From: Eledone cirrhosa
Taxonomy: Eukaryota
Direction: 5' to 3'
Assembly: GCA_964016885.1 (NCBI GenBank)
Contig: OZ024750.1
Location: 23,436,001-23,500,000 of the forward strand
Length of the DNA stretch: 64,000 nt
Position 1 is the first letter of the stretch. Each line of letters opens with the position of its first letter. The notes below the pieces were generated by a model that ran no database searches, was not told the origin of the DNA, and was given only the letters and a program-made list of their open reading frames with translations. The translations under genes were made by a program, and so were the position numbers. Of the stretch, positions 1 to 64,000 are shown in pieces.

Positions 1-379
1 GGGATAATTGCTGGCCTTGGGCCTAAAGTAGAAACAATTATTATAATATACAAAGGCGGATTGGCAATATCGGTAGAACGTCGGACACTATGCTTTGCGG
101 CATAGAGTTATGGCCCGTTTCGTTCTGAGTTGAAATCCCGTAGAGGCTAGCTTTATTATAATTTATAAGGATGGTGGATTGGTTGTATCGGTAGAGCGTC
201 GCAGTAAATATTTAGTTACGACTTTCAACGTTCTGAGTTCAAATCCCACCGAGGTTAACTTTCTCTTTCATCCTTTCGGAGTCGATAAAATAAAATACCT
301 TCAATTACTGGGATATATTTAATCGACTCCCCCCCCCCCCCCCCTCCCATGCTGACCTTGCGCCAATGTCAGAAAGAAT

Positions 380-717
380 TACCGTATTTCCCGGCGCCGA
401 AGACGCACCCTAATTTTGACTACCAAAAAGTTGAAAAAAATAATAATTGTTTCTACGTTTGGCACAAGGCCAGCAATTTATCAGTGCATTACTGGTACTT
501 TATTTTATCGACCCCGTAAGGATGAAAGGCAAAGTAAACCTCGGCGGGATTTGAATTCAGAATGGCAAGGGCCGTAATCTATGCGTCAAAGCATGAGGTC
601 CGACCCTCTACCAATACTGCCAAATAAACAACCTTCGGCCTCCAGGACGCATGGTAGATTTTTGAGACTTATTTTAGGGGGGAAAAAATAGCATCTTTGA
701 CGCCGGGAAATACGGTA
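380..717 (+). mobile_element. TA-target MITE (TIR CCGTATTTCCCGGCG, Tc1/mariner-pogo type) with nested SINE (about 442-622, minus)
   Basis: TA|CCGTATTTCCCGGCG ... CGCCGGGAAATACGG|TA. Confidence 0.8.
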
Positions 718-1231
718 ATATAGTTTAGAGAACATCGCCTCCAGAGGTGAAATAAACTTTACATACGACACAATGGTGAATTTAAATAATAAATTAAATA
801 GCAACCTGAAATCTTTTTCATTTTTTTTTCTTTCCTAAAATACTCCCCATCCTTTCCTTAGTTCATTATTAACGTAAATCTCTTCCCAAATTTTCTTCCT
901 CCTCATTCTCCCCCTTATCATTCTTTGGATTTTCTATTCTCTTCTCTAAACTCCACCCCCCCCCCTTCTTCCTTCCTATATTTTGTTTCAATGTCCTCAA
1001 GCCAGTTCATCAATCCACTCTAATCCCCTTCTTCTCTTCACTTCTCCATCACAAGTACTCTTATTCCTGAAATAGCCACCGTCGCCATCAACGTCAAATT
1101 CCCTGCACCTCACCTCAATTCTATTCAATTCTTAACATTGCCACCTCCCCACTCCCCCAGCTTTACACTTGGTGAGTCCCTTCTAAGCTTAGAGGCCCCT
1201 TAACACACACATGGTCTCACAACAATTAAAC

Positions 1232-1385
1232 TACCATATTCCCCGGCGCCGAAGAAGACGCCACGTCCTCGAGGACGCACCCTAATTTTGACAACAAAAA
1301 ATTTGAAAAATACCAGGGTGCATGGTAGATTTTTGAGACTTATTTTAGGAAAAAAGAAGCGTCTTCGACGCCGGGAAATACGGTA
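1232..1385 (+). mobile_element. TA-target MITE, same family
   Basis: Same TIRs and internal sequence. Confidence 0.8.
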
Positions 1386-4300
1386 TTTTGAGGCGCCTGC
1401 TGATCGTGAAGCCCTAAGCAGTAGCTAGAATTCAGATGGCAAATCGATGACAGTGCGCATGCGTCAGCAAAATCATTTCCTTTATTTCCTTCGTTTTTTT
1501 TTTTTATAATACCACAAGTGAAACATATTTTTACTCATTTACTCCCAGGCATTGCCTGCGGTCATGCTGGGGCACCGCTTGCTTTAGTCAGATAGAAATA
1601 AAGCCAATTGTGATGATTCGTTACTTAAAATATTTTTTTCACATTTAGCATGGGACATCCAAAATTCAATACCCAGTATGCCGTCCGACTTAACGCTCCA
1701 AAGCCAAAGAGTGAGGCTTCTAAATAGTAACAAACACTTTAGAAAGTTACATGTTGGATAATGTGAGGTTTCTTACACACATGAAAAACATGGTATGTCA
1801 CGGCTAGAACGTCTTTGATAACCTGGGTCTAAACAACATGAGCTAAAAAGAGAAGCTTCTCAGAGATCGGTCAATCTATTAGAAGTAGCAGCCAAATCTG
1901 CCTCAAATTAATACAAGGGACACATTGGGTAGTGTAGTCCTAGATATTTACTTGTCTGAAAATAAAACCGAACTCGTGACCTCGTCAATGCGAAACGAAA
2001 TTAACCATTCTGCTATACCAGTTTCCTTTCATTAGTATATTATGTTAAACAACTCGCTGTTACAAAAACAAATACACTATTATATCTACCACATAATATA
2101 GAATTGTGCTGTCTGCAATAAAGTTTATTTATTTTTCCACCAATTATGACAGCTTTCTGGTTAATAACCATGGCTAATTACTTCTCTAAATCAGCGCTGC
2201 TACAGTGTATAGTCTTCTGTAGACATTAATATTTAAAAAGAGTGGTGTGACTGGGATGGGGAAAACACTTGGAGGGACAATATATATCTCAGTTGCGCCC
2301 CATGGACAAGATGGCGAAAGTATTACCACGAAGAACATTCAGTGATACCTGCTGCATCAGCCATTCAATTTGCAAAAATTCAAAAGCCACGTCAATCGTC
2401 ATCTTTTCTCTCCTTGAATTGTGTTCTCTCTCTCTCTTGTCCTTTTCCCTTCTCAGTAACCCCTTACCTTTTAGTGACTTTAATACCTTGTGTGGGGTGA
2501 ATAAATAAATAAAAATCATCTCATGAGGTCCTTCAGGGTCGTATTATCCACAAGACTGGCTAGGCTTAAACTTAGAGGAGGGACTGGAAGCAGGGACCCC
2601 CCCCCCTTTTTTGTGCTATATTGAAGTGCCAAAAGGAGCCCGAAATACTCAAGTCTTCCTTCCTCTCCTCAGACGTGATACCCTTTTCCCTATTTGGCAG
2701 AGAGGAAGACGGTGGTGTCCGGGGACCGAGGTCTTAATAGCGACTACCCTACCCCCCCCCCCCCCATAAAAAAAGGAACCGGTCAAGTCAATGCCTAAGT
2801 ATTTAAACATTGCTCCTTGAGTTGACACTACGTGCACTGGAAAGAAGAGTCCATCTTAACAGATGGCGACGGCGAAGATGCTATTCAACTGTCAAAACTG
2901 AACTGCTTTCTCAAAATAATTCTATTTTATTGAATCAATAGTCACGTGACTTTAATCCCCACCTCCACCACCACCACTAACTCACTCTCTCTCCGGGCAT
3001 CTACTATCAAAACGTATTTGCATTAAAAGAAGTAAAAAAAAAAAAAAAATTGAATTTTCTTTCTAATGATAATTACGAGACGTCAGGCAATAAATGTCGC
3101 TGTTGCTATTATTATAGGAGTTCAACGAAGGTTCTTTTTTTATTTAACCTATTAACTCTGTCTATCTCTATCTGTCTATCTATCGCCCCTCTTCCTCTAA
3201 TCACATCTCGTCTCTATAACTATGTATCCTTCTATATCTTTTGTCTACTTCCTTATACCCCCCCCCCCTCCCAAACTAAGCTCGACACGTCTCTCTCTCT
3301 CTCTCGCCTGTCATATTTTTGTCTCTTCACTCCCATCTCTCTCTCTCTCTCTCTCTCTCTGTTTTGTCTTTGTGACGAGATATTCCTGTCTTTCCTCTTT
3401 GCTGTCTGCCTCTTGTTAGCCCGGAAGTTGTTTGGATAGCAGGAAATAAGGACAACCTCTTATTGCACTCACACAGAGACAAAGACACACACACACACTT
3501 TTGGGACTGCAATACCAACCAAAACATTTTAGCGCGTAAAATTTCAGTAGAAAACAAAGGAAACTTTAAAGTCTATATAATGAGGGAGAGAAAAAATAAT
3601 TTGTCAATGAGATGAAAGGAATAAAAAGGAAACGAGTATAGATAATCTGATTCCCCCAATGGGGAAACAAAACAATTATTTATAGTGATCGAGATAAGGA
3701 GAAAGGGGAAAAGAAACAGAAATACAGACAGAGAGGGTTATGATGATTAATGAGAGAGGGAAAGGGAAGTTAATATAAATATAGACTAGAGTTGTTGAGT
3801 GAGATGGAGATGATCTAGATTGGTAGAAAGGAAGAGAGGGAGAAAGAAAATGAGAGAGGGAGAAAAAGAGAAGAGAAAGAAAAGAGAGACAGAGGGGAGG
3901 GGGAGAAGAGAATATCTCGGCTGTTGGAGGGTTGAAATTTCGGCTGCCATTGAGATTGAGAAATACGTGGAGTAGATGTTGGGGATGTCATTTGATAAGT
4001 AATGCAGGCTTTTGTCATTTTGACAGTAAGATTTCAATGAAACTCACAAACTCACAACGCCTTGAAAATCTACCGCCAATTTTCGTTCATATTTCACAAC
4101 GGTTGGTAGCGAGTGAGTTGGGTCGACAATGCCAACGAAGTTTTTTTTTATTATCGTTGATGGCTTGCTTGTATTACTAAAGTATCAGGTGATGCTGGTG
4201 ATTGTGTTTGGCTATTCCAGCAGATTTTGTTATTAGCTTCTCGCCTTACTGCGACATCAGATGATGCTCGGCTATTCCAGCGTCTTAAACATTTATTTCG

Positions 4301-4650
4301 TTACCATATTTCTAACGAGAAACAACATTGCTTATGATTTTCATTTTTTTTATATCCTAGAATTTGGAAAGATTTAGTAAAATAACTTAATATTAAGCTG
4401 GTGTTTTTTACATAAGGTTTTTACGTTAGATTGTGATGGTAGATTTTTAGACAAATATTATAAAGTTTTGTATCATAAAAGCAGAGGCAGATTCAGACAG
4501 TTTAGTATCAAAAGGGTTAATAAATAACCTGATTATCATCTTCTGTAATGCTGTATCTTTATTGCCTCAAACAATTTCTGAAAATAACACCTCAGCATTT
4601 CCTTTCGTGTGTAATTAAGTGTACACGTCTTCTCTCTGATTATTATTTTT

Positions 4651-4830
4651 TGGCAGTATCGGTAGAGGGTCGGACGCCATGCTTTCCAGCATAGTTACGT
4701 CCCTTTACGATCTGAGTTCAAATCCCGCCGAGGTTGACTTTGCCTTTCATTCTTACGGGGTCGATAAAATAAAGTACCAGTAATGCACTGGGTAATTGCT
4801 GGCCTTGTGCCTAAAGTAGAAACAATTATT
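4651..4830 (+). mobile_element. tRNA-derived SINE family A (representative of more than 25 full or partial copies in the window)
   Basis: A-box TGGCAGTATCGG, B-box GAGTTCAAATCC, core gcctttcatccttacggggtcgataaaataaagtaccag, tail gaaacaattatt. Further copies at about 171-330, 6293-6450, 27826-27962, 35955-36052, 38477-38622, 38856-39016, 58713-58882. Confidence 0.85.
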
Positions 4831-6765
4831 TTTTAAACTGATTTCTTTTTTTTTTCTTTTTTGTAAATCCAAACATTATTCAACAAATACTGTGGTATCA
4901 AATTATAAAGAAAAATACTTCCTCGTTTGCTTTAATTTTTTTTTAAAACACTATGTTAACTCTTTTAATACTAAACAACCGGAAACCACTTCTAGTTCTA
5001 AGATAAAAACTCTTTTAATCCAGGGGTGTGCAACATATTCCATTGGCGGGCCACTTTTGAACATTGGAACAACTATTAGGGCCATTAATATTTATTAAGC
5101 ACTATTCCAAAGATCCACCACAACTTCTTTCCATAACATGGAACTGAGAAATTATAACATATAACCCTATCAGTGAAGCCCTTTAGTATATAGGTCAACT
5201 AACAGAAAATTGTATTACGGTTAAGAAAAAAATTCTAAATAAACCTACAGGATAAAAATTAAAAACGGTCATCGCGGGCCACTCTGACTCGTTTGACAGA
5301 CCAGATTTGGTCCGCAGGCCGCCTGTTGCACGCCCATGTTTTAAAGTGTTTATTTAAAAGCCTTCCAACATTGTATGTACTAAAATAAAGTACCAGTAAT
5401 GTACTGGGTAATTGCTGGCCTTGTGCCAAAAATAGAAACAATTATTTTATGTAAGAATCTCTATGTTATGTCCCATACCAGCTCAATAACGAGAAAGTTA
5501 GTTATATTATTTAATTTTCCCCAAATTGTTGAGTATTTTCACATTTATCCGAAAGTCATAGGTGGTGTCTTTCATTAGAAATACGGCAAAGAACAGGGGG
5601 GGGGGGGCGCTGATAAACGAAACAAAGGACATAAAAATCGACAATCGACTGTAAGTGTATTAATTTATTGCAGTGCATTGTTGTATATCAGAGATTCGTT
5701 GAGAAGGTCCAGGGCGGGGCGCTGGCTTGTAGGCAGGTCTCTCTGGAAATAGGGTTGGGGGCACTGAGGGTTAATGTGGCCGTGAGGGGAACGGTGACCC
5801 AAAAAGTTTGAGGACCTCTGTTGTATATTCATGAAATAGTTGAACATGAATATTTTAAACCTGTTTAACAATCGTGAAGCATGCGATACAGAAGATATTA
5901 CTGAATGGTGTTGTGGTGGACGGAAAGTGACATGGCAAAAGAGACATTCTGAAGTGCAAATAGAATTTTCCAAATTCTTGAAATTTTTAAAAACTATCTG
6001 AAAATCACAGGCGGTGTCCTTCTTCTGAAATATGGTAATGAAATAGTTAACTTCTATATTAGGCTAAATGTCAATTGTAGTTTTAAATGTGAGCAATTTT
6101 TAAATGAGAAACACAAATGAGAAACTGATATTTAGAATGCAATCAAATGATAGCAAGTGACGATACAGAAATAGAAAAAGAACACTCGATGTGAAGGACA
6201 ACAGAGGCGGATGGAGGGCGGTGCTTTTTTACGTCATCACTGTTGTCAGGAAAATGCAACATTAGTTTGTTTTTCAAATTGGTACTATTCGTGGGCGGCG
6301 AATTGGTAGATTCGGTAGGACGTCGAATGGAATGTTTTGCGGTATTTATTCTGGCTCTCTGCACTCTAAGTTCCAATCCCGCCAAGGCTAATTTGCATTT
6401 CATCATCCCGTGGTCGATAAATAAAGTACCAGTTAAGTACTGAGGTCGATTCTTCTCTCTCTGAAAGAAATAAGTTCTGGTCAAACCTGGAGAGAGGATA
6501 GGTACTGCTAGATATAAAGTATTCAAGAGACGTTGTATGCCACGTAGGTGACATTGGGAGTGGAGGGGGGAGGGGGGGTCGTGGTATAGCCGAATAGTTA
6601 AGAAATTCACTTCACAATCATTGGGTCCTTGGATAATACCCCACCCCCGAGGATTACATTAACGCTACACGTGTCTGTGGAATGATTAGCCAATTACACG
6701 TTAATCTCTTGGGCAGGATGTTCCGTAGATGGGAACAACTGGAACATCATGGAAACGAACGGAGG

Positions 6766-6923
6766 TACCGTATTTCCCGGCGACGAAGATGCTTCGTCTT
6801 GATTTTGACAACCAAAAATTTGAAAAAAAAAAACCAAACAACTTTCGGCCTCAGGAGGCATGGTAGTTTTTTGAGATTTATTTTAGAAGGAATGTAGCGT
6901 CTTCGATGCCGGGAAATACGGTA
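6766..6923 (+). mobile_element. TA-target MITE, same family
   Basis: Same TIRs, TA flanks. Confidence 0.8.
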
Positions 6924-7226
6924 GGTAGTATATGCGTGCGTGTGTATCATAGTTAAAAAAGACTTCCTCGCAGTAATTGTTTTAGTTTCAATAAATGGGT
7001 TCAGGTTAAGTCACTTTGCCAGACAAGTACAACGCCAACATTCATGAAAAAATATCCGAGTATTCAACAGCTTGCTATCAACTTAGAAACGAGCCAGCGG
7101 GTTTACTTAACTTCAGCAACCTGCTGCACAGCAAGCACAACATCCAAGGGACACATCGTTTATAACCTTTTTCAAGTTGTATCAGGATCACCCCTTTACA
7201 AAAACTAAACACCACATATCAATAGT

Positions 7227-7401
7227 TACCGTATTTCCCGGCGCTGAAGACGCTTCGTTCTCGAGGACGCACCCTAATTTTGACAACCAAAAATTTGAAA
7301 AAAAAAATAATAAACAACCTTCGGCCTCCAGGACGCATGGTAGATTTTTGAGACTTATTTTAGGGAAAAAAGTAGCGTCTTCGACGCCGGGAAATACTGT
7401 A
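7227..7401 (+). mobile_element. TA-target MITE, same family (uninterrupted copy)
   Basis: Same TIRs, TA flanks. Confidence 0.8.
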
Positions 7402-8372
7402 GTTTGATTTATTTTCATAACAGTTAAAAAAACAAAACATTGGCACTAGATTTATAATCAATTCGAATTTTTTTCCCATACGCTGATGCGCGTGTGTGTA
7501 TGTGCATATGCGTACATTTATATGTATGAGTATATAAATATAAACGTGCAAACACAGACACACTTCCCATTCCTTCCTTTTACACACACATAGATTCACG
7601 CAAGCAGCAGACGTAAAGAGAGAGGAGTAGTATGAGGTAGTCAAACTACTCCTCTCTCTTTAGATGTGACAGAATCACAGAAATTTATATATAGATAACA
7701 AAATAAGACCTGCAAGCAGTGGCCTAAGTAGTGTGTGCCCTTGATTTTGCTGTGCCACTTAGCACACCACATACTCAAATATATACCTCAAACCCCAAAG
7801 TGTCACCTCCTTAAAAGTGTCAGCCGGAACAACCACTCCCACACTTCCTAGTTACGCTACTGTCGGCGAGATGCTCTAACTGAGAAAAATCTGTCAACAA
7901 GATCAGAAAAATGGTAGGTGATGACACCAACCTACCGTCACATGCAACAACAAAGAGTACCATAATTCGAACATGTCAGGAAAATTCCACCTTACTATCC
8001 AGTTAACCCTTTAGTTTTTAAACTGGCCATAATCTCTCACTTCTTTCTGTTTAAACCAGCTGTAATCAGCTGCTCACACTTATGTTAAGATAATGTTCTC
8101 AAAATAAATAATATCAAAATCTCGTAGCTTCGATATTATGTGAGATAATTATGTGAAATAAAGTGTTTGCTCTGAAATACAATATTAGAGTAATGTAAAT
8201 GCTAAAGAGTTAAAGCCTCGAGTGTTTAACAACACAAGGGGCGATATTTCATCTTAGAAGTCGCGCCTCCTCTTTTTTGCAAGTTTATTGAATAAAATTT
8301 CGAAAACTGCTGTTGATTACATGAGAAATGTTCCACAACATCAGGTAGCTGCTAGGCAGATAACAACAAACA

Positions 8373-9860
8373 AATAACCAGGACCCGACAAAATTCCTTT
8401 GGAATATACAGGGAAACATTTTCAAAGATTATATATGTTTTTTTTTACATATTTGGGAACAGGAACAACTGCCAGGTGACTGGAAGGAGGATAACAAAAT
8501 CAACATCTTCAGAAAATGAGATAAGAGATTATACGACAAGTAAAGAGGAATCTCTCTCCTCTCCATAGCAGGGAAGATATAAAGAAACATCAGAGGAAAC
8601 TTCGGGCCATCATGAACATCAAGTGGCAGGATAAAGCGCGCAACACCACGACACTTGACAGGGCTGTCAGAAGAAGCATCGAAAGCACCATAATGGTGCA
8701 ACGCTTGCGATGGGCGAGACATGTCACACATGAATGAATGCAATTATCCAAGAAAGTTTTCTACGGTGAACTGACTGGAGGAAAACGTCATCTTGGTGCA
8801 CCAAGATTCTGGTTAACAGTAATAATTGTTTATACTTTTGGCACAAGGCCAACAATTACTCCAGTGCATTACTGGTACTTTATTTTATCGAATCCGTAAG
8901 GATGAAAGGCAAAATTAACCTCGGCGGGATTTGAACTCAGAACGTAAAGGGCCATAACTATGTTGCAAAGCATGGTATCTGACGCTCTACCGATACTGCC
9001 ATACAGCAACCGGCATCATGCTGAACGAGGAAGACTTGAAGAAGTGGACAACTTCAAGTACCTAGGATCCAGTCTGACCAAAGATGGCAGATCTCAAGAG
9101 GAGATACTGACAAGACTCTTCTGGTCACTTCTACCATGGGAAAGCAACTCCATCAGATTTCCAACGAAGCTCAAACTATACAAATCCTTGGTGACTTCGA
9201 TCCTTTTGTAAGGGTGTGAGAGTTGGACTTTCACAGCTGACATGCAACGAAGAATCCACTCATTTAAGAATAAGTGCTTCAGAAAGAAGCTACACATCCT
9301 GTACACGGATCACAAAACAAACAACTTTGTCAGGCAGCAAGTTAACAAATATGCTGGCAGACAGGAACAACTCCTTGTAATAATTGTTTCTATTTTAGGC
9401 ACAAGGCCAGCAATTATCCAGTACATTACTGGTACTTTATTTTATCGACCCCATAAGGATGAAAGGCAAAGTTAACCTCGGCGGGATTTGAACTCAGATC
9501 AACTCTTTGTAATAATTGTTTCTACTTTAGGCACAAGGCCAGCAATTACCCAGTGCATTACTGGTACTTTATTTTATCGACCCTGTATAATGAAAAGACG
9601 GAAGCTTACCTGGTATGGTCGTATATCCACCACAACTCATTGTCCAAAATCATCCTTCAGGGCACAGTCGAGAGAGAGAGCGAAAAAGAGGAGGACTAAG
9701 AAAATCTTAGTCCGACAACACCAAAGACTGGATTGGTCACACATCGAGACCCTTCTACGCAAGACGGAGAATAGAGACCAAATGGCGACAACTGACTTTA
9801 AAAGCGTCTAGAGTGGCACCCCAATGACTGGCTGCACCAGTTGCGGGAACATGATGATAC
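8373..9860 (+). mobile_element. Decayed RTE-clade LINE remnants interrupted by SINE A copies
   Basis: Frame-broken RT motifs PGPDKIPLE, RGISLLSIAGKIY, LRWARHV, LEEVDNFKYLGS, KLKLYKSLVTSILL; ATG-repeat tail. Confidence 0.8.
8821..9001 (-). mobile_element. SINE family A
   Basis: Reverse complement of the full consensus, inserted between LINE remnants. Confidence 0.85.
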
Positions 9861-10254
9861 TTGGTACAACATTCTGAGAAGCCAATAGTCGGATGGTACG
9901 GTGAAAGAATCTGTTTTGCTACATCCATCTAAGAATCAAGACGGAACTGAAATTTTTTTTTTATGATTTCAGGATAAATCTGCTTGTGAAAATATCAAAA
10001 TTACATGAAAAAAATGGAAGAGAAAAAAGAAAAAGGAGAAAACAGAGAATAAAAGAGAGAGAAAACGAGAAAAAGAGAAGAGAAAAAAAAAAAAAGACTG
10101 AGTTAAAGGGAGATAACTCTTAAATTAATTTGAAAGAGTCATCCAAACGGTTTTATTTTGTACATATAAAACACTATATAAAAAAGAGAAAATGCGGAAG
10201 ACACGCAATAAGGGGCACTGGAGTTACCCTCTAATAATTTTGTAGGCAAGCTAA

Positions 10255-10710
10255 TACATTCGTAGCATTGCTGCGGGTGATAGTGTGGCTACGACGCTGG
10301 AATAATCAAGCAACCGCATTAGTATCATCTAATACGTCTGTAAATACGAACCACCAACAATGACAAGAACCACGTTGTCAGTGGTACCACTTCCCCAAAC
10401 GTCTCGACCGTCACAAGTTGAAAAAAAATAATTTGCTGATAAGTCCTAGTATTTTAGAATTTTATTCCGTTTGACTTTGAATGAGCTTCACCTTTAGCTC
10501 AGCATCCAGGAGTCGCTAACTACGGCGTCTAAATAAAACATCAACCTGTTACCAAAGGTAACTCTGAACAATCAATTTGGCTCCAAAGTTGAGGGGGATA
10601 TTGATTCTTGCCAAGGCTTGCTTGATAATTAGGCTTAGCTCAGTATGACGAGCGAAGCGACCTGCGTTCAGACGACAAGACAATCCACGAAGAACCGTGG
10701 AGTCAAGGGG
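10255..10710 (-). mobile_element. Decayed CRE-clade (restriction-like endonuclease) non-LTR remnant
   Basis: Minus-strand peptides GLSCRLNAGRFARHTELSLIIKQAL..IP, VETFG, LFQR.S.TI.R.NA. Confidence 0.6.
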
Positions 10711-13339
10711 TTTGCTACAATGACATTTAAATCAACTACAGACTGAGTAAATCTTTACTGCATAGCACAAGGATCACGCTTTAGTACAGTATGTGAGTCT
10801 AGTGCTCTAGTCATATCTATGATGCTTTATACGAATATCGACTCAGTAGACATGGTGTGGCTGAATTGTCAAGAAGTTCGCATAGCAATCATAAAAATGT
10901 AGGTTTCATCCCACTGCATAACATCTTAGGCAAAGGCCATTTACTGAAAACTTTAGTTGGCCCAAGCCTTGAGTGAATTTGGGTAGATGGAAACTGTTTA
11001 GAAGCCCATCGGATGGACTGTAGCTAGAAATTCAAAAGGCCAATTATGTTACAGAGAGGAGAGAGGGGGGTCCGTGAAATGCTCAGCTAATTTCACAAGC
11101 TGGCCGTTCCGTTGATCGAACAATTGACCACTCCTCGTCGAAACCGACAAAAGTCCATTCCTTATCGACCCAGTACTTGGACTGCTACTTAATTTTATTC
11201 ACCTCAAAAAGGAGAAAATTAACGATAAATTCATCAGAACTTAAACCATGAACACAAAGAGTCGTGACTAAATACCGCAAAAAAAATGTTGTCCACTAAA
11301 ATGTATGAAATATTCATATAAAGAGCCAATATAATAAACTTATCAATTTTTCATAAATGAAAATGTAGCATGTAATTGAATGTGCATGTCTTCTCCCGTT
11401 GTGTTTCTTCTCTCTGGATAGTTTGTTGTAAATCATAAGCACTGTATAATTTGAAACTATTTGCTCCTTGAATACAATTACAATTACAAAAAATAAAGTT
11501 TATAAATGAGAAAAAGAAAGGAAAGAAAAAGAGGGGGAAAAACTCCTCACCTTTGGCTGGCCCGCGGACAAGTTGGTGAAAGTGTTGCTGCGGAGTTTAA
11601 AAGTCTAAAGTCTGCCTTAAGCCAGAAGGCTCATTTGGCCGGTGCTTATCTCCGTTTCATGGCATGAAGCGACTGAGAGTACAAGACTCCCCACTGGACA
11701 GGACGCCAGTTCATCGCTGAGTTAAACCCCCAGCTATTGCTGGTACTCATTTTCAGCTGGTTATACTGGAGCAACGTGAAATGAAGTGTTTTACTCAAGA
11801 ACACAACACACAACCCAGGAATCGAACCCACGACATTATGATCTTAAGTCCAACACTAGGCCCCGTGCTTCCACGCTGCGGAGAACAACCAATGATACCC
11901 GCTATATCAGCCATTCGACCTTGTGTGGCCCCTTCCTTAGGTGTGATGATGTCCTCTTCCCGATTTGGTGTCAGAAAACAGCAGTCCGACCGAAAACAGG
12001 AGTTTTCAAATAAATTATTTATGTAAAAATAAAAAAATTGTTAATATGTAATACAAACCCTTGTAATATTCTTCGGATGGCATTGATACCCCAACCTGCA
12101 GTTCTGGACGAAGTCCTGACATTTCAGTTGCAGTGTGACGAACATTTTGATACGAAGAAATAAATGATAAATGTTAAGTGAAGTCAACAGTTTTTCAAAT
12201 GGTCAAAATGACTCTTCCATGTAGTAATTGCTTTAGTTTAAACATGCTCTTAAATACAACAACTCCGAAACAAAAAATTAACAAAAAGTTCCTAATCAAG
12301 GGCAGTAACTTTTATATTTAGTACAGGTTATCTAACTTCAATCAAGATCTGGAAATGTGCTAACGCTAAAGTCTGTGTGGTAGTTGCTAGACCTGCTGCA
12401 AATAGTAGCAATATTTTTTTAACCCTTTAGCATTTACTTATATTCTGTCATTTCTTATATTCTGTTACTGTTTCACTGGATTCAGTCATTAGACTGGGGC
12501 CATACTTAATCCTTTAGCATTTACATAACTCTATATTTACTATTATATTTTCATGGTAAACGTTTTTTCTCACATAATATCGAATCTATGAGATTTTAAT
12601 ATTATTTATTTTGAGAACAATACCTTAACATCAATATGAGCAGTCAGTTACAGCCGGTTTGAGCAGAAAGAGGTGAGAGAATTCTGGCTGGATACTTTAG
12701 AGATGATACAATAGTATTTTAAATATTAAATGATACATATTATATATAAATATAGTAAAATAAAAATATATAATATTTATTTATACATAGTATATATTAT
12801 ATTATTTATTATATATTATTTGTAATTTGCATGCGTGTGGGTCTCTCAGGAAATAGGGTTGGTGGGGCACTGAGAATATTACATGGCCGTGAATGGGGCA
12901 GTGGCCCCAAAAGTTTGAGAACTATTACTTGAAAGGAATAGAAATGTGAAAGTGAGAATTATGAAATAATATAAATTTAAATAAAGAAATATAGAATGTA
13001 AAATCCTACCATTTTAGGTATGTAATCCTTTGGTATATCTTTCCTTAAATGGATCTTCTGGATATTCCCATTCTCAAGATAATTATTACAGATAATTATA
13101 TAACAGAACAAGAATCTCAACCTGAATGACAACTTACTATTTTTATCTCAATGACAATTTATGATTAATAATTTAGTATTTTACCTGGATAACAATTTAT
13201 GATTAACAATCCAGATAAAATACCTGGATAACTATCTATGATTAGCAATTTAGTATTTTACCTGGATAACAATTTATGATTACCAATTTAGTATTTTACC
13301 TGGATGACAATTTATGATAAACAATTTAGTATCTTACCT

Positions 13340-13937
13340 GCATGGCATGTGATTAGAATGTCTCAGGAAAGAATCGCTGGACAGATTTTACAGACAAAAC
13401 CAAACGGCAAGAGATCCAGGGATAAACTCCGAGCAAGATGGCTGGATAACATCCATGAGCTCGGCTGGTCTCACTTGGGATCCAGCCAGATCAGTTGGAA
13501 ATGGTTTCTTCAATTTAATATTTTACCTGAATGACAATTTATGATTAACAATTTAGTATTTTACCTGGAATGAAGAATCTAGTCATTCAAGCACAAATGG
13601 AGCACAAAACAGTTTTGTCAAGCAGCAAGTTAAATATTCTGGCAGACAGGAACCACTCCTTGCGATGGTGAAAAGGCAGAAGCTTGCCTGGTATGGTCAC
13701 ATATCCCACCACAACTCCTTGTCCAAAACCATCCACCAGGGCACAGTTGAGGGAGGGTGAAGAAGAGACAAACAAAGAAAATCCTCATCTGACATCAAAG
13801 ATTGGACTGGTCACAACATTGAGACTCTGCTACACATGATGGGGGATAGAGGCCTATGGTGATGACTGACTGCAAAAGCATTTAGAGTGGCACCCCAACA
13901 ACTGGCTGCACTAGTTGCAGGAACATGATGATGGTGA
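13340..13937 (+). mobile_element. Two RTE-LINE 3' fragments inserted in the 38-bp minisatellite
   Basis: HVIRM..ERIA.QIL...PNGKRSR...RARWLDNI at 13340-13508; 13570-13937 is homologous to 9245-9860. Confidence 0.7.
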
Positions 13938-13943
13938 TTTAAC

Positions 13944-14855
13944 ATTTTACCTGGATAACAATTTATGATTACCAATTTAGTATTTTACCTGGATAACAAT
14001 TTATGATTTCCAATTTAGTATTTTACCTGGATCACAATTTATGATTTCCAATTTAGTATTTTACCTGGATAACAATTTATGATTTCCAATTTAGTATTTT
14101 ACCTGGATCACAATTTATGATTTCCAATTTAGTATTTTACCTGGATAACAATTTATGATTTCCAATTTAGTATTTTACCTGGATCACAATTTATGATTTC
14201 CAATTTAGTATTTTACCTGGATAACAATTTATGATTTCCAATTTAGTATTTTACCTGGATCACAATTTATGATTTCCAATTTAGTATTTTACCTGGATAA
14301 CAATTTATGATTTCCAATTTAGTATTTTACCTGGATCACAATTTATGATTTCCAATTTAGTATTTTACCTGGATAACAATTTATGATTTCCAATTTAGTA
14401 TTTTACCTGGATCACAATTTATGATTTCCAATTTAGTATTTTACCTGGATAACAATTTATGATTTCCAATTTAGTATTTTACCTGGATCACAATTTATGA
14501 TTTCCAATTTAGTATTTTACCTGGATAACAATTTATGATTTCCAATTTAGTATTTTACCTGGATCACAATTTATGATTTCCAATTTAGTATTTTACCTGG
14601 ATCACAATTTATGATTTCCAATTTAGTATTTTACCTGGATCACAATTTATGATTTCCAATTTAGTATTTTACCTGGATAACAATTTATGATTTCCAATTT
14701 AGTATTTTACCTGGATAACAATTTATGATTACCAATTTAGTATTTTACCTGGATAACAATTTATGATTTCCAATTTAGTATTTTACCTGGATAACAATTT
14801 ATGATTACCAATTTAGTATTTTACCTAGCTGACAATTATGATTACCAATTTAGTA
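13944..14855. repeat. 38-bp minisatellite, about 24 copies (older degenerate units at 13100-13570)
   Basis: Unit ttttacctggat(a/c)acaatttatgatttccaatttagta. Confidence 0.95.
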
Positions 14856-16485
14856 ACCCCACCCCCCTCCGGATGACAATTTATGTTTTAATTTGATTAT
14901 AATTTCACAAAAATGTCAAAACAAACAAATCAATTACATTCTACTCAATAAAGCTGAAAAATCACATCTATAATTGATGGGGGACATCATTTAAGACTTT
15001 GAAAAAAAAATGAAATAAAATTTACAGCTTCATTCGGTAATCAAAAAAGGGAGGTAGGCATAAAAGCCAAACTCACTATCTTCAATTCAGTATTCATGCT
15101 AACCCTTACCTATGGTCCCAAGTTGTGGATTAAGTCTGCCACCCAAAGACACAAACTACAAGCTTTTTCGGTTTCCGATACCAAACCTCACCCACAGAGC
15201 CCATACCGTGCACTGTAGTTGAACTTGAAACCATGTAGCTGCGAAGTAAACCTCGTGACCACACAGCTGGGTCAGTATTCACATCCACTTTGCCATCGAA
15301 GGAAGTTAAATTAGATGAAAGAAACTGTGTTTCCATCAGTTTTTCCATTGTTGATTCTATCTGCTAGTTGCAACTCCTGGTAGAAGTGTCACCATTCTTC
15401 TGGTGACAAGAGACAAGATTTGAACTCAGAATATAGACAAATCTGCAACAGATACCACAAAACATCTCGTCAAACTCTTCACCACTCGATAGGATTTGAA
15501 CACGAGAGTGTAGAGAATTGGAATAGATATGCAAACATTTAATTTGAAGGCTTTCGCAAAACTGTTGACATGGAAATATAGATTAAGAAGAAAACTTACC
15601 AGCTTCACGTGTTAAGATGGCAGCATCGTAACCTCCATCTCCCATCCCCCAGCCCCATTTATCAAAGGGATTCTACTTAAATAATGAAATATTATTCAAC
15701 AGACGAGACACTAGGGAACAAGTCACTGCTGTGCTCCTAACTCCAAGATATGTAAACATGCAGACATAAAATCAATGATATTTCAGCAAAGAAATGATGT
15801 ATCATATCTACAATGAAATTAATTTTTACTTTTGAATTGCTAAACAGGCTTCCATTGATTTTTTAAAAGATATCTTTCAAGTTATGTTTGTTAAAATGGA
15901 GAACTGCTTCAAGACTATTTATATTGTTGGAATATATTCTTTTACTTTCTTTTGCTGGTTTCTCAGATTGTGGTCATGCTGTGTCACTGTCTTATTGATT
16001 TAGACAGTCATAGCAACCCCAGTACAGATCTCTTCGTTGAACCCCTAAATTACAGGATAAGCATAGACACATGTGTGCCTGGAGGTAGACAAAGGTTCTA
16101 AAATTCTTTGATATTTTCTTTTTCTCGTTGTCTAATGATCCTGTAAGTACACACGTGAAACTCCAGAGTAACAAGACTCATCACTTAGCCATAATAAAGA
16201 TGTTGTATATATATATATATATATATATAAATGTAATCTGAGTTTTTCGAATATTAATAATAATATTCGATTCGTTTGCAATTATACAAACTGCCTCTTT
16301 TAAGCCATGTCAGTAGAATGAGCCCCTCATTCTTGCTCTTGTGTTGGGATGGAAACAGAACTTCAGGCACTAATGTTTCTGGGTAATTACCCTTCATCAG
16401 TGCAGTTTACTGCTCACTTGCCAACTGTCAGAGCTAGTGAAAAATATATATTTTCTGAAATATACAGTGACTGATCTGCCTGATT

Positions 16486-16519
<34 letters not shown>

Positions 16520-17331
16520 CCACAGTAAAACAATGAGATATGAACACACACACACACATACACACATTTATAAAATAACATTTTTCGAGTGTTGCCTTGT
16601 TTTGTAGTTAGGGGTTCTTGTCACTTTAACACGCGTTCATGCATGTTAAAGCTTCAAGGAAATTGTCTAACACAATATGATAAATTTAAGATGAGAGGAA
16701 AATTTTGTAGTTAAACCTATGTGATGTAGTCTCCTGTCTTAATTATTTCATTGTTATTTTGGTATTTAGAGTGCTGGATTGGCAGAGCCGTTAGAGCGTC
16801 AGACAAATACTTAGTAATATTTGATTCGGCTCTTTAGTTCAAATGCCTTTCATCCTTTTGGGGGCAATAAAATAAAGTATCATTCAAGTACTGGTGTCAA
16901 TTTAGTCGATTTTCCCCTCCCCGCAAAGTGACTGGTTTTGTGCCTAAAGAAGAAATCGTTAAGTTGGTATTTGTGACAATTTAACCAAAGGTTCTTATAC
17001 CAAATTGTGTTGGAAGATTTTAAGTAGGAACTCTTTAATATAGGTGGTTTTCTTTCATTGAACCGGAAGCAAATTTGGGTTAATTGGTAACAAAAGGGTT
17101 AAGATTAGCTTTATTTACATATGATGCCTTAACATCTATCAGTTGTTTACCCAGGTTAACAAACTAGATGGTGAATTGGCAAGGTTGTTAGGACACCGAG
17201 TAGAATGCTTAGTGGTATTTTCCTTCCAGCTCCCTACACTCTAAGTTCAAAATTCAAAGTTTGCCTCCCCAGTCAGGTACTAGGTTTGATTTCTTCTCCC
17301 TTTGTGAATAGACAATGGGAAGGAGCATTCA

Positions 17332-17491
17332 CATCGCAATCCCCACCAAAGCTTCCACCATCACATCGCTGCCCCAGCAAACCTTCCACCATCACATTGA
17401 GACCCCAGCAACCCCTACACTACCACATTGCGACCCTAGCAACACTTTCACCACCACATTGTGGTCCCAGCAACCCTTCCGCCACCACATT
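17332..17491. repeat. About 31-bp degenerate tandem repeat, about 5 copies
   Basis: ccccagcaacccttccaccaccacattgcga-like units. Confidence 0.7.
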
Positions 17492-18588
17492 TAAGCTACG
17501 TTTCAAACAGCAGCGTAAATATGAAAAGTATTTAATTAAATCTTACTAATTTTACTAACATTTCTCTGAAAAAAATGTTTACAAATGAGTCTTTAGCAGT
17601 TATTGGTTATAGAGTAGTCGCCACTTTAGCAGGGTGGTAGAATCAGTGGTCGTTACTTTAAGAGGGTAGATGATTGAAGGTCGTTAGTTGCCAGTGTGGT
17701 AAGTGATAGTATCCAGTTGGATTATCTTGTTGACATAGACGTGAGGGAAGGTCCCTCGATCTATTTACCATCTATTTACAATATTCCTTTCGTCAGGTCG
17801 CCAATTCCAGCAGCATGGATTATAGATGTTATTGAGGCACGAGTAACATAACAATGATTTCAACAGCAGTAATTAGAGATGAAATGTATGTTTATTTATA
17901 TGGTTGAAGTTACAGATAAAAAGAGGTTACACAAGGGAATGTGCCATTGCGCCGTTAAGCCGGCGAGGCTAGGGGTGCAATATCTCACTGTTACATTATG
18001 CGTGTTGCTGGCTCAAAGTTTCTGATACAAGAGAGAGATTCTTCAAATCTTCGCGGGGAATTTCTTCCTCAGGGCGCGTAGGGATACATCCTCTTCTACT
18101 GGCGCTGATTGGCTGAACTGAGCCAAATCGCGCACAGAGAATGTATGTGAGCCTGCGGAAGTGAGTGCTGGGTGCTTTTTTTGCCGTGGCGCCTACACAA
18201 CCACTTTGCAGTGGAATAATATGAACCCCAGTCCTATCATCTCATTTCTACAGCTGAGTAAACTGGAGCAATGTGAAATAAAGTGTCTTGCTCAAGGAAA
18301 CAACACATCACCCGGTCTGAGAATTGAACTCACAACCTTTCGATTGCAAGGCCAATGCTCTAACCACTAAACCATGTGCCTCTTTAAATATTCAAATTGG
18401 TCTCCTGTAGGGCGTGCACTCCATGTTGGGAATTATTGGGTTAAGTAAATGTTTAAAACACTGCAAATTTAGATCAACCAGCAATAATATGTATGAAAGG
18501 CACGTACGATAATTACATTATCTGTCGAGACTGATGAATGTACAAATATATACATAGAATAAACAAACATGCAAAGCTTGAAGTGGAC

Positions 18589-18700
18589 GTTCTCTGATGA
18601 GACCCCAGTAAGGGTCAGAGATCGATAAAGAATACTCATCCTCATTTTAAATCTACTGGGAAATATAAAGTCGAAACGGCTTGAGCTCTGCCGTCGGGGA
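18589..18700 (+). ncRNA. Type I hammerhead ribozyme motif with extended stem II
   Basis: CTGATGA (18594-18600); stem II GAC/GTC plus CCCAGTA/TACTGGG; GAAA (18673-18676); stem III CGGC/GCCG; GTC triplet (cleavage after 18695); wobble-rich stem I TTCT/GGGG. Confidence 0.6.
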
Positions 18701-18878
18701 TCATACTTGTTCCTATTACCCACTCTACTACCCTAAGTATTAAGTTCTTTGGTGCGTTATGGTCCATCTGATTCCTTACCACATTTCCTTCGTTTTATAT
18801 ATATATATGTGTGTGTGCGTGTGTGTGTATATATATATATATATATATGCATATATGCATATATACATATATAATATA

Positions 18879-18912
<34 letters not shown>

Positions 18913-18918
<6 letters not shown>

Positions 18919-19278
18919 CAGGAAAGAAGGTTTACATGGTTTGCTATACAAAAAAGTTTTTAATCACATAGCTTACATTTGTTTCACTGAACTGGTCTGT
19001 CTAGAGATCGCTATCCGCCTAATTTTGCGTCACTCGATCGCCAATACAGAATTATAACCAGTCAGATCTTCGGAGCATGCTTTTCTTGCCTGTGTATTTT
19101 CTTCATTCTCGCATGCTCCGAAGATCTGACTGGTTATAATTCTGTATTGGCGATCGAGTGACGCAAAATTAGGCGGATAGCGATCTCTAGACAGACCAGT
19201 TCAGTGAAACAAATGTAAGCTATGTGATTAAAAACTTTTTTGTATAGCAAACCATGTAAACCTTCTTTCCTGATTTAT
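18913..19278. repeat. Perfect inverted repeat, 168-bp arms, 30-nt spacer
   Basis: 18913-19080 is the reverse complement of 19111-19278. Confidence 0.95.
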
Positions 19279-19445
19279 TATTACTCCAAGTGTTTACAAC
19301 ATAGGAATTACAGCATACCCGCAGCATCACTATGAAAACGCCTTGTTGAGTCAAACCAAGCCAAGCGTTAATATCATCCACTACCTGGAATACCATAACT
19401 GGACTTCACCTAAGTGGACTGCATTTAACTATTATTTGTTAATCC

Positions 19446-19483
<38 letters not shown>

Positions 19484-19613
19484 ATTGAGGGGGACGAGGC
19501 TGTGTGGTTACTGATAACGAGTGTTAGAAAGTAAAAGGAACACAAACAAGAGATAGACATTTCCCTTCATCAGTTGTCTATTACGAGTCACAGATGTTTC
19601 AGCGCATTATATA

Positions 19614-19666
<53 letters not shown>

Positions 19667-21457
19667 GTACGTAATCTCGGTTAATCCTATATATCATTTA
19701 TATACACATATGTAGTTATATATTTAGATTTCTTAATGCATATTTTGGTATATACTTATGGTTTATAAAATAAACATTTACTGAAATCTAACATTTCTAT
19801 TTAAGATAAAGCCTTTGTCAACAGGTAAAAATGGTTCACTCTGATAAGAGATGACAGCTGGAAAACGAAAGACAAATATTTTTAGAGCAACAGGTTTTCT
19901 GTGTTGGAATTGTCCGTAAATCTTTCAACTGGTGTTGCAAGTATTTACTGGCGTGAGACGGAGATAAGACACGTGCACAGACGGTGGATGCTTGTGGTAG
20001 TCTTGAAATTGGTGGCGTTACAGAAGTGGAGAAGGGTCGAGTGGGACTAACAACCTTTTTGTCAATGAGAGGAAGTTAAGTACAGGCATGTTATTGAAAT
20101 CATACCAGCACGGTTCGATGTGCAGTACAGCCATTCCATCTTGCGAGGCTCACTCCTGCAGGTGGCAAACTCCGTTCTGATAGTTGCGAGTAGTTGAGAG
20201 ACCGTCAACGCCAGAAGTATACACGGCTATAGGTTTAACGACAAAACCTATCAGAAAGCGGCTGATACTTAAACTACATACGAACTTTAGTTTGACGAGC
20301 AACGAAGACTGGGTCCGTCACGCAATCCACCAAGCAGCATAAACATATTAGGCATATGGTTAAAGCACTGATTCTCAAAGTGGGCTCTGTCACATACTTT
20401 TGTGTGCTAGGAGATTCAAGAAAGGTACTGAAAGGCTGGGAGCCGTAGGAAGCAAATGATTGATGGAGGAGGAACGTATACAACTTAGTAGTTGATAGTA
20501 AAACATTAGTCATGTGACAACTGTATTTGACAAGGCTGACTGAATTATATGAATAGTCCATCTGATGTGCTCTTAAGTACTTTCCATCAACCCAATTCCA
20601 CTCACTAGGCTTGGAGCAACCCAAGACTGTAGTAAATGACGTTCAAGATGCCACACAGCGGAATCGAACCCCTGATTATATAATTGCAAGCGAACCTCAA
20701 CCATTTAGTCATGCTACATCCACAAAACATCAGGTGGGGGGAGTAATAAATTATATATTAAGTAATAAATAAAGATATTGGATTTACGAACAATTTCACT
20801 ATTATTAATCAAAATTACTAGTTTAAATCGGTTTTAAACAACCAGGAGGCTTATGTTAAATTCAAATTAGTCAACAATCTTTCAGGAAGTTTGACAGTTA
20901 TAATTTCATGTAATTTATATTAATATGAAATATATTTACTGTAGATATAACTTCTAATCATTATTTCTGCTTACAACAGAGTGAAGAAAGACATATTTCA
21001 GAAATATTTGGTATTTGACAATGTCATGATTCCTTTTTTTAAAGTTAATTATTTCCTACGAGAAGGGAACCTGCTGTTGAGTGAATATGGTATATTCTCT
21101 GCTAGTTATAACTCCTGGCAGAAGTGCCACCGCTTTTCTGGTAACAGAAAATGGTATTTGAACACAGAATGCACAAATAATCTAGAATTTGGAGTGATTT
21201 AATAGAAGAATATTATTTGGAGAATTTAGTAAACTAACCTTCTCATTAAGCCAGTGTTTGGAGCATAACTTAACGAAGGTCGTTACATAAAATTATGACG
21301 GAAGGTTTTTAATTAGATCTAAACACTTTAAAACAGTTTTGTATTTTATCAAGAGAACCAGAGCCGGTTTCGGGCGGTTAGGTATATAAAAAAAAAAAGG
21401 TTAAATGTCTAACACGGAATGTAGAATTTGTGAGAAAATACGATGTTGCTAATAAGG

Positions 21458-21638
21458 GTTTCTACTTTTGGCACAAGGCCAGCAATTATCCCAGTACATT
21501 GCTGGTACTTTATTTTATCGATCCCGTAAGGATGAAAGGCAAAGTTAACCTCGGCGGGATTTGAACCTCAGAATGACAAGGGCCGTAATTCTATGCGTCA
21601 AAGCATGGCGTCCGACCCTCTACCGATACTGCCAATCC
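21458..21638 (-). mobile_element. SINE family A
   Basis: Full-length reverse-complement copy. Confidence 0.85.
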
Positions 21639-22879
21639 AGCTAATAATAATGTGACAACTTCCATCATTAAGGCTTTACTAAATATTATAAAGAATTGTT
21701 TGAAACTGAACAGCTGTTAATTCGGAATCGATTGACTTCTTTTACTGTCCTCAATATAAAATTGATCGATAAATGTCCAGCAACTGACTTAATGGTAACG
21801 TCACCACCACCACCGCCACAATTATAAATCCATCCTGGCAAAATCAATTAGAAAGGAAAGGAGCCAATCATAAGATCAGACCAGATAAACTTCGTTTCCA
21901 CAGCTGATACTATCAGCTGATCGTCAGATCGGAGCAAGGAAACAATGTTTTAATTGGTCTTTCCATTGCTGATGCTGTCTACCCGTTGTAACTACTGGCG
22001 AGAGGAGGCATGATTTGAATTCAGAACATACAGACGGGGTATTTTGCAATATCTGATCCGATTGCCAATCCACCATCGACCACCCTGGATCGGTACTTTA
22101 TCGATCTTTGAAAGGATGGAAGGCAAAATTGACCTCGGTAGCATTAGAACTCAGGGCGCGGAAATCCGGAACGAATACCCCAAAGCATTCTATCCGACGT
22201 TCTAATGACTGCCAATTCGCTGCCTTATCTAGGAATATGTTATCCTATATTTCTTTTCAAGATAAAGATAATAATGTACTATATTTCTAACCGGCCGCGA
22301 AACTGCGTAAAAACGTCTCTCGTCGAGAAAATGATTGATAAATGCAGTTAAGCTTAACTGGAAGCTAACCTGAGCAAGCTTCTGAATGTCCGAGATGACA
22401 TTTGCAAGACCCAACAAGTAAAGGCGATATCTTATTTTTTCAAAACACTTCAGCGAGAGCAGCCATTTCTACTGCATCATCGACCTAGACAACAGAAATA
22501 ACTGATAATTAATTAATCATAACGATCATTATTGATTTCTTGTATCAATGCAAGGTCACAATCTTATCTAGAAGGATATAACTGATAATATCAAACCTAA
22601 TTCATGCCTGACATTTATTTTAATCACTCTTGACGGACTAAAACACAACCTAGACCACAGATATAATTATGGGATTTAAAAGTACACTTTTTAACTATGT
22701 AGTTTCAAATTTGATTCAAACCCCACTGCACCACACCTGGCGTAAGTGACTTCTATTATATAGCTTTGGGTCAGCTAAACTTGGTAATTGAAATTTGGTA
22801 GGCAAAACTGCATGGAGGCTCGCCAGAGAGCCCATATCTGTTCCTGCATGATAAATTAAGTCTGACACCCGGTGGAACA

Positions 22880-23390
22880 CCACTACCTGACTACTGGGTG
22901 TCTATATCGGAGTCCACTCTTGCAGGCATTCAAGCTCGGTTTCCGGTTACCTTCGTACTTTTCTCCATTTACTGCGTTAATCATTCACCTGTGTGCTTCA
23001 ACGTTTTCAGATCCGCTTTCACTATCTTTGTTCAGATTTTCCTCGATCTTCTTCTACTGCAGCTTCCCTCCACTTTAAAATCATGGCACTTCTTCATCCA
23101 ATAGCCATCATTCATTCGCATCACATAGCCATACCAGCAGAATTGTTTCTCTTACACACTACATTTAATTCCGCTTGTACTATTCTTTTCTCTAAAACTC
23201 ATCCATACTTCGCCTCTCATGCACATTAGCATCACATTCATCGAGACATATTCGCTTCCTTTCTCTCTAGCATTCGCATACCTTCTGCATTCACTGCCCT
23301 TGTATCAATTCAATGCAACATCGCACTTCACACGCAGGCGTCATACAGCCGGCCTTTCGTTCATAGAGAAATTTTGTCAACTGCGGTAGT
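22880..23390 (-). mobile_element. RTE-LINE 3' remnant
   Basis: Minus-strand WYGYVMRM...W.KKC...KVEG...R.RSRK motif. Confidence 0.65.
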
Positions 23391-24179
23391 AGCTCCACGC
23401 ACACACACACACATCCACCTTGGTTATCCACAGGTCAAACACACCTATGGTCTAATGAATCTAGTGGGTGTGAATAAATGCTTGCCACAATGCATCATGT
23501 CAATATATACTATTATAGATGAGTGCATCATGTCAATATTTGCTATTATACAGAGATTAGTTCTTCAACAACACCAACACCAACAACAATTATCTATAGG
23601 AAGAGGCTATGTAGCTGGTAAGAGTGTCAGACACCATAACTTGCGGCCCGCGTTAACACAATTTAAAATCTTTTCCACCATCAATTGTTAAAAAACAAGT
23701 TTAAACCATTTAGTCGTCCATTCGTAACGTACGTTACGCTTTAGTTACATACACACACATCTTCACATAAATACATAAACAGATACAGACAACAGAAGGA
23801 AAGGGGGCTGGTGAAACGCTATATCGATATATCGATGTGTGTTGCGTCTCTTTAGAGTTTACCGGTTACATAGCCTATTCGTTATTGCTAGGGCGGTTCA
23901 TAGAATCGATTGAAGGTCGGACAAAATGTTTTTGAGATTTGTTTTTGAGATTTATTGCCACAGTTTTCTATATAGTCAATTGTAATATGAAACATTTGGA
24001 TTAGCTTACTTCCATTAGCATGTGCTTCAACATAAACAACATCGTTGTCTTCATTATACAAGTCATATAGCAACCTCATCAGAGACTCTTTACCAACCTG
24101 ATGAACACCTGAGCCCGGAAATTAATGAAATATAGAGCCTAAAGCAGAAATACTGGTCTAACGGTATTTCGATTTTTGC

Positions 24180-24954
24180 TTAAAACAGAGAATATCTGTT
24201 TGTCTGGTTGTCTGTCCAATCACCAAAACTCGAGAACCACCCAACTGAGGTTTTTCAAACTTTACACATGTAATACTTATGGACCCTTGAGTGTTTTGAG
24301 CAAAAAAATTTCAAATTTTCAATGCCCTAGGGACCCCATTAGCGATCTCTCAATAATTCTTAGTCTTTTTAGATAGATACATAGATATTACGTTGCGCCC
24401 TTATAATATCTGTCTGTATGCCTGGCTGTCTGCATTACGTCATTATGACGGTGTGTGCGCGTGTGTGTGTGGTGTGTGGTGTGTGGTGTGTGGTGTGTGT
24501 GTGTAACGTTTTTCGAGATATTTACTTCTGCGTTCACAGGTTTAATATTTTAGTTTCAGTAGGTCCCGCTAAGGGTGAAATCAGCGATTTTTTTGCTTAA
24601 ACTTTGATCTGTTATTTTAATATATATATATCTCCGTGTACAGATATTTTTGCATACACATAAACAAATGTATTTATTTCGCGATAAAGTATTGGTTTTC
24701 TTTGAACGGGAAAAAAAAAACCCTGGTAATGTACGACAGATTTTTTTTATAAGCACAAAATGTAGACACCAGCCCGAGGCATTCCGTGCGTCTCTGTACT
24801 GTTATTTATATGCTCGTGTACAGATATTTTTGCATACACAATAACAAAATATAAACAAACGTATTTACTTCACGAGGCTCGAGAAGGATAAATATATATC
24901 AAATATATAAGAACCCTAGAGCAAATCCCGAGCAACGCCGGGCCATTTTGCTAG
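24180..24954 (+). mobile_element. Non-autonomous Helitron-like element
   Basis: Subterminal hairpin cccgagcaacgccggg (24927-24942) followed by terminal CTAG (24951-24954); internal microsatellites. Confidence 0.7.
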
Positions 24955-25590
24955 TCTATATATATAAAACTGAGGATGTGTGTGCGTGTGAGTTTGAATC
25001 CCTAAAACTCGAGAAGTACCCAACCGGTTTTTTTTTAAAACTTTACATGTGTATCACTTATGTTTCAGAGAGTGTTATGCACATAAAAAATTCAACTTTT
25101 TGATCCCTAGGGCCCGCATTAGGTGAAAAACTGCGTTAGACAGAGAATGTGAGAGAGGTGAGGACAGAAAGACACGGTGGGGGGGGGGGGGGAAGAGAGC
25201 TACATTGAGAGAGAAAAAGGGAAAGCGAGAGAGAAGGGATGAAAAGAGAGTGACATTGAGAGAGAGGGGAAGCGAGAGGGAAGGGGTGGAAAGTGAGTGG
25301 CATTGAGAGAGAGGGGAAGCGAGAGGGAAGGGTGGAAAGAGAATAACATTGAGAAAGAGAGGGGGAAAGTGAGAGGGAAGGCGTGGAAAGAGAATAACAT
25401 TGAGAGAGGGAAGGGGTGGAAAGAGAATAACATTGAGAGAAAGAGGAGAAAGTGAGAGGGAAGGGGTGGAAAGAGAGATAGTGAGGGAGAGCCAGAGAGA
25501 AAGAGAAAGAGCGAGAGAAAGGAAGATCAAAGGAGAGAGTATTACCAAACGATGTCAAATGCTCAAAATCAATACCAGTGTCAGATATGG
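24955..25590 (+). mobile_element. Second Helitron-like element (5' TC, 3' truncated) carrying a GA-rich minisatellite
   Basis: Starts TCTATATATATAAAA directly after CTAG; aaaactcgagaa..cccaac..aaactttaca..ccctaggg segment homologous to 24225-24335. Confidence 0.6.
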
Positions 25591-27499
25591 AAGATTAATT
25601 CTTATTATCCTCATTAAAAGTTACCGTTAATGTCCAGTTGTAATTATCAGACTACAGGTGTTAGTTACCATTGTTGTTAATGCCATCCTGGAGACACTCA
25701 GGTAATTTTTTTCACCTTTTCGATACGAACCTGTCCCAAACTGCTATAAAGTAGTCAACTTTTACATTCAGTTCTAAAACTGAAATCTCATTACATGAGG
25801 TACCATTATATTTCAATGGTTCTGTAGTACTAAAGCTAATTTTGTGCAATAACTTTACACTCTGTATCATCAAATACTACATGTACTTACATGGAAAAGG
25901 ATAGTTAAAAGACTTAAAACACTAAAATGTTTAAATAGATATTACAAATATTTCTCAAACTCAGAACAGTTTTGTACAGTTCTAAAAATTTCTTTAAAAT
26001 AAACCTTGAAACTAACATTGCCACAACCCAAATTTTCACTAAATGCCTCAGATAAAATAAAATGCCAACATGTTAAAATCCGAAAATCTTAAACAACACC
26101 GGAAATGTCCACATCAACTGTGACATAGACCGACTCTACTTGAAACAAAAACTGAGAGCGGTCAGCGAGAAACTTCGATACCAAAAGTGGGTGGCTGAAA
26201 GAAAAAATAATTAATAAAATGCCAACATAGCACCCATGGCAATATTTTAACCCTTTAGCATTTAAACTGCACCCACCCACACACACCTGAGCTGAGAAAA
26301 TGAATCCTTAATTTTATAAATTTAGCGGAATGTAACATGTTAAATAACTTGTTTTAACTGTTAGAACTTTCATCGTAGTAAGCGATGGAGGACCGTATAC
26401 TAATCCTCTATAAAGACCTTCAAGTAGACTCACTGTAATCTGAAATCGCTTTCATATATGTAGTACTTATTCAAATGGCCTGGAGCTAACAAAACACATA
26501 AGGAGTGTTTAGAAGATCACATAGCAGAAAATGTTTGAGAAATATAATGTAATGCTTTCTTTATTTATTAATTAATTTATCTATTCTGTCAAAAAATACT
26601 TTAAGGCTATGTAGATTAATCAAAACGGGCCTCCGTCGGTTTCTACTAAGATACGCCCTCAAAATACTCATAAGATTAAGACAACTCTCTCTCTCTCTGA
26701 AGTCTCCTGGCTTAGTGGTTAGAGAGAAGGACTGGTGGTGGTGGTGGTGTGGAGGAGGAGCTACAGGTAACCTCTGACTGGAATTAATCACCTTAGTAAA
26801 TGACGACTAAACAGCTAAAGGTATGACCTGTTAGACAAAAAGGTAGGATTTGAGTTACACTAATTTGATTGTGGAAGACTGATATGAAGTGAGAAAACTT
26901 TCGCCCGGAGCGGAAATTCCAGTCGCATTCAAATATGAAATCGTCTGAACAAAAAAAAAAAAAAAAAAAAAAAATGGGTTAAACCTTTCTGTGAATTGGT
27001 AAAAGTAAAGATTCATTGTTTTTCACAGATATCACCCTAACTCACCGTCTCTGTGTGTGTTGGAGCTCCATCGGTTTCGACGATGCGTCTTCCAGTTGAT
27101 TCGATCAGCGGAACAGCCTGCTTTTAAAATTAATGTACAAATGGACCAGCATTCCACTGACACGTATCTTTACAGACACCATTACTGGAGGTCCTCCGTC
27201 GTTTCCGACGACGAGTGCTCCAGCTGATACAATCAACGATTGCCTGGTCAATAAAATAAAGCACCAGTAATGCACTGGGGTATTACTGGCCTTGTGGCAA
27301 AAGTAGAATCAATTATTAACAAACTCACGATACACATTATTAAAACATTCACAATAGACATTGTCATACTCACGAGATTAATAATTAATAGACACACAAG
27401 CGATATATTATCGACCTTACTCGATACATGACCAATAAATTCTGATTGTTTCAAATTACAATGATGGAACGTAAACATACACACACACAGGTACATCAG

Positions 27500-27776
27500 G
27501 TCTGAACACAGAGAAACCGAACTCCTACTGTCATCGCCTCCATCTCCCTCCCCCCATATCTCCCACCACCATGAGCAAATAGGGTCCCACGCGCTGGTCG
27601 CCTCCACTGCCCTGGCGGACGGAATAGAGAAGGCGTTTCCCCGGAGGATGGAGAGGGAGATGCCCTGGAAGAGCCATTCCATCTCGCGAGGCTCACACCT
27701 GCGGCTAGCCAGCTGAGCGCCTATGGTGGTAAGTAGGGAGGTAGCCCTAGGGCCAAGAACACCAGAAGTCGCCACA
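27500..27776 (-). mobile_element. CRE-clade non-LTR 3' remnant
   Basis: TSGVLGPRATSLLTTIG...EMEWLFQGISLSILRGNA. Confidence 0.7.
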
Positions 27777-28035
27777 TTGTTAATACAATACATCATACAA
27801 TAAACATTAACAGATTTACGATAGACTTACGTCCCTTTATGATCTGAGTTCAAATCACGCCGAGATTAACTTTGCCTTTCATCCTTACGGGGTCGATAAA
27901 ATAAAGTACCAGTAATGTACTGGGTAATTGCTGGCCTTGTGCCCAAAGTAGAAACAATTATTAAAATACTCAATAGACATTATTATCATACGAGATTAAT
28001 AATTAACAGATACACACACGATACATTGTTATTAA

Positions 28036-28067
<32 letters not shown>

Positions 28068-28357
28068 TTGTCGATCGACTTTCATCAAATCGGACCGATG
28101 AAACAATGTTTCCATTGGTCTTTCCAATTGTTAATACTATCTATAGGTCGGAACTCCAGGTAGAAGGAGCAACTTGAAATAAAGTGCCTTGTTCAAGGAC
28201 ATAACACGCCGCCCGGTCCAACTGACAACCTCACGATTGCGAATCCAGTTCTCTAACCAATCGGCCACACGCCTTCACAAAATACATCATAAAATAAACA
28301 TTAACAGATTCAAGAGAAGGAAAAATCAAAAAGAACAGTTTTTAAAATTCTTGTTTT

Positions 28358-28363
28358 TTTATT
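28358..28363 (-). terminator. Candidate polyadenylation signal (AATAAA) of the sHSP-like gene
   Basis: tttatt on the plus strand, about 260 nt downstream of the stop codon. AT-rich context, so a chance match is possible. Confidence 0.4.
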
Positions 28364-28621
28364 TCTCCAAGATAAAACTTTGAATACAGGAATTATTGAA
28401 TTAGAAATCAAAGAAACTAGAAGATAATAAAAGAAGGTAATGTTATACAGAGGATAGTAATATGTAGAAAACGTAGAGAAGATAGTAATATATATAAAAC
28501 AATATATATAGAAGATATATTATAGAAGATATAATATATGGAAGATATAATATGTGGAAGATTATAAAATATACTATATTATGGACGTTCACACGGAGAC
28601 GTTCTTTGTTGATGTAGTAAA

Positions 28622-28947
28622 TCAGTTTTTATAATTGATTGGGATTATTATAAGAGGAGGCTCTTTAACTGGAGCCTCAGCTATCAGTGTTTGATTCTGT
28701 ATAATCACCGAAATGTGATCCAATTTGACGGTTTTTGGAAGTATTTCTCCGAGGCTGGTCAAAGTGTTTTGATTGAACATTTTTTTCAGTCCTGTGATCT
28801 GGAAGAACTGGCCTCGGCGAGTCGCGTTTATACTTGAAATATTATATCCAATTAAGTTCAATTTAAATCTCCAAATATATGTATCGTTGTTAATCTTGAC
28901 GAAATTTGCATTAGCTCCAGGTGGAAACTTGAAATAATTACGTATCC
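28622..28947 (-). CDS. Exon 2 (terminal) of the sHSP-like gene (alpha-crystallin-like domain plus IxI motif)
   Basis: Non-repetitive open frame of 107 codons after a strong AG acceptor (28949-28948). Beta-strand alternation, LP..V motif, L...AP motif, terminal IPI. Confidence 0.82.
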
Positions 28948-31900
28948 CTATAAAATGAAAATAGAAATAAGTTAAAGTATATTTCAAATGTCTTCAAAAT
29001 AGAAATATAAAACATTTTTTAATGGAGAATTCGTGACATTTTGATTTGTGATCCTATTAATAAAAAAAATGCCCGAAACCACCACAGGTTAGATGATAGG
29101 AAACCGTTTGTTTTGAAGTGCTTATCTACAAACCTTCCATCATATGTTAAAACATATATCAAGCTATGCTTAATAACTTTTGCTCAAGTTATGCTTAATA
29201 ACCTTTGTCTGTATTTTGGAGAGAAAAAAAAAATCCTCATTAGAGTGAGATTGGTTCCGTGCAAAGCCTTTCCTCACTTAAAAAAGCTTCAAGCACTGGC
29301 ATCGCTTGATATGTGACATTTTTTTGCGATGCATGGTATTGCTGGCCTTAGGCAAGTCCCTAGTAGGATTAAAAAGCTACGTCTATGATACTCATGCTTA
29401 AGTATCAAGCGATGGCATTATCTCGCGAGTTGCAGCCATCATATAATATCGCCTATGACAAGCAGTGAAATTGTGTCCCGGATGCCACTTGCAGCGACAC
29501 TTTCTCCAGCCGCAACCTGGTGCAGTCTGCGACTAACCCAGGTTCTGCTGCACGTCGGGCTGAGGAGACCAAACTCTCCAAGTACCGGCCGCTCTCCGAC
29601 AGGTTTGCGGTCGTACCCTTGGCAGTGGAGACTTCTGGTGTCCTTGGTCCTAGGGCTACCTCCCTTCTCACCACCATAGGCGCTGAGCTGGCCAGCCGCG
29701 GGAGTGAGCCTCGCAAGTTGGAATAGCTCTTCCAGCGCATCTCCCTTACCATTCTCCGGGGTCGTGGGACCTCATTTGCTCATCAGAGAGATGGGGAGGC
29801 GATGACAGTGGGAGTTCGGCTCTTCCACGTTCGGACCATATCCTTGTGGTTGTGTTCATCATCTATAGATAACTATATAACATTTCAATCTTTAACTATG
29901 AACCTAATAATTAATATAAATACTTTAATGATCCAGCCACTATAGTACTTCTCACCCATGATAATCAAAGACAGATCATACATCTCACTCTCTGACGATG
30001 GCTTATCTGACTTGAATAGAAAGTGCTCCTAGTTCAAGTGGCGTCCCCCTTCAAGTGACGCCCATGGCATGAGCCCTGTTTGCCATACTCTAGTTACGCC
30101 TCTGTTTACAGGCCCCAAAGTTTTAGTTTAGATCCAGAAATCATACAGTATTTAATGTGAACTAGGAAATATAAAGCAGTATTGATTTTGAATTATTGAA
30201 TATTCGTGTTCCAGAGAATAAAACAACGAATTGTTGAGTTACAGCTTTTTGATCGATAAATATAGGTGTGTTATATCGCCTGGCTAGTACAAAGAGGAGA
30301 GCAGATGGCGCTGTTGACAGAAGGTTTTGAGAATGTTTACTAAACTTAAAAGATATGTCAAGAATGTAGGTTCCTAATATAAAAAAGATGAGATGGTGAT
30401 GGCTGGAATGATTTTGATCATAAATCTGTTCCATTTAGGCCAGTGTTTCCCAACGTGGGCGTTAGTGCCCCCTTGTGGGTGCTGTTGTGTTGAAAGGGGG
30501 CGCTGGGAGTTTTTATTTCATGGGGGGGGGCGTGAAATCTACTCAGGTGGGTGGTGGGTATTTATCCAATTTTTTTTCTTTCAAATTTTCAAAATTTAAA
30601 AAACACTTTTTCCACTTTGGACTTTGATTGATCCCTGGCGATTAATATATATATATATGCATGCGTTGAAATAATTATAATGAATAAACGATTTATGTAA
30701 CATCACCATCTTTATTAATGTTGTTATCATATATGTATATGTGTGTATAAATGTGTATGTATATTGGTGTGTGTGAATATGCATGCATGTATATGAATGT
30801 GTTTATATATGAATGTATGTATGTAGTTAGTCTATGCAGTTATGTGTGATTTTCGTGACATGTATCAATAATTGTTTCTACTTTTGGCACAAGGCCAGCA
30901 ATTACCCAGTGCATTACTGGTACTTTATTTTATCGACCCCGTAAAGATGAAAGGTAAAGTTAACCTCGGCGGGATTTGAACTCAGAATGGCAAGGGCCGT
31001 AACTATGCGTCAAAGCATGGTGTCCGCCCCTCTACCGATACTGCCAATCCACCACACTCATTCCAATCCACCACCCTCAGCCAATCCACCAATGACAAAG
31101 AAATATATAACAAGGTGACAAATTATCTAACACGACAACAACACAGCGATATAACTGTCCAATGGAAGTATTTATTGTTATTGTTTGAAGTTTTACTGCT
31201 TAAATGATTGATTTCAAACTTAAAATAAACAATCTTTATAGTTTGTTAAATTTACTTCCGTTGTAATGTGTGATTTACGTGACAAGTCTATAACTCTTGA
31301 ACTTTTCGTTATATTTCTAGAGAAAAATACTGCCCATAATTTTGGAAATATTCATAAATCTGGAGGGATTTAGTAATATAATTACCGTATTTCCCGGCGT
31401 CGCAGACGCAATTTTTTTCCTAAAATAAGTCTCAAAAATCTACCATGCGTCCTGGAGGCCGAAGGTTGTTTATTATTATTTTTATTTTATTTTATTTATT
31501 TTTTTTTTTTTAATTTTTGGTTGTCAAAAAAAAAATAATTGTTTCTACTTTAGGCACAAGGCCTGCAATTATCCCAGTGTATTACTGGTACTTTATTTTA
31601 TCGACCCCGTAAGGATGAAAGGCAAAGTTAACCTCAGCGATAATAAACAACCTTCGGCCTCCAGGACGCATGGTAGATAGATTTTTGGGGGGCTTATTTT
31701 AGAAAAAAGTAGCATCTTCAACGCCGGGAAATACGGTAAATAGTTTCGTATCATAGGACCAGGTGTGGTTTCAGGTGGTTTGATATGAAAGGGGTGACAC
31801 TAGCACTTTCTATTGTCGTCCCTAGAGAAGAATTTCAAATCCCACGGGAGGAATGTTAATCAAGGAATCCAAACTAAGGAAGAATAGTATATCTTGTGTA

Positions 31901-34323
31901 TATATCAAATGAAATACTAATATACCCAACTATAAGGGCGATCATGTATTAACTATTGACTAAACCTGCTGCTTCAGACTTAATTCCATTTGAGACTATA
32001 TAATTATTGGAGTTTGAAAAGCTTGCTCAATTTATATGGTACTTGACTAGATGGCGAAGAATTGAGGAAACCTGAGATTGCAAGGAGACGAATGGAAGTT
32101 GGGTCTCTGAGAACCACTGATTTAAGTATTTGAAACTTAAAACTAGCAACAATCCCTACACTGTTAAATTTGCTTGTGTTATAACTTGTGGTATAACTTG
32201 TGGTTTACGTGACATGTGTAAAACTGCCTTATTAGGACTGGAAGACGCTTTTATGCTGAAAGGCCACATTGAAATTAACTGATATCAAATTTTGAAAAAC
32301 AAAATGCTGTCTCGCTAAACCTTAGTTATTTTATGAACTATAATTATTTATAAAAACTGTAACAAATATATTTTTCTACATGTCATAATTAGTTAAATAG
32401 ATAGATATTAAAATCAGTGAAAATATGAAGGTTTGCCTTCGAACGTTGTGCTTCTTTGAGAAGGTCACAGACTCCCCAACCTTGTGTTAGACAATAACAC
32501 TTTCTACTGTTTACTCGAGCGAGGCTTCCAATTTAAAAGTTGTAGTTATCGTCGTTGTCTTCATCAGTTTTACGTTTGCTTTTTCCATGCTTGAATACGC
32601 TGGACGAGTCCATCCCAGCACAGCTTGGTTCCACTTGTTACTTTCCTTCGTCATCTCTTCTGTGAGATTCAACATCCCGAGACAATCTTTCAATACTTCT
32701 GCCAAATCGCAGCATATAAGTCGATGTTTTAAACACGAAAAAAAGCTTTCCAAAACGAAGCAGACGACTTAGAAGGATGAATCGGTATCGCCGAGTGTTA
32801 AGTAAGTGGAGTAGATCTTTACTACAGTGCACTTCTTACTCTAAGTCCAGTAAGATGACACGAATGTTTCCAATTAAAACTTCAGTTCGGTGAACTTATC
32901 TAATATATATAACAAATAGATTTGCTGGTCCCATTATTAAGGAGTCGTAGGGGTGCCTTAAAATTTTATACTCTAGGTTTCACAATAGCCGGTTTCTTCT
33001 CTTCCAGAGAAAAAGAAGAAGAGACTCCAATACAAGATTTGTATTCTATTCATCGAACTCGAAATGATTAAAAGCAAAATTGACCACGGCGGGATTTGAA
33101 CTCAGAGCGCAGATTCATTTCATCTGACGCGCTAACGACTTTGCCAATTCGTCGCCTATAAACGAAGAGATTACTGGTATCAAGAAAAACATTATGACAC
33201 TACAGAACGAAAACAGAGTGTGTGTTGGTGTGGGAGGTTTTGCGTATAAACAAATGTTAACGATGTTTAAAAAAAGATAATATTAAAACAAAGAAGGTTC
33301 CTGAATAGGGAGGAGACGTTCAAGGGACATTCGTGGAAAAAACCCCATAAAACCACGGATGTTTTGATCGTTAAGGTAAGTGCCCTGTCTCAGCTGTACT
33401 CCTTCAATCTACAGGCTTGCACTCAGAGCGGGGCCATGCTCGGCTTCTCTCACCTACCTTTCAACAAATTGCTTTGAAGGCAGCACTTCTCTCTCTACCC
33501 TGATTTGCCTCCTCAAGTGGAACCTAAAGAAGGTAATCAGGGTTTCCTCCAAAGAGGAAATTGCTCGTCTTCAAACCTTCCAAGCATGTCCGATAATAAA
33601 GAAGAAAAAACAACCATAGGAAAGCCATAAATGAATACAGTATATTTAAGCATTTTGAAGAATGTTTACTATTGTATTTTACTATAAGTCAATTTGACCC
33701 GAGAATATCTTTCAATAAGATCTTCAGTAGATCTTATTGTAAGTTTAAGAAGACAATCTAAAACTGCAGCTATAGGCCAAACTGAGCTAGAAACTTAAAA
33801 TCGACTTGTATGCCAGGTTTACTTCACAACAGTTTATATATATCGACAAGATCCCAGACCTCATTCACTTAACGAGTTGGGTGGAGCTCGTCAAATCGGA
33901 CCGAGGAAACAATGTTTTCATCGGTCTTTCCAATTGCTAATACTATCTGTCGGTCGCAAATCCAGGTAGAAGGAGCAACATGAAATCAAAAGTCTTGTTC
34001 AAGGACATAACACATTTCCCGGTCCAGGAATCGAACTCACAACCTCACGATTGCGAATCCAATTCTCTAACCACTCAGCCACACGCCTTCACCATATATA
34101 TATATATCCCTGTTTCAATTGGGGTAACCACAGTAAGTAAGGTACTCAATACATAATAGAGTATATACAATATTTAATATTGAATGAATCAGTTCTAGTC
34201 AGAAGGAGCAACGTGAAATAAAGTGTCTTGCTCAAAGACATAATGTATCACTCGGTCCGGGAATCGAAATCACAACCTCACGATTGCGAATCCAATTCTC
34301 TAACCACTCAGCCATGCGCCTTC

Positions 34324-34398
<75 letters not shown>

Positions 34399-34585
34399 CA
34401 TTTTAAGCAAAATTCAAGTTTACAATATATAGTTAGTTAAAGTTACCTTGAAAAACTGACTCCATATGGGGAAGTTTTGGTAAGAGCGAAGATATGTCAC
34501 CAAATATCGATGCCTCTGCTGTATGCATTGGCAGTAACACGCTGAACAGAACCACACAAAAAACGTATGTTTTAATCGCCGACAT
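28622..34585 (-). CDS. Two-exon gene for a putative secreted small heat-shock/alpha-crystallin-domain protein (154 aa), join(complement(34447..34585),complement(28622..28947))
   Basis: Exon 1 MSAIKTYVFCVVLFSVLLPMHTAEA|SIFGDISSLLPKLPHMESVFQ ends CAA G|GTAACT (phase 1). Exon 2 follows a polypyrimidine tract ...tttcattttatag|GG ATA CGT (phase 1, reconstitutes Gly) and runs open to TGA at 28622. Exon 2 has an ACD-like pattern: FKLNLIGY..SI.A......QITG ... LPKTVKLDHISVII.NQTLIAEAP ... IIIPI. Upstream TATA and downstream AATAAA are present. Confidence 0.8.
29450..29830 (+). mobile_element. CRE-clade non-LTR 3' remnant
   Basis: DATCSDT...GSAARRAEETKLSKYRPL..RFAVVPLAVETSGVLG...LFQRISL.ILRG. Confidence 0.75.
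30868..31052 (-). mobile_element. SINE family A (in the intron of the sHSP-like gene)
   Basis: Full-length reverse-complement copy. Confidence 0.85.
31383..31738. mobile_element. TA-target MITE composite: two inverted right halves around a SINE fragment
   Basis: TIRs at both ends; both arms carry the ggcctccaggacgcatggtag segment in opposite orientation. Confidence 0.7.
34447..34585 (-). CDS. Exon 1 of the sHSP-like gene (signal peptide plus N-terminal region)
   Basis: First ATG after the TATA box, context aagaaaATG. Basic n-region, hydrophobic core VFCVVLFSVLL, A-E-A cleavage motif at residues 23-25. GT donor at 34446-34445. Confidence 0.82.
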
Positions 34586-34748
34586 TTTCTTTGTCGTCTG
34601 TTTCTTAGACTTCACTTCTGAATTAATCGTCTGCCACACCACGGATTTGTTTTATTCAGTCAGTATCGAATCTTCTCTACACCTGTGCAACGTTTCCCCG
34701 TCCTCGTGTCTTCTATCAAAGCTTATTCTATTCGCTACCAACTCTTTT

Positions 34749-34900
34749 TTTATATATGTTGCTGCTGCTGGTGGTACGGTGACAGCTGTTTGTTCCTCCT
34801 ATAACTGTCTGCTGTTGTTGTTGCTGCTGTCGTTGCTTTCTGTTGACTGTAATATAGGATTGGTAGATTCACTGATATGTGGTTACTGAAATTTCTAGAT
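34749..34900 (-). promoter_or_regulatory. Core promoter of the sHSP-like gene: TATA box, CCAAT box, HSE-like element
   Basis: TATATAAA on the minus strand at 34756-34749, about 165 nt upstream of the ATG with no intervening ATG. CCAATC at 34863-34858. GAAatTTCtaGAT at 34888-34900 matches 8 of 9 core positions of nGAAnnTTCnnGAAn. Confidence 0.55.
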
Positions 34901-34947
34901 TAAATAATTTTTTTTTTTTTGGCAAGAATTTCAAAATATTGCAAATA

Positions 34948-35022
<75 letters not shown>

Positions 35023-35231
35023 TATTTCCCAATGTTTCCTTTGGTCTTTCCAATTGCTAATACTATCGGCCGCAACTCCTGATAGAAGAAGCAACGTGAA
35101 ATAAAGTGTCTTGCTCAAGGACATAACGAATCGAACTGACAAGCTTACGATTGTGAATCCAGTTCTCTAACCAACCAGCCGCACACACACACACGCATAT
35201 ATATATATATATATATATATATTCTATTCTC

Positions 35232-35400
35232 TAGGGCGGGTAAAATTCCCGAGATCCATGGACAAGTTCTCTCCAGCGGTCTCTGTCCCTCATTATCGCT
35301 GCCATGTCCTGCGTCTCCAACAGACCAGTGTCTGTCCTTAGGGCATCAACATACGTTAACCTTGGTCTTCCTCTTCCAGTGTGTCCATGTAGGGGCTCCC
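35232..35400 (-). mobile_element. RTE-LINE 3' tip
   Basis: WEP.HG..GRGRPRLTYVD.L..DTGL...MRDRDRWRE. Confidence 0.65.
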
Positions 35401-36049
35401 ACACACATATATATATATATATGTGTGTGTGTGTATATATAAATGTGCGCGCACACACACACACACCGGATGATTACTCAATACATGCAAAGCAGAGTAT
35501 AAAGTTATATTTCTCGAAGTTTCGGTGATGGTGCCTTTTTACCTCTTTAAATCATCTAAAGAGGCACCATTACGGAAACTTCAAAGCCACCATCACCACC
35601 ACCTTTTTCTTTCTTCCGGAAATGTACACATGCCTTGAGGGAAGCTGAATATTGAGGGTGTCTGTGGCCTGATGATGTTTGTCATCTTTATACCAGTATA
35701 GTGGTGTGTTTTTGTTTGTTTGTTTGTTTGTTTGTTTTATTACGTCATCGTCTTTCTTTGCGATGTATAAATTTGGTTTAGATTTGTTTCTTGGTTATCG
35801 ATTTCAGGTTTTATTGATTAGACATGAATTATTTGGTGGTTGATTTGCTTGTGTTGGCGTTGTTTTATTATATTAAACGCTGTGCTTTATAGTATCTGTG
35901 TGGTGGGTCTTCCGTAGTTTTAGGTTTGTGGTATTCGTTGTTAAGTGGGGTTGTAGGCTAACTTTGCCTTTCATCCTTACGAGGTCGATAAAATAAAGTA
36001 CCAGTAATGCACTGGGGTAATTGCTGGCCTTGTGCCAATAGTAGAAACA

Positions 36050-37402
<1,353 letters not shown>

Positions 37403-37649
37403 GGATCAGTGGAAAGACCAATGGAAATGTTCTTTCATTGATCCGATCTGGCGATCATCGGTTAGTATCAACAATGGAAAGACCAATGGTAAAGCTATTT
37501 CCTTGGTTCTATCTAATAATCGGCTCTTTTCCTTTCCTTCTTATTTCTATTGCCATTCGGCGTTACACCAAGTTAAACCACGATCTATGATCCTATGCTG
37601 CTAAATTGTGGTACATTATTTACGACTGGTGGTACATTATTTACGAAGA

Positions 37650-38172
37650 GCGGTGGATTGGCAGTATCGGTAGAGGGTCGGACGCCATGCTTTCCAGCAT
37701 AGTTACGTCCCTTTACGATCTGAGTTCAAATCCCGCTGAGGTTGACTTTGCCTTTCATCCTTACGGGGTCGATAAAATAAAGTACCAGTAATGCACTGGG
37801 TAATTGCTGGCCTTGTGCCTAAAGTAGAAACAATTATTTACGACCGGTCTGAGTTCAAATCCCGCTGGGTTAACTTTGCCTTTCATCCTTACGGGGTCGA
37901 TAAAATAAAGTACCAGTAATACACTGAGAAGATTGTTTGCCTTGTGCCTAAAGTAGAAACAATTATTTTCGAAGTCAAAGGGTGGTGGATTGGCAGTATC
38001 GGTAGAGGGTCTGACGCCATGCTTTGCAGCATAGAGTTACGGCCCTTTATGGTCTGAGTTCAAATCCGGCCGAGGTTAACTTTGCCTTTCATTCTTACGG
38101 AGTCGATAAAATAAAGTACCAGTAATACACTGGGATAATTGCTGGCCTTGTGCCAATAGTAGAAACAATTAT
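37650..38172 (+). mobile_element. Three head-to-tail SINE A copies
   Basis: Full, 5'-truncated and full copies, each ending in a variant of aattatttacga. Confidence 0.85.
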
Positions 38173-40149
38173 TTACGAAGTCATATATGTCCCAAGTGAA
38201 GGCGTGTGGCTGATTGGTTAGAGAACTGGATTCGCAATTGTGAGGTTGTCAGTTCGATTACTGGACCGGGTGATGCGTTATGTCCTTGAGCAAGACACTT
38301 TATTTCACGTTGTTCCTTCTACCTGGAGTTGCGACCGATAGATAGTATTAGCAATTGGAAAGACCAACGGAAACATTGTTTCCTCGGTCTGATTTGACGA
38401 AAGTCGATCGACAAAAATATGTCCCTACATTTTATATTATTACACAGTTTTTGAACTCAGAACGTAAAGGGCCTCAGCATAGAGTTACGGCCCTTAACGT
38501 TCTGATTTCAAATCCCGCTGAGGTTAGCTTTTTCTTTCATCTTTACGGGGTCGATAAAATAAAGTACCAGTAATGCGCTGAGATAATTGCTGGCCTTGTG
38601 AACAAAAGTAGAAACAATTATTACACTGCTTTTAAATGTACCAATGCTTTGTGTCTTTTCCAATACGGGATTTTCTTGGTTGTAGCCGATACTGGTGTAG
38701 TTTTCTATCAATATCTCTATTGAGTTGTCTTGTCTTCTGTAATATCGCTGGCTCCGACTATGACGTCACAAACAATACATGACGTTGGAGAATTGGAATG
38801 TAACTAAGAGAAAAATGGGATCAACGGAGTGTTTTCGGACAAAGGATGTAAAATAATGGTTTCTACTTTAGGCACAAGGCCAGCAATCTTGGGCGAGGGA
38901 AAAGTTGATTAAATCCACCTCAGTGCATTACTGGTGCTTTATTTATCGACCCTGTAAGGATGAAAGCCAAGGCTAACCTTGACGGGATTTGAACTCAGAA
39001 CGTAAAGGGTCGTAACTTTATGTAGAATGATGGCGTATTAGTTTGGTATGGTATGATTAGATTACATGCTGATTAATAAACAACAATGTAGTATATATGA
39101 ATGTAGGGAGACGTAACCGCCGTATGAAGTCGTTGGCGCGCCGCCATGACATACTTCAAGGTGAAGGCACATCCGATTTCTTTTTTTTTTTTTTTTCCAG
39201 AGAATGAGAGAGTGTGATAGAGAGGAAATGAGAAAGAGATATAGAAGAAGAATTGGCCCCAGTACTGGACTTGTACTTTGCTATCAACCTCGAAAGGATG
39301 AAAAGGTAAAGTTGACCTCAGCTGAATTTGAACTCAAATCGCTGAGAACCGGAACAAATACTGCAAAGCCATCTATCGGCCGTTCCAACAACTCTGTTAA
39401 TTTGCCGCCTTTTAAACAACAACGTTACATGATGGTTAATAAAGAAACATTTATATACAACGTTATAAAGTTGGGCGCTAACATACTTGACTCAAACATT
39501 TTTATTACTGTTGTTTACTCATGTACTCCATTAAACATACAACCAGGGCTGGTGCTGCAGTTAAAGTCAACTAGGTAGTTGCCCAGGGTAAAGACCTCAG
39601 AGAGGCGCATGCTGAACCTTAAAGGATCAGTTTTATAATTTGTATAATTATATTGAATATATAATAATTTCTTGTGATCAATAAATAACTCACTAAATAT
39701 CTTTGCCACGTAGCAGCATTGTGGAAATATCCAAAACGGTCTACGTTGTGGAAAATGTAGGCTTAGTAATTTTCTTTGTTTGGTTAGAGCAAGAAGGCTT
39801 AAAAACCAGGTTCAACTTAACAAAATGTATATGTAAATTATTTTATTTGGAAGAATGGCGTACATAACTGGCAGATGTGGGTGCACATTGTCGAGCTAGC
39901 CTACGGTACTAAGTACCCAGGTGTTAGCTCTGCATACAACGTTTACAATGAACGATATATCACGTCTTCACTATTCCTCAATGCAATTGAATTTATAAAA
40001 ATCCTGCTTAGGACAGATGGTTGCCAATAGGGACAGACCATCACCAGTGTCCCCCAGCTCCAGATTTTACCATGAAATAACAAATAAGTGACAGTTTTAT
40101 ACATTCACAATTTCATATTTAGTTGTGTATGTTTACAAATAAGAAAAAT

Positions 40150-40860
40150 GAGGGGCAATAAATAAATAAAAATGAAGAGGGAAAGAAATGAGTAGGGGGG
40201 AAACTCCACACCTTTGTTTGGACGGTCTGTCTCAGCTGACCTCGCGAAAGCATTGCCATGGGAAATGACCAACAGTAGAGTAGCAGGGGGACATTGTGTC
40301 CCCCCACCCCACCGTACAACACTTTTATGTGAGTGGTAACTTTTGGGTCAGTTGTATAAGCCTGTATAGGCTGAGGGGGTCGGGAGGCGCAGCAAACGTA
40401 AGGGCTGCCCCGGAGCGGCACACATTCTAGCTACTCTTCTGATAGCCAGCGGTACCTACCCACTGCATCAACCAGTCCACTTCGTAGGATTCTATAGCTC
40501 CATCCTCCCCTCGGGCAAAATGCTCTCGTCCTGATTTGACGATACCGAACATAACAATGGCAACCAACACACAAGAAAAGGACCAATCAAAGTCAATTTA
40601 ATATAGATTCAGGAATGTCTGCCGAGCTGTTCTGCTAGAGAACAGGTCGCAGATAGCGATACGGCCACCAGATATGATGGTTAGTTGCGACATAAGCGAG
40701 CAACTGCCAGACGAATAAGCAACCCCGGAAAACTACTTGGGGAGATGCAACAATGGTTGACACCTGCGGCTCCCAAGAAAACTCTCACAACCCAGTGACA
40801 TAGCTACGACAACGTTAGTAAAGGCTGCCTCTAAATAAACCTAATCTTCGCGGGTTTGAC
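40150..40860 (+). mobile_element. Probable decayed 5' end of an RTE-like LINE (UTR plus start of AP-endonuclease)
   Basis: GC-richer block with frame-broken traces RNVC (WNVR-like), GKLLGEM and VDTCGSQE (VDI.G.QE-like). Confidence 0.35.
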
Positions 40861-41954
40861 AAAGTACCAGATTCGGGACTGACGCGAATAAGACCACTGA
40901 AACTGAAATATGATGAGGAAAACAAAAAGAAACCATACACGAATGTTATGTCAATCAAATAAAGGTTTATTTTGAAATGTGTTGCGACAAAATATAAAAA
41001 CAATAGTAATTCCCACACATTGCATTCCTGTTATAAAATAAACAACAAAAGTATCTCGACAAATTTAAACCGTCATTATTTTCACTCTTTTGATACCAAA
41101 CCACACGAAACAGCCCCCGGTTCCATGATACAAACTATTTAATTGAAAATGTTTATATTTATCTAAAAAAAAAAAAAGCCAGTCATCATAATTTTATATA
41201 AGAGCCTCTGTTAAGTTATGTTCCAAACACCAGGCTAATAATTTAAAAACTCTTAATTGTTTTTTAAATAATTTTAGACAATGTCTTTCATTAGAAATAG
41301 GATATTGAAAGGGTTAACGTGTTGTTGTACCCTGCTTGTGTAGTTCTAAATCTAATTTTGTGCAATAATTTGTTGCTGCTGTCGTTACTTTCTGTTGACT
41401 GTAATATAGGATTGGTAGATTCACTGACAAGTGGTTGTCGAAATTTCTAGATTCAATAATTTTTTTTTTTTTTTTTTGAAAGGATTTCAAAATATTGTAA
41501 ATATTGCAAAGACACGCACGCACGCACACACACACGTTTACATTTTGTGTCAAATACGACATGTACTTACATGGTAAATAATGGTTAAAAAATGTTTTAA
41601 AAAATGAATTAGCTATAAACTAATACTTTTTAGACTCAAAGAATATCAGACTCTGGGACATGGCTTTCACCTCAAACATTTGTACAGTTCTAAAATGTCC
41701 TTAAAATAAACCCTGGTATATTATGATTGTGAGAACATTTCTTTGAGGACCACTGGACTTCATTTCTAGGCCATGCAACCAGTTTCAGTCGTCATAGTGT
41801 GACCTTCTTTCAATATCTAAAAAACTGCTCTTGAAGGGTATGCAGAACTTGCGCATGTGAATTTAACACCCTCAGTTAAACCTATAATGTAAACCCCTTC
41901 TCCCAGTTATATGCACCCCACCCTCATGCGCCCCATTCTCCCAAATAAAATAAT

Positions 41955-42079
41955 TTCAACTTAAAGTTTGGTAAACTGGCAAGCACCGATTAACCGAGGA
42001 ATGTGATGATGATGATCATCATCATCATCACATTCCTAAGTTAATCGGTGCTTGCCAGTTTACCAAACTTTAAGTTGAA
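41955..42079. repeat. Near-perfect palindrome centred on (GAT)n/(ATC)n
   Basis: About 60-bp arms, 2 mismatches, no unique spacer. Confidence 0.9.
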
Positions 42080-42607
42080 TCATCATCATCATCATCATCA
42101 TCACCATTATCATCCAATGAGGTGGGGGTGACTGTTGCAGCATTTTGTCCGCGGCTGCAACTAAAATATACCGCTCAGCAGGGATGTAACTAGAGTATGG
42201 AGCCCATGACACTTGCCATGGGCTCCAGTTGACGGAAGGGGGAGGGCGCATTTGAACTTTATGGTTATATCTGAAAGCTGGGTGTCCGAAATTTGGGTAG
42301 GGACGCTATTTCCTTGCTTGCCATAGGCACTATTTTCCCTAGTTGCGCATTTGACGCCCAGACTGGGGGTGTAGAATCTGTCTTCCCCCACCACCACCAC
42401 GATTTCCAATACTTTTGTTGCTTAATTTCTTTTTCTTATTGCCATTTATGTTATCACATTTTCTCTTTAGTTTAATAAAATTTAAATAAACAATAATAAA
42501 AAATAAATTAAATCTCCGCACTAACCTAATCGGACGTACTTTATATATTTATAGTTCGGATCTGGCTGTCGAAACGGCCGGAGCTCAGCCGTCGGGGTCC
42601 TGACTCT

Positions 42608-42662
<55 letters not shown>

Positions 42663-42700
42663 GGTGTTAAAGTTTGCTTGAAGCATTGTGAAATGTGTAA

Positions 42701-43085
42701 AAATACGTATTTAAGAAAGCCACAACAATGCAAAGGGAAATCTCGAGGTAGGAAGTGAAATATAGATAGGAAAAACAGGTGAAAGTGAAAATTGAGAGAG
42801 ACAAAGATGAAAACAAAACAAAGGTAGAAGGGTTACCGTAGTAGAGATTTAATCCCAATATTTCGGGCTCACGCCCATCAACGGGGGAAAAGTTCCAAAA
42901 GGGGGGAAACAGGCCAAGCGGAGAAAGTTGTGATGGGATTAAATCTCTACTACGGTAACCCTTCTACCTTTGTTTTGTTTTCATCTTTGTCTCTCTCAAT
43001 TTTCACTTTCACCTGTTTTTCTTATCTATATTTCACTTCCTACCTCGAGATTTCCCTTTGCATTGTTGTGGCTTTCTTAAATACG

Positions 43086-43090
<5 letters not shown>
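42701..43090. repeat. Inverted repeat, 157-bp arms (1 mismatch), 76-nt spacer
   Basis: 42701-42857 is the reverse complement of 42934-43090; produces the twin ORFs MGLNLYYGNP on both strands. Confidence 0.95.
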
Positions 43091-43166
<76 letters not shown>

Positions 43167-43389
43167 TATGTGGGTGGGAGTAGTGGAGTTTAACAGGTCA
43201 ACATAACGGAAAGGGAAGGGCTCTAGGTGTCGGTGGTGTAAAAATACACACACATGTACACCAGGTTCGAACACAGAGGAGCCGAACTCCCACTATCACC
43301 GCCTTCGTCCCTCCCACCTCCCCGGCTTCACTGTAGTAAGTAGGCTGAGGTTACGGCTGGTCGCTCATTCGTAATCCGGTTCGACCAGC

Positions 43390-43447
43390 GTTGCTAAGCA
43401 CGTGACTCAGTAGTTTATTATGGCAACCGTAGTGTCGGTATAAACAC
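43390..43447 (+). promoter_or_regulatory. VWA3A-like proximal promoter with RFX X-box-like sites, E-box/AP-1 and forkhead site
   Basis: GTTGCTAAGCAC (43390), CACGTG overlapping TGACTCA (43400-43409), GTTTATTATGGCAAC (43413-43427), ATAAACA (43440-43446), all 50-110 nt upstream of the ATG. Confidence 0.55.
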
Positions 43448-43496
43448 AGTGAGCGGCGAGACAGACTGCTGTCTTCCCTCCGGAGATAAATCAACA

Positions 43497-43525
43497 ATGG
43501 AAGGGGAAGTATTGTACCCAGATAG
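43497..43525 (+). CDS. VWA3A: VWA3A-like coding exon 1 ([10 protein letters not shown])
   Basis: caacaATGG Kozak context, AG|GTAAGT consensus donor, phase 2 matches the next exon, X-box immediately upstream. Confidence 0.7.
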
Positions 43526-45038
43526 GTAAGTAGTTGAGAATTTTACATGTCACACACCTTAACAGTGATTAGAAGAAGGTGGTGGAGAGACGTTGTGTGA
43601 GAGTGGCAGGTAACGAAATGCTGGGGAGAGAGGCCGTGTGTGGGACGAAGTCCTGGGAAGAGTGGTGGTAAAAGAATAATTGGAAGGAAACGTCGTAATA
43701 ATAGTTTCTACATTTGGCACAAGGCCAGCAATTTGAAGGACAGAGGAAAGTCGATTAAATCGACACCAGTGCGTTACTGGTACTTTATTTTATCGACCCC
43801 GTAAGGCAAAGTTAACCTCGACGGGATTTGAACTCAGAACGTAAAGGGCCATAACTAAATACTGCAAAGCATTTTGTCTGGCGCTCTACCAATTCTGCCA
43901 ATCCACATAATAATGATTTCTGATTTAGGTAGGCACAAGGCCAGCAATTTTGGGGAGAGAGGGAAAGGCGATTAAATCAACCCCAGTGTGTTACTGGTAC
44001 TTCATTTTATCGACCCTGTGAGGATGAAAGGCAAAGCTAACCTCGGTGGGATTTGAACTCAGAACGTAAATATGCAAGTGAGAAGAGTGTTTTATTAATG
44101 GAAGTAAGGGAAGAGTTAGAGTAATGGGATGTGTGTGTGTGTGTGTGTAGGTAGAACAATAAAAACAGAAGCCAAGTGTAGGTAGAGAGTTAGTTCATTG
44201 TTTTACGATCGTTTCAGGGGGTCGATGGATTGATGTATCGACTAGCATGGTAGTGGTTAAGTTACTACCTGTTTCTAGTCTCGAAATCCCTGTTCAATCG
44301 GCCGTCCTCCTAGGGTTATATTATATATAATGTTATATATATATATATTATTCAAAATATTAGATGAGAAATATTCTCAAAATCAAAATATATATTTTAT
44401 TATACCTATTTCAAAGGTACAATGGTGTTTAAGTATGTTTTCATCAAATAAAATATAAGATTTGATATGAAATCATATTTTCATTATTATTATTATTATT
44501 ATTATTATACTGCTACGATTTTGATTATTCAATTCCAATAGTGGCATATATATATATATATATATATAGTTCGTTTCTGAATTTGTTTAGCAAGATTCTT
44601 TATCTGAAAACGGGAAAACGTGTGTTGAAACCGATATTGTTATACTTTGGGAGGGTCATGTTGCCAATAAGAAACACACGTACCAGTTGCTTTCACTTCA
44701 ATTTATAATAAATTTAGGAATTTATAAATTTCCGGTTGGTTGGTTGGTTCCACAACCAGATGGTTGTTTATATATTGTCAAACTTCTTTCGTCACACATT
44801 CTGTGACCTCTTCAGTGACTGGGGATTCTTTTCTTTGTTTTTTGTGCCTCTCCTTTGTTCTGTCCTACGCCATCTTGTTTTTGTGTGTGTGCTGTGTGCT
44901 TAGTTTGCGCATGTGTTACATCCGGGTGTCTGTGTGTGTTTATATTCATTTATTTGTTTATTTACATGTTACTCGTTGGTTGTTTGTTCTATGTGCGTGT
45001 GTGTTTTCATTTTGTCCTTAATTGTATATATATATAGT

Positions 45039-45084
<46 letters not shown>

Positions 45085-48000
45085 AAATATAAAACAATCA
45101 TATTTTAGTTTAATACATTTAATTGCTGACAATTGTTTCTTCTGGACAACTGTCTGGAATCATCATTATTATTATTATTTATATATATATATATATGTTA
45201 TATATTGTATACAAATAACTTCTACAGGACTAGAACAGTTTCATTAATTTGAAATCATCAGGAATTCCTAATGATATTTGTGTATATATATATATCATTA
45301 TCATTAACACAGAAACACACACATACATATATATATATATATATGTGTGTATGTATTAAACACACACATATATATAACACATACACCTGCATACGACATG
45401 GCACTGACTACAGGAACTTACTATAGGACTTCAAACAACTGGGGCTGGGGCTGAAGAATTTGGAGGAGGACTGGAGAAGGGTAGAGCCCTAAAAAGACCC
45501 GATCTTAGTTTGATCTTAGTTTTACTCAATCAGAACTAACCTGAGACTAAACAACAACACTTAGATCTTGATCTATATATTCATCTCACCCACACTTAAG
45601 TGATTATTTAAACCAGCCGTATCCGGCCAGAATTCTCTCACCTTTTTCTGTTCAAACTGGCTGTATTCAGCCACTCATACCGATCTTAAGGTATTATTCT
45701 CAAAATAAATAACATCAAAGTCTCGTAGATTCGATATTATGTGAGATAAAGCCATTACTGTGAAAATACAATAGTATATATAATGTAAATGCTAAAGGGT
45801 AAGAGACAATGTTTATTCATGAAATTAAAGAATTTGAAGTTTTAAAAATGTTTGTTTATATTCACAGAATGATGTCTACTCCAAACTGGGACCCTACTCA
45901 GCCAAGTGGTACCATACCTGGCCCCAACTGCAACCCTGCTCAGCCACCAGATTGCTCTGGTCCTGAACTCAAACCACATTACAGCAATCCTGACTACAGC
46001 TGGATTACATCAAGTTGGACCACACCACCAGATCCTCTACAGGTCACTCATGTAAACCAGACATATGACTTAGTAGTAAGTTTACTGTTTATCTCCAGAT
46101 AATGGTTTCTAACTTAGACACAAGACCAGAAATTTCGGAAAGGGGAAAGTTGTTTAACCCCTTAGCATTCACATTACTCTATATATACTATTATATTTTC
46201 ATGGTAAAGGCGTTACCTCGCATAATTATCTCACATAATATCAAATCTATGAAATTTTGAAAGTATTTATTTTGAAAACAATACCTTAACATCAGTTTGA
46301 TCGACCAGTTACAGCCAGTTTCAATAGAAAAAGGTAGAGAATTCTGGGCGGTTTTAATATTAAAGGGTTAAATCAACCCTCAGTACTTGTGTGGTACCTT
46401 ATTTTATTGACACATGAAAGGATGAAAAGCAAAGTTGACCTCGGTGAAATTTGAACTAAGAATATAAAGGGTCAAAGCAAATACTACATTGCATTTGTCT
46501 GACCCTCTAAGGATTCTGCCAACTTACTGTCCTGTTTTCTCTATATAATGTCCCTAATGACCCTGTTTTGTTGTTGTTTTTCCTTGTGTTTTTCACTGTT
46601 TAATCAAGATATACAGATTCCACCACCATTTTAAGAACATATAGACTGGTGGGTGGGAGGAAGGCTTCCTCAAACTGTAGACCTAGCCCAAATGCTCAGT
46701 AGTGCTAAACCAGACATCTACTACCCACAAATATGTGCGTGGGAGAAGTAACTATGTTGTTTTAAACAACCTCACTGTTAACCTATTAGCATATCAGAGG
46801 CTTCAAGTAGGTTATCTGTGTAGACTCTGGTTCAGCCATTGAGAAAAAGTCTACTTTCATTGCTGAGCAGAGCAGCTTACACCAATTTGCTGATTAACCA
46901 ACAAGAGATGCTATATTTTTTTATGTTTAGTCAGGGAATGATGGACAGTACCCATGACACTTTTCAGTGCCTCTGAGACTGATGGACTGAGGGAGAGCAG
47001 TATCTTCAAACCAAAGGCTTGGTCCAAATGATTGCAACAGAGTGGACACTGTCATAGGTACATGAGGTGGTGTTAAACTGAGCAATGGGTTAAATTTACC
47101 AGCCATGAATATGTGTGTGAGAGAAGTGTCTATCTTATTTTAAATAACTTCATGGTTAAAAGGTGAGCATATCAGGGGTTTTCAGTTGGTTCTCTTGTAT
47201 ACAGTTGTCCCCCAGTATTCATGGGCGATATGTTCCTAGAGCACCTGCAAAGAATGAAAAACTGTGAATATTGGACGTGGGCCATAAAAATGCCTATAAA
47301 CATCAAAATATAACGTAAAGTATAATAAAATGCGAAAGGGTGTCCAATAGATCGGCAAATACAGAATGTTGTTATTAATAATTTAACGTTAAAAAAATAT
47401 ATATTATATATCATTCCCTGGCACTTCATGACCGATAGGTGAAGAAGTGCCAGGAAATGCCAGTTGAAGGAAGACGTGGTAGAGGTAGACCACGAAAAAC
47501 ATGGGCGGAGGTGGTGAGAACAGACCTCAGATCGCTGAAGCTCACGGTGGAGAGATGACGAAGGACCGTGACAAGTGGAGAGATGCTGTGCTGAATAAGA
47601 CCCGTCCCCACCCTTGCAAGCAGGGAAAAGCGGACGTAAAATGATGATGATGATGATGATGATCAAATATGATTATCTCACATAATATCAAATCTATGAA
47701 ATTTTGATATTATTTACTTTTGAGAACAATACCGTAACATCAGTATGAGCAGCCAGTTAAGGCCGGTTTAAAAAGAAAGAGGTGAGAGAATTCTGGCCGG
47801 ATACAGCCGGTTTAAATGCTAAAGGGTTAATCTATATTCCTCAGTTGTCCAGTTACTCTCAGTGTAAAATCAATTATTGATATACTCCTTTCAAAATACT
47901 CTTATCTGATAGTCACAACAAGCATTTCACATGTCATAAGACAAAAAAAGGGGGTTGGCATCTGGAAGGACATCCAGTTGTAAAGAAAATTACCTCAAAA

Positions 48001-51000
48001 TGTCCCATCCTACAGATGCCAGCATAGAAGAGTGGATGTAAAAATATTGATGATGAGATAATGAATATGTAATACCTAATATAACACAAGGTCATTACAC
48101 AACAAAAAACATATCATCATCATCATCATCATCATCATCAATATCGTCATCATATTCATCATCATCATCGTCGTCATCATCTTCCTCATCATCTCATCAT
48201 CTTCCTCATCATCTATCTCATCATCATCGTCATCAGCATCATCATCGTCATCATCTTCCTCCTCATCATTATCATCATCATTATTTTTACATCCATAGAA
48301 GGCGGTGGATTGGCAGTATCGGTAAAGGATCGGACTCCATGCTTTGAGGCATAGAGTTACGGCCGTTGCTATTCTGAGTTCAAATCCCGCCGAGGTTAAC
48401 TTTGCCTTTCATCCTTACGGGGTCGATAAAATAAAGTACCAGTAATGTACTGAGTAATTGCTGGCCTTGTGCCAAAAGAAGAAACAATTATTTTTACATC
48501 CATTGGATGGCGCTGGATTGGCAGTATCGATAGAGGGTCGGACGCTATTCTTTGATGCAAAGAGTTACGGCCCTTTCCATTCTGAGTTCAAATCCCCCCA
48601 AGGTTAACTTTGCCTTTCATCCTTACGTGGTCGATAAAATAAAGTACCAGTAATGCACTGGGTAATTACTGGTCTTGTGCCAAAAGTAGAAACAATTATT
48701 TTTACATCCATTTTCCATTTTGGCATTGGTTTGACAAAGCTTTTTAAGGCAGAATTCTATGACCAGATGAACCTTCCTGACACCCCTGGTCTCACTTGGG
48801 CCAGGCCAAGCCTAGCTTGATCCTGACAGACATCCTCCATCCAAGTCCGGGATCTTCACACACCCCTAACCACTGTGCTTTGGGATATCTGTTAATGTGG
48901 AACAAACAAATATCATTAGTTGCCCTCGGGATGTCAAATGTAAAATGAAGAGAAAGTCAAACACACACACACACACAAACACACACACATGTTGGGTTTT
49001 GTACAGTTTCCATTTACCAGTTTCACACATAAAGCATTTGTCAGCCCAAGGCTAAAGGGGAAGTCACACAGTGGAATAGAACCTAGAACCTATAATCATA
49101 TGGTTGTGAAACAGAATTCTTAACCATACAGCCAACAGAAAGTGTTCCAATGTCTTTTGAGATAACTTTTCTTCAAGAGTAAACATTAAAAAAAAAGTTT
49201 TGACAGTTTCCTCCATCTCTTTTTTTCAAGCATTCTGTTCCTGTCAGCAATGTTGCCTCGCCCACCTCCAGGGAATGGCTACAGAACCATGGCATTGAAG
49301 TTTTACAACTGACTTTCAAAGACTTTGTTGACAAAGGAAAACTAGTTGGGTAAAATATCAATTTATTTTTATTTTTTTTTTTTTTAAGGTGGCAAATTTG
49401 AGTCATTAAGGTACTGGGTAAAATACCTTGGTATTTATTCTGACACAGTGATCTGAGTTCAAATCCTGGTGGATTTAATTTGGCCTTTCATTCTTTCAGG
49501 CTCGATAAATAAAGTCCCAGTCCAGTGGAAGTTGGATTGGCAGAATTGTTAAATTGTCATACAGGGTCAGTGCCAGACTATCTGACACCCTAGGCAAGGT
49601 TAGATTCTGCCCTCCTTCCCTTCCTAAGGAAAATATCAATTTCAAAATTTATAAACAATAATATTTTTTTCATATTTTTTCAACATTTATTTGTCCCTGT
49701 ACGAAATAAACCAGGTTAAAAAACGACCCTCAATAAAACTGAAATTTATTTATTTTTCAAAATCATTGTTGATTTGGAGAATGTGCCCCCTGAAATCATT
49801 GCCTTAGGTGGCTGCCTAGTTTGCCTATATGGTAGCGCCGGCCCTGTGGTCATACTCACTAGATGCTTTACAGTATCTGCTCCTGCTCGGTGCGCACCGA
49901 GTTCAAATCCTACCTCCACCTGCCAGGAGTTATGACTGGCAGATAATATCAGCAATGGAAAATTAAATGCTCGGGGCTAGAACATCTTTGATTACAAGGC
50001 AGCTGGGTTGGGCTTACCCAGAGTTAAATGAAGAGATGAACCCAAATAATGTAGTCCTAAATACACTATACATGAATAAAAAATGGGTTGATCCTCCCTG
50101 GAACATCTTTGAACATAGGTATGTTTGGTCAATGCTGTTGTCATACAGCAGGGACACACTGGTCAGTTGCCCTAGAGCCCCCCCCCCCTCCCCGTGAACT
50201 AGGGGCCCAATTCTAATTCATAATTGATATACAGAAGCCTCAGAGCATTGCATTGCATTGGCTGGAGCACTATAAAGCAATCATGACAGTCCTGGTCAAA
50301 GACACTGTGTGACTAAACAACAGTAGGAGGGTTTAGTTATTTTATGTGTCTCTTGTCTTTTCTATTGAGTTTTACCACTAAAGGTATTTATGTTTGGCTG
50401 TATTTAGACCTCAGGCTGATCCTTCCACGGGCCAAGCTTCACACTATGTAGCGTTCAATCCACAGGACATCGTGAGATTTCAACTAAAACTCAACCAGTG
50501 AGTACCTTGATGTTTTACTTTTATTTATTCCCTCACTACCAACATTGTTGTTGTTATTGTTGCTGTCATTATCATCATCACTAACATTGTCATCATCATC
50601 ATTATCATAATCATTGTTATCATCATCACCATCATCATCACCACCACCACGACCACTATCAATAAGGCTATAGCAATGTAGATCAAACAATGTGTCAATA
50701 AGGTATTTAAATGTCACCTTAGAAATATTCCTTGGTCCTGATATTTTGGATAAAATACCCCTTTATAAAGGTGTTAAGAGAACATGAGAAAGAAAGAGGT
50801 ATTATACTCCCATTAGATTTTTACGCTAAACCATAGTAAATATTTTTATCCATAATATCTGGAATAACTGGATATTTTTAAGCTAACCTTTCAATATCTT
50901 TATTGTTGTTCTTCAACATCATCAGCATCATTATTTAACATCTGTTCTTCCTTATAGACCAAGGCATTACCTAATCGGAGCTACAGATAACCCAGAGGGG

Positions 51001-54000
51001 CAGGGGCTGGTGGGAAGTATATTTCATTTACATACAGTCTGGTTTTCACATGGTTTCTACAGCTGGATGCCTTTGGTATCACCAACCACTTTACAGAGTG
51101 TACTGGGTGTGTTTTATTATGTTACTAACACAAAAGAAGTAGTCATGTCTAACACAATTGAAGAGTCCTCTTTGTTTGGTATGGGTTTTATGACCAGATG
51201 CCCTTGCTATCAGCAACTACTTTATAGAGTCTACTGGATGGATTTTAATCATGTCTCCAACACTAGGGATGTTATATCTTTGAAACAACTGAAGAATCCT
51301 CTTGAACCTTTGCTTGGCAAATTTTCTATGACTGAGTGCCCTTCCTATTACCAGCCTCTTTACTGAGTGTACTTGTTTATTTACAGAGCAATGAAAAGTT
51401 ACCAACAACGGATTAGATGGCTTCTTGGAGGAAGCAGAAAGGTGAGTACAACTATTCAAAAGAAATATGAAGGCATGTAACTTAGTGGTTAGATTGTTTA
51501 GCTCACAATCATAAAGTTATAAGTTTGATTCCCAGCTGAGCATTGTGTCCTTGCTGCCCCAGTCCACTTGGCTGGAAAAAATTAGTTGCACCTGTAATTC
51601 AATGGGAAAGCTTTATCACACACTGTGTCATGCTGAATCTCCCTGAGAACTTAATTATTAAAAAGGCAAGAAGGGCGGTGGATTGGCAGTATCAGTAGAG
51701 GGTCGGACGGCCTGCTTTGCAGCATAGAGTTACGCCCCTTTATGATCCTGCCGAAGTTAACTTTGCCTTTCATCCTTACGGGGTCGATAAAATAAAGTAG
51801 CAGTCACGCACTTGGATCGATTTAATCGACTTTCTCCTCCCCCAAAATTGCTGGCCTTGTGCCTATATAAGAAACCATTATTAAAAAGGCAAGAGAAGAT
51901 AAGGGTGAAGATTGTTTTCTTGATATATTATGCTGTTGTGCATTTGAGCGTTTTAATTGCAAGTAAAACTAGAGCAGGGTGCGATGGTAAACTATTTCCT
52001 TAACTCTCAATGTCCTGTACTACATGAAGCCACATTAGCAAGACATTCTTCAAGAATACAAAACAGAAAATAAAGTCTTTACTTTAATATTGCAAATTTT
52101 TACAACTATCTGTTCTCTAGTGAAAATATATAAACATTTGAATTAACAAACCACATGAAACCATATATTCTGACTAAGCCCCAGATTAAATAGATACACC
52201 ATATCCCTGTGTGTTGTAAGAAGCAACTAAAAGAGTTGGTGTCAGGAAGGGCATCCAGTGGTAAAACATTTCCTCAAAATGTCCTGTCCAACCCATGCCA
52301 ACATTGGAAAGTCAGTGTAAAAACAACAATGATGATGATGAAATTACATTCATGAGACATTCTTGAAAAGTACAAAGCAACACTATGACTAAATTACATT
52401 AAAAATTAAATTCTGTACTTTAATCCTTTAGCATTTGCATTACTCTATATATACTATTGTATTTTTGTGGTAAAGCTTTATCTTACATAGTTATCTCACA
52501 TAATACCGAATCTACGAGATTTCGATGTTATTTATTTTAAGAACAATACCTTTACATCAGTATGAGCGGCCAGTTTGAACAGAAAGAGAATTCTGGCCAG
52601 ATATGCCCAGTTTAAATGCTAAAGGGTTAATACAGCAAATTTTCACAACAAACTATCCACTATAAACTATAAAGAATGATTTAACTAAATTGTTTTTTAG
52701 ATATCTTTTCTACATCATTACAGGATGTTAAGAGTTAACATGTGCAGCTGTGACTGTGTTTTTGAGTATTTTAATTACCTGTAAGATATGATGGGGGGGA
52801 GGTGAAAGATTGGTTCCTTGTTATGTGAATTGACTGTATTTAAGTTAGCTGTCGTATAAATCAAGAAAGGAAAAGGTGAAAGACTACTTCCTCAATATGT
52901 GCAGCAGTGACAATGTTTCTGAATGTTTTAATTATCTGTTGTGCAGGACAAGAGAGGTGGGAAGTAGAAAACTGTTACTATAAATTAACTGTTTTTTAAT
53001 GGTTTTATTTCCTGTAAAACTAAGGCAGGTGAGGTTGAAGGTTGTTTCCTTAATATATGAGGTGACTGTATTATGTGAGGGTTTAATTTTTTGTTCCAAG
53101 CTCAACGCTACCTTTCATCCTTTCAAGGTCAATAAATATAGTATCGGTACAGAATTGGGGGTCAAATCTTCCTCTATATCTCTTTACTACTTTCACTAAC
53201 TCAGTTCATACCTGAAGTGAGAGGGGTTCCACCAGGTTTAAAATGCCTAAAACATGATGTGAGTTACAATCACATTGATGACAAACTGTATTCGTCTTTG
53301 TCTTTCCTTGCACAGCATTGTGTATATATAGTGTATATATAATATATATATAGTAAATATATAGTGTATATATGAGTTGCAACACTATCAACCTATACAG
53401 CATTATATATTGTGTATATTAGGGCAGTGGATTGACAGTATCGGTAGAGGGTCAGACGCCATGCTTTGTAGCATAAAATAATTTACCAGTAATGCACTGG
53501 GATAATTGCTGGCCTTGTGCCAAAAGAAGAAACAATTATATATTATATATATATATATAGTGTATATATAATAGAAGTAGTTCCACAACAGTTAGTTCAC
53601 CATACCGAGAACAAATGTTTCACTTTGTGGATCATCAGCTTGGTCTGATGATCCACAAAGTGAAACATTTGTTCTTGGTATGGTGAACTAACTGTTGTGG
53701 AACTACTTCTACCAAACTCGTCCCATGGACTGAGTACTCTACTACTACGGATATAACCCTCCAGTGTCCTACTATTATGTGTATATATAATATATATATA
53801 TTGTATATATAATATATATGTTGTATATATAAATAATAGGCGCATAGCTTAGTGGTTAGAGCATTGGGCTTGCAATCGAAAGGTTGTGAGTTCAATTCTC
53901 AGACCGGGTGATGTGTTGTTTCCTTGAGCAAGACACTTTATTTCACATTGCTCCAGTTTACTCAGCTGTAGAAATGAGATGATAGGGACTGGGGTCCCTA

Positions 54001-55025
54001 TCATTCCACTGCAAAGTGGTCGTGGAGGTGCCACGGCAAAAAAGCACCCAGCCCTCACTGTAAAGTGGATGAGTAGGCGTCACGGCAAAAAAGCACCCAG
54101 CACTCACTGTAAAGTGGACGTGGAGGTGCCACGGCAAAAAAACACCCAGCCCTCACTGTAAAGTGGATGAGTAGGCGCCACGGCAAAAAAGCACCCAGCA
54201 CTCACTGTAAAGTGGACGTGGAGGTGCCACGGCAAAAAAACACCCAGCACTCACTGTAAAGTGGATGAGTAGGCGCCATGGCAAAAAAGCACCCAGCCCT
54301 CACTGTAAAGTGGATGAGTAGGCGCCACGGCAAAAAAGCACCCAGCACTCACTGTAAAGTGGACGTGGAGGCGCCACGGCAAAAAAGCACCCAGCACTCA
54401 CTGTAAAGTGGACGTGGAGGTGCCACGGCAAAAAAGCACCCAGCCCTCACTGTAAAGTGGACGTGGAGGTGCCACGGCAAAAAAACACCCAGCACTCACT
54501 GTAAAGTGGACGTGGAGGCGCCACGGCAAAAAAACACCCAGCACTCACTGTAAAGTGGATGAGTAGGCGCCACGGCAAAAAAACACCCAGCACTCACTGT
54601 AAAGTGGACGTGGAGGTGCCACGGCAAAAAAACACCCAGCACTCATTGTAAAGTGGACGTGGAGGTGCCACGGCAAAAAAACACCCAGCACTCACTGTAA
54701 ATGAGGTTGGTGTTAGGAAGGGCATCCAGCTGTAGAAATCAAGCCAAAATCAGTTCCCGTATGAGCAAGACAAAGTCAGCCGACTGGACACTGCCCACAG
54801 GACAACCCGTCTAACCCATGCTAGCGTGGAAGAATGGACATAAAACGGTGATGATGATGAGGATTGTATATATATATAGTGTATATACATGTTGTATATG
54901 TATATATAATATATATATTGTATATATATATAGTGTATATACATGTTGTATATGTGTATATAATATATATATTGTATATATATATAGTGTATAATACATG
55001 TTGTATATGTATATATAATATATAT

Positions 55026-55062
<37 letters not shown>

Positions 55063-58000
55063 TATATACATGTTGTATATGTATATATACTATATATATT
55101 GTATATATATAGTGTATATACATGTTGTATATGTATATATAATATATATATATTATATATATATAGAGTATATACGTGTTGTATATGTATATATAATATA
55201 TATATTGTGTATATATATATAGTGTATATACATGTTGTATATGTATATATAATATATATATTGTGTATATATATATATAGTGTATATACATGTTGTATAT
55301 GTATATATAATATATATATTGGATATATATAGTGTATATACATGTTGTATATGTATATATAATATATATATTGAATATATATAGTGTATATACATGTTGT
55401 ATATGTATATATAATATATATATATTGAATATATATAGTGTATATACATGTTGTATATGTATATATAATATATATATTGTGTATATATATAGTGTATATA
55501 CATGTTGTATATGTATATATAATATATATATTGGATATATATAGTGTATATACATGTTGTATATGTATATATAATATATATATTGAATATATATAGTGTA
55601 TATACATGTTGTATATGTATATATAATATATATATTGTATATATATAGTGTATATACATGTTGTATATGTATATATAATATATATATTGAATATATATAG
55701 TGTATATACATGTTGTATATGTATATATAATATATATATTGGATATATATAGTGTATATACATGTTGTATATGTATATATAATATATATATTGGATATAT
55801 ATAGTGTATATACATGTTGTATATGTATATATAATATATATATATTGTGTATATATAGTGTATATACATGTTGTATATGTATATATAATATATATATTGA
55901 ATATATATAGTGTATATACATGTTGTATATGTATATATAATATATATATTGAATATATATAGTGTATATACATGTTGTATATGTATATATAATATATATA
56001 TTGTATATATATAGTGTATATACATGTTGTATATGTATATATAATATATATATTGTATATATATAGTGTATATACATGTTGTATATGTATATATAATATA
56101 TATATTGGATATATATAGTGTATATACATGTTGTATATGTATATATAATATATATATTGAATATATATAGTGTATATACATGTTGTATATGTATATATAT
56201 AATATATATAGTGTATATACATGTTGTATATGTATATATAATATATATATTGAATATATATAGTGTATATATATAGTGTATATGTATATATAATATATAT
56301 ATTGAATATTTATAGTGTATATATGAGTTGCGACAGTATCCAACTTTTTGTTTCCGTTGGACAACATTGGTGTTGTAGAGAGGGGAGACAGGTATGCGAG
56401 ACTGCTGATCTACAAAAACACTGTACCCAGGTTTGCAGCTTGGAGAAGAGCTTTCTATGTGTAAACCCATAGTTAGTGATGACTGAAGGGAGCCTTAACC
56501 AGCCTTCCATTTCATGTTCTCTTGTTTAACCCTTTAGCATGGAAGATAGACGTTAAGTAATGAGAAGGAGGATAATGATTACTCTATATTTACTATTGTA
56601 TTTTCACAGTAAACACTTTATTTCACATAATTATCTCGCATAACGTCGAATCTACAAGATTTTGATATTTATTTTGAGAACAATACCTGAACATAAGTAT
56701 GAGCAGCTGGTTACAGCCGGTTTAAACAGAAAGAGGTGAGAGAATTCTGGCTAGATATGGCTGGTTTAGATGCTAAAGGTTTAACAGAACAAATTATTAA
56801 AACCCTCAAATATACAACCAATTCATATAACAAGGAAACAATCTCTCTCTATCATGTCTTGCAGATAGTTGAACTACAGTCACCTCACATATTGATTTTG
56901 AATTTAAGCACAAAGTCTGAATATTACAAATAAGACTAGCAAGAGATAAAGTGGGTAGTTTTTAGATCATTGATGTTTTAATTGGCTGTACATTTTAGGG
57001 ATTTAATTACCTGTGATACTAAAGCAGAGTGAGGTGAACTACGAGACTGTTATACTAATATGTGCTGCAACAGATTAAAAAACAGAAATATACAGATATA
57101 CAAAATTAGGTTGCCATTCACACCTGGTGTTCACATTTTATCTTTTTTATGAGTCAGAACAAAATGTATTTAAATATATTCATTGACAATATTAACTTAA
57201 TTGGGAATGTGTATATGCATGCATGTGTGTGTGAGTGTTGAAATAAATGCATATACACGCACACATACATTCATATATGTAAATAGAATCAGGCATTTTT
57301 TTGCATATCATCATCATTTAATATCTATTTTTCCATGCTAGCATGGCTTAGGTGGGGCTGGTGCATTGCGAGACAAGCCAGATCAGATGACTGTGTCTTG
57401 TTCATACAGAACTGTTTCTGGCTTGGTTTCTATGATTGGATGCCCTTCCTAACACCCACAATATTTAAATACACACACATAAACAAGGTAGATAGGAGTG
57501 GCAACAGAAATTCTGCTGTCCACAGAAAATGCCACACCATTACTAAGAACCAAAAATCTGCCACTTCAACAGGTCATGGAAACTAAACTTTGTGTCAACA
57601 GACCCTGGCCGAGAACCAGCGTGACTGAAAAACTTTATAGGGGATAAGTGTGATAAAAGTATAAAAGATTATAGAGGTAAATGTTATGGCAAATAAATTA
57701 AGAAAAATGAATTTTTAAAAGAAAATTAAGAAAAACTATAAGGATTATAATAATAATAATAATAATGAAATTATTGTGTACAGTGCTCAGGTGCACTACA
57801 ACTCATCAAAGGTGCATGTATAGTACATAGAATAATGTACAAATGTCAGGAAAATGAACAGTGTATGAGTCATGATATAATAACAATAACAATAATGAAA
57901 TATTGTGTACAGTGCCCAGGTGCACCACAACTCATCAAAAAAGTGCATGTACAGTACATAGGGCAATGCACAAACATCAGTAAAATGAACAGTGCACGAG

Positions 58001-59249
58001 TCATGATACACACATGTGTGCATGTGTATGGAAGGGGTACATCAGGTGTAGTTTTGGCGTATTTCGGGAAGCATGAGTGTCTTAAAGGATGCAGTGTCTC
58101 GGCAGCTAACAATTGACGCAGGCAGTTTGTTCCATGCTTCAGCAACTCTGAGCGTGAAAAAATGTCTGCGAAAGTCATAAAGAGTTGTGTTTGAAATTAT
58201 ATTGTAGAGGTAGTGAATTGGCAGAGTCATTAGAGCATCAGATAGAATGTTCTATGGTATTTGTTCCGGCTCTCTGCTCTCTCAGTTCAAATCCTGCCAA
58301 GGTCAACTTTGCCTTTCATCCTTTCAAGGTCAATAAAAGTACTAGTACTGGGGTCGATTCTTCCTCCATATCTCTTTCTCATTTCCTCTCTCTCACTTTC
58401 TATCTTTTGCTGGAAGAAATATGCTGTGTTCAGGCCTGGAGAGGGATGGGCTCTAGGTTTTAAATGCGCCCAAAACGCTGTATGTCAACACAGCACCCCT
58501 ACGACTCTATCAGGAGTTACAGGACTATAAAAAAAAGTTTTTTTTTTTTTAAATCAAATTGTATTTTCCAGGTGTTTGGTGTATCAACAGTAAAGAGTGT
58601 TGCAGTGGCTGTTGATTGTTCTGACCGCAACACTGGTTATGGTCGCATGGAAGCTCTACAACAATTTCTTCTGGTTATACATTATATTTTCTCTTTTATT
58701 ATTTCTTTACTGGTAGAGCGTCAGACACCATGCTTTGCAGCACAGAGTTGTGGCCCTTTGCGTTCTGAGTTCAAATCCCGCCGAGGTTGGCTTTGCCTTT
58801 TATCCTTACAGGGTCGATAAAATAAAGTACCAGAAATGCACTGGGGGAATTACTGGCCTTGTGCCAGAAGTAGAAACAGTTATTATATTATTGGTTTCAG
58901 GCATTAGACTGCGGCCCTGCTGCAGCACCACCTTCAAGGGATTCAGTTGATTGTGTTGACCCCAGTACATTGTTTTTAGTCTGGTAGTAACATAAACAAC
59001 AAAACATAAACATAGACATAGACCAACAGGCTCTCTGTGACTATGAAACATATCAGCCAAAGCTTCCCCCAATAGTCCACTCTGTAATTTTTCCACATCC
59101 TCCCCCAACTACATCCTTTTCTCCACATACTCCACACACCCTACCCCTGAAGAAACAGCACATAGAAATAGATGAAAATGAAAAAATAATTCAGTTATCC
59201 ACTGGCCATTGAAACAGCATGAGTTCAGCTGTCAGGCACTAACTTTTCA

Positions 59250-59289
<40 letters not shown>

Positions 59290-59418
59290 AAAAGAATGCA
59301 ATTGTAAAAGATATTGTTGACAATTCGTCCTTTACCTTAAATTTATTTAAATGTCCTAGGACATTTAAATAAATTAGCATCCACTAAACTGATGCGTGCA
59401 TATATGTATGTGTACCTG

Positions 59419-59456
<38 letters not shown>

Positions 59457-59509
59457 TGCTACTGTACGTCTGTATACATATATGTATGTACGTATACATA
59501 CATACTTAC

Positions 59510-59551
<42 letters not shown>

Positions 59552-59604
59552 GTAAGTATGTATGTATACGTACATACATATATGTATACAGACGTACAGT
59601 AGCA

Positions 59605-59685
<81 letters not shown>

Positions 59686-60523
59686 AAAATTAACTTAGAG
59701 TTTGAAATTTCATTGGATTTCTTTTACTATGAAAAATAGTTCAATAGAACTAAGCCCATTGGACAGAAAAAATTTGTCAGCGTTTCCCACATATATATAT
59801 ATATATATTTGTGTATATATATATATATATGGAAACACATGGCTTAGTGGTTAGAGCATTGGCTTTGCAATCGAAAGGTTGTGAGTTCAATTCTCGGACC
59901 GGGTGATGTGTTGTTTCCTTGAGCAAGACACTTTATTTCACATTGCTCCAGTTTACTCAGCTGTAGAAATGAGATGATAGGGACTGGGGTCCCTATCATT
60001 CCACTGCAAAGTGGTCGTGGAGGTGCCATGGCAAAAAAGCACCCAGCACTCACTGTAAATGAGGTTGGTGTTAGGAAGGGCATCCAGCTGTAGAAATCAA
60101 GCCAGAATCAGTTCCCGTCCCACCCTTGCAAGCAGAGAAAAAGCGGACGTGAAATGATGATATATATATATGTATGTATATATATATATACCATCATCAT
60201 CATCACCGTTTTACGTCCATTCGTCCACTCTAGCATGGGTTAGACGAGTTGTCCTGTTGTGGACAATGCCAGGTCAGGTGGCCATGCTTTGCTTATACAG
60301 AACTGATTTTGGTTATATAACCCATATACATATGTATACCTGAATTCATATGCCCACACACATATACATACATATATATACACACTCACACACATATATA
60401 TATATACATGTATGTTTAAAGAGAGTGAGAGAGAGGAGGAGAGAGGATAGGTTAAGGAGAAATGTTCTTCTCCACACTGTAAATTACCAACAAACCCATT
60501 CCTATATTCTATGGTTTGTTCTG

Positions 60524-60563
<40 letters not shown>

Positions 60564-63500
60564 TATATATATATATTTTGTTTCTGAATTTGTTTGGCAA
60601 GATTCTTTATCTGAAATCGTGTGTTTCTTATTGGCAACATGACCCTCCCAAAGTATAACAATATATATATATATACATACATCAGAAAGATTATTTAGGC
60701 TCCACAGATATTGATTCTCAAATTCCTGTTTTTCTTTGTCATTGTGTTTAGCAATTGATTGACGAACAACTCTCAAAGAAATCCTACCTCTATCTTACAT
60801 CATTTGGCACAAAAACACAACCTCTTTGGTCAACATGTCAGCAAATTAATCCCAAAACGTGCGTACCACTAAATATGTTTTACTTTCTCTCAGTTTATTT
60901 TAGCTTAAGATATTTGTCAGCTCATTTACTTTCCTGGGTTTAAAAAAAAAAACTTAGTATGAATTGTTTGGTATCGTAAATAAAAGTCTTTTGATTTCAG
61001 TACATGAACTAAAATAATAGTCTTCTGATTACAGTACATGAACTAAAATAATAGTCTTCTGCTTACAGTACATGAACTAAAATAATAGTCTTCTGCTTAC
61101 AGTACATGAACTAAAATAATAGTCTTCTGCTTACAGTACATGAACTAAAATAATAGTCTTCTGCTTACAGTACATGAACTAAAATAATAGTCTTCTGCTT
61201 ACAGAAATGAGGAATCAAAATATCAAAATAGCAGTTTTGTGATTACAGCATTGGACCAGAAATATGACTGGTTCATCTGCACTCTAGCAAATGTTTTATA
61301 CTCTTTCTTTACTGACAGTATCAACAAAGCATACATCTTAATTATTACTACTGTAAGATATATACTTATATATATATATATATATATAGATAGATAGATT
61401 TAAATAATTTTAAAAGCCATACAATGCATTAGAAAATTAAAGGTGCCAACATAACACTAGAATCTTACCTTAGCAAATTTAATAATTTAATAATTACATT
61501 TAACTTAAATCTACCTTCCTAGCAACTCATCTCCGATCGATCCTCTAAGACCTTCACAGAGATGCTCCCTTGATAATGGATTTTTAAACCCATCTACCCT
61601 TCACATACATCTACCCTTCCTATACATCTACCCCTTCACCTACATCCACCCTTCACATACATCTACTCTTCCTATACATCAACCCTTCACATTTACCCTT
61701 CACATACACCCACCCTTCACCTACATCCACCCTTCACATACATCCACCCTTCACCTACATCCACCCTTCACCTACATCCACCCATCACCTACATCCGCCC
61801 TTCACCTACATCCACCCTTCCTATACATCTACCTTTCACATACATCTACCCTTCCCATACATCCACCCTTCACCTACATCCACCCTTCACCTACATCCAC
61901 CCTTCACCTACATCCACCCTTCACATACATACACCCTTCACCTACATCTACCCTTCACCTACATCCACCCTTCACATACATACACCCTTCACCTACATCT
62001 GCCCTTCCCATACATCTACCTTGCACATACATCTACCCTTCACCTATATCCACCCTTCACCTACATCCACCCTTCACATACATCCACCCTTCACCTACAT
62101 CCACCCTTCACCTACATCTACCCTTCACATACATCCACCCTTCACATACATCCACCCTTCACCTACATCCACCCTTCACCTACATACACCCTTCACCTAC
62201 ATCCACCCTTCACCTACATCTACCCTTCACCTACATTCACCCTTCACCTACATACACCCTTCACCTATATCCACCCTTCACCTACATCCACCCTTCACAT
62301 ACATCCACCCTTCACCTACATCCACCCTTCACCTACATCTACCCTTCACATACATCCACCCTTCACATACATCCACCCTTCACCTACATCCACCCTTCAC
62401 CTACATACACCCTTCACCTACATCCACCCTTCACCTACATCTACCCTTCACCTACATCTACCCTTCACCTACATCCACCCTTCACATACATCCACCCTTC
62501 CCATACATCTACCTTTCACCTACATCCACCCTTCACCTACATCCACCCTTTACCTATATCTACCCCAGTGTCCCATCCATGTACACCATATCATTTCCCC
62601 CTCTCTGTTGCAGTATCAACAGTGCCAGACAGTGGGTGCAGCAACTGCAACAACAAGATGGTTGCAACGTACTGCAAATGTTGAAAGATATTGCAGAACT
62701 GAAGGATCTCGATTCTGTTATTCTTATTCTGGGATCTGTGTAAGTTTACACGTTCACTATTTTTAAAAACACACATACACATGCATGATTACAGGGAACA
62801 CAGATGTTAAATGATGATGATAATGTAATAGTATTGATGTGATAATGTTGATGTGATAGGGGGGATGTGATAATGTTGATGTGATAGTGTTGGTGTGATA
62901 ATGTTGGTATGATAGTGTCGATGTGATAATGTTGATATGATAGTGTTGGTATGATAATGTTGATGTGATAATGATGTGATAGTGTTGGTGTGATAATGAT
63001 GTGATAGTATTGATGTGATAATGTTGATGTGATATTGTTGGGGTGATAATGTTAATGTGATAGTGTTGGTGTGATAGTATTGGTGTGATAGTGTTGATGT
63101 GATAATGTTTATGTGATAGTGTTGATATGATAATTGTTTCTACGTTTGGCACAAGGCCAGCAATTACCCAGAGCATTACTGGTACTTTATAATGATAATG
63201 TTGATGTGATAGTGTTGATGTTATAATGATGTGATAGTGTTGATAAGATAGTGTTGATGTGATAATGTTGATGTGATAGTGTTGATGTGATAATGTTGGT
63301 GTAGTAGCACAACCCTTACTAACAGGAATAACAGATGGTATATGACGATGATGATGATATTGATGCAATAATGTTGATGTGATAGTATTGATAATATTAG
63401 TATGATAATGTTTATGTGATAGTATTTATATCAAAGTATTGGTGTGTTCTTTGAATTCCAATAATTTTACATGTGTTGTTGATTTTCTTTTACCTCAGAC

Positions 63501-63607
63501 CGGACCAACAACCTGATGTCTTGACAGAGTTTGTGGAACAGGTATATGTTGGTACCAACACCACAATAGAAGGGGTTTCCTATGATTGTAGCAACTATCT
63601 CACTAAT
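43497..63607 (+). CDS. VWA3A: von Willebrand factor A domain-containing protein 3A-like, 5' part (9 coding exons; gene continues beyond the window)
   Basis: join(43497..43525,45868..46075,49231..49349,50408..50497,51387..51441,58572..58673,60752..60858,62614..62739,63499..63607); all introns GT-AG and phase-compatible. Peptides [57 protein letters not shown]...LW, WVQQLQ..GCNVLQ.LK....[14 protein letters not shown] follow the order of vertebrate VWA3A as recalled (LLVTHVNQTQDLL, SEDWLSAHSL, YQERIQWL..NSKKAFG, LIDEQLSHK, SFGT, CPDQPSEIL). Confidence 0.9.
43697..44070 (-). mobile_element. Two adjacent SINE A copies (long-tail variant) in VWA3A intron 1
   Basis: Reverse-complement core and B-box occur twice. 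Confidence 0.8.
44538..45042 (-). mobile_element. Non-autonomous Penelope-like element in a (TA)n target
   Basis: Flanked by direct repeat atagtggca(ta)n at 44538 and 45034; contains the minimal hammerhead; related fragment at 60580-60663. Confidence 0.5.
44777..44819 (-). ncRNA. Minimal type I hammerhead ribozyme motif (Penelope-like)
   Basis: Minus strand GTCA CTGAAGA G GTCAC agaatgt GTGAC GAAA gaag TT TGAC: stem I GTCA/TGAC, intact core, 5-bp stem II, one-bp stem III. Confidence 0.55.
45868..46075 (+). CDS. VWA3A: VWA3A-like exon 2 (Pro-rich, ends [11 protein letters not shown])
   Basis: ttcacag| acceptor, |GTAAGT donor, conserved THVNQT motif. Confidence 0.88.
46154..46371. mobile_element. 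TTAA-target MITE (piggyBac-like; representative)
   Basis: TTAA|CCC(T/C)TTAGCATT ... TAAAGGG|TTAA. Other copies at about 8002-8213, 12419-12700, 45600-45801, 47670-47830, 52420-52630, 56527-56784. Confidence 0.65.
47430..47663 (+). mobile_element. RTE-LINE 3' end with (ATG)n tail
   Basis: [28 protein letters not shown]......TKDRDKWR then (atg)n. Confidence 0.8.
48301..48700 (+). mobile_element. Two head-to-tail SINE A copies with triplicated target sequence
   Basis: attatttttacatccat at 48280, 48487 and 48695. Confidence 0.85.
49231..49349 (+). CDS. VWA3A: VWA3A-like exon 3 ([39 protein letters not shown])
   Basis: Polypyrimidine tract then ttcaag|; phase 0 to 2; S..WL..H.L...LT motif. Confidence 0.85.
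50408..50497 (+). CDS. VWA3A: VWA3A-like exon 4 ([29 protein letters not shown])
   Basis: tttag| acceptor, |GTGAGT donor, phase 2 to 2 fits both neighbours. Confidence 0.8.
51387..51441 (+). CDS. VWA3A: VWA3A-like exon 5 ([18 protein letters not shown])
   Basis: tttacag| acceptor, AAG|GTGAGT donor, Y..RI.WL...SR motif of VWA3 proteins. Confidence 0.9.
51673..51882 (+). mobile_element. SINE A with 18-bp target-site duplication
   Basis: attattaaaaaggcaaga at 51654-51671 and 51877-51894. Confidence 0.85.
53572..53711. repeat. Hairpin, 67-bp arms (1 mismatch), 6-nt loop
   Basis: 53572-53638 is the reverse complement of 53645-53711. Confidence 0.93.
54016..54700. repeat. 49-bp minisatellite (about 14 copies) amplified inside a SINE B
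   Basis: Unit gtggacgtggaggtgccacggcaaaaaagcacccagcactcactgtaaa. Confidence 0.95.
54866..56325. repeat. About 52-bp TA-rich minisatellite, about 27 copies
   Basis: Unit atatatagtgtatatacatgttgtatatgtatatataatatatatattgN; source of the 400-550 aa Y/I ORFs. Confidence 0.95.
57745..58185 (-). mobile_element. CR1-like LINE 3' end with duplicated 3' UTR segment
   Basis: [19 protein letters not shown].......FK motif; about 125-bp direct duplication 57760-57885/57887-58005; (ATT)n tail. Confidence 0.7.
58572..58673 (+). CDS. VWA3A: VWA3A-like exon 6 ([34 protein letters not shown])
   Basis: ttttccag| acceptor; first VWA beta-strand with degenerate MIDAS DxS; weak donor GTTATA. Confidence 0.85.
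59425..59636. repeat. Palindrome centred on and flanked by (TA)n
   Basis: gcatgctactgtacgtctg...(ta)n...cagacgtacagtagcatgc. Confidence 0.9.
59836..60161 (+). mobile_element. tRNA-derived SINE family B (CORE-like central segment) with RTE-type 3' tail
   Basis: A-box TGGCTTAGTGG, B-box GAGTTCAATTC, ccttgagcaagacacttta segment, tail cccttgcaagcag...ggacgtgaaatgatga. Related copies at about 11620-11850(-), 18161-18382(-), 28070-28278(-), 33890-34092(-), 34200-34325(-), 35025-35180(-), 38195-38413(+), 53838-54860(+). Confidence 0.8.
60752..60858 (+). CDS. VWA3A: VWA3A-like exon 7 ([35 protein letters not shown])
   Basis: tgtttag| acceptor, |GTGCGT donor, LIDEQL and SFGT...LW motifs. Confidence 0.9.
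60998..61204. repeat. 34-bp tandem repeat, 6 copies
   Basis: cagtacatgaactaaaataatagtcttctgctta. Confidence 0.95.
61590..62565. repeat. 17-bp C-rich minisatellite, more than 50 copies
   Basis: cacccttcacctacatc and variants. Confidence 0.95.
62614..62739 (+). CDS. VWA3A: VWA3A-like exon 8 ([41 protein letters not shown])
   Basis: ctgttgcag| acceptor, |GTAAGT donor, WV..L...G.N.L..L pattern. Confidence 0.9.
62830..63430. repeat. 14-bp GT-rich minisatellite with a SINE A fragment inserted (about 63130-63190)
   Basis: gtgata(a/g)tgttgat units. Confidence 0.9.
63499..63607 (+). CDS. VWA3A: VWA3A-like exon 9 ([36 protein letters not shown])
   Basis: ttttacctcag| acceptor, |GTAAGT donor, PDQ motif. 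Confidence 0.9.
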
Positions 63608-64000
63608 GTAAGTGGAAACTTGGCATTTGGTATATTACACTCATGAGAATTGCTATATGCTATGTTACACCCCAGGTGGCAAATTGGCAAAGTCATTAGA
63701 AAGTTGGATAGAATGGTTTGTGGTATTTGTTTGGGCTCTCTGTACACTCTGAGTTCAAATCCCACCAAGATCAACTTTGCTATTTGTCATTTTGAGGTCA
63801 TTAAAAAATGTACTAATCCAACACTAGGGGTCAAGTCTTCCTTTATATCTCTTTCTCATATCCTCTCTATCACTCTCTCTATCTCTCACCCCACCCCACC
63901 CCTCTCTCTCTCTCTCCTTCTCTGGAAGAAATTGGCTTTGTCCAAGCTAGGTGAGAGGATTAGCTGCTCTACCAGGTTTAAAATACCCAAGACATTATGT

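Follow-up and report, generated by a model that had tools for sequence, protein, structure and literature searches.

A strongly diverged alpha-crystallin small heat-shock protein of octopuses with a signal-peptide-like N-terminus and conserved sequons

Small heat-shock proteins (sHSPs) of animals are assigned to the cytosol, the nucleus, or the mitochondria (PMC9075518, PMC8586346, PMC10014586). Plant sHSPs of the endoplasmic reticulum (ER) class, such as wheat TaHSP23.9 and rice OsHSP23.2, are described with a signal peptide ahead of an N-terminal region and an alpha-crystallin domain (ACD), and TaHSP23.9 localizes to the ER (PMC7069362). Mammalian HSPB1 and HSPB5 leave cells without a signal peptide, by unconventional secretion, and clusterin, which is not an ACD protein, is described as a secreted, glycosylated molecular chaperone of vertebrates. 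A few lepidopteran sHSPs have been predicted to carry signal peptides, and a C-terminal retention motif of the KDEL/HDEL type characterizes the plant ER class. A survey of Bombyx sHSPs makes no mention of signal peptide, secretion, or endoplasmic (PMC2745388). Our literature search, which had most subscription journals outside its reach, found no paper on the octopus family described here and none describing a signal peptide in an animal sHSP, and the identifiers of the family (LOC106872931, XP_014775593.1, A0A0L8H4J0, and CAI9716889.1) were not named in the literature searched. A classical secretion route is not known for animal sHSPs in that literature.

Here, we investigated a gene on the minus strand of a 64,000-nucleotide stretch of Eledone cirrhosa DNA; this whole stretch is called the window, and all coordinates refer to it. 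An earlier note, made from the letters alone, had proposed that two unlinked open reading frame fragments splice in phase into a 154-amino-acid protein, with a TATA box and a polyA signal, and all of these were located. Splicing the coding exons in script gave 154 amino acids followed by TGA, and exon 1 (34698-34447) is joined to exon 2 (28947 onward) in one 813-nt contig (252 + 468 + 93 nt) of a public run, X2. This contig aligns in two parts, at 34698-34446 and 28949-28480, with 0 mismatches, and spans the 34447/28947 junction, which the note had singled out for checking; the loose end of each part is the other exon. By this one contig, which comes from a single study and a run whose kind is not on record, the gene is transcribed and spliced. 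Contigs of runs X1, X3, and X4 read through the border between exon 1 and the intron, as expected of genomic DNA.

The TATA box (TATAAA, from 34754; 34749..34754) stands 51 nt above the start of the spliced contig at 34698. The contig covers the 5' UTR portion of exon 1 (34586..34698), which holds no upstream ATG, and the exon 1 reading frame is closed upstream at ~34652. Coding exon 1 (34447..34585; 139 nt, or 46 codons plus 1 nt, phase 1; donor CAAG/GTAACT) encodes a predicted signal peptide and the start of an amphipathic N-terminal region, and the Octopus bimaculoides orthologue matches it. A repeat-rich, phase-1 GT-AG intron of 5,499 nt follows (28948..34446), as given by the spliced contig. 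Coding exon 2 (28622..28947), preceded by a pyrimidine tract and a TAG/G acceptor, holds the remaining N-terminal region, the ACD, four sequons, an IPI motif, and the stop codon. The 3' UTR (28358..28621), into which the contig reaches as far as ~28387, has AATAAA at 28363-28358, the sole AATAAA or ATTAAA within 28000-28625, with a T-rich stretch beyond.

The AlphaFold model of the exon 2 product has a pLDDT of 82 and a pTM of 0.70, and sHSP or crystallin chains alone were among the matches listed by Foldseek. A VIA structure comparison listed 50 matches, all of them sHSP/crystallin chains, and the human alphaB-crystallin ACD aligned over 81 residues with an R.M.S.D. of 2.5 Å and a Z score of 11.3. 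The model of the O. bimaculoides orthologue (P0003) likewise matches ACDs only. The predicted domain has seven strands, at about residues 58-140, with the metazoan topology in which beta5 and beta6+7 are linked by a tight turn, without a swapped beta6 loop; the models thus argue strongly for an ACD fold of the metazoan kind. The tripartite sHSP layout is kept as well, with an amphipathic N-terminal region (16-20% aromatic), the ACD, and a C-terminal IPI motif at residues 148-150 that is invariant in 10/10 family rows. At 14.7 kDa, the mature protein (pI 9.9) lies within the sHSP size range of 12-43 kDa. Matches of exon 2 alone to ATP-synthase DAPIT in Pfam and the PDB were weak, spanned 15-19 residues, and were set aside as chance.

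A word-based protein search with exon 2 gave no match, and it was a full HMMER scan that found the relatives. The family consists of the window protein, its orthologues in O. bimaculoides (LOC106872931, XP_014775593.1, UniRef A0A0L8H4J0 "SHSP domain-containing protein") and O. vulgaris (CAI9716889.1), and five further proteins. The family profile searched against the PDB gave 14 matches at E ≤ 1, all 14 of them sHSPs, with C. elegans Sip1 (4ydz) at the top (5.4e-9). The search against PF00011 that the earlier note had suggested was negative for the window protein alone, as for each of the four octopod rows, and positive through the family, of which 6/10 alignment rows match at E ≤ 0.1 and one, P0004, passes the curated cut-off. 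On an HMM of molluscan sHSPs, the window protein was equalled or beaten by 21/500 shuffles; P0045 had a sequence-homology score of 26.7 bits against a shuffle maximum of 6.4, and our first 4-row alignment reached a probability of 25% and an E value of 8e-4 in a profile-profile comparison with molluscan sHSPs. Since Pfam does not see the window protein, its ACD assignment depends on the family bridge and the fold, and its homology to the sHSP profile would be reached by transitivity, not directly. Fold and family profile together bear out the ACD identity proposed from the letters, and the gene encodes a strongly diverged ACD small heat-shock protein. A 1259-amino-acid repeat protein (P0005) with a 32-residue match was dropped from the relatives as chance, and a metagenome scan for DNA of the relatives gave 335 pattern matches, of which 0 were confirmed.

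We then consider copy number and descent. Searched with four family proteins, the E. cirrhosa genome yielded this locus only, which is a lower bound; an E 0.9 match on C4 contains a stop and was rejected as a paralogue. A PF00011 search of the same genome missed this locus and gave at least 8 matches, spread over about 6 other genes, none of which lies on this contig. In a tree of 42 ACDs, built without plant or bacterial rows, a very long branch (100/100) sets the family apart, and its sister among the ordinary sHSPs is not resolved. The spliceosomal intron, the short beta5-beta7 hairpin, and the best matches to metazoan sHSPs argue against an origin by transfer, and feature matches to bacterial HSP20 clusters (Atlas, 0.90) were judged to be no sign of it.

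Signal-peptide-like N-termini, called by scripted hydropathy and -3/-1 rules, are present in 5/5 full-length family members and 0/35 ordinary sHSPs. The best 9-residue hydropathy within the first 30 residues is 2.81-3.20 in the former, against ≤1.49 in the latter and ≤1.24 in three ordinary genes of the E. cirrhosa genome. In the window protein, the predicted signal peptide (residues 1-25; 34511..34585) has K5, an uncharged run at 6-20, an h-core at 8-18, and the -3/-1 site AEA/S; as a prediction by hand-made rules, the classical signal peptide of the earlier note holds, and the pattern is conserved in the family. Residues 1-30 of the family members contain no more than one Arg, in contrast to a mitochondrial presequence. 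Known animal sHSPs are assigned to the cytosol, the nucleus, or the mitochondria (PMC9075518, PMC8586346, PMC10014586), which would speak for placing this one there too and treating its hydrophobic N-terminus and sequons as incidental. We give this reading almost no weight: no form other than the splice to the signal exon was seen, the hydrophobic N-terminus recurs in 5/5 members, and two sequons are fully conserved across ~27% identity. We also think it very unlikely that the protein is a type II membrane protein, with an uncleaved N-terminal anchor and a glycosylated ACD facing the lumen or the cell surface. The uncharged run, 15 residues here, extends to 23 in the Octopus orthologues, which have no listed -3/-1 site after the h-core; however, the hydrophobic core of ~11 residues is short for a bilayer, and 3/5 full-length members have clear -3/-1 sites.

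The four N-x-S/T sequons noticed earlier are N67, N82, N87, and N131. The N87 sequon is found in 10/10 rows (8 distinct proteins) and that of N67 in 8/8 rows covering the position, although the two family subgroups share just 25-35% identity; a third column, N105, has the sequon in 9/10 rows and lost it in the window copy, which gained N131. Asn lies inside sequons in 32/86 cases in the family and 21/196 in ordinary sHSPs, counts that come from related rows and are not independent, and the excess over shuffles in single sequences is modest (P 0.009-0.15). Three of the family's sequon sites sit at strand-strand turns of the model. N-glycosylation at the conserved sequons is therefore likely, as judged from their positions. 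Conservation of both the signal-like N-terminus and the sequons across the family makes this evidence much stronger than a single sequence could. Of the lineage-specific, secretory sHSP derivative that had been proposed, the ACD, the signal-like N-terminus, and the sequons stand family-wide, whereas the lineage is wider than the E. cirrhosa genome.

As the earlier note stated, the mature chain is free of Cys (the sole Cys is C10) and has no KDEL-type signal. KDEL/HDEL-like ends are absent from 5/5 full-length members, whose C-termini are variable: NYKN in the window protein and QYTN, QYRN, VKAT, and VHIN in the others. These ends weigh against a chaperone resident in the ER or in granules, an animal equivalent of the plant ER sHSPs that partners, in place of KDEL, would retain. 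The order of signal peptide and ACD is that of ER-localized wheat TaHSP23.9 (PMC7069362), and the sequons would suit any luminal location. The window protein is 54% identical to both Octopus orthologues over its full length, with both exons matched, compared with 89% for an ordinary sHSP of the E. cirrhosa genome, and its end branch is 0.74 against 0.079. Housekeeping ER chaperones seldom evolve this fast, and we regard residence in the ER or granules as improbable.

The earlier suggestion that the conserved beta7 Arg and beta9 Gly are substituted proved correct, and for the whole family. This Arg (R140 of HSPB1) and the beta9 G-x-L are typical of sHSPs, not strictly required, and the Arg is mutated in human disease. 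In the window protein, Leu112 occupies the Arg column and NQ replaces DG at 131-132; across all family rows the Arg column holds Leu, Ile, Val, or Tyr and the Gly column Gln, Lys, Asn, Asp, or His, with the Leu of G-x-L invariant. The Tyr/Phe two residues past the Arg is likewise replaced in every member, and the beta5-beta7 hairpin is 3-5 residues shorter than in known metazoan sHSPs. The residue replacements would be as compatible with loss of the original function as with a change in it. The main rival to a chaperone is a protein that would have given up chaperone duty and would serve, by self-assembly through the ACD and IPI, as structural or adhesive material in a secretion (mucus, skin, egg coat, spermatophore, or sucker cuticle), much as crystallins were recruited to the lens; possible mucus, gland, and egg-coat roles had been suggested in the earlier note. 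It draws on the residues replaced in every member, the basic mature chain (pI 9.9), the presence of the family in just a few animals by our searches, and the fast evolution often seen in structural, reproductive, or immune secretions. Set against it are the complete sHSP layout, in which the aromatic amphipathic N-terminal region and the IPI are kept, a mature chain without Cys for disulfide cross-linking, a single copy where an expanded structural family might be expected, and heat-shock-element-like motifs upstream; we consider it possible but doubtful.

Using the generally known heat-shock-element consensus, we found a proximal motif ~130 bp upstream of the TATA box (34883..34900, no strand assigned), made up of four alternating units and containing 2 mismatches, and distal motifs (35506..35582, likewise) comprising a perfect 3-unit element at 35511 and a 1-mismatch element at 35570. 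Together the distal pair form the two arms of a short inverted repeat that occurs once in the genome. The 1 kb upstream has 4 motif hits (3 elements), the maximum among 1-kb tiles of the window and a count reached by 0/500 dinucleotide shuffles, for a tile picked after the motifs were seen and with two hits overlapping and two being the repeat arms. Among ordinary sHSP genes of E. cirrhosa, one (L002) has 5 hits in 1.3 kb and two (L003 and L007) have none. The motifs offer weak to moderate grounds for a possible induction by heat-shock factor. They were absent from the earlier note. No coding paralogue lies behind a duplicated piece of the promoter at 41370-41535.

The reading we favor, at about even chances, is a classically secreted, N-glycosylated sHSP that acts as an extracellular holdase. 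The conserved n/h/c pattern would direct ER entry and cleavage after Ala25, and glycans would be added at N67 and N87, family-wide, and at N82 and N131, to judge by positional conservation. With neither KDEL/HDEL nor a second hydrophobic segment, the protein would be free for export past the ER, and the retained tripartite layout suggests ATP-independent holdase action on other secreted proteins. The invariant IPI would dock into the beta4/beta8 groove of a neighbor, and loss of the beta7 Arg with the shorter hairpin would weaken or alter the usual dimer, giving small or glycan-capped oligomers. A more specific version, held tentatively and at somewhat less than even chances, is a dedicated extracellular sHSP of cephalopods, with a new signal-peptide exon, fixed glycans, no dimer salt bridge, HSF control, and clusterin-like protection. 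If that version is true, no animal sHSP class before it would have had classical secretion. The octopus family would offer a natural test of the ACD as a glycosylated extracellular holdase and a chance to learn the role of the beta7 Arg. The window protein is small, with a Cys-free mature chain, and easily expressed, so the claim is directly testable.

Clusterin would be a functional analogue of the proposed octopus holdase; it gave no sequence or fold match to the family in any search. Like plant ER-class sHSPs, the family has a predicted signal peptide, an N-terminal region, and an ACD, but it differs from them in its animal-type short beta5-beta7 hairpin and its lack of an ER-retention motif, and its origin is presumably independent of theirs. 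The two Octopus orthologues, whose records are automatic annotations only, are 10 residues longer at the C-terminus than the window protein and have two sequons that it lacks, whereas it has N131 instead. The best PDB matches of the family, by sequence and fold, are metazoan sHSPs (PF00011). With Sip1 (4ydz), human HSPB1, alphaB-crystallin, and Taenia Tsp36 it has in common the seven-stranded ACD, the fused beta6+7, the aromatic N-terminal region, and the IPI. Compared with these proteins, the octopus family is without the beta7 Arg and beta9 Gly, with its octopod members below Pfam detection, and adds a signal-peptide-like N-terminus and conserved sequons.

The window is repeat-rich, with 37% GC, and comes from a 3.0-Gb genome. 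Coding exon 1 (34585-34447, minus strand, 139 nt) ends at a canonical GT donor, and coding exon 2 (28947-28622, minus strand) follows a canonical AG acceptor; joined in phase 1, they give 154 codons. A minus-strand TATAAA at 34754 and a minus-strand polyA hexamer at 28363, the sole one downstream of the stop, agree with the TATA box and polyA signal claimed in the earlier note. The 5' UTR contains no ATG. Exon 2 is present in four public sequencing runs, all from one study. In one of these, X2, a single 813-nt contig maps to 28480-28949 and 34446-34698 with 0 mismatches, the loose end at each exon being the other exon's sequence and the segment lengths summing exactly. This contig crosses the 34447/28947 junction, and the proposed in-phase splice of two open reading frame fragments is real. 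Contigs in the other three runs span the exon 1/intron border unspliced. Genome searches found no processed copy of the gene, so the spliced contig most likely derives from mRNA.

Heat-shock-element-like motifs were scored against the nGAAn consensus. Of the 20 matches in the window (at most one mismatch), four fall within 1 kb upstream of the start, including one of the two perfect ones, in a tile picked post hoc in which some matches overlap and two are arms of one inverted repeat. Other 1-kb tiles hold at most two matches each, and none of 500 dinucleotide shuffles reached four. The short inverted repeat at 35500-35590, with a motif in each arm, has one copy in the genome search. By DNA search of the genome, neither the distal elements (35506-35582) nor the proximal motif (34883-34900) is a genome-wide repeat. 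A 160-bp promoter piece with the proximal motif (34818-34979) is duplicated 6.5 kb upstream at 41370-41535, in the same orientation and at 87% identity; two copies were found in the genome, and no coding paralogue lies behind the upstream one. At 41955-42079, 125 bp form a palindrome that is nearly perfect (96% self-complementary) around a centre of ATG/CAT repeats; it may be a MITE-like or an assembly feature. Elsewhere, we noted a partial tRNA match at 53845-53902 (plus strand), probably a SINE head; broken LINE-like reading frames, identified by eye, at 8500-9800 with a weak DUF6451 match; and a 77-codon open frame at 23891-24121 (minus strand), one of 15 scanned, with a weak Methyltransf_14 match under the cut-off (E 0.002).

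The spliced protein was proposed to carry an alpha-crystallin domain (ACD). Exon 2 alone did not match PF00011, the Pfam ACD family, and the score of the spliced protein against an HMM of 31 molluscan-type small heat-shock proteins (sHSPs) was equalled or bettered by 21 of 500 shuffles. Scanning 1.84 billion representatives with HMMER returned three matches: Octopus bimaculoides XP_014775593.1 (P0003; UniRef label 'SHSP domain-containing protein'); P0004, a 176-aa unnamed protein above the PF00011 cut-off; and P0005, rejected as a chance match. Searching with a profile brought in O. vulgaris CAI9716889.1 and the unnamed P0043-P0046, for seven accepted relatives among 1,736 candidates. The resulting family of eight distinct proteins, window protein included, forms two subgroups (four octopod-like proteins and four others, conceivably of squid or cuttlefish origin) with 25-35% identity between them. 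Protein searches, of limited sensitivity, found no named gastropod, bivalve or chiton members, such species being in the database. Against the PDB, the family profile matched 14 sequences at E≤1, all sHSPs, led by C. elegans Sip1 (5.4e-9).

An AlphaFold2 model built from the family-only alignment has seven strands (pLDDT 82, pTM 0.70). Its Foldseek and VIA-align lists contain ACD chains only, and it superposes on human alphaB-crystallin with a Z score of 11.3 and an rmsd of 2.5 Å over 81 residues. The O. bimaculoides protein gave the same ACD result with its own predicted model and with ESM Atlas. In the predicted model, a two-residue turn links beta5 to beta6+7, as in the animal type. Compared with sHSPs outside the family (ordinary sHSPs) of the same genome, the beta5-beta7 hairpin lacks 3-5 residues. 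Three ACD features raised in the earlier note hold, and they extend to the family: the IxI/V motif is an invariant IPI, every member has a hydrophobic residue (Leu112 in the window protein) in place of the beta7 Arg (HSPB1 R140), and the beta9 Gly is absent. The ACD fold is predicted with good support. By fold and transitive homology the protein belongs to the ACD/sHSP superfamily without two typical residue features, and its ACD is a remote member of the domain class. As a lead only, the O. bimaculoides orthologue has its top ESM Atlas feature match (0.87) in a 210-aa cluster that lacks annotation; its 83 proteins, most of them from arthropods, share no Pfam family and may represent a further ACD family, divergent or secreted.

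Conserved features predictive of secretion are the main new evidence. All five full-length members have a hydrophobic N-terminal stretch (best 9-residue hydropathy 2.81-3.20; the remaining three are gene calls incomplete at the N-terminus), against 0 of 35 ordinary sHSPs above 1.49. Residues 1-25 of the window protein fit the signal peptide proposed for them: Lys5 is followed by an uncharged run at 6-20, and Ala25 ends a -3/-1 site. A second membrane-length segment is missing from every full-length member (n=5), and so is a KDEL-like C-terminus, which the earlier note had stated to be lacking in the window protein. The four sequons of the window protein, N67, N82, N87 and N131, are confirmed. 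In the 10-row family alignment, whose rows are related and hence not independent (two are near-duplicates), a sequon occupies the N87 column in 10/10 rows, the N67 column in all eight rows covering it, the N82 column in 6/10 and the N105 column in 9/10, the exception being the window protein, with N131 instead. Sequons hold 32 of 86 Asn in the family vs 21 of 196 in ordinary sHSPs. Retention of Asn and Thr at two sites at ~27% identity would be hard to explain without glycosylation.

Transcription and splicing are observed and the fold is predicted; the steps that come after are inferred. The signal peptide would bring the protein into the ER, with cleavage near Ala25, and entry into the secretory pathway is very likely. 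It would then be glycosylated and exported, and export beyond the ER is likely. Assembly into oligomers would be driven by the IPI motif and the N-terminus, and these would bind unfolding secreted proteins without ATP; for such a holdase outside the cell we see an even chance. The main rival, a structural role in a secretion, appears possible but rather unlikely. 

The window gene is single-copy in searches with four family proteins, and its contig is not the one on which any of the ordinary sHSP genes lie. The ordinary genes include intronless ones with two ACDs (L003/L005 and L007/L009; 320 and 316 aa), and another two-domain locus, L008, has an internal stop or intron. The window protein shares 54% identity with each of the Octopus orthologues, and these two are 87% identical to each other; an ordinary E. 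cirrhosa sHSP is 89% identical to its O. bimaculoides counterpart and 82% to that of Argonauta hians. By these comparisons, the gene evolves fast. In our tree a long branch parts the family from all ordinary sHSPs, with no sister resolved. The intron is in phase 1 and falls 20 codons upstream of the first sequon that the family conserves, whereas two ordinary sHSP genes have apparent acceptors in phase 0 where the ACD begins. A new signal exon may have been recruited. P0045, from a 266-kb contig, is a gene call without a signal peptide, and its start lies a few residues upstream of the Gly that marks the intron position in the window gene. One possible reading is an exon 2 translated from an intron acceptor, which would imply a conserved intron, but the transcript-derived P0004 also has a similar Leu-Ala-Gly.

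In the accessible text of an annelid survey that applied SignalP, TargetP and DeepLoc, five sHSP clusters are placed in the nucleus, cytoplasm or mitochondrion and ER classes are named for plants (PMC9075518); organelle-targeted animal sHSPs discussed in the available portion of PMC10014586 are mitochondrial. Bean-bug oviduct secretions contain an HSP20, with no signal peptide mentioned in the sections available (PMC12152657). The accessible parts of PMC9570420, PMC8382682, PMC2745388, PMC12081433, PMC5447177 and PMC6641155 describe no signal-peptide sHSP, and no publication in the literature searched names XP_014775593.1 or CAI9716889.1. As far as this search reaches, most subscription journals lying outside its scope and absence being no proof, the family is a new, predicted secretory sHSP variant in animals. 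In plants, the available text on wheat TaHSP23.9 describes an ER-located sHSP with a 26-residue signal peptide (PMC7069362).
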